Assembly: GCA_048938295.1 (NCBI GenBank)
Contig: JBHLMI010000008.1
Coordinates: 1-32,000, forward strand
DNA: 32,000 nt
Origin: Promethearchaeota archaeon
Lineage (GTDB): Archaea > Asgardarchaeota > Hermodarchaeia > Hermodarchaeales > Hermodarchaeaceae
Reading direction: 5' to 3'
Below, in pieces: positions 1-32,000 of this stretch. Numbering within the stretch: the first letter of the stretch is position 1; every line of letters begins with the position of its first letter. The notes beneath the pieces are model-generated. The model had not been told where the DNA came from. It was given only the letters and a program-made list of their open reading frames with translations, and searched no databases. The translations under genes and the position numbers were made by a program.

Positions 1-593
1 CCATCGAACCAACCACCGCCGCGGGGGATATCCAAGATGGGATGAAGTACACCTTCCACCTCTACGAGAATGTGACCTGGCACGATGGCATTCGTTTCAC
101 ATCAGAGGACGTGAAATACAGTCTAGAAACGATTCATCTATGGAGCCCTTACACTCGCAGTGATGTACGGGATATCTATCGGATTGACACCCCCACAGAC
201 TATACGGTAGAAATCTATTCAACTCAACCAGGTTACTTTGGGTTCAGTCAAGCAACCTATCCATACATTTTTCCGAAACACACCTGGGAGCAACAGGAGG
301 CTAATAACTTCACTTGGAGTCCTGTGACAACAGAGGATATGACGGGAAGTGGGTGTTACAAATGGATTGATCGAGCGGTAAGTCAGTATGTATTTTTAGA
401 ACGTCATGGTGGCTGGCATTTTGCCCTTGACCATCCACCTCGCATTGAGTGCCCCCCTCCCCCTCCACCCCTTTGGGTAACGCTTCTGGTGACATGTGGA
501 GTCCTCATCATTTCGATTCAGGTGATCCTGCTAGGTTTCTTGCTCTACCGTCGCCACAAAGGGCAGGCTAAAAAGGGAGCTAATAACAAGTAA
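1..593 (+). CDS. ABC transporter substrate-binding protein (family 5, peptide/nickel type), C-terminal part, with poly-Pro linker and C-terminal TM anchor; 5' truncated by window
   Basis: Frame is open from base 3 (IEPTTAAGDIQDGMKYTFHL...). The motifs 'TWHDG..FTSEDVKYS' and 'GSGCYKW' are typical of SBP_bac_5. It ends in PPPPPP, a hydrophobic helix and RRHK. Confidence 0.8.
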   Translation, partial: IEPTTAAGDIQDGMKYTFHLYENVTWHDGIRFTSEDVKYSLETIHLWSPYTRSDVRDIYRIDTPTDYTVEIYSTQPGYFGFSQATYPYIFPKHTWEQQEANNFTWSPVTTEDMTGSGCYKWIDRAVSQYVFLERHGGWHFALDHPPRIECPPPPPPLWVTLLVTCGVLIISIQVILLGFLLYRRHKGQAKKGANNK

Positions 594-620
594 GATTGTG
601 GACAAGGGAGAACGGAACCT

Positions 621-797
621 ATGGTGCCAGCACTGCGTCATAAAAGGGGCCCCATGCTGATTGGCATGATTCTTGTGACCATTCTGGTCGGAGTGGCCTT
701 TACACAGTCTAATCGTCCTCAGGTCAAAGCCGATTGGACCTATCCCAGTGGGTATGACCCCCAGCTATGGCCACCAAAAAACAGGGTTCCAGAGTGA
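621..797 (+). CDS. 58-aa ORF with signal peptide; possible truncated remnant of a secreted protein (not in ORF track)
   Basis: ATG621..TGA797 encodes MVPALRHKRGPMLIGMILVTILVGVAFTQSNRPQVKADWTYPSGYDPQLWPPKNRVPE. It has a basic n-region, hydrophobic h-region and V-K-A site. AAGGGAG lies upstream at 604-610. Confidence 0.5.
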   Translation: MVPALRHKRGPMLIGMILVTILVGVAFTQSNRPQVKADWTYPSGYDPQLWPPKNRVPE

Positions 798-806
798 AAA
801 CGAGGG

Positions 807-1148
807 TTAAAGGCTTTTTGGGCGGTATCGGCTCGGTTCATCGAAGAAGTCCATAGCACGGACGAATGTGTGGAAGACACCATGGTGGCTGACATTCTCA
901 GGGATGTAATAGGAGTCTCCTACGCGGAATTCGTGGGTTTGGTTCCCGATGGTTAGGGTCATTTCTCCTTCGAGGACTATGCCGTATTGGGCTTTATGGG
1001 AATGGAGAGGTATGGTGACGCCCGCTTGGATTTCGAAAAAGACGATTTGGAAGGTGTCACCTTGAGCAAGCCACGCTTTAATGCCGTCAATGCCTATGTC
1101 AACTTGTGGTAAGGCTTTGATGATGGGGGGATAGGTTCCATGGGTCAT
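807..1148 (-). CDS. cupin domain protein
   Basis: Cupin motifs 'PLHSHKAQYGIVLEGE' and 'GDSYYIPENVSHHG'. Confidence 0.85.
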   Translation of the reverse strand: MTHGTYPPIIKALPQVDIGIDGIKAWLAQGDTFQIVFFEIQAGVTIPLHSHKAQYGIVLEGEMTLTIGNQTHEFRVGDSYYIPENVSHHGVFHTFVRAMDFFDEPSRYRPKSL

Positions 1149-1180
1149 GATTCATTCATTCCATGTAATGAGAGAAACGT

Positions 1181-1870
1181 CTAGCATCCTTTCCTGATGG
1201 ATTCAAGCTTTTCTTGAAGTCCTGGGTATTTAGGGTCTAGTTTCTGAGCGCGCTTGAGGATTTCGATGGCTTTCTTGTTGCGTCCGACTTTTTCAAAGGT
1301 GAGGCCGAGGTGGTAGTAGGCTTCGATGAATTCGGGGTCTAGGAGAAGGGCTTGTTCGAAGCTGCCCAACGCTTCGTCGTAGCGGGCCATGGCGACCATG
1401 CGGGTGCCCTTATTGAACCAGGCGATGGCAAAGGAGGGATCAACTTGGATGGCCCGTTCGAAGCATTCTAGGGCTTCGGTTTGGCGGTTGAGTTTCGAGA
1501 GTTCCATGCCTCGGTTGTTCCAAGCATCTGCCATCGTGTGATCGAGGTGAGTAGCGTTTTCGAAGGATTCGAGGGCTTGTTGATGTTTACCTAGTTTGCT
1601 GAGGGCTTTGCCTTTGCTGTTCCAGGCGCGGGAGTAGTCAGGAGCTAAACCGATGGCTTTGTCATAGCTTTCGATGGCTGCTTGGTATTTCCGAAGTTGG
1701 TAAAGGGCTACTCCACGGTTGTACCAGGCGTTGATGCGGTGGGGCTCTGATTCGAGGATTTCGTCAAAGCAGGCTAGGGCTTGCTTGTACTTACGGCTTC
1801 GGATGTATTCTACTCCCCGTTGGAAAAGTTCACGGATATTGGCCTGGTTGGGCGTCGTCCTGCTCGACAA
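1181..1870 (-). CDS. tetratricopeptide repeat protein (6 TPRs)
   Basis: Six consecutive 34-aa repeats matching the TPR consensus (AW.N.G..L..L....A...F..A...DP). Confidence 0.92.
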   Translation of the reverse strand: MSSRTTPNQANIRELFQRGVEYIRSRKYKQALACFDEILESEPHRINAWYNRGVALYQLRKYQAAIESYDKAIGLAPDYSRAWNSKGKALSKLGKHQQALESFENATHLDHTMADAWNNRGMELSKLNRQTEALECFERAIQVDPSFAIAWFNKGTRMVAMARYDEALGSFEQALLLDPEFIEAYYHLGLTFEKVGRNKKAIEILKRAQKLDPKYPGLQEKLESIRKGC

Positions 1871-1945
1871 ACGCAGTCCTCCCTTGAGTCGTGTCTATTC
1901 GGTGCCTTAAGGCTAAAGCCTTTTGGCTTGTGTGGCGTTTTCACA

Positions 1946-2830
1946 TCAGACGGATTTTGGTGGGCTGTTAATGAGTTTTTCTAAGGCTTCACGTGTGGCT
2001 TTCACCAAATTGGTGCAGCCTAGATCTTGGACATTGAAAGCCCCCGCGGCATTCCCCCATTTCGCCGCTTGAATGATATCTCCATCTTTCAGGTAACTTG
2101 CTAAGAAGGCCCCTGCAAAACTGTCTCCGGCTCCCGTGGCATCGATTTCCTGCACTGGATAGCTATCCAGGTGCTGTATGACACCTCGGCGATAAACAAA
2201 GCAGCCATCAGGACCCTGCGTCACTACCACTAAGGGCACCTGCTGTCCTAGTCGGATAATGGCCTGCTCTGTATCTCCTGTACCGGTAAGAAACGTCGCT
2301 TCTTTGGAATTTAGAAACAGTATATCCAGACTGGATAGTTGAGGTAAGATTTCATCGCGTAATGTTTGGGCTTGATGAAAAATCGTAGTCATACTAAGAA
2401 GAGGACCTCGCCCATGAACACGTCTGATTAAGGCTCGCTGTAAATGCGGTGGTAAGATTCCAAGATGGATTGCTCTGGCATTCTTGGTCAAGCGATTGAA
2501 GTGGCTAAAAGACAGTTGGTTTCCTACGCCAAAATGTAGTCGATAATTCGACATGGTGCTTTCTTTGGTAAAATCAGCCCAGAAATGAGAGGACCGACCT
2601 GATCGGCGGACGACTCCAGATAGATCAATATCCTTTGATTCTAGCATTTTAACAAACTTTGATGGGAAATCGTCCCCAATGGATGAAACGATGGCGACTT
2701 TGCTGCCTAGCGTAGCTGCAGCGATTGCTACGTGGGCTGCTGACCCTCCTAGTATTGGGCTAGTGGGGACGCCTTGAAAGGAGAGTTCATCGATGGCTAA
2801 TTTCCCAGCGACGACTAAATCGAAACTCAC
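1946..2830 (-). CDS. PfkB/ribokinase-family carbohydrate kinase
   Basis: PfkB signatures 'LGGSAAHVAIAAATLG' and 'IDATGAGDSFAGAFLA'. Start placed at GTG 2830 (VSFDLVVAG); the ORF track extends it to 2989. Confidence 0.88.
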   Translation of the reverse strand: MSFDLVVAGKLAIDELSFQGVPTSPILGGSAAHVAIAAATLGSKVAIVSSIGDDFPSKFVKMLESKDIDLSGVVRRSGRSSHFWADFTKESTMSNYRLHFGVGNQLSFSHFNRLTKNARAIHLGILPPHLQRALIRRVHGRGPLLSMTTIFHQAQTLRDEILPQLSSLDILFLNSKEATFLTGTGDTEQAIIRLGQQVPLVVVTQGPDGCFVYRRGVIQHLDSYPVQEIDATGAGDSFAGAFLASYLKDGDIIQAAKWGNAAGAFNVQDLGCTNLVKATREALEKLINSPPKSV

Positions 2831-2991
2831 AGGTAAGCGAACCTTGCTGGGCGATATAAGAGCTTTCCCAATACCTGATTCAGTGGAGCTAGAATCAAGT
2901 GAATTAGCTTCTTGTACCTCAACAATCTTAAATTCCTGAATTCCCTTCGGATTTAAAGGAGAACAGCCACAATACAGACTGGTGAACACCG

Positions 2992-3633
2992 ATGCCCATT
3001 GGAAACTGGTACATACCCGAAGGTAAACTGGATGATGCTTTAACCAAGCTAATCCCCGGTGAAGACACCATCATCTACACCTCGCTAGTCTATGTGAAAA
3101 CAGGTGATGAACTGCGTGGGTATGTCACCAAAGTAGGTCAAATCGCTATCACGAACCGGGGAGTGGCCTTCTACGCGAAACGGAAGGGCTTAACCGGTGG
3201 CTTAATTTCCTTCCGAGGAGGCCCTATTGCAGAATATGCTCGTTATGATCATATTTCCCATATCGACAGCCAAGATGACCGCGTCATCATTCATGTTACT
3301 CCAGATATTGATGCCGAGGATCAGGACGAAAAGTGGTTTGAACTCGTCGTCGTTGAAACCGAACCCTATGAAACCAAAAAAGAATTCGAGAAACGCAAAG
3401 GCCAATTCAGCGCTGTCTTAGAACACGCATTGTACCGTTATCGCACAGGACAAGCACGACCTGATTTACCAAAGCAAAAGAAGCCCGCTCAACCCAATGC
3501 TACACGAGTTCGGGCAACACTAAAATCCGCTCGTCGACGTCGAGTGCAGTATTGTCCAAAATGTGGAGCTTTTCTAGAGGAACCAGAAGCTTTCTGTGAA
3601 GTCTGTGGAAAACCCTTACACCCAACGAAATAA
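2992..3633 (+). CDS. PH-like (bPH/GRAM-like) domain protein with C-terminal zinc ribbon
   Basis: N-terminal 'LIPGE.......G.IAITNRGVAF' pattern typical of PH-fold families; C-terminal CPKCG-x8-CEVCG. Confidence 0.55.
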   Translation: MPIGNWYIPEGKLDDALTKLIPGEDTIIYTSLVYVKTGDELRGYVTKVGQIAITNRGVAFYAKRKGLTGGLISFRGGPIAEYARYDHISHIDSQDDRVIIHVTPDIDAEDQDEKWFELVVVETEPYETKKEFEKRKGQFSAVLEHALYRYRTGQARPDLPKQKKPAQPNATRVRATLKSARRRRVQYCPKCGAFLEEPEAFCEVCGKPLHPTK

Positions 3634-3639
3634 TCGTGG

Positions 3640-4182
3640 TTAGAACACGCGTCCGCGGACCCGGTCAATTGCATACAATGCAATGCGCTCAAAGATCGGC
3701 TCAATGTTGACCCCATCTTTAGCACTGGTTTCCAAGAACTCGGCACCAAGTTGGCGCCCCATGCCCATGCCTTCTTGTTCACTCACGAGACGCTCTTTTT
3801 TCAAATCAATTTTATTACCGATTACAATTTTTACTGCCTCACCCGCGTGACGATCAACCTGGCGAGACCACGTCGGTAAGTTGTCAAAGCTTTCCCGGTT
3901 CGTGACATCATAAACTAGGAGGGCTCCAATAGCTCCGACGAAATAGCGTTCAACCAGGTTGCGGAACCGTTCCTGTCCAGCAGTGTCATAGCAGAGCAGA
4001 CCAATTCGACGTCCTTCCACCGTCACAATCTTGCGAAACACATCAGTGCCAATAGTTGCTTTGTACGACGTGGAAAAGGAACCAGTGACGTATCGTCCGA
4101 CGATGCTGGTTTTTCCGACTTCGGAGTCTCCGACGGCGATGACTTTCAGCGAAACATCTGCTTCTTGCTCTTCACCATTCAA
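3640..4182 (-). CDS. Rab-like small GTPase (Ras superfamily)
   Basis: G1 GDSEVGKTS, G2 TIGTD, G3 DTAGQERF, G4 NKID, G5 ETSAK; TTG start. Confidence 0.93.
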   Translation of the reverse strand: MNGEEQEADVSLKVIAVGDSEVGKTSIVGRYVTGSFSTSYKATIGTDVFRKIVTVEGRRIGLLCYDTAGQERFRNLVERYFVGAIGALLVYDVTNRESFDNLPTWSRQVDRHAGEAVKIVIGNKIDLKKERLVSEQEGMGMGRQLGAEFLETSAKDGVNIEPIFERIALYAIDRVRGRVF

Positions 4183-4278
4183 GTTCGAACATCCCCACAG
4201 GCAAAGGGTTGTGGTGTTGCCTATACATTTAGGCTATAATAAGTTTTCACACACAAATCGAATCCTAATTGAAAGAAA

Positions 4279-4797
4279 TTACAGGTCCAAACGATAAAGG
4301 TTTACACCATCGGCTCCATGGACAAAGCCAAATTTTAGTCGCTGGACGATACGAAGCATTGGCGTGTTCGTCACATTCACTAGGGCAAACAAGCGGTACA
4401 ATCCCTCGGACTCGGCAATCTCTACTAATTTTCTCATCAGCTGGGTCCCCAGGGTTTTATTTTGGAAATCGTCACGTACAAGAATGGACACTTCTGCAGT
4501 TCCTGAGTTCTTATCCATGAAATACCAACAGTCGCCAAGCACTTCAATGGTACCTACTTCATTCAGGTATTCGCCAACTAGGCAAAGGTTTCCTGTATCG
4601 ACACAGCCTTTAATGGAGCGGAGCCATTCTCGTGCATTGGTCCAGCCAAATCGTTTGCGGAGCGATTCCTCTGAGGAACGTGTGTATAGGTCATCAAGGC
4701 GATCATATTCATCAAAATTTAGGGGACGTATCTGGATACAGCAGCCATCACTAAGTTTGGCTTTGCATTCAAACTCAGGAGGATAGAGTCCACCCAT
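4279..4797 (-). CDS. GNAT-family N-acetyltransferase (resembles the GNAT domain of Pat/acyl-CoA synthetase fusions)
   Basis: Motifs 'L.DG..I.IRP', 'S.ES...RF', 'AEVSILVRDDFQNKTLGTQLM' and 'N..ML'. Confidence 0.85.
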   Translation of the reverse strand: MGGLYPPEFECKAKLSDGCCIQIRPLNFDEYDRLDDLYTRSSEESLRKRFGWTNAREWLRSIKGCVDTGNLCLVGEYLNEVGTIEVLGDCWYFMDKNSGTAEVSILVRDDFQNKTLGTQLMRKLVEIAESEGLYRLFALVNVTNTPMLRIVQRLKFGFVHGADGVNLYRLDL

Positions 4798-4953
4798 ACA
4801 CAGACCTCAAGGGTTAAACAACCTATTATGGGAAATCAGGTCATTTAAACCATAATGTTTAGTCAATTGTATGCTTTCTATAAGCCGTTTTGAGATCGCT
4901 CTGGTGTGTTAGAAAACCGAAACCTTATTGGCACATTTAGATAGAACGGAGAA

Positions 4954-5511
4954 GTGGTGATGAGAATGGATGTCAAGGAAGCTATCACAACACGTAGAGC
5001 GTACCGTGCACTAGAGCCTGCTGAGATTACTGATACCATGATAGAAGATCTAGCAGGGTATGCTCAGCTTGCAGCTTCGTGTTTCAATAACCAGCCATGG
5101 CGAATGGTTTTTGTGCGAAATAGTCAGATGCTCTCTAAGCTGTTTGGGGTTATGTCTAAGAACAACCGGTGGGTACAGGGAGCATCTCTGATCATTGCTG
5201 TGTTTTCAACAAGAGACTTTGATTGTATGTTACCTGACAGAGACTATTACCTATTTGACACCGGCATGGCAATAGGGTCGCTTATTTTAAGAGCCACTGA
5301 ACTAGGGCTCGTGGCTCATCCAATTGCTGGGTATGATCACGAGAAAGCTAAGGCATTGCTTAATATTCCTGAGGGAATGACCTTGATTACATTGGTTATT
5401 GTAGGAAAGCATGCACCTATGTCCACTTCTCTTCTCACGGAAAAGCAGATTGAAACCGAAAAAGAACGACCACCCCGGAAACCACTCGAAGAGTTCATTC
5501 GAGTCATTTGA
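4954..5511 (+). CDS. nitroreductase family protein
   Basis: Motifs 'AITTRRAYR', 'A(A)SCFNNQPWR' and 'L.ATELGL'. The true start may be ATG 4960 or 4966. Confidence 0.9.
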   Translation: MVMRMDVKEAITTRRAYRALEPAEITDTMIEDLAGYAQLAASCFNNQPWRMVFVRNSQMLSKLFGVMSKNNRWVQGASLIIAVFSTRDFDCMLPDRDYYLFDTGMAIGSLILRATELGLVAHPIAGYDHEKAKALLNIPEGMTLITLVIVGKHAPMSTSLLTEKQIETEKERPPRKPLEEFIRVI

Positions 5512-5513
5512 TA

Positions 5514-6251
5514 CTAAGGAACTCTTTCAATAGGCAATTCAGTTAGTTCGTACGTAATCCGGATGGTTCCTTTCCCTTTTGCCTTCCTCTTTGTTATTCG
5601 GATGCCTTTCAGCTCTCCTGTGCGTTTTACATGAGTACCTGCACAAGGGTAAGCGTCGTATCCCTTTACGCAGACAAGGCGAACTTGTTTTACAGAAATA
5701 GGCAGTTTCGTTAGATCAGACCGGTCGGGTCCCATACGTTCTGCCATCTCTTCTCGTGAAACAGTTTCAATGATCACAGGAAGATCCTGCTGAATGATGG
5801 CATTTGTTGCCTCTTCAATCCTTGGCAGGTCTGCTGATTGAAAAGTAGCAGGTGCAAAATCGATGTGTGAATAAGTGTCACGGATTTGGTTACCTGCAGT
5901 TTGGGCATTAAACAGTTCAAATACAACCCGACTGACGATATGTTGGGCAGTATGCATTCGCATATGGGCATATCGCGTTTCCCAATCAAGACGGATGTAT
6001 ACTTCGTCTCCGATGTGTGGGATAGGTCCTTCGAGGTAATGGAGAATGCGGTTTCCCTCCTTCGCAACATGAGTTACTGTTGCAGTACCTTGAGACGAAT
6101 CTAAAGTCCCTGTATCACTGGGTTGCCCTCCTCCTTCAGGATAAAAAATTGTGCTAGCTAACACAACTGCATTCCCCGTAACATCAGTTACAGTTGTTGC
6201 TGTTGATCGCAGGTAGCTGTCTTCCAAGAATAGGAGTTCAGTTTTTACCAT
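5514..6251 (-). CDS. alaXM: alanyl-tRNA editing protein AlaX (AlaX-M size class)
   Basis: Motifs 'TIFYPEGGGQPSDTG', Zn-binding HxxxH 'MHTAQH' and 'CAGTH'; 245 aa. Confidence 0.9.
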   Translation of the reverse strand: MVKTELLFLEDSYLRSTATTVTDVTGNAVVLASTIFYPEGGGQPSDTGTLDSSQGTATVTHVAKEGNRILHYLEGPIPHIGDEVYIRLDWETRYAHMRMHTAQHIVSRVVFELFNAQTAGNQIRDTYSHIDFAPATFQSADLPRIEEATNAIIQQDLPVIIETVSREEMAERMGPDRSDLTKLPISVKQVRLVCVKGYDAYPCAGTHVKRTGELKGIRITKRKAKGKGTIRITYELTELPIERVP

Positions 6252-6268
6252 ATCCTTTCAACTCAATA

Positions 6269-6736
6269 CTAGGCTTCGATTGTCCGTATGAACTTGCGTC
6301 CTGTCATTTGATCGGGTGTGATTAGTATAATACGAGCAGATTTCAACTCTTCGTCACGTTTTCGACCAGGCTTTTGCATATAGGTTTCAAAATTCTCGGG
6401 AACACGGTATTTATTGATATGTAGTTGGAGGTAGGGTATTATGGCTTCTGGCTCATGGAGAATTTCGCTCTCCCCAAACATGATGACACTCTTATACATT
6501 GAAACATCAGATAGAGTTTCATCGACTTCAAAGCACACTCGTGGATTGGATTTTAAGGCTTCAATCTTCTTCCCCTTAGTGCAGGAATGAATAGCGATTT
6601 TTCCTTTATGGTACACGTAACCAACTGGAATGACGTAGGGTTCGTTGTCAATGATGAGGCCTAATCGACCGGTGGGGGCGCAAGTTAGGAATTGGTCGAT
6701 CTCAGCTTGTGACATTTCACCTTTACTTTTGGACAT
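6269..6736 (-). CDS. pyridoxamine 5'-phosphate oxidase-like FMN-binding protein (NimA-like split barrel)
   Basis: Motifs 'GRLGL....PYVIPVGY', 'G.KIEALKSNPRVCFEVD', 'YKSVI.FG' and 'TGRK'. Confidence 0.85.
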   Translation of the reverse strand: MSKSKGEMSQAEIDQFLTCAPTGRLGLIIDNEPYVIPVGYVYHKGKIAIHSCTKGKKIEALKSNPRVCFEVDETLSDVSMYKSVIMFGESEILHEPEAIIPYLQLHINKYRVPENFETYMQKPGRKRDEELKSARIILITPDQMTGRKFIRTIEA

Positions 6737-6820
6737 TGTGAAGGATACACCTCCAAGTAATCCTATTTGTGACTGATATCAGTGATAGACTCTAATCATC
6801 TAGAATATAAGTAGGAAGCA

Positions 6821-7813
6821 ATGCCAATATCACCCCTAGCCAAGGTGTGTTTCATGGACCCACTCGACAAAAAAATTCTCTGGGAGCTTCATGAAGACTG
6901 CCGAATGTCGTATCAGACGCTCTCGAACATTCTGGGCATCTCTGCCAATGCAGTGAAAAAACGAGTAGCAAAACTGATTGATACGGGTGTAATTCATAGT
7001 TTCACTGCGATGTTGTCGTTGGATTATTTGAAATCAGAGGTCCTTTATGGACTGGTCTATACCGACGGCGAAGAGAACGAAGAGGAGTTCATTCAACGAC
7101 TTGGGAGTAGTCCTATGGTTCATGTCGTTGGCACAATCGCAAGTGGTGGAGGAGGTGCATACAATTTCTTCGCCCAATACATCGGATCTGAGGGTCTTTC
7201 GGAGTTAGGTCGCTTCGTCCGAACCATGCCCCATGTTACTCGGACGGAAATGTTTCCGCTCTTGATACCTAAAGATCATCGTGGTGTCCAGGCGCTGCCT
7301 GTCCGCGGTAGGGAAGAGGGTGGTGAATTCAACCGCACCGAACTCAAAGTGCTGCACTGGCTTGTTGATGATTCGCGAATGTCGATCAGTGAAGTGGCGA
7401 GTCGATCGGGGTTGACTGCCCGTCGGGTTGGCCGAACAATCGAGCAGTTGAAGAATAAGGGAGTTATGTTCTCGGTTCGATGGAACCTGAGTGCAGGAGG
7501 TTACGATCAGATTATGATTCGTACTCTCATTGATGAGAAAAAGATGGCAATAACTGAGGTGGCTGAGTGGGTGCGAGAAAAGTTTCCAGGCCAGTTCTGG
7601 CTGCCGTATATATCAGCCGATGAGCCCCTCGTGTTTCTGAGTTTCGTTGTCAAGAATATGCAGGAGGCAGAAGATATTGCCCAGACACTCAAAGCAGCTA
7701 ACTTCGTAAAGTCTGCAACAGTTTCTGTACGCTTCTCTGAAACCAAGTTTCCATGGATGGGTCGCATTATGATTAAAGATATGGTGCGTGAGGCGGGTCT
7801 TTATGATTCATAA
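6821..7813 (+). CDS. Lrp/AsnC-type transcriptional regulator with two tandem HTH-effector repeats
   Basis: HTH 1 'DPLDKKILWELHEDCRMSYQTLSNILGISANAVKKRV' and HTH 2 'ELKVLHWLVDDSRMSISEVASRSGLTARRV'. Alternative start ATG 6854. Confidence 0.85.
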   Translation: MPISPLAKVCFMDPLDKKILWELHEDCRMSYQTLSNILGISANAVKKRVAKLIDTGVIHSFTAMLSLDYLKSEVLYGLVYTDGEENEEEFIQRLGSSPMVHVVGTIASGGGGAYNFFAQYIGSEGLSELGRFVRTMPHVTRTEMFPLLIPKDHRGVQALPVRGREEGGEFNRTELKVLHWLVDDSRMSISEVASRSGLTARRVGRTIEQLKNKGVMFSVRWNLSAGGYDQIMIRTLIDEKKMAITEVAEWVREKFPGQFWLPYISADEPLVFLSFVVKNMQEAEDIAQTLKAANFVKSATVSVRFSETKFPWMGRIMIKDMVREAGLYDS

Positions 7814-8472
7814 TGAGATGGCTAGTTATGGTGTTGTACCTTTTTTTGCAATGGTTGATGATTGGATTCTTATTGATTCTTTTCTGTTCTTGTGTCATTA
7901 TTCGGATAGTTCGTCGTTACCGGAAATTTCCTATTCCCGCAGCGTTGACTGGTCTGATAGATAACCCCTGGCGTCGACACATCGTCCAAAAACCAAGTAC
8001 TGTGGCTGCTCAAGCTTATCTTAAACCAGGGATGACGGTCCTCGAAATCGGTCCAGGCAAAGGCAGTTATACCATTGAATTTGCTAAACAGGTGCGTCCC
8101 AATGGCACAGTGTATGCGGTTGATATTTCAAAAAAGGTCATTGAAAAACTAAAACAGCGCATTATCCAAGAAGAGATACCCAATATCATCGCTAAGATTG
8201 ATAATGCACATGCCTTCTCGTTTGCAGATGAAAGTATTGACCGGGTCATTGCCATTTCTTGCCTTCCTGAAATCCCTGAACCTGTAAAAGCCTTACGTGA
8301 AATCTGGCGTATCCTTAAGCCTAATGGGTTGGTCTCGCTCAGTGAATTGGCACCAGATCCGGATTACCCAAGAAGAAAAACGGAGAAGCGATGGGCAGCT
8401 GAGGCAGGATTTGAGTTGCATAGTGAATTTGGTAATTGGTTCGTGTACCAATTGAATTTCAAAAAAGCCTAG
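7813..8472 (+). CDS. class I SAM-dependent methyltransferase with N-terminal TM helix
   Basis: Motif I 'VLEIGPGKG', 'VYAVDIS', 'EIWRILKPNG'. The ATG overlaps the upstream TAA (TAATG). Confidence 0.88.
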   Translation: MRWLVMVLYLFLQWLMIGFLLILFCSCVIIRIVRRYRKFPIPAALTGLIDNPWRRHIVQKPSTVAAQAYLKPGMTVLEIGPGKGSYTIEFAKQVRPNGTVYAVDISKKVIEKLKQRIIQEEIPNIIAKIDNAHAFSFADESIDRVIAISCLPEIPEPVKALREIWRILKPNGLVSLSELAPDPDYPRRKTEKRWAAEAGFELHSEFGNWFVYQLNFKKA

Positions 8473-8488
8473 TCTACCAGCTCAAACC

Positions 8489-9634
8489 CTATTCAAATGC
8501 ATTTAGGATGTCAAGAGCTCTATCAATATCCTTTGGAGTATTATATAGATGTGGGGAAAAACGCAAGAGACCTTCACGGAAAGAGATGTACACCTTTTCC
8601 TCTTGGAGCAGTTTGAATATAGCTTTGTTGCGTTCCGATTCTTTGTGGCTTACCAGTATTATAGCGGATCTTGTGTCTCCTTTAAGGGGACTGTGAATAT
8701 CATATTTGTTTGTATCAAGACCATTGATGAACTGGGTGACGAGTTGATTGTTATGCTTCTCGATGTTACGTATGCCATGTTTGATGAAGAGTTTGACCGA
8801 TTCAGTCCAGGGCGCGAAGTTAAACAGGTTAGCCGTACCGAAGACATCATATTGCGCGGCACCAAGATCAGTAAGGATTTGGTAGTCCCTGATCTTGTCT
8901 AATTCCCGGTCGCCTTGCATAGGTATCCAGTAGGCCTGGTTGTATTCCAGATTGTTGATGTGTTCCAGCTTCATCCAAGTAAAACCCGTGGCATAGGGTC
9001 CGCACAACCACTTGTATCCTGTACAGGTGATGCCATCGACTGGCACCTTCGAGACATCAAAGGGAATGGCGCCTAAGCCTTGAGTAACATTGAGGAGGAA
9101 AAGCACTTTATGCTGTTGACATATCTTACTTATAGCGTTCGCGTTTAATTTGAAACCTGTAAAGGAATCAACCCAAGTGGCGCAAAGGATTCGTGTTGAA
9201 TTGGAGAGAGCGGCGAGGAGATCCGTAGGGCGTAAATAGCCAGCTTTTGGCTTGATTTCGTGAACTCGAATTCCTTTCTTGCGGAGATACACCCATGGGA
9301 GTATTGTAGCAGGGAAGTCTCCTTTGACTAGAAGTATCTCGTCGCCTTTTTGGAGAGGAATGCCATTAGCCCAAAGATGTAATCCATATGACGCGCTATT
9401 GCCTAGGATGATTTCTTTGGCAGGAGCTCCAATGAGCTTGCCTAGGGCGATTTTGAGGTTTTGAGGAATGTCTTCGAAGACGGTTTCCTTGATTTTATAA
9501 GGCTCTGTATTCCATTTGATTACTTCTCGTGCTGCTTCATAAGCAACCCTAGGCATAGCGCCAATACTGGAGGCATTGATCCAGGAATTATCATGGAAAG
9601 AACAAAAATCATCACTAAAGGAGGCCATAATCAC
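8489..9634 (-). CDS. aminotransferase class V / cysteine desulfurase-like PLP enzyme
   Basis: Motifs 'WINASSIGAMP', PLP-lysine 'TGYKWLCGP' and 'LRFSPHLYNT..DI'. Confidence 0.88.
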   Translation of the reverse strand: MIMASFSDDFCSFHDNSWINASSIGAMPRVAYEAAREVIKWNTEPYKIKETVFEDIPQNLKIALGKLIGAPAKEIILGNSASYGLHLWANGIPLQKGDEILLVKGDFPATILPWVYLRKKGIRVHEIKPKAGYLRPTDLLAALSNSTRILCATWVDSFTGFKLNANAISKICQQHKVLFLLNVTQGLGAIPFDVSKVPVDGITCTGYKWLCGPYATGFTWMKLEHINNLEYNQAYWIPMQGDRELDKIRDYQILTDLGAAQYDVFGTANLFNFAPWTESVKLFIKHGIRNIEKHNNQLVTQFINGLDTNKYDIHSPLKGDTRSAIILVSHKESERNKAIFKLLQEEKVYISFREGLLRFSPHLYNTPKDIDRALDILNAFE

Positions 9635-9689
9635 CTACCCATGCACCAATATGTGCAAGTTTCCTTAAGGTTTCTTTTGTTTCATAAGT

Positions 9690-10583
9690 GTGAGTAACCA
9701 TAAGTGTGAAAAGTCTCATTGTCACTCGGTGACGATAGTTGGGATACTTGTGAACCTGCTATCAATTACGACACCACCGCTTGCGATTTTAATTCAAAGG
9801 CCCGTCTATGAGTTAGAGGCTCTTTTTCAAATTATGCGGCGAATACGAAACGAAGGTTTGGTTGATGGATTTGAGTTCCAAAATCTAGCAGAGTGGGATG
9901 TTGCGGGACCTCCGCTTGATAAGGCAAAGTTTGAAGTCCGCATTAAAAATTGGAAAATCTGTGAAAAGCATGATGTCGATGAATTGACGGATAAGTTGAA
10001 GCAATTGAAGCTGCCGATTCTTTCTGTTCATGCTAATCGCGATGTTGGCATCTGCCTTTGTAGCAGTAAACGACGTGAAATTACTCGTGGTCATCAACTA
10101 ATTCACGACTCTCTTAGACTCACCCGAGAGGTGAATGCAGAAGTGTGCGTGTTTCATCTTTGGGATACTTGGAGTAAGCGATTTGATCCATTGCAATTGA
10201 AACACACACTGGATTCATTTGCTGATGAGTTTTCAGAGGTTAAGGCTGCTGTTGAAAACATACCAATTAGCCTTGATAATATGACTCCCTTTGAGGTAGT
10301 GAAAGAATTCGAATGGATTACGCTTGATTTGAGGTGGGCAGGTATGTACAATGAATTGCACAAGTTTGCATCGGTTAAACATAGAATCGTCAATGTTCAC
10401 CTTCGTGGTCGACTTGAAACGAATCACTGGGTAATTCATCACTCGCCTTTCACTTTATCCGATGCCTTGGAATTGATTCGAAACGAATGGAAATACCATG
10501 GTCTACTCACGATTGAGCCTGAAGGTGGTTTGAAAAATGCTAAATGGAAGAATTTTGCAACGGCTTTGAAAGAAATTCGTTAA
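9690..10583 (+). CDS. sugar-phosphate isomerase/epimerase-like TIM barrel (AP endonuclease 2 family)
   Basis: Motifs 'SVHA', 'VFHLW', 'AVENIP', 'TLD', 'NVHLRG' and 'TIEPE'. A later start (e.g. GTG 9750) is likely. Confidence 0.7.
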   Translation: MSNHKCEKSHCHSVTIVGILVNLLSITTPPLAILIQRPVYELEALFQIMRRIRNEGLVDGFEFQNLAEWDVAGPPLDKAKFEVRIKNWKICEKHDVDELTDKLKQLKLPILSVHANRDVGICLCSSKRREITRGHQLIHDSLRLTREVNAEVCVFHLWDTWSKRFDPLQLKHTLDSFADEFSEVKAAVENIPISLDNMTPFEVVKEFEWITLDLRWAGMYNELHKFASVKHRIVNVHLRGRLETNHWVIHHSPFTLSDALELIRNEWKYHGLLTIEPEGGLKNAKWKNFATALKEIR

Positions 10584-10616
10584 TTTGGTCTTCATAAAAG
10601 AGATGCATATGAGAAA

Positions 10617-11528
10617 TTAGAATTGCTTCTTGAAGTAATATTCTTTGGTTGGAGGGGGATAGCCTTCGGAGCTCCCAAAGATCTCATAATTGGCTTTTTC
10701 AAAGAATTCTGGTGTTTGGAAGGAGTATACCATGGCAAGTGCTGAGATGCAGCCTTTTTGTTTGGCTATTCGTTCTGCGGCGAGAATCAGTTCTGTCCCA
10801 TAGCCTTGCCTTCGATAGTCTTCGTGCATCCAAATCTTAAGAATGTACAGTGCTTTAAGAACTGTACTTGTGAGTATTCCCCCGATCACTTTTTCTCTGT
10901 CATTTTTGATTACTAAGTTGATTTGGATTGGAGGGTTCTGTTTCTCGAGGTCCCCAATCTGCTCTATAACATATTCGTGGAGACCCGCATGGAGAACTTT
11001 CTTCGATTCTTCTGAGGCATCTTCACAAATCGTATAGCCTGTCTTTTTGAGTATGGTATCAATCTGATTTTGGTTATCTTGTCTAGGGAGGCGTTTGGTT
11101 AAGATGTATTCGGTAATGCCTTCGGGGTATCCATCAAAGATGCCTAAAACCTTGTATCCGATGCTCTGATAGAACTCAGGGGCTTGAAAAGAAAAAGTCC
11201 AGGTCTAGGAGGATGGATACCCTTTTTCTTTTCCGATTTTTTCAGAAGCCAAGACTAGTGCTTTTCCAAGTCCTTGTCGTCGGTGTTGTTTACTGACCCA
11301 GAGTACTTCGAGATGCATAACACCAGTCAGCATACTCGTAATAACGCCTCCAATGATTATTCCATTCTTATCTCGTAAAACCAAGCTGATATCAGGCGGT
11401 GGAATATCTAATTTACCGTGTGGATGAGCTTTATTGTGTTCATCAAGGCCTTGTTTAACGACTTTGATTTCTTTATCCGAGGGATCTTTGGTGATGCTAA
11501 ATTGCTTAGTATCTTTGCCTGAATTCAT
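10617..11528 (-). pseudogene. tandem two-domain GNAT acetyltransferase interrupted by one in-frame TAG (codon 108)
   Basis: Manual translation shows 11528-10617 is one frame of 304 codons including the final TAA. The only internal stop is TAG at 11205-11207 (GYPSS*TWTFSFQAPEFY). Both halves carry RRQG.G..L and SFQ.PEF motifs. Confidence 0.8.
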
Positions 11529-11706
11529 CTTGATTCATCCACAGTTATTGAGCATTTAGAGAATCGATTTTCAAGTTAAACGAGGTGGTGGAGAGCTTGA
11601 CCAAGGTACTCATTGAAAAGTGCTGGTACTTCTAAAATATTTTTTCTATCATAAGATACTATGATAACTACCATCATTAGCCAGTGGACAATTCCTGATT
11701 CGAAGA

Positions 11707-11937
11707 CTAATCAGTGTAGTCCTCAAGGGGACACCAATCAGGAATTGTAAAACCCTTTTTAATGAGGTCTTCAAAGCTAATGATGAATTTTGCACCAGTT
11801 ATTAAGTTGGGATGGGTACAATAGAGGGCGACCTTGCTGCTGCTTCGTTCGCCATGGTTTCGAACATAGGGACATTCAATGCAGTTCTCAACCACAATGA
11901 GTTTCTTTTTCGTATCACATTCAACCATGTTGATCAC
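11707..11937 (-). CDS. small Cys-rich hypothetical protein, putative metal-binding
   Basis: 76 aa with CIECPY, YCTHP and IPDWCPL. Confidence 0.6.
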   Translation of the reverse strand: MINMVECDTKKKLIVVENCIECPYVRNHGERSSSKVALYCTHPNLITGAKFIISFEDLIKKGFTIPDWCPLEDYTD

Positions 11938-12077
11938 GCTATAAAATAGGTGTACGGCTTTAGGCGTGCTTTTATTCTACTAAAAGTGTATAGGTGTTGC
12001 GATGATGACCGGCAAGTCCGGTTGCTTTTTATCATACAATCTAGCCATCTGCCAATACTACTCGAGGAGCCTGTCTA

Positions 12078-13049
12078 ATGCCAAGTGTTTTGGATTCAAT
12101 TAAAGTCAAAGGTATGTTCTTTAAAAATAGATTCGTGATGCCTCCCATGCAAGGAGATCATGCTACGGTGGAAGGGGGTGTCACTGAGAAGCTCATCAAA
12201 TTTTATGAAGACCGCGCCGAAGCCGTGGGACTCATCATTGTAGAACATAGCTACGTGAATTTGCATGGTCAGCTTAGTAAACGGCAGTTAGGAATTTATG
12301 ATGATCATCTAGTCCGCGGTCTGAAAGAATTGGTGAAGAGGATTCAACCTTTCAATACCCGAATTGTTTTACAATTGAGCCATGCGGGTGCTAAAGCTCC
12401 TTCAAGGTTGGGTATCGGATCTGTGGCTCCATCTCCGATGGAAAGTGCCCGTGCACTTTCCACAGAGGAAGTGCAAATGCTGCCCTACACCTTTGGCCGG
12501 GCAGCTGAGAGAGCCATGGAAGCTGGATTTGATGGAGTAGAATTGCATGGTGCTCATGGATTTCTGCTTAACGAGTTCTATTCGCCTTTGACCAATCATC
12601 GAACAGACGAGTATGGAGGCAATTTAGATAATCGGATTCGGCTTCCTATTGAAATTGTGCGCGAAGTGAAAAAGAAAATCGGAACACGACTCCTCCTCTA
12701 TCGAATGGGATCGGTGGATTTAGAATTGATGGGCACACAAATCGAAGACTCTCAATTTTTTGGCAAAGCCTTAGCTAATACAGGAGTTGACATTCTAGAT
12801 GTGTCAGGTGGAATGTGTGGTGCTGCTCCCAAGCAACTCGCAGGCCAGGAGGGCTTTTTTGTGCCGCAAGCTGAGGCAATTAAAACACACATAGATATTC
12901 CGGTCATCGGTGTCGGCGGAGTTAGAACCCCGCACTTTGCCAATGAGGTGATAGTTGATGGACGCGTTGATTTCATTGCTGTTGGACGAGCGCTCCGAGA
13001 TGATGCCGATTGGGCAATTAAAGCTGTGAAATACCTTAAGGCACAATGA
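12078..13049 (+). CDS. NADH:flavin oxidoreductase (Old Yellow Enzyme family)
   Basis: Motifs 'KNRFVMPPM', 'QLSHAG', 'GFDGVELHGAHGFLLNEFYSP.TN.RTDEYGG' and 'D.IAVGR'. Confidence 0.93.
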   Translation: MPSVLDSIKVKGMFFKNRFVMPPMQGDHATVEGGVTEKLIKFYEDRAEAVGLIIVEHSYVNLHGQLSKRQLGIYDDHLVRGLKELVKRIQPFNTRIVLQLSHAGAKAPSRLGIGSVAPSPMESARALSTEEVQMLPYTFGRAAERAMEAGFDGVELHGAHGFLLNEFYSPLTNHRTDEYGGNLDNRIRLPIEIVREVKKKIGTRLLLYRMGSVDLELMGTQIEDSQFFGKALANTGVDILDVSGGMCGAAPKQLAGQEGFFVPQAEAIKTHIDIPVIGVGGVRTPHFANEVIVDGRVDFIAVGRALRDDADWAIKAVKYLKAQ

Positions 13050-13081
13050 TGGAAACAAAATCAGCAAAGAAAGGATAAGCT

Positions 13082-13100
13082 GAGGTGCAAATTGCACCTC
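13082..13100. terminator. perfect inverted repeat between convergent genes (possible terminator or binding site)
   Basis: GAGGTGCAA-A-TTGCACCTC between the stops of OYE (13049) and the OxlT-like MFS (13116). Confidence 0.35.
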
Positions 13101-13115
13101 GAGCATATCTCGCAG

Positions 13116-14414
13116 TTATTCTTTCTGGGGCTTCCGGATTCTGTAGAGCGTTATCGCGAGAATTACGGCGATGATCGCTAGAATAGCTGTAAGGACGAAT
13201 GCAAGTACGTAGCTCCCCGTGAAGTCGACTATGAGACCTGCGGCGAGTGCACCAATTATTCCGGCAACACCGTACGAGGTGAAGAGAAATCCGTAGTTGG
13301 AACCCACGTTATTTGTTCCATAGTAGTCTGCAGTTGATGATGGAAAGAGTGCAAAGTTACCACCGAAACAAAGCCCGACCAGTGATGCTACTGCCATTAC
13401 AATAATCCAACTTGCATTTGTGATGCTGAGAAAAGCAAAGGCAAACATCCCAATGGTCAAGAAGGTAAACATGAAGACCATAGTAGTGACTCGTCCAATG
13501 CGGTCAGAGACTGCGCCCCACACAATTCGCCCAGCAGCATTGAAAATGGACATGACACCGACGATAATGGCGGCGATGAATGGCCATTCGGGAAGACTAG
13601 CGGTCAAGGGATCAATCGCTGCGGCTGCAGATTTCACGTTTCCGAGGGTCATAAGCCCAGCAGTAGCGGCGAAGAGGAACATGAACCAAAGCAACCAGAA
13701 CACAGCGGTAACGATCATTTGGCGAGGAAGATATTCTTGTCCCCTAGCCTCGGCAGTGCTTACCGCTGGGATATAGCCAGGTGGCTTCCATCCAAGTGGT
13801 GGATTCGTAAGTAGTTGGGAACCCAACACTACCAAGATGAGGTAAAGGACACCAAGAACTAAGAATGCCCCACCTACGAGGGGGAAGACCCCCGGTAGTA
13901 ATAGGAGCCAGGTTTGAACATATCCCATTACAAGGGCACCTGCTCCAAATCCAGCCACAGCAATTCCTGTGATCAGACCTTTTTTGTCAGGGAACCATTT
14001 AACAAGGGCTGCTATTGGGCACACATAAGCAAACCCGATACCAGCACCAGCAATTATGCCATAGGTGAGAACAAGCCAAAGAGTCCCAATTAGAGAGTTA
14101 CCTTGACTAACGATATCAACAAGTCCCGCCAACAGATAACCGACACCGAGAAGAATTCCACCAATGGTAGCAACTTTTCGTGGACCGATACGGTCTTGCC
14201 ATCGACCAGCAAGAATCATAAAAGCTGCAAATGAGGCTAAACCGGCAGCGAATGGTAGTTGTGTCCAAAGTGAAGGCCAAACGTATATTCCTCCACGTAA
14301 AGCCGTTTGGAATATCGACCAAGCATAGATTGAACCTAAACAAACCTGGATAATGAGTGCGCCTAACACGACGAGGTAGCGTCGTGAGCTTCTGATCTCA
14401 ATATCTTCTGACAT
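13116..14414 (-). CDS. MFS transporter, oxalate/formate antiporter (OFA/OxlT-like) family
   Basis: About 12 TM helices; motifs 'G..YAWSIF', 'KWFPDKKGLITGIAVAGFG.G', 'FNAAGRIVWG..SDRIGR' and 'YG..NVGSNYG'. Confidence 0.88.
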   Translation of the reverse strand: MSEDIEIRSSRRYLVVLGALIIQVCLGSIYAWSIFQTALRGGIYVWPSLWTQLPFAAGLASFAAFMILAGRWQDRIGPRKVATIGGILLGVGYLLAGLVDIVSQGNSLIGTLWLVLTYGIIAGAGIGFAYVCPIAALVKWFPDKKGLITGIAVAGFGAGALVMGYVQTWLLLLPGVFPLVGGAFLVLGVLYLILVVLGSQLLTNPPLGWKPPGYIPAVSTAEARGQEYLPRQMIVTAVFWLLWFMFLFAATAGLMTLGNVKSAAAAIDPLTASLPEWPFIAAIIVGVMSIFNAAGRIVWGAVSDRIGRVTTMVFMFTFLTIGMFAFAFLSITNASWIIVMAVASLVGLCFGGNFALFPSSTADYYGTNNVGSNYGFLFTSYGVAGIIGALAAGLIVDFTGSYVLAFVLTAILAIIAVILAITLYRIRKPQKE

Positions 14415-14541
14415 TGCAAATCACACTGAGATTCACTATAATGGTGTATGAAGGTAGCTCAGCAAAATTGTAAGACTCAAATAAGTGTTAGGCACCATCC
14501 AGAAAAAACTGAGTAAAAAGCACCTCAATGTGTCCAATGGG

Positions 14542-17307
14542 CTAACGCTTCGAGTTTAATGAGCTGACAGGAATAATCAGATGCTTTTCCCGGAGTTGAA
14601 AAATCCCATTCAATAATTCAACTGGATTTTCATTCACTGTTTCTATGTATTTGTTCACTATCTCTGAGAGGTAAATATACTCGCGCTGTTTGCTTATCTC
14701 AAGAGCAATGAAATGTAATCTACTTTCCAAATTGGTCAATCGGATATCACCGGTTTTTGTTACAACCTCATGAGGAAAGAGAAGTGAAATGTGAAAGATT
14801 TCTTCAAGGAGCTCATTAGCATTTTGGAATCGTCTTGGCTCATATCCGTGATTCAGCAATTCATTTTGATAGTCAGTTTCGAATCTTTTTGTGAACAATT
14901 CTAGTTTTTGTCGGAGTGTCTCGCTGGGAGTTCCACGATAAACGATGGCGGTTCGGACATGCTGTCCATCATTAATCAATACGCGGAAACCTTCGTACGT
15001 AATTTCAGAGAGCGGAGGATGGTCTTTCGGTCGTTTTTCTTCATTTACGTCAATCGCAAAAGCTTGGATGGCTTGGAGAAAACCGCCAATCAATGAACCA
15101 TCACGGCCTCTCTCTCCCATGGAATCAAAAATGGCTATGCCTGAGCCTCGGTGGAGAACGAGAAATCGCGAGATATTAGTTACATCGTTATAAATGGCCA
15201 AGACCTCTTCTAGCTTTTTCTCGTGGGCTTCTCGTTTGGGAATGACATACCGTTTACGATAGCCTTTGCTATACGCAAGCCATATAGCAATAAGTATAAT
15301 CAAGAACATAATTCCGTAGATTATGAGTGCGAACTCGGGTCGAAGGCCTGTATTTACTATGACACTGAACTGGATCTCTGATCCATCTGCAATAGATGCA
15401 TTTGCATATCCCCACTTTTGGAACTCGAGTCCAAAGGTGATTTCACTATCTGGATCAAAGGATCCTGGTGAGAAAAGGGTCTCATATTCACCTCTAGAAT
15501 TTTGTGTCATCTGAACGATCTGGTTCTGTCCTTGAGGGTTTGAGTAATGTAACTGGACCTGTGCATCAGTAACCGATTCTGCAGAATGAGTATTTTGGAT
15601 ACTGACCCTGATGTAAAACGAACCCCATCCAACGGCGCTATTCGGAGTAGGATATACGATGGTGATTTGGGCTTGGTTCACTATTGTCACTGCTTGTGAT
15701 GCTAAGCCACATTGGGTCCCTGAAGCATAAGACACAAGCATAGTGGTTTCTTCGCCGGCGACTTCTTCACATTGCACAGGAACCTGCCACACCGCACTGG
15801 TAACGCGGTTAGAAAGCGGGTCGAATGTTGGAGTATCATCACGGTGACAAATGGTTCCGTTAGGTAACATTATCGAAATTGACCCCTGATTTCCGGTCAA
15901 TGAGATTGTCTCTAAGACTCCGATAACGCGGATATACTCTTCTACGAGGAGATACTCATTGGAGGTTACATTATCCCACGGGCCAGTTGATGCAACGCTT
16001 TTTTGAAGATACACCTCATTTACGTAATTCGTGCTTCTTGCAGAGATTGTGAACCGATCACCTGATAAGGCAATATTTTCATCCAAAAGAAAGAAGCTGA
16101 ACGACTCATTATATGAATAATCATTCACTGTGAAGCCTGCCGTATCATAAACACGTATCAGCTGCCATCCTTCCGGTAAATAAAGCCCAAATTGATAACT
16201 GGAGATTCCAGGAGGAGGACGTCCGCTAGGAATTGTATAATTTACATTCCATGTAGGGGGTGAATTAACATCGACAGTATAGCCGGATTGGGCTTCATAG
16301 GGGCTCTCACTCTTCATCTTCATCGTGTAATCAAAATCAAATGATATTGAAAATGTGGAGTTGAAAGAAAAGAGTAGGGTTTTATTCCAGGTATTAAGGA
16401 AATCCACTTTTTCTTCTAACACTGGATCAGCAAATATGTCTACTTCACCATTATTGGTAGTTGTGTCTCTAATTGCTGTTCCATTCAGAGTAAGCGCCAC
16501 GTCACTGGGAGCTACATCTGATCCAATTTGGTAGTTGAAGTTGTCAAAAAAGATGTGTCCGTCAACATCGAAGTTATTTATGGTGGTTTTGAAGATATCG
16601 ACACTAAGTATTAATGATCCATTAACAGGGACTGAGGGAACGTTCAGCGTAGTCCAGCTAGTGGGATGAAAATCAAGAGTTGAAGAGATCCAGTTCGTAG
16701 CCGTTGAGCCGAGGTTTGTTTTTATACTTACTTCAATAAATAGCCAACTTGCAGCAGTAATGTCCGGCGAAAATCGTATATCAAAAAATAGTGTGAGGGA
16801 ATCTGGTACTAAAGATGACGTATAGTCAAAGGGATTTTCTATCCACGCGTGTCTTTCTAAAAGCAGTTTGCCATAGGCTAATTCAATATCCAGACAAGAT
16901 CCTGGGTTTCCTCCTGATGTGTTAGCAAGTGAACTAATTAGTCCTCCTCCGCTATCAGCCAGGGTCCAATTAGTACCAGGTTCAGTATATTGTTCGAAAT
17001 CTCCGTTGGGAACAGGATTAATGGTTGTCCGGACATTCTGAATGTCGGTGTGTAAATGATAACCTCGATAAGAGGTTGGATACCACTCAGAAAGATATGA
17101 AAAGGCCGAATCATTGTGGGCATTGAAAAAGTTCGAGCTGTGATTTTGGCCAAATTCATAGACAGTGAGGTTCGTGCCTGCTCCGATTAATTGAGTCGGT
17201 GAAGCAGGAGATGAAATTTGAGCAGAATCAATAGGCGATGTGGGAGTGATGACTAACACACTCACTAGGAGTAGCAAAATGGCTGAAAGGGTTAGTTTTA
17301 GTTTCAA
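14542..17307 (-). CDS. 921-aa single-pass membrane protein: signal peptide, large beta-rich ectodomain (CBM-like start), TM, cytosolic longin-like domain and C-terminal helical/wHTH-like region
   Basis: N-terminal signal peptide; 'PVPNGDFE...W' to 'IFFDNF' jelly-roll-like pattern; TM from about aa 659 followed by basic residues; cytosolic 'FLVLHRGSGIAIF..D.SLIGGFLQAIQAF..EITYEGFRVLI..G......LRQKL..F...FE..Y' longin-like pattern. Confidence 0.7.
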   Translation of the reverse strand: MKLKLTLSAILLLLVSVLVITPTSPIDSAQISSPASPTQLIGAGTNLTVYEFGQNHSSNFFNAHNDSAFSYLSEWYPTSYRGYHLHTDIQNVRTTINPVPNGDFEQYTEPGTNWTLADSGGGLISSLANTSGGNPGSCLDIELAYGKLLLERHAWIENPFDYTSSLVPDSLTLFFDIRFSPDITAASWLFIEVSIKTNLGSTATNWISSTLDFHPTSWTTLNVPSVPVNGSLILSVDIFKTTINNFDVDGHIFFDNFNYQIGSDVAPSDVALTLNGTAIRDTTTNNGEVDIFADPVLEEKVDFLNTWNKTLLFSFNSTFSISFDFDYTMKMKSESPYEAQSGYTVDVNSPPTWNVNYTIPSGRPPPGISSYQFGLYLPEGWQLIRVYDTAGFTVNDYSYNESFSFFLLDENIALSGDRFTISARSTNYVNEVYLQKSVASTGPWDNVTSNEYLLVEEYIRVIGVLETISLTGNQGSISIMLPNGTICHRDDTPTFDPLSNRVTSAVWQVPVQCEEVAGEETTMLVSYASGTQCGLASQAVTIVNQAQITIVYPTPNSAVGWGSFYIRVSIQNTHSAESVTDAQVQLHYSNPQGQNQIVQMTQNSRGEYETLFSPGSFDPDSEITFGLEFQKWGYANASIADGSEIQFSVIVNTGLRPEFALIIYGIMFLIILIAIWLAYSKGYRKRYVIPKREAHEKKLEEVLAIYNDVTNISRFLVLHRGSGIAIFDSMGERGRDGSLIGGFLQAIQAFAIDVNEEKRPKDHPPLSEITYEGFRVLINDGQHVRTAIVYRGTPSETLRQKLELFTKRFETDYQNELLNHGYEPRRFQNANELLEEIFHISLLFPHEVVTKTGDIRLTNLESRLHFIALEISKQREYIYLSEIVNKYIETVNENPVELLNGIFQLREKHLIIPVSSLNSKR

Positions 17308-17497
17308 TGCTCACCCTCGATTTATTGAAAGCCCGCGTCTGTTAGAATTCGATTGCTCCTTTAAATTACTTTGGACTTATTACTCGAATCTGTCTGGTAC
17401 TTAAGAACTTCATAACTGCTTAATTACACTATATGAGGGTGTTGAATTCAAGTGTTTGGATGAATGATTAAATATTATCAATACACTGGTAGACGGG

Positions 17498-17899
17498 GTG
17501 TTAGTCATTTTGAGTGAAGAAGCCTATATTCTCGAGTTCTGTCGCCGGTGGCTCCCTGCCTGGACCGGCAATCAACCTGAATTATTGTTACAGTTTTACA
17601 CAGAAAATGCATTTTACGCAGATCCTGCACATCCTGAGGGAATACAAGGGCAAGACAAGTTAAGAGAGTATTTCACGAAGCTATTGAAATCCAACCCAAA
17701 TTGGGTGTGGGAGCCTGTTGAGGTGTTTCCTACTCGGTATGGTTTCACTCTGAAGTGGCGGGCTTTGATTCCGGTGGGAAAGAAGAAGATAGTTGAGCAT
17801 GGTATGGATATTGTGGAACTCGATGACGGGAAAATCAGCCGCAATGAGGTATATTTCGACCGGAGTCGTTGGCTTGAGGCACTTCCAAAGAAGAAGTAA
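17498..17899 (+). CDS. SnoaL-like / NTF2-fold protein
   Basis: Motifs 'W..AW...........Y.E.A.YADP...GIQG...L..YF' and 'G.D......GKI.RNEVYFD'. Confidence 0.85.
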   Translation: MLVILSEEAYILEFCRRWLPAWTGNQPELLLQFYTENAFYADPAHPEGIQGQDKLREYFTKLLKSNPNWVWEPVEVFPTRYGFTLKWRALIPVGKKKIVEHGMDIVELDDGKISRNEVYFDRSRWLEALPKKK

Positions 17900-18084
17900 G
17901 AGGTGTGCTAGTCTTACAATCTATTTTTTGGTTTTCTCATCTACTCTCATCGAATGTTTTTAGGAAGCAAACATTCTTAACGGTTTTATCAAGCAGTTAG
18001 TTAATTATAGAGGAGTATGGGTTCAGTTACGAATAGGCACTGAATTCCATAATGATTAAAGACACAACAGTGAGGTAATAATTC

Positions 18085-18618
18085 GTGGCGGACATATCCT
18101 CACCAAAACGATGGATATTCAAAGTTATTCTCATGGGTGATTATGCTGTCGGTAAAACTTGCATTATTCGACGGTATGTATCAGACACCTTCATCGAGGA
18201 TTACAAGGCAAGTATTGGTGTGGATATTACATCTCAAGAACTCGACTATAAAGACGATCTTGTGCAATTACAACTTTGGGACATGAGTGGACAAACAGAT
18301 TTCAAACTTGTCCGTAAACAATTCATGAGTGGCACAGACATTGGTATCATTGTCTTTGATTTGACGCGGCCAAGCAGTCTGTTAAACGTGGAAAGATGGA
18401 TTAACGAAATTCATGTGATGCTACCTGAGCTACCTCTTGTGCTGGTGGGTAACAAATCTGATCTCTCCAATGAACGGCAAATTTCCCGAGAAACGGCTGA
18501 GAAGACAGTGAAAAAGTTTGATATGCTTTTTTATTCTGAAACTTCAGCAAAATCTGGGGACAATATTACGCAGCTATTCAAGGATGTGACCAAGCGGTTA
18601 ATGGCGGATATGAAATAG
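18085..18618 (+). CDS. Rab-like small GTPase (second paralogue)
   Basis: G1 GDYAVGKTC, G2 region SIGVDI, G3 LQLWDMSGQ, G4 NKSD, G5 ETSAK. Confidence 0.92.
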   Translation: MADISSPKRWIFKVILMGDYAVGKTCIIRRYVSDTFIEDYKASIGVDITSQELDYKDDLVQLQLWDMSGQTDFKLVRKQFMSGTDIGIIVFDLTRPSSLLNVERWINEIHVMLPELPLVLVGNKSDLSNERQISRETAEKTVKKFDMLFYSETSAKSGDNITQLFKDVTKRLMADMK

Positions 18619-18650
18619 GAAAGGGAATGTAAACAAGGGGGGAATAGGCA

Positions 18651-19568
18651 ATGCCCCAAGGGGCAGCGTTATTAGAATTCGACCAGAAAATGGGACCTAT
18701 CTTCAAAGTTGCTATTCCTAACACACTTGAAGTTACCCAGGATGAAACGATTGTTCTCTTCACCACGCGAACTAAGATGGACGAAGGATTTACCAGTTTG
18801 AAGGTTAAAGACCGAAACTGGGTAACTTATCTGAATCCTCCTTATCTTTACTGTATCTTGCTTACACCCGCTGAACATCAAAACGACTTCGAAATACCCA
18901 TGACAGAAGTACTCAATAATTTCCAACCAAATAATAGGGTTTCCACAGAGGTTCTTAATGAACTGTATGATGATATCGTTTCCCGTATTGGTGATGGTTT
19001 ACGAAGACGTTTATCAGAACAACTAATAGTTCAAAAGCTTCTCGCATTCATTCGGGAATCACAAGAAGCGTTGCGACCTTCCTGGTCAATAAAGACTGGG
19101 TATCATTACCCCAGGGCTGAAAGCATCACCGGTGAATCACCTGAAGATACAAACGCGCTGCTTGGTGTTATGATGACAGCGGGATTACTCTATGGGCGAA
19201 TCTGTGGAAATATTGCAATCTGCCCCCAATGCTCAAATCCTAAAATCGGACTGCACGCAAGTTGTCCGAAATGTGGGTTACCAACTCTTGAAGCAGGCAT
19301 AGCTATTGAGCATTTTACTTGTGAATATACGGCGTTCATCGAGAAGTTTTCGACATCCCAGGGTCTCGTCTGTCCTCAATGTCATGCTTTGTTATCGACT
19401 GGCACTTATCGATCTTTAGGTCGCGTCTACCATTGTGTCACTTGCAAAAGCTATCCTCCTTCTGTAGAGCCTATGTTCGGCTGTCTGACATGTCAATTTA
19501 CTTTTACAGCAAATGAGGCGAAATATTTACCTGTATATTGTTTCACCATAGCTGAAGAGACAGAATAG
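18651..19568 (+). CDS. uDENN/longin-like N-terminal domain fused to a TackOD1-like multi-zinc-finger domain
   Basis: N-terminus 'ALLEFDQKMGPIFKVAIP'; C-terminal 'GYHYP', CPQC, CPKC, EHFTC, CPQC, CVTC and CLTC array. Confidence 0.65.
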   Translation: MPQGAALLEFDQKMGPIFKVAIPNTLEVTQDETIVLFTTRTKMDEGFTSLKVKDRNWVTYLNPPYLYCILLTPAEHQNDFEIPMTEVLNNFQPNNRVSTEVLNELYDDIVSRIGDGLRRRLSEQLIVQKLLAFIRESQEALRPSWSIKTGYHYPRAESITGESPEDTNALLGVMMTAGLLYGRICGNIAICPQCSNPKIGLHASCPKCGLPTLEAGIAIEHFTCEYTAFIEKFSTSQGLVCPQCHALLSTGTYRSLGRVYHCVTCKSYPPSVEPMFGCLTCQFTFTANEAKYLPVYCFTIAEETE

Positions 19569-19645
19569 TAGCGAAATTCTACTTTACTAGTTTTAAATAC
19601 CAGAAGTAAGAAACCGGTACATCTCACTTCACCGAAGACTGTAAG

Positions 19646-20491
19646 GTGTCAGATATGGTTAACTTACTCATCGGGTTCGGTATACCCAACTGGGCTTGGG
19701 ACATCATAGCCCTTGTGATAACATTTCTTGTTATCCTTATCCTGATTCGTGTCAACGACATTCTTAGGAAGCGAGAGATTATACCAATCTATATCTCACG
19801 AAAAGTCATCCATATTTTCGCGGCGCCAATCTTTCTTGTATGCTGGTTGCTCTTCTCTGGAGACTACTATAGCCGCTATTTTGCGATGATGGTTCCTCTC
19901 CTCTTCGTTCTGTTGTTCATTGGCATTGGAACTGGCATGATAAAGAATGAAGAATTCGTCAATACAATGTCTCGTGAAGGGAAACCTAGCGAACTGCTCA
20001 AGGGGACACTGTTCTATGCGGTTATCATGGTGCTTTCAAGTATCTTCTTCTGGTATGTTCCTGTTGATGGCACGTTGCAACCGAGATGGATAGTGTTTAT
20101 CCCAACAGCGGTTCTGATCTTCGGTCCGCTAGCAGGTGGCGATGGCTTTGCTGATTTGATTGGTCGACGGTTTGGAAAATGGAAGTTCCATATTTTTGCT
20201 GAAAAGAGCTTACTCGGTACGCTGTCAATGTTTATATTCAGTCTCCTTGGAACTTTAGGCCTTCTATTCGTTTTCTGGTTAGTCCTTGACCCTATTTGGG
20301 CATCAGTCAATGTAACCGTACTACTCATCCCAATCATCGTAGTATCCCTAGTATGTACAATCATCGAAGTCTTTAGTCCACAGAATATGGATAACCTTTT
20401 GATACCATTGTTTGCAGTGATTACCCTCTTCGTCCTAGCCCTCGTTGGCTTGTATCCATACCCCATTTGGCATACCGGACCCCTACCTTAG
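19646..20491 (+). CDS. CTP-dependent prenol kinase (phytol/farnesol/dolichol kinase family)
   Basis: Polytopic; motifs 'SRKVIHI', 'SREG.P.ELL.G.LFY', 'GGDGFADLIGRRFG', 'KS..G' and 'E......DNL.IP'. Confidence 0.85.
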   Translation: MSDMVNLLIGFGIPNWAWDIIALVITFLVILILIRVNDILRKREIIPIYISRKVIHIFAAPIFLVCWLLFSGDYYSRYFAMMVPLLFVLLFIGIGTGMIKNEEFVNTMSREGKPSELLKGTLFYAVIMVLSSIFFWYVPVDGTLQPRWIVFIPTAVLIFGPLAGGDGFADLIGRRFGKWKFHIFAEKSLLGTLSMFIFSLLGTLGLLFVFWLVLDPIWASVNVTVLLIPIIVVSLVCTIIEVFSPQNMDNLLIPLFAVITLFVLALVGLYPYPIWHTGPLP

Positions 20492-20555
20492 GTCCATTCA
20501 GAAGACCTTTTCAGGTAGGGCGTCCATTAACTACCTGTTCTGCCTTGCGGGTAGG

Positions 20556-21407
20556 ATGCGGGAGTCCAAATACCATCAATTGAGAAAGGAGCTGCAAGAT
20601 TCATTGCCAAGACGTCTTACCATTATCAAACTCGGTGGGTCTCTCATCACTGATAAGAGTAAGCCCTATACTCTGCGAGAGGAGCAGCTGAAACGCATTA
20701 CCCAAGAAATCGCGGAAGTACTCGGTCCCTGTGTCATAGTTCATGGTGTTGGAAGCTTTGGTCATGTCCCAGTGATTGAGAGGAAATTATACGAGGGTTA
20801 TAAGGGCCCTGAACAGCTTCCTGGTTTATCTCAAACCATGGTTGAAGTATTTGAACTCAGGATGGCTGTAACCAAAGCTGTGACGGATGCCGGACTAGCT
20901 CCAATCGTGTTTTTACCGAGTAATATCTTCTTCATGACCGAAGGAGAAATTACAGGTCACTTCAGTGGGGGCCTTCGTCAGTATCTGGATTTGGGTATGA
21001 CCCTACTCATGGGTGGTGATATGTGTGCTGACTCCCAACGTGGTTTTAGCGTTTGCTCCGGGGATAAGGTCGTCCAGCTGCTCTCGCGTCTTCTTGGACC
21101 CCGGGATGTTATCTTCGCTACAGATGTTGCTGGAATTTATACTGCAGATCCTAAACTAGATCCAAAGGCAGAACTCATTCCTCGTATCTCACTCGCCAAA
21201 ATTGAAGAGTATGAAAAGCTTGCCGATGAAGCGGCGACCCCTGATATAACCAAAGGGATGCGGGGGAAGTTGGAAGAAATCAAACGATTTGAATCCATTC
21301 TAAAGAGTGGGGCTGAAGTGGCTATTTTAGGCATGACAGAGCCAGGAATATTACGCCGATATATGAATGGTGATCCGGATGTCCCTTGTACGAGAATCAC
21401 CCTCTAA
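20556..21407 (+). CDS. ipk: isopentenyl phosphate kinase (amino-acid kinase fold)
   Basis: Motifs 'IIKLGGSLITDK', 'IVHGVGSFGH' (IPK-type His), 'SGD', 'TDV.GIY..DP' and 'DIT.GM.GK'. Start placed at ATG 20556. Confidence 0.85.
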   Translation: MRESKYHQLRKELQDSLPRRLTIIKLGGSLITDKSKPYTLREEQLKRITQEIAEVLGPCVIVHGVGSFGHVPVIERKLYEGYKGPEQLPGLSQTMVEVFELRMAVTKAVTDAGLAPIVFLPSNIFFMTEGEITGHFSGGLRQYLDLGMTLLMGGDMCADSQRGFSVCSGDKVVQLLSRLLGPRDVIFATDVAGIYTADPKLDPKAELIPRISLAKIEEYEKLADEAATPDITKGMRGKLEEIKRFESILKSGAEVAILGMTEPGILRRYMNGDPDVPCTRITL

Positions 21408-21733
21408 ATTAAATCTAACCTCCATCAATTTCGCTTGAACATTCGACGAATCTAGGATTTAATCGAATCATGCAGAAGATCATGTTGCCTAATCCAGCGA
21501 TGGCACGAAAAGGCTACGTCGTGGATTCTCAAAATAAATGAATTGAATACCTAGACACAGTGTATCTGACTAACGCTGTTATACGAATTTTCACGTCATA
21601 TGTCCTTTTAGAGGGCAAAAAGGACCTGTAGAAGCATATGATGGATTTTTCTGAAAAGTACTAATTCTTTTTACGGCACTAGTGTATACTGTTAGAGTAT
21701 CCCCACGGACTCGATACAACAGGATGGAGCATT

Positions 21734-22972
21734 TTGCCAATTAATATCATCGCATTTTTTTCCCCTTCCTCTATGAAACGCCGGGTTTCAGGAATCTTGG
21801 ACAAACTCAAAACTGCAGAGGCACAAGTGTTTACCCCTGACACCTATGTGAGCGAGGGTATGAGGCGCGATAAAACCATTCGTAATCAACATAACTACAT
21901 CTTTGTTGGATCAGGAGGAACTGAAGCGGATATTGTGAAATTCATAGGCAAAGTCAAACTACCTCCACCGATTCTCCTCCTTTCGTTTGACGAAGATAAT
22001 TCTCTACCAGCGGCGATGGAGGTTCGTAAATATTTGGATCAAGAAGGCATTGAGTCACGGATTGTGCATGAGTCATTGGATCGGTTGATTGACCGAATTT
22101 CTGAATGGGGTCACTTTGATACAGTTCTGACACGGTTGCAGAATAGTCGAATTGGCATCTTTGGGAAACCATCCGCTTGGTTAATTGCCTCGAGCATAGA
22201 TAGACAGTCAGTGCATTCAAAGTGGGGAGTTGAATTCAAAGAATACCCCATGAAAACATTAGTAGAGCGAACAGATGATGAGCTTTGGGCCGAATTTGCC
22301 CCCAACCTTGAGAAATTCCTAAACGAGGCAACAACAATTGAATGTAACAACGAGGACCTACAGAAAGTTGCCATTGTCGCCCAAGCTCTGGTAGCTTCAG
22401 CAAAAAATCATGATCTCAATGCAGTTACCCTTGAATGCTTCAGACTCCTTGAGGAGACTAATACTTCAGGATGCTATGCAGTTTCTCACATTAACTCATT
22501 AGATGATCTTGTGGCAGGATGTGAAGGGGATTTACCTACGGTCTTTAGCATGCTCCTAGCGAAATACCTCACAAATCAATCTGTTTTCATGGCTAATGTG
22601 GTGGATGTGAATTTAGATAATAACTCAGTGGTATTTGCCCACTGCACCGTTCCAACGAATATCCTCGAATCCTATGATATAACCACACATTTTGAATCGA
22701 ACAAAAGTGTCGCCATTCGTGGTCGATTCCCCTTCCGTGATATTACAGTGTTCAAATTGTTCGGAAAAGATCTCACTGACTTCTGGGTATCAGAGGGTGT
22801 CATTACTAAAAACCTAACAAGGGAACATGCCTGTCGTACGCAAATCCGGACAACCCTCACTGAATCAGTGGCTTATTTCCTCGAAAATTCCCTTGCAAAC
22901 CATCATGTCATTATTCCTGGGAAGCACAAACAGCGAATTGTCGACTTCTTTAACTTCATTCACCGACGCTAA
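21734..22972 (+). CDS. L-fucose/L-arabinose isomerase-related protein
   Basis: Motifs 'G.PSAWLIAS', 'T..CF', 'GCEGD', 'FMAN', 'FAHCTVP', 'THFES', 'CRTQ' and 'LANHHV'; TTG start. Confidence 0.75.
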   Translation: MPINIIAFFSPSSMKRRVSGILDKLKTAEAQVFTPDTYVSEGMRRDKTIRNQHNYIFVGSGGTEADIVKFIGKVKLPPPILLLSFDEDNSLPAAMEVRKYLDQEGIESRIVHESLDRLIDRISEWGHFDTVLTRLQNSRIGIFGKPSAWLIASSIDRQSVHSKWGVEFKEYPMKTLVERTDDELWAEFAPNLEKFLNEATTIECNNEDLQKVAIVAQALVASAKNHDLNAVTLECFRLLEETNTSGCYAVSHINSLDDLVAGCEGDLPTVFSMLLAKYLTNQSVFMANVVDVNLDNNSVVFAHCTVPTNILESYDITTHFESNKSVAIRGRFPFRDITVFKLFGKDLTDFWVSEGVITKNLTREHACRTQIRTTLTESVAYFLENSLANHHVIIPGKHKQRIVDFFNFIHRR

Positions 22973-22987
22973 TCGGCTTCCCTTCGC

Positions 22988-23386
22988 TTAGATATTGTTA
23001 AAATTTCTTGTTATAATCCATCCGATCACAAACAGGGCGAGAATCACACATTGGATGGCTAATGTGGTGGCAAACTGCATCAGACCGAGGATTTGAAAAG
23101 TAAATCCTGCAACATTGGCAGACATCAACCCAATCACCACAAATATTGTGAGTACGGCGACAAAACGTCTTTCAAGGGGTTTCTGGTAAGCCCAAACTAA
23201 TAGAAGGGTCCAGCCTAGCATCAAAGCCGCCCCGAACCACATCGCGAAGAGGTATTCACCGGTGATGTTAGTAAAACCCCAGATTATGGTTGCAACTAAG
23301 GGGAAAAGCAGGGGAATAAGAGTGATCGCATCCATTATGGCTCCTGCGAGAAACGCGATTTTCAACCAGATAACTCGGTGAATCAT
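22988..23386 (-). CDS. hypothetical membrane protein (about 4 TM)
   Basis: 132 aa, four hydrophobic stretches, 'WAYQKPLERR' loop. Confidence 0.65.
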   Translation of the reverse strand: MIHRVIWLKIAFLAGAIMDAITLIPLLFPLVATIIWGFTNITGEYLFAMWFGAALMLGWTLLLVWAYQKPLERRFVAVLTIFVVIGLMSANVAGFTFQILGLMQFATTLAIQCVILALFVIGWIITRNFNNI

Positions 23387-23461
23387 CTCGAAGAACCTCT
23401 AACCATTTTATTAAGTTAGAGAGACTTAGCAGTTGCTGCTTAATAAAAATACATTGATTAG

Positions 23462-23614
23462 TTATTCAGTGGGTTTGGTGGCTACAAGTACGCCTATGAT
23501 GACAAGGAGACCAGCAAGGAATCCGGTCACAAAGAGTGTAATAAGCCCTGTGATGATTAGTAACACTCGGTATTGATACCATATTTCACCGTCAGCACCT
23601 GAGTATCCAAGCAT
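23462..23614 (-). CDS. 50-aa membrane peptide similar to the C-terminus of 31142-31501 (not in ORF track)
   Basis: ATG23614..TAA23462 encodes MLGYSGADGEIWYQYRVLLIITGLITLFVTGFLAGLLVIIGVLVATKPTE. Confidence 0.5.
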   Translation of the reverse strand: MLGYSGADGEIWYQYRVLLIITGLITLFVTGFLAGLLVIIGVLVATKPTE

Positions 23615-23634
23615 GCGGTGATAGTTATAAGAAG

Positions 23635-25338
23635 CTAGGGGCGCATCTCATAGAGGTCTTTGTGCTTCAGGACGACTTCCCATGACCGTTTATAGCGGTC
23701 AGGATCATGGTTGGGTTTGCGAAGCATCTGCATGCAGTATTCGGCTTGGGCCAGAGTCGTACTGGATTTCCCATGAAGTTGTAAAGCATAGCGAGAGCAA
23801 TCGCGAACCATGAAGTCAAAGATTTGATCAACGATATCGGCACTCTGCTCATAGAGCTGTGCGTTCTCCAAAATAAGTTGGCCATACACAATCAGAGCAA
23901 ATAACTCTGTGATAGCCATGGAAAAGTCAGTATCCTTTTGCTGGTCTACAGTGGGCGTAGCATTCGAAAGGAGCTCCTTGAATACATCGATTTGATCATG
24001 GAAGATTCGTACATTGGGGAGATCCACTTGGCTGAATATCGTGTTATAATCATGGAATTGGATTTTCCCCAGTCCGCGAGTGGGGCCTTGGTCAAAGAGG
24101 AACGTGTCGTGTGCAGGCTGGTCTTGACGTGAAACAGATGCGTAGTCTTTGTGGTTGAAAAAGTAGTTGAAGATAAATTTGGCAACCAACGCAAGATTAA
24201 CGTGGACCGTGCCTTCGAGTTTGGGAAGCGCTCGAATGTCACGAGCCGCCATTTCAAAATAGGTATCCTTCTCAAAGCCTTTGGCTGCAATGACGTCCCA
24301 CAAAAGGTTGATGACCTCTTCCCCTTGGAGGGTTACCTTCATTTTCACCATGGTATTGTAGAGGAGGTACCGCCGATCATCAGGAGAAGCAATCCGCATG
24401 TAATCTACTGCTCGCAGTGCGAAAAGCTTCATTGCGACTAGCCTAGTGTAAGCATCGACGAACATCTGTTTGACATGGGGGAAGTCGGTGACCATCATCC
24501 CATAGAGTTGGCGGTTGGCAGCATGGTTGATGGACTCATAGAAGGCATGGGTGCATATACCAATAGATGCCACGCCGAGATTGTATTTACCAACATTGAC
24601 TGTATTAAGAGCAGAATCCCATGCATCTTGTCCTTGGGAGAGAATCTCGTCTGGGGTGATTTTGTAGTTGTGGAGGCTAAATTCGGCGACGAAGTTTTGG
24701 CTGTTACATATGTTCTTTACCAAGTCATAATTTTGATTACGATAATCAGCGACGAAGAAGACGTAATCACCAGAATCTGTCATTTTACCGAAGCTTGAGA
24801 CCATGGGTGCTGTATTAGCATTACCGATGTAGTACTTGGCTCCGTTAGCCAGGTAACTGCCATCTGCCTGAGGGCTCAATGACATTTCGGTTGAATAGAT
24901 ATCTGCACCGTGCACCTTTTCCGATAGCCCAAACGCGAAGACTGCACCATCCTTGAGGTGCTCTGCGGCTCGCTTCTTGAGCTTCTCGTTCTTACTCATC
25001 CAAATCGGACCTAATCCGAGGATACTCACCTGCCAAGTATACCAGTATGCCAGACCATAGAAGGCTAGAATTTCGTTGAAGGCATAGTTTCGCCACATAT
25101 CCCATCGAGTGTCTTTATCTCCATATTCAGAGGGCGTAAGCAGGGTCAAAAAGATTCGTTCCTTCTTCTGAAAGGCAATGAAGTCCTCATAGAAGATGCG
25201 GTTGTGGTCGTCTTCTTTGAGTTTCTGTTTCCCTTTATTCTCAAAGAATTCGATGGTCTTGAGCATTATCTCTTTTGATTTCTTGTCAGGAAATTGGTGT
25301 TGGTAATCTCGTGGATTTAGCAGAAGCATTTGTGTCAC
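23635..25338 (-). CDS. acyl-CoA dehydrogenase
   Basis: Motifs 'FGLSE..HGAD', 'NGAKYYIGN', 'FPHV', 'AAKGF' and catalytic-Glu-region 'LEGT'. Confidence 0.9.
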   Translation of the reverse strand: MTQMLLLNPRDYQHQFPDKKSKEIMLKTIEFFENKGKQKLKEDDHNRIFYEDFIAFQKKERIFLTLLTPSEYGDKDTRWDMWRNYAFNEILAFYGLAYWYTWQVSILGLGPIWMSKNEKLKKRAAEHLKDGAVFAFGLSEKVHGADIYSTEMSLSPQADGSYLANGAKYYIGNANTAPMVSSFGKMTDSGDYVFFVADYRNQNYDLVKNICNSQNFVAEFSLHNYKITPDEILSQGQDAWDSALNTVNVGKYNLGVASIGICTHAFYESINHAANRQLYGMMVTDFPHVKQMFVDAYTRLVAMKLFALRAVDYMRIASPDDRRYLLYNTMVKMKVTLQGEEVINLLWDVIAAKGFEKDTYFEMAARDIRALPKLEGTVHVNLALVAKFIFNYFFNHKDYASVSRQDQPAHDTFLFDQGPTRGLGKIQFHDYNTIFSQVDLPNVRIFHDQIDVFKELLSNATPTVDQQKDTDFSMAITELFALIVYGQLILENAQLYEQSADIVDQIFDFMVRDCSRYALQLHGKSSTTLAQAEYCMQMLRKPNHDPDRYKRSWEVVLKHKDLYEMRP

Positions 25339-25421
25339 TCTCTACAGTAGTTCTTCTGTGGTTGTATCTATGGTAGCTGAAGCATCATATAGATTCTTCA
25401 GGTTCAACAAGAACTATTTTT

Positions 25422-26906
25422 CTAGCGTTTCCAGATTTTAATGGTTGCAAGGATTACTATAACAGCAATGAAGAAACTGGAAAAAAACACTAACAATATT
25501 GGAGTATAGAGTATGATATTGACCTGGAACTGCAACTCGTCTCCCGCAGCTTTCCATGAGCTAGCAATACCATTCATATGCGCTTGGATTTCTACCAGGT
25601 TGTTAGAAAAGCGTTGAACGGATTCGTAGATGTCCCCTGTTTCGCCATAGGCTTCGGCTATACCCCACATGGTATCCTTTATTAGTGAAGAATAGGATGT
25701 GTGATCAAAGGTTGTTAATGAAGCATTGGTGCTTAGCGCTTCGAAGTGGGGAAAGGCAGCTTGGCCAAGGGCAATCATGGCTGAGAGATCACGGTGTGGT
25801 ATGAACTTCTGGATTTGGTGTAACGCTGTTCGATAGGAATGGTATTGCAGTGTAAGCATTTGTTCTAATTGAATTCCTTGTTCGATGAGGGTTTGGATGA
25901 TGAGCTCTTCTTGGATCAGATGGGCGAGGTAGTTTGCTAGGTTTTGTGGTGACAGGTCGATACTAAGCTTCTGAAAAGCTCGCGCTCCACAGCTTACGAT
26001 TGAAGGATGAATGCTATCTAGCTCGTAAGCAATGGGCAATCCGAGAAGCCGTTGGTAAATGAATTCGGGATAGCCTGCGGAAGGAATGCTGTGAATGGTT
26101 TCTTGGGTGGCTAATTGGATAGCGCCGAAAGCGAGTGGCTCACGCGCGAGGGCTAGATCATCGTAGCTAATGTTGTAATGCCATCGTCCATCGCTGGGAT
26201 AGGCAACATTATCACCGAGAGCACCCACTCCTGGATCCATTATCCAGACGTGCTGTGAGGTATCGTTATATCCAATAGCAAGAACAGCATGTCCTGACCC
26301 AGTATCAGCAGAATGGATGTTATATTGTCGGAGGATATCATAATCGTGAACGGGGAGGTAATAAGGATCCACCCAGAGGAGAAGTGGATAACCTGAATCA
26401 AGTGAATGGCACAAGGTTGTTTGTGCTTCAGTAGCTCCAGTAATCACTTCATAATCTAGATTCCAGACATTCATGCTGAAGGATAGTAATTCGCCGATTT
26501 CTGTGGTGTTATCAAGCATCACTAAGTAGTCTATGCCAAGGAATGATTCGAGATAGTGGGCTTGGTAGAGTTGACGATAATTGGAGCCAGGTACAAAGAT
26601 TCTGGTGTTTCCTAAGTGTATGTATACTGCTGAGAAACCAACTCCTGTGGTGGCGAAGACATCATAGAGGTTCAAAGGAAGACCAAGGTGTTGGAGCGCC
26701 ATTGATAGGCAGGACCAGTGGCAGAATCCGTTCACCTCTTGCCAGACATAAGGGATGTCTTCAATGTAGGTCGCATCTTTGGGAGAAGAGGGGGTCAGGA
26801 ACTGCTCTGGAGTTCCTGACGATACACTGGGAATTAGGTTGGGAAGGAATGATAGGAGTAGTAATGTAACGAATACTATTCCGAGGAGTGTCACTTTGCT
26901 TTGCAT
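25422..26906 (-). CDS. surface-anchored C39-like (papain-fold, BtrH_N-like) cysteine peptidase domain protein
   Basis: Signal peptide; 'PYVWQE...FC..SCLSMAL' (Gln/Cys), 'GHAVLAIGY' (His), 'WIMDP' (Asp); C-terminal TM followed by KIWKR. Confidence 0.72.
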   Translation of the reverse strand: MQSKVTLLGIVFVTLLLLSFLPNLIPSVSSGTPEQFLTPSSPKDATYIEDIPYVWQEVNGFCHWSCLSMALQHLGLPLNLYDVFATTGVGFSAVYIHLGNTRIFVPGSNYRQLYQAHYLESFLGIDYLVMLDNTTEIGELLSFSMNVWNLDYEVITGATEAQTTLCHSLDSGYPLLLWVDPYYLPVHDYDILRQYNIHSADTGSGHAVLAIGYNDTSQHVWIMDPGVGALGDNVAYPSDGRWHYNISYDDLALAREPLAFGAIQLATQETIHSIPSAGYPEFIYQRLLGLPIAYELDSIHPSIVSCGARAFQKLSIDLSPQNLANYLAHLIQEELIIQTLIEQGIQLEQMLTLQYHSYRTALHQIQKFIPHRDLSAMIALGQAAFPHFEALSTNASLTTFDHTSYSSLIKDTMWGIAEAYGETGDIYESVQRFSNNLVEIQAHMNGIASSWKAAGDELQFQVNIILYTPILLVFFSSFFIAVIVILATIKIWKR

Positions 26907-26929
26907 GTGTGTCTCACCCCCGTCTTCTT

Positions 26930-28621
26930 CTAGCGTTCAGGCTGAGCGAGTGTTCGAGTCCCTGTTACCAAGGTTATACTACCAATACTGAATAGTGTGA
27001 CAAGGCCGATGAGGGCGAATGCAAAGGGTAAGCCAGTTCTTCCAACGGTTGAGATGATCAGGTCCCAGAAGGGTAATCCAAGGATATCACCGATCATTGA
27101 AATCAGGATGGGGGCAAAGAGGATTATCTGGACGCCCATCATTGTGATAATAACGTTCATCTGGTGTTCGGGTGATTTGGTATTTTCATAGTTAGGATTC
27201 CATGCGGTGACGCCAGTCGCAAAGATGATTGAGCCACAGATTATAGCATACCCATACGCGAGGAGGAAGAGAAATAGCTCAATGCCTCCTGCTGCTACGA
27301 CGGTGAGAACCACTGCAGGGATAATACAGAGTGGGATGGCGATGATGAAGGCTGAGACGAGTCGTGCCTTGACGAAGCGTGATGTTCCAGTTGGAGTGGT
27401 TTGAATAATCCAGAGTTGATCTTTGCTTTCCATAAAGGATGTGCCGCTGAAGGTGAAGGTGCCGATGACAGCTAATCCGATTCCTCCGACCATGATAAGT
27501 CCCATCATATCAAAGCCCCCAGTGTCTCCGAGACTTGTCATCAAATGCGCCATCACGATAGGGAGAATGACCGCTAGAATCAGCCCATAAGCAATTTTGG
27601 ATAGGTTTGAAGCCTTTCGAAAGAAGTCTTTCATACAAGTGACAACCAGTGCCCCAAAGGAACCCGATGCTAGTTTTCGAATACCTCGATAGAACGTATT
27701 ATCGCCTTTCACGGTTGTGATTTGCTCTGTTCGTGCACCTATGTTGTAGGTGAATATTCTGTCAGCAGTGAATAATCCGAGACCAACACAGGCTAGCCCA
27801 AAGACCCCAGATAGCACTGTACTGATGAGAAGATTGAATTGTAGGACTTGATGAAAGAGGAGGATTTGTTCAAGTGAGAAGTTCAATGTGCTGAATAGAA
27901 TTGCGAGCCAACTGATGGTATCTGCTGGCCAAGTGAATGGGAATAGAAGGAAGATGTTCATGCCCAGCAGAAGGCTCATTTGTTGACTATAGAACATGAT
28001 CCCGTAGATGGGGATGATGGACACTATGGCAAAGAGGATGGCAAGGCCATTCGCAATATCCTTTCCTCGTGCTGATTCACCAAGCTTTGCTTGAATCGCT
28101 GCAGTGATCAGGTTGGAAAGCCAGATGGTAGCCAGAATCATAGCGATGAGAACGAGATAGATAAGGAGTTGACCCACTAAAACGACTTCAAAGGCTAGGA
28201 ATAAGACCGTTAGAAATGGTGGTGCAATATACAGAACAAGGAGTATATAGAGGGGAACTTTCCCGAGGAAGGACCCGATAAGTATGTCTCGGGTTTTAAC
28301 GTTGTGTGAGAGGAAGATTTCCCACTGACCGATTTTAAGTTCTTGTAGGGCGCGTGAGAGTGGGATGACTAATAGGATGATCCATATGAAAAACATCACT
28401 GAGCGCATCAATCCGGGTATAAAACTAATCAGTAAGAATTGGAGGGCTCCGATGGGTATCATCAACCCAACCAGGGTTCCTACGAGGTAGGGTGCAATTA
28501 GAATAGCCCAGATGAATCCGAATACGAATAAGATTCCCATGTTTCTCGTTCGGTGTTCTCGGAGAGAGATTGTGCTGACGAGGTATTCGGCTTTGGCAAT
28601 GCTGAACCACTTTCGTGCCAT
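26930..28621 (-). CDS. ABC exporter permease (duplicated ABC-2-like, about 12 TM)
   Basis: Highly hydrophobic with two halves; downstream of the ABC ATPase with a 4-bp gap. Start placed at ATG 28621 (MARKWF). Confidence 0.8.
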   Translation of the reverse strand: MARKWFSIAKAEYLVSTISLREHRTRNMGILFVFGFIWAILIAPYLVGTLVGLMIPIGALQFLLISFIPGLMRSVMFFIWIILLVIPLSRALQELKIGQWEIFLSHNVKTRDILIGSFLGKVPLYILLVLYIAPPFLTVLFLAFEVVLVGQLLIYLVLIAMILATIWLSNLITAAIQAKLGESARGKDIANGLAILFAIVSIIPIYGIMFYSQQMSLLLGMNIFLLFPFTWPADTISWLAILFSTLNFSLEQILLFHQVLQFNLLISTVLSGVFGLACVGLGLFTADRIFTYNIGARTEQITTVKGDNTFYRGIRKLASGSFGALVVTCMKDFFRKASNLSKIAYGLILAVILPIVMAHLMTSLGDTGGFDMMGLIMVGGIGLAVIGTFTFSGTSFMESKDQLWIIQTTPTGTSRFVKARLVSAFIIAIPLCIIPAVVLTVVAAGGIELFLFLLAYGYAIICGSIIFATGVTAWNPNYENTKSPEHQMNVIITMMGVQIILFAPILISMIGDILGLPFWDLIISTVGRTGLPFAFALIGLVTLFSIGSITLVTGTRTLAQPER

Positions 28622-28625
28622 CCTC

Positions 28626-29402
28626 TCACCTCCATTGCAAGAGTGTGTTTCGGTCGACTTTGCTTCCAACAATGCGAAGATAGGCTTCTTCGAGATTCCT
28701 TGCATCTGTGGCGGTTGTGATGTCTTCAAGTGCCCCTTGGATGACAAGGGCCCCATCAATTATGATGCCGATGTGGTCGCACACATCTTCTGCAAAGGAG
28801 GTTTGGTGTGTGCAAATGAAGAAGGTAGTTGATGTTTCATCAGCAAGGACCTGAATGAGTTCTTTGACAACCATACTTGCACTGGGATCCAAACGGGATG
28901 TGGGTTCATCAAGAAACACAAGTTTCGGATCATGTAAGAGGGTTGATGCGATGAGGACCTTCTGTTTCATCCCTGAAGAGTAGGATTCAATCAAATCGTT
29001 TTGGCGCGACTCTAGACCAAGTAGTCCAAGGAGACTATCAATGCGATGCATCAACTCTGAACCATTCTTTCCATTCAGAGCCCCGATGAATTCAAGAAAT
29101 TCAACTGCCGAAAGTTTTGAGTACAATCCAGGCGTTTCAGGCAGCAATCCTGTGATTTCTTTTATTGCATTTCGTTTCTTATCAAGGGGTAGTCCGCAGA
29201 CGGTTGCTGTGCCACTTGATTGTTTCATGAGACCCGAGAGAATACGCACAGTTGTGGTTTTCCCTGCGCCGTTTGGACCCAGGAAACCGAAGCGGCTTCC
29301 TTGTTTGACTTCTAAGTCAAGATCACGAACAGCGTGGATGAGCCCGAAATGCTTGTTAAGTTTGTCTGTTTTGATGGTAACGCTGTTGTTCACGCGTTTC
29401 AC
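28626..29402 (-). CDS. ABC transporter ATP-binding protein (drug/peptide exporter type)
   Basis: Walker A GPNGAGKTT, signature YSSGMKQK, Walker B VFLDEP, H-loop CTH. Confidence 0.95.
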   Translation of the reverse strand: MKRVNNSVTIKTDKLNKHFGLIHAVRDLDLEVKQGSRFGFLGPNGAGKTTTVRILSGLMKQSSGTATVCGLPLDKKRNAIKEITGLLPETPGLYSKLSAVEFLEFIGALNGKNGSELMHRIDSLLGLLGLESRQNDLIESYSSGMKQKVLIASTLLHDPKLVFLDEPTSRLDPSASMVVKELIQVLADETSTTFFICTHQTSFAEDVCDHIGIIIDGALVIQGALEDITTATDARNLEEAYLRIVGSKVDRNTLLQWR

Positions 29403-29434
29403 CTCGTGGATGGATGGTGAGTTCTAGCTTATTA

Positions 29435-29487
29435 ACTTTGCCATACAAAGTACTTTATTAGCACAAAGTATTTAAGTGTGGCAAAGC
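29435..29487. promoter_or_regulatory. array of palindromic operator-like sites in the divergent promoter
   Basis: ACTTTG-N5-CAAAGT at 29435-29451; TACTTT-N8-AAAGTA at 29451-29470; CAAAG recurs at 29446, 29464 and 29482. Confidence 0.6.
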
Positions 29488-29510
29488 ATTATTTCTTCGA
29501 GGTAAACGCA

Positions 29511-30155
29511 ATGTCAGAACGAATCGACCTCAAAGCCTTGGAACGTAAAGCATACACATCCTATCATCAAGATGGCATCTTCGACATTATTCTTGGTTTA
29601 GCGATCATATTCTTTGGGCTAACATTACTCCCCCTGTTGGAAGAGAGCATGACCTACCTATGGGGAGGCACCTTCATTGTTTGGTTCATCAGCTATGGCG
29701 TTGCGAAGAAATCAATCACTGTACCACGGATGGGCTATGTGGAGTTTAGTCCAAGCAGACGTTATCGCCTCGTGTTCCTGTTCTCTCTCCTAGTGATCGT
29801 GAATGTTGTCATTTTTGCATTTATGATGTTTGGATTATCGGTCGCAGCTGTACTCTTTTTAAACCAGTACGGTCTGTTGGTTGTTGCAACAGTGGGCGGA
29901 GGATTGTTTGCAGTATTTGGGTGGGCCACTCAAATATACCGCCTTTTCGGTTATGGCGCTATAACGTTTCTCGCCTTCTCAGCAGCTCATGTGTTCGTGT
30001 TGCCCATCACTTACCCCATCATCGCTATAGGGATAGCTCTAGCCGGATTGGGTTTTGTATTGCTATACCAGTTTTTGAGGAAGTATCCCAAAACGAGAGA
30101 GAGTGAAGAGTTGTTTGAGGAATGGAATAATGAATTAGAGGGTGATCCAAAATGA
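29511..30155 (+). CDS. hypothetical membrane protein (about 6-7 TM), paralogue 1
   Basis: Motifs 'LK.LER.AY.SYHQDG..D', 'ITVPRMGYVEFS' and 'F.RKYPK'. Start placed at ATG 29511. Confidence 0.75.
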   Translation: MSERIDLKALERKAYTSYHQDGIFDIILGLAIIFFGLTLLPLLEESMTYLWGGTFIVWFISYGVAKKSITVPRMGYVEFSPSRRYRLVFLFSLLVIVNVVIFAFMMFGLSVAAVLFLNQYGLLVVATVGGGLFAVFGWATQIYRLFGYGAITFLAFSAAHVFVLPITYPIIAIGIALAGLGFVLLYQFLRKYPKTRESEELFEEWNNELEGDPK

Positions 30156-30766
30156 GTAAGACCACTGATCTAAAGTCAATAGAACGACAGGCCTATCTTT
30201 CCTACCATCAAGACGGATTAATCGACATCTTCGTTGGCATATTACTCATATTACTGGGGCTAACGATTTGGTTTTTACCGGAATTCTGGTTCTTCCTTGT
30301 TGGCGGATTTTTTGCCCTCTTCTCATCATACGCTGCTGCAAAGAATAGAATCACAATTCCTCGGATGGGGTATGTCGAGTTCTCGTCAGCTCGACGACTA
30401 AGGATCAAATACATCTTCTTGGTCTTAGTTTTACTCCTTGTGTTTGGTAATGTTTTGGGAATCATTGCGATGCTATATCCGCCATTAGGGGTGTTGATTT
30501 TTGAGTCCGCTTTTACTATCCTAATAGTTGGTGTGGTTGGGAGCATCATTTTCGCTGTCATTGGCTTAGCTTCCAATATCCAACGATTCTATCTGTATGC
30601 TGTTATCTTTCTTGGATCGGCAGTGTTCACCTTCTACTTCCCGATAATCACAGTCTTACCTTTGGTGGCTGTTGGGTTGATCATGACCGTGCTTGGGTCA
30701 GTGCTGTTGTACCAATTCATTCGAAAATATCCGAAAGAATCGCTTGGAGAGATGGAGGGTGCCTGA
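30152..30766 (+). CDS. hypothetical membrane protein (about 6-7 TM), paralogue 2
   Basis: Same motifs as paralogue 1; ATGA overlap with the upstream stop. Confidence 0.75.
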   Translation: MSKTTDLKSIERQAYLSYHQDGLIDIFVGILLILLGLTIWFLPEFWFFLVGGFFALFSSYAAAKNRITIPRMGYVEFSSARRLRIKYIFLVLVLLLVFGNVLGIIAMLYPPLGVLIFESAFTILIVGVVGSIIFAVIGLASNIQRFYLYAVIFLGSAVFTFYFPIITVLPLVAVGLIMTVLGSVLLYQFIRKYPKESLGEMEGA

Positions 30767-31088
30767 AGAGTCAGTTGACGCGAATTTCTCAATCATCGAT
30801 GATATTGATCGGGTGATTCACGAACCTGCTCGATTAGCTATTATGTCCCATCTTTATGTCTTAGACCGTGCTGACTTCCTTTTTCTCAAACAACAGACAG
30901 GGATGACGTGGGGGAACCTTTCGTCCCATATTACCAAACTCGAGAATGCCGGATATGTGGAAGTAATCAAGAAATTCGTTGACCGAAAACCGTACACGCT
31001 AATTCAATTGACGAAAGCAGGACGTCAAGCTTTCGAACAATATCAACGACAAATGCGGCATATGTTTGAAGGAATTAAAGAGAAATAG
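30759..31088 (+). CDS. winged-helix transcriptional regulator (ArsR/MarR-like, HTH_34 type)
   Basis: Motif 'IHEPARLAIM..L.....DF..L....G.T.GNLSSH..KLE.AGYV...K.F....P.T...LT..G..AF'. GTG start at 30759 with GGAGG upstream. Confidence 0.88.
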   Translation: MPEESVDANFSIIDDIDRVIHEPARLAIMSHLYVLDRADFLFLKQQTGMTWGNLSSHITKLENAGYVEVIKKFVDRKPYTLIQLTKAGRQAFEQYQRQMRHMFEGIKEK

Positions 31089-31141
31089 CATACGTTGTGA
31101 TTTACTGACCAGAATAATACTTTGTCAGTTACAGTTGCTGG

Positions 31142-31501
31142 TCAAGCTTTTTCTGTTGGTGTAATAGCCCCAGCTACTAGGACGATGATTCCTGGGATGA
31201 ATCCAGCAAAGAGCAGACCCAAGATACCTGTGATGATGAGTCCTGTGCGATGAGGTAGTGGATCGCTTCGCCAGAAGAGCCAAATAATCGCTAGGATGAA
31301 ACCAATTATGATGAAGACCGCGAAGATGCCATAGTAAATTGGCATCAATATGTTGATCAGCCATTCGTATCCTGGCGGGATAATTAATGGGAGGAGCCTT
31401 GGAATCCAAAAAAGAATGAGATAGAGATAATAGACAATCATGAGGAATTGGAGAATTGTGCCAACAAGAACAAATGCCCGAATTGTCCCTTCTTCTACCA
31501 T
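31142..31501 (-). CDS. hypothetical membrane protein (3-4 TM)
   Basis: 119 aa, almost entirely hydrophobic helices. Confidence 0.65.
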   Translation of the reverse strand: MVEEGTIRAFVLVGTILQFLMIVYYLYLILFWIPRLLPLIIPPGYEWLINILMPIYYGIFAVFIIIGFILAIIWLFWRSDPLPHRTGLIITGILGLLFAGFIPGIIVLVAGAITPTEKA

Positions 31502-31554
31502 AGCGTTTACACTCCACTCTCAACGTCATATCCTCTTCGATTAAAGTGTTTCAA

Positions 31555-31809
31555 TTATGAGTGGGGTTGGGCTTCAGGTTCATCTAGGATTGTGAAATGT
31601 CGATACCCCCATGGTATCCATGACCAGATTCTTTCGTGTAGGAAGTATTCGATGAATTTAATGATGGTGTCAAGGCTACCCAGGATACCGGCGAATACGA
31701 TGTTGCCTGTCAAGATGAAGGTTACAATTATTGTGCTAAGAGAGGCAAGCAGTCGCCAGGTTATGCCTTTGATGATTGATCGAGTGCGTGTCTCTTCGGC
31801 TTTCCTCAT
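31555..31809 (-). CDS. DUF2061 domain small membrane protein
   Basis: Motif 'ETRTRSIIK.ITWR......T................G.....IK...YFLHERIW..I.WG'. Start placed at ATG 31809. Confidence 0.8.
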   Translation of the reverse strand: MRKAEETRTRSIIKGITWRLLASLSTIIVTFILTGNIVFAGILGSLDTIIKFIEYFLHERIWSWIPWGYRHFTILDEPEAQPHS

Positions 31810-31916
31810 AAGGGATCCTCCTAAAATCCTTAGAGGAGCATAGCATTTATGCAAGGTTCTAATAAACAGATTGGTGGAGCCTGAGTTTTATTTCTCATAT
31901 TTGCTTTGATAAAAGA

Positions 31917-32000
31917 GGGGATGGCCCGGGTCTCTGTACCCGTGTATTGGCCCCCGGACTCCGCAGCGACACCGGGCAGATTGGCGACGCTGGCACGTCA
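31917..32000. ncRNA. candidate structured RNA, truncated by window end (unassigned)
   Basis: 58 of 84 nt are G/C in an otherwise AT-richer region; nested stems GGCC/GGCC, CGGGT/ACCCG and CCCGG/CCGGG. Confidence 0.3.

What the first reader, a model, noticed from the sequence alone, without database searches (positions are those of the whole stretch)
14542..19568. Candidate receptor / Rab-like GTPase / longin-Zn-finger signalling module
Seen: a membrane protein with a cytosolic longin-like domain is divergent from a SnoaL gene and a Rab-like GTPase, and the GTPase is followed 32 bp later by a second longin-like protein with a Zn-finger output domain. Established: in eukaryotes, longin/DENN proteins act as GEFs or GAPs for Rab and Rag GTPases, often as longin heterodimers (Mon1-Ccz1, NPRL2-NPRL3, FLCN-FNIP). 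Inference: the two longin domains may heterodimerise and couple an extracellular cue to the GTPase and a TackOD1-type output, making a compact prokaryotic GTPase signalling circuit.
Basis: partly seen in the sequence, partly recalled or inferred. Interest (0 to 1): 0.8.

Follow-up and report, generated by a model that had tools for sequence, protein, structure and literature searches.

The report
Rab-like GTPase with longin–zinc-ribbon partner
In a Hermodarchaeial (Asgard) genome, a Rab-like GTPase gene sits 32 bp upstream of a gene whose product joins a eukaryote-type "GAP-class" longin domain to an archaeal DNA-binding-like zinc-ribbon output; relatives of that partner keep turning up beside small GTPases, which gives a testable GTPase–regulator pair, but the nearby membrane "receptor" looks like a neighbour and not part of the machine.

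Summary
All four genes are at the stated coordinates. They are a 921-aa type-I membrane protein, a SnoaL gene, a Rab-like GTPase and, 32 bp downstream, a 305-aa protein.

Predicted structures support both longin calls:
- The 305-aa protein is longin (aa 1-122; Z 9.9 to Nprl2), then winged helix, then TackOD1 zinc ribbons.
- The membrane protein has a cytosolic longin (Z 13.0 to Sec22b).

The partner's longin carries an invariant [F/W]D-x3-GP motif. This is the GP signature (with C9orf72's WD spacing) that a 2025 paper reports only in GAP-type longins (FLCN, NPRL2, SMCR8, C9orf72).

The GTPase–partner link is more than chance:
- All 3 family members in this genome touch a GTPase gene.
- A 24%-identical paralogue does so in 16 of 16 assessable loci of the class.
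- Across 40 distant Asgard loci, GTPase genes are about 30-90 times denser within 300 bp than at 3-10 kb.
- The link is not universal: about half of the orthologues have moved away.

The membrane protein is not supported as part of the unit. It is absent from or moved out of the locus in relatives that keep the pair, and it is never directly adjacent to the GTPase.

This scan had already noted Rab–TackOD1 pairs in Odin- and Hel-type genomes. Verdict: a real two-gene module and a new variant of a known kind. The three-part receptor circuit remains speculative.

The parts
18085..18618 (+). Rab-like small GTPase, 177 aa. G1 GDYAVGKT (aa 18-25), switch-I Ser43 in place of Thr, G3 DMSGQ (aa 66-70, catalytic Gln70), G4 NKSD (aa 123-126), G5 SAK (aa 154-156). 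No C-terminal Cys.
   Evidence: Pfam Ras 9.5e-47. The 60 best PDB sequence matches shown are all Rab/Ypt-type: Rab6 2e-35, Thorarchaeota Rab 2.3e-31. Motifs read.
18619..18650 (.). 32-bp intergenic spacer with a G-rich, ribosome-binding-like run. A T-rich stretch follows the SnoaL stop upstream, so the GTPase and its partner are probably a separate two-gene transcript.
   Evidence: Sequence. This is an inference; no RNA data.
18651..19025 (+). N-terminal longin domain (aa 1-125) of the 305-aa partner, with F10-D11-x3-G15-P16 at the beta1-beta2 turn.
   Evidence: Model topology. Z 9.9 Nprl2, 9.7 VAMP7, 8.9 Lst4, 8.6 FLCN. ESM Atlas TM 0.73-0.76 to eukaryotic NPRL2 clusters. Motif conservation.
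19026..19568 (+). TackOD1 region (aa 126-305): a winged-helix-like segment (aa ~126-180), then five CxxC pairs plus a conserved H221-x2-C224.
   Evidence: Pfam PF18551, 81.8 bits against a cut-off of 32. Winged-helix matches CadC Z 9.9 and SrnR 9.7. Cys/His columns invariant in 17 homologues. CxxC positions 191, 205, 241, 262, 278.
14542..17307 (-). Type-I membrane protein, 921 aa: Ig/beta-sandwich-like glycosylated ectodomain, one TM (nt ~15262-15333), and a cytosolic longin plus helical, winged-helix-like tail (nt 14542-15240). A neighbour; membership in the module is doubtful.
   Evidence: topology; longin, Z 13.0 to Sec22b; weak ectodomain leads; synteny tests.
17498..17899 (+). SnoaL/NTF2-like gene between the membrane protein and the GTPase. 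Part of the genus-level synteny backbone, not of the module.
   Evidence: Pfam SnoaL_2 8.2e-13. Synteny.

Best explanation
The functional unit is two genes, not three or four: a soluble Rab-like GTPase (18085-18618) and, probably co-transcribed 32 bp downstream, a 305-aa partner (18651-19568).

The partner's N-terminal longin domain belongs to the GP-motif class that in eukaryotes marks the GTPase-activating longins (NPRL2, FLCN, SMCR8, C9orf72). I infer that this domain docks the GTPase.

The rest of the partner is a winged helix plus a cluster of zinc ribbons (TackOD1). This domain is otherwise known as the output end of archaeal response regulators. In this protein the longin stands where the phospho-receiver usually stands.

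The most likely working is therefore as follows. The nucleotide state of the GTPase is read by the longin domain. That changes what the winged-helix/zinc-ribbon output does, most plausibly binding to DNA or another nucleic acid. The longin may in return speed GTP hydrolysis.

Shown here: the domain folds (as predictions), the motifs, and the recurrent gene pairing. Inferred: physical binding, GAP activity and DNA binding.

The 921-aa membrane protein has a real cytosolic longin domain but is best read as a neighbour kept by shared ancestry.
For: 1. Pairing in orthologues. The GTPase lies directly upstream on the same strand (gaps of 10 to about 107 bp) in the window, G010, G013, L009 and L006/L007. 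L006/L007 is only 46% identical and sits in a different context, after three KaiC-like ATPases. The L006 GTPase is closer to this GTPase (51%) than to its nearest in-genome paralogue (46%), so the pair travelled together.

2. Pairing in a paralogue. A full-length paralogue (~24% identity, ~300 aa) lies tail-to-tail, about 3-15 bp from a different Rab-like GTPase, in 16 of 16 assessable loci across both genera of the class.

3. Third member in this genome. The C38 gene (580 aa) lies 26 bp downstream of a longin-Arf/Rag-like GTPase fusion.

4. Remote relatives. L089 is followed after 6 bp by a GTPase carrying an N-terminal extension. L103 has a GTPase in the divergent operon and a receiver gene 5 bp downstream.

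5. Phylum-level control. In 40 distant loci, GTPase ORF density is 3.75 per 10 kb within 300 bp, against 0.14 and 0.04 per 10 kb at 3-6 and 6-10 kb of the same loci. Nine of 40 are directly adjacent, from at least five families.

6. GAP-class signature. D11 and G15 are invariant in all 44 phylum relatives. W or F is at position 10 in 44/44, and P16 in 24/44. The spacing equals C9orf72's W33-D34...G38-P39. PMC12290439 reports the GP motif only in GAP longins and in a class of Asgard longins.

7. Output logic. TackOD1 occurs as REC-TackOD1 and REC-wHTH-TackOD1 (PMC5847659). This genome's C41 TackOD1 protein also carries an AsnC-type HTH. Remote relatives of the longin family carry weak wHTH matches instead of TackOD1.

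8. The GTPase has complete G1-G5 motifs with Gln70, so it looks like a working switch.
Against: - The pairing is not universal. Eight orthologue loci have no GTPase in the sequenced flanks (L008, L010, L011, L012, G009, G014, G004 and one JGI contig).
- Five congeners keep the orthologous GTPase at the syntenic site without the partner (G003, G012, G009, G014, G004). G003 and G012 lack the orthologue altogether at 86-88% completeness.
- 31 of the 40 distant longin loci have no directly adjacent GTPase.
- The longin assignment rests on predicted models of moderate confidence (aa 1-30 have pLDDT about 50-57). Z values of 8-10 are, by the tool's own note, only somewhat above what unrelated models reach. 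There is no sequence-level match to any solved longin or to a Pfam longin, NPR2 or folliculin family.
- No conserved arginine finger could be placed. R55 is invariant only within Hermodarchaeia (8/44 elsewhere) and lies in the beta3-beta4 turn.
- Nothing here shows binding, GAP activity, DNA binding or co-transcription.
- TackOD1 has no tested function.
Confidence: 0.55

Rival explanations
1. The membrane protein senses an outside cue. Its cytosolic longin heterodimerises with the partner's longin, as in NPRL2-NPRL3 or FLCN-FNIP, and the dimer controls the GTPase and the TackOD1 output.
For: - Both longin folds are supported.
- One is GP-type and the other is not ('GSG' at the equivalent turn). 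That mirrors the catalytic/non-catalytic pairing in NPRL2-NPRL3 and FLCN-FNIP2 described in PMC12290439.
- The membrane gene lies in the same neighbourhood as the GTPase in 7 congeners.
- In one other family (f20), a different subfamily of the membrane protein sits 1.5-2.8 kb from an Arf-like GTPase operon in many genera. Density is 1.25 per 10 kb at 1-3 kb against 0.25 further out.
Against: - It is never directly adjacent to the GTPase. It is on the opposite strand, with SnoaL between and usually about 3 kb more (FGGY kinase and saccharopine dehydrogenase in L009).
- The pair persists without it at the locus in L009 and G013. In G013 it lies elsewhere, split into three ORFs.
- G008 keeps the membrane gene but has lost the GTPase and the partner.
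- Its three in-genome paralogues have no GTPase on their contigs.
- Loci from five other families (f7, f15, f16, f21, f26) show no GTPase within about 8 kb. Only 1 of 38 loci has one within 300 bp, and no partner-type longin gene lies near any of them.
- The f20 signal comes from one family and is interrupted by an rRNA methyltransferase gene in some members.
Confidence: 0.12
2. The partner is purely a regulator (GAP or GEF) of the GTPase. TackOD1 serves as a scaffold, localisation or metal/redox-sensing module, not as a DNA-binding output. The true effector of the GTPase is elsewhere.
For: - The GP/WD-type motif is the signature of GAP longins.
- Longin and roadblock platforms are typically GEFs or GAPs (PMC10933270).
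- The function of TackOD1 is called obscure by its describers.
Against: - TackOD1 is known as an output domain behind receiver domains, and includes or is fused to winged-helix modules.
- No conserved arginine finger was found.
- The GTPase keeps its own catalytic Gln.
Confidence: 0.2
3. The adjacency has no functional meaning. The longin-TackOD1 protein works with KaiC-like ATPases or two-component systems, as TackOD1 proteins usually do, and GTPase genes are simply abundant in Asgard genomes.
For: - L006/L007 and L086/L087 place family members beside KaiC-like ATPases. L103 has a receiver gene 5 bp downstream.
- Half of the orthologues are not next to a GTPase.
- Tran et al. report that MK-D1 GTPases are generally not in operons with longin genes.
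Against: - There is a 30-90-fold local enrichment against the distal flanks of the same loci.
- 3 of 3 members in this genome are adjacent to a GTPase. I estimate about 3% odds for each by chance.
- 16 of 16 paralogue loci are adjacent.
- The pair is co-inherited across 46-51% identity.
Confidence: 0.12

Closest known systems
Eukaryotic longin-domain GAP complexes: GATOR1 (NPRL2-NPRL3), FLCN-FNIP2, C9orf72-SMCR8 (PMC12290439)
   Same: Longin fold, with Nprl2 as the top structural match (tied within 1 Z with other longins). A GP motif at the start of beta2, preceded by an aromatic-Asp pair with the same spacing as C9orf72's WD...GP. Genetic association with a small GTPase.
   Different: A single longin with no DENN or NPRL2-type C-terminal domain. 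It is fused instead to a winged helix plus zinc ribbons. The neighbouring GTPase is Rab-like, not Rag or Arf. No arginine finger or heterodimer partner was identified. No sequence-level family match.
Asgard NPRL2-like longin domains fused to two-component-system domains (Liu et al., bioRxiv 10.1101/2020.10.19.343400)
   Same: The same general idea: an NPRL2-like longin joined to prokaryotic signalling domains in Asgard archaea. This protein very likely belongs to that loosely described set.
   Different: That text does not name TackOD1, and in the passages I read it does not report a conserved pairing with a Rab-like GTPase. The operon it describes is LAMTOR1-like / Rab-like GTPase / DENN.
REC-TackOD1 and REC-wHTH-TackOD1 response regulators (Galperin et al. 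2018, PMC5847659)
   Same: The same output domain (PF18551), with five CxxC pairs and an HxxC site.
   Different: The input is a longin domain, not a phospho-receiver. This implies control by a GTPase and not by a histidine kinase.
MglA-MglB of Myxococcus (bacterial Ras-like GTPase with a roadblock GAP)
   Same: A prokaryotic small GTPase encoded next to a longin/roadblock-superfamily regulator.
   Different: Here the fold has longin topology (no N-terminal helix, two C-terminal helices) with a fused output domain. The GTPase is Rab-like with an intrinsic Gln.
Asgard longin-GTPase and GTPase-roadblock fusion proteins (Tran et al. 2024, PMC10933270)
   Same: They show that longin and small-GTPase modules work together in Asgard archaea. 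One such fusion (a Clat_adaptor_s-type longin match plus an Arf/Rag-like GTPase domain) is the neighbour of the third family member in this genome (C38).
   Different: Here the two modules are separate genes. That paper states that MK-D1 GTPases are generally not in operons with longin genes, so this family is an exception.

Membership tests
Ras superfamily, Rab-like small GTPase (18085-18618) | G1-G5 nucleotide-binding motifs with a catalytic Gln in switch II | tested here: met
   GDYAVGKT, DMSGQ, NKSD and SAK are present and conserved in 13 aligned homologues. Switch-I Thr is replaced by Ser43. Pfam Ras 159 bits against a cut-off of 21.6.
Ras superfamily, Rab-like small GTPase (18085-18618) | Closest to Rab, not to Ras, Rho or Arf | tested here: met
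   The 60 best PDB sequence matches shown are all Rab/Ypt-type: Rab6 2e-35, Rab43, Thorarchaeota Rab 2.3e-31. No phylogeny was built.
Eukaryotic Rab proper | C-terminal Cys prenylation motif for membrane anchoring | tested here: not met
   The protein ends ...RLMADMK and its only Cys is at position 26. It is therefore 'Rab-like', not a Rab.
Longin domain (partner aa 1-122) | beta-beta-alpha-beta-beta-beta-alpha-alpha topology and structural match to solved longins | tested here: met
   Model topology. Z 9.9 Nprl2, 9.7 VAMP7, 8.9 Lst4, 8.8 Sec22b, over 107-113 aligned residues at 2.8-3.8 A. Caveats: predicted model, low confidence in aa 1-30, middling Z.
Longin domain (partner aa 1-122) | Sequence-profile membership in a curated longin, NPR2 or folliculin family | tested here: not met
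   No Pfam match at E<=1 for the N-terminus. No PDB sequence match at E<0.8. Only a lead: an Asgard ESM cluster in which 19% of members carry PF06218 NPR2, score 0.80.
GAP-class longins (FLCN, NPRL2, SMCR8, C9orf72 and a class of Asgard longins; PMC12290439) | GP motif at the end of the beta1-beta2 loop or the start of beta2 | tested here: met
   G15-P16 begins beta2 (strands 5-11 and 15-21). Invariant in the 9 orthologues and 9 paralogues of alignment A3. G in 44/44 and P in 24/44 (A in 11) phylum relatives.
GAP-class longins (FLCN, NPRL2, SMCR8, C9orf72 and a class of Asgard longins; PMC12290439) | Aromatic-Asp (WD) pair four residues before the Gly, as in C9orf72 W33-D34...G38-P39 | tested here: met
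   F10-D11-x3-G15 here. Among the 44 relatives, W10 in 42, F10 in 2, and D11 in all 44. The C9orf72 numbering is taken from the paper.
GAP-class longins (FLCN, NPRL2, SMCR8, C9orf72 and a class of Asgard longins; PMC12290439) | Catalytic arginine finger next to the GP motif | tested here: inconclusive
   R55 is invariant in the aligned Hermodarchaeial orthologues and paralogues but is R in only 8/44 elsewhere. It lies in the beta3-beta4 turn. I could not read model coordinates to measure its distance to the GP motif.
GAP-class longins (FLCN, NPRL2, SMCR8, C9orf72 and a class of Asgard longins; PMC12290439) | GTPase-activating activity as a longin heterodimer | not testable with these tools
   Needs biochemistry.
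TackOD1 (PF18551) | Profile match above the curated cut-off; five CxxC pairs plus an HxxC | tested here: met
   81.8 bits against 32. CxxC at 191, 205, 241, 262, 278 and H221-x2-C224, all invariant in 17 homologues.
TackOD1 response regulators | N-terminal REC receiver domain | tested here: not met
   No Response_reg match. The N-terminus is a longin fold.
Longin domain (membrane protein aa ~710-843) | Structural match to solved longins | tested here: met
   Sec22b Z 13.0 (127 aa, 3.2 A), synbindin 12.1, VAMP7 11.6, Fuzzy 11.0. Foldseek probability 1.00, E down to 3.7e-4.
DENN / tri-longin RabGEFs (DENND1, Mon1-Ccz1, Fuzzy-Inturned) | Longin followed by DENN/dDENN modules, or three longin domains in tandem | tested here: not met
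   In both proteins one longin is followed by a winged-helix-type region, not by DENN or further longins. No DENN Pfam match.
MglB / roadblock-LC7 | alpha-beta-beta-alpha-beta-beta-beta topology with an N-terminal helix | tested here: not met
   The partner starts with a strand and ends with two helices. The membrane protein's tail has a post-TM helix before strand 1, but its best matches are longins, with roadblock lower (Asgard Roadblock3 Z 9.7 against Sec22b 13.0).

The most novel reading that the evidence does not exclude
The [W/F]D-x3-GP longin proteins fused to winged-helix/zinc-ribbon outputs are the cognate GAP-effectors of Asgard small GTPases. They turn GTPase state directly into a DNA-binding response. 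They would represent the prokaryotic stage from which the eukaryotic longin GAPs (GATOR1, folliculin, C9orf72-SMCR8) descend. In that reading a eukaryote-type GTPase switch originally fed a prokaryote-style transcriptional output, not membrane traffic.
Probability: 0.22. Interest if true: 0.8.

Novelty: new variant of a known kind. Interest (0 to 1): 0.5.

Why it matters
Two recent papers state the open problem directly. Tran et al. 2024 say Asgard GTPases cannot be matched to their regulators from genome layout. The 2025 survey of longin GAPs asks which GTPases partner the GP-motif Asgard longins.

This family gives a concrete answer to test. It offers a named Rab-like GTPase and a named GP-longin protein, encoded side by side, small and soluble, with a paralogous pair in the same genome as a built-in specificity control.

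It also suggests what such a switch controls in an organism without observed endomembranes. The output is a winged-helix/zinc-ribbon domain that is otherwise driven by two-component phosphorylation.

The limit on interest is prior description. Fusions of NPRL2-like longins to signalling domains were already noted in general terms, and the same pairing has been noted elsewhere in this scan.

Tried and rejected
- Complex prediction: two copies of the partner's longin (aa 1-125) plus the GTPase gave no verdict. Score 0.31 against a mark of 0.32; one control scored 0.25. It counts neither for nor against binding.
- RNA evidence: no RNA holder was listed for 17900-19700. One sediment run held a tenth of the sampled words and is probably DNA. 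I did not lay reads, so there is nothing on co-transcription.
- Profile-profile comparison of the two longin families: no relation (probability 0.5%). The idea that the membrane tail and the partner are duplicates is dropped.
- The 466-aa proteins that replace the GTPase as neighbour in some orthologue loci are unrelated to the 466-aa ORF beside the membrane paralogue on C6, which has no BLAST match to them. The apparent link was a coincidence of length.
- The 564-aa surface protein divergent from the L086 family member has no cytosolic longin (no hmmsearch match; short tail after the TM). It therefore does not repeat the membrane-protein arrangement.
- The gene downstream of the partner (19646-20491) was considered as a third component, because it stays beside the GTPase when the partner is absent. 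It is a multi-pass membrane protein with a GDGFADLIGRRFG motif, next to an amino-acid-kinase-family gene. That points to lipid or isoprenoid metabolism, so it was set aside.
- The genome-contig scan with the membrane tail returned only Hermodarchaeial records already covered.
- I could not map the NPRL2 or FLCN arginine finger onto the model, because neither residue-level structural alignments nor model coordinates are available in the sandbox.
- The winged-helix reading of the membrane protein's last ~60 aa rests on secondary structure only. No fold match covers it.

Full report
**What is there**

The window is contig C50 of a 2.52-Mb, 91.6%-complete genome. Close homologues come from MAGs labelled Hermodarchaeota, Hermodarchaeia or Promethearchaeota, so this is an Asgard archaeon.

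The finding covers four genes:
- 14542-17307 (-): a 921-aa protein with only a sub-threshold Pfam match (CBM_56, E 0.042).
- 17498-17899 (+): a SnoaL_2 gene (8.2e-13).
- 18085-18618 (+): a Ras-family GTPase (9.5e-47).
- 18651-19568 (+): a 305-aa protein, exactly 32 bp downstream, whose residues 126-299 match TackOD1 (6.1e-23).

A T-rich run follows the SnoaL stop, and a G-rich run precedes the last start codon. I therefore read the GTPase and the 305-aa gene as a separate two-gene transcript. That is an inference with no RNA support.

**The GTPase**

- It has complete G1-G5 motifs: GDYAVGKT, DMSGQ with Gln70, NKSD and SAK. Ser43 stands in place of the usual switch-I Thr.
- Its 60 best PDB sequence matches shown are all Rab/Ypt-type: Rab6 2e-35, Thorarchaeota Rab 2.3e-31.
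- It has no C-terminal cysteine. It is Rab-like and presumably soluble, not a prenylated Rab.

**The 305-aa partner**

An AlphaFold2 model built on 17 homologues (pLDDT 78.6; the first 30 residues are weak) shows three parts:
- a beta-beta-alpha-beta-beta-beta-alpha-alpha domain at residues 1-122;
- a helical, winged-helix-like segment;
- a beta-rich zinc-ribbon region.

Foldseek's weak matches are almost all longin proteins. The second-look aligner gives Nprl2 Z 9.9 (111 aa, 2.8 A), VAMP7 9.7, Lst4 8.9, FLCN 8.6 and SMCR8/C9orf72 8.2. It also gives ArsR/SmtB winged helices (CadC Z 9.9) for residues ~114-180. The ESM Atlas's own model matches eukaryotic NPRL2 clusters at TM 0.73-0.76. These Z values are moderate. 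There is no sequence-level match to any solved longin or to a Pfam longin family. The fold call is therefore reasonable but rests on prediction.

The TackOD1 part has the five CxxC pairs and an HxxC site that its describers list (PMC5847659). All are invariant in the family.

**A GAP-class signature**

PMC12290439 reports a GP motif at the start of beta2. It is found in FLCN, NPRL2, SMCR8 and C9orf72. It is absent from non-GAP longins such as FNIP2, NPRL3, adaptins, TRAPP subunits and DENND proteins. It is also present in a class of Asgard longins, and the authors ask which GTPases partner those longins.

Here G15-P16 opens beta2 and is invariant in the aligned orthologues and paralogues. Four residues earlier sits F10-D11. 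Among 44 phylum-level relatives, W occupies position 10 in 42 and F in 2. D11 and G15 are present in all 44. Position 16 is P in 24 and A in 11. This [W/F]D-x3-GP pattern has the same spacing as C9orf72's essential W33-D34 and G38-P39, as quoted in that paper.

An arginine finger could not be placed. R55 is invariant only within Hermodarchaeia.

**Is the GTPase pairing real?**

Several independent lines say yes, with limits.

- Orthologues. The GTPase is directly upstream on the same strand in the window, G010, G013, L009 and L006/L007. L006/L007 is only 46% identical and sits in a different context, after three KaiC-like ATPases. The L006 GTPase is nearer to this GTPase (51%) than to its closest in-genome paralogue (46%).
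- Paralogue. A full-length paralogue (~24% identity) lies tail-to-tail with a different Rab-like GTPase in 16 of 16 assessable loci covering both genera of the class.
- This genome. The third, weaker family member (C38) lies 26 bp downstream of a longin-Arf/Rag-like GTPase fusion. That makes 3 of 3, against an estimated 3% odds each given 33 Ras-family genes.
- Remote relatives. Found by an exhaustive profile search (23 representatives), these are fused to TackOD1 or carry weak winged-helix matches. L089 is followed after 6 bp by a GTPase carrying an N-terminal extension. L103 has a GTPase in the divergent operon.
- Phylum. The longin family occurs in 174 of 400 genomes. In 40 sampled distant loci, GTPase ORFs are 3.75 per 10 kb within 300 bp, against 0.14 and 0.04 per 10 kb at 3-6 and 6-10 kb of the same loci. 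Nine loci are directly adjacent, from at least five families.

The limits:
- Eight orthologue loci have no GTPase nearby.
- Five congeners keep the GTPase at the syntenic site without the partner.
- G003 and G012 lack the orthologous partner altogether.
- Most distant family members are not adjacent to a GTPase.
- Related genomes are not independent samples.

**The membrane protein**

It has a leader, 14 glycosylation sequons, one TM and a basic stretch just after the TM. Its ectodomain gives only weak Ig/beta-sandwich leads. Its cytosolic tail is well conserved, at 49-94% identity over 24 homologues.

The tail model (pLDDT 77.8) has a clear longin domain at residues ~710-843: Sec22b Z 13.0 and synbindin 12.1, with Foldseek probability 1.00. 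This is followed by helices in a winged-helix-like pattern that no fold search covered. Its longin is not GP-type and shows no sequence relation to the partner's.

Linkage to the GTPase is weak:
- The genus shares a backbone of OYE, MFS, [membrane protein], SnoaL, [about 3 kb; FGGY kinase and saccharopine dehydrogenase in L009], GTPase, [partner], a membrane protein, and an amino-acid-kinase-family gene.
- The window is unusual in lacking the 3-kb insert. That deletion is what brings the genes close together here.
- The membrane gene is absent from this site in L009 and G013, which keep the pair. In G013 it lies on another contig, split into three ORFs.
- G008 keeps it but has lost both the GTPase and the partner.
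- Its three paralogues in this genome have no GTPase on their contigs.
- The tail family is very widespread, in 258 of 400 genomes with several copies each. Of 38 distant loci, only one has a GTPase within 300 bp.
- There is a fivefold excess at 1-3 kb. It comes from one family (f20), where a different subfamily lies convergent to an Arf-like GTPase operon, sometimes with an rRNA methyltransferase gene between. By my rough count, two lineages out of about eleven with a GTPase within 3 kb is not clearly above expectation.

**How it most likely works**

TackOD1 is known behind receiver domains. In this protein the longin stands in the receiver's place. I therefore read the partner as a GTPase-controlled output protein:
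- the longin docks the Rab-like GTPase;
- the nucleotide state governs the winged-helix/zinc-ribbon domain, most plausibly nucleic-acid binding;
- the GAP-class motif suggests the longin may also stimulate hydrolysis.

Binding, catalysis and DNA binding are all inferred.

Links to KaiC-like ATPases and two-component genes appear in L006/L007, L086 and L103. This GTPase's nearest paralogue also sits in a locus that another report of this scan describes as a KaiC-type signalling locus. Together these suggest the switch plugs into prokaryotic signalling networks.

**Novelty**

- The GP-motif Asgard longins are described.
- The library's only paper naming TackOD1 is the original description.
- Tran et al. 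state that MK-D1 GTPases are generally not in operons with longin genes.
- I found no paper reporting a conserved Rab-like GTPase / longin-TackOD1 pair.
- Other follow-ups in this scan report the same pairing in Odin- and Hel-type genomes, and reach the same "neighbours, not one machine" view of a membrane longin protein. Those are unchecked notes. My phylum-level test agrees with them.

I class the finding as a new variant of a known kind, of moderate interest. The two-gene module stands. The receptor-coupled three-part circuit does not.

Noticed in passing
window 2992-4182: A second Rab-like GTPase (3640-4182, minus strand; Pfam Ras 1.7e-51) lies tail-to-tail, 6 bp from a 213-aa protein (2992-3633) that ends in a zinc ribbon. 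This is another GTPase / zinc-ribbon pairing in the same window. The partner's N-terminus does not match the longin family profile.
   Followed up: partly
G000:C22:19610-21048 (L033 1495-2960): A paralogous longin-TackOD1-like gene (299 aa, four CxxC pairs) is convergent with another Rab-like GTPase, 14 bp apart. The arrangement is conserved in every assessable genome of the class. It is a more stable pairing than the one in the window.
   Followed up: yes
G000:C38:87843-90583 (L105 2843-5583): A 323-aa protein (a Clat_adaptor_s-type longin match plus an Arf/Rag-like GTPase domain) is followed after 26 bp by a 580-aa protein with no Pfam match. The N-terminus of the 580-aa protein weakly matches the partner's longin profile (E 5.6e-5).
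   Followed up: partly
window 19646-21407: A multi-pass membrane protein with a GDGFADLIGRRFG motif (no Pfam match) is followed by an amino-acid-kinase-family gene. This looks like a prenol/isoprenoid phosphate kinase pair. The membrane protein gene stays beside the GTPase in congeners that lack the longin partner.
   Followed up: no
between SnoaL and the GTPase; L009 3256-6146, and the same position in L073, L074, L077, L079-L081, L084: Most congeners carry about 3 kb here (FGGY sugar kinase plus saccharopine dehydrogenase in L009) that the window lacks. This presence/absence difference is what brings the membrane gene close to the GTPase in this genome.
   Followed up: partly
L008 1490-2890, L010 5056-6456, L012 4665-6065; own genome C41:82707-84104 and three copies on C4: A multi-copy family of ~466-aa proteins with faint winged-helix matches is divergently paired with the longin-TackOD1 orthologue in exactly those genomes where it is not next to the GTPase. 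In this genome a copy lies about 5 kb from another TackOD1 protein (C41).
   Followed up: partly
phylum-wide; e.g. L194 8268-11654, L185 8276-11617: The membrane-anchored longin-tail family is one of the more widespread Asgard families seen here (258 of 400 genomes, proteins of 700-2200 aa, several copies per genome). In one large family a subfamily lies 1.5-2.8 kb from a three-gene operon (241 aa, Arf-like GTPase, 186 aa).
   Followed up: partly
L097 8208-10717 (= G013:C18): The membrane protein's orthologue in G013 is split into three overlapping ORFs (95, 421 and 356 aa), either a pseudogene or an assembly error. Upstream is a different operon: a 274-aa longin-looking protein overlapping a Ras-family GTPase by 4 bp.
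   Followed up: no
G000:C41:88772-89995 (L001 1342-2565): A 407-aa protein joins TackOD1 (aa 54-229) to an AsnC-type helix-turn-helix (aa 261-308) and is followed by a HEAT-repeat protein. This direct fusion of TackOD1 to a classical DNA-binding domain supports a transcription-related role.
   Followed up: no
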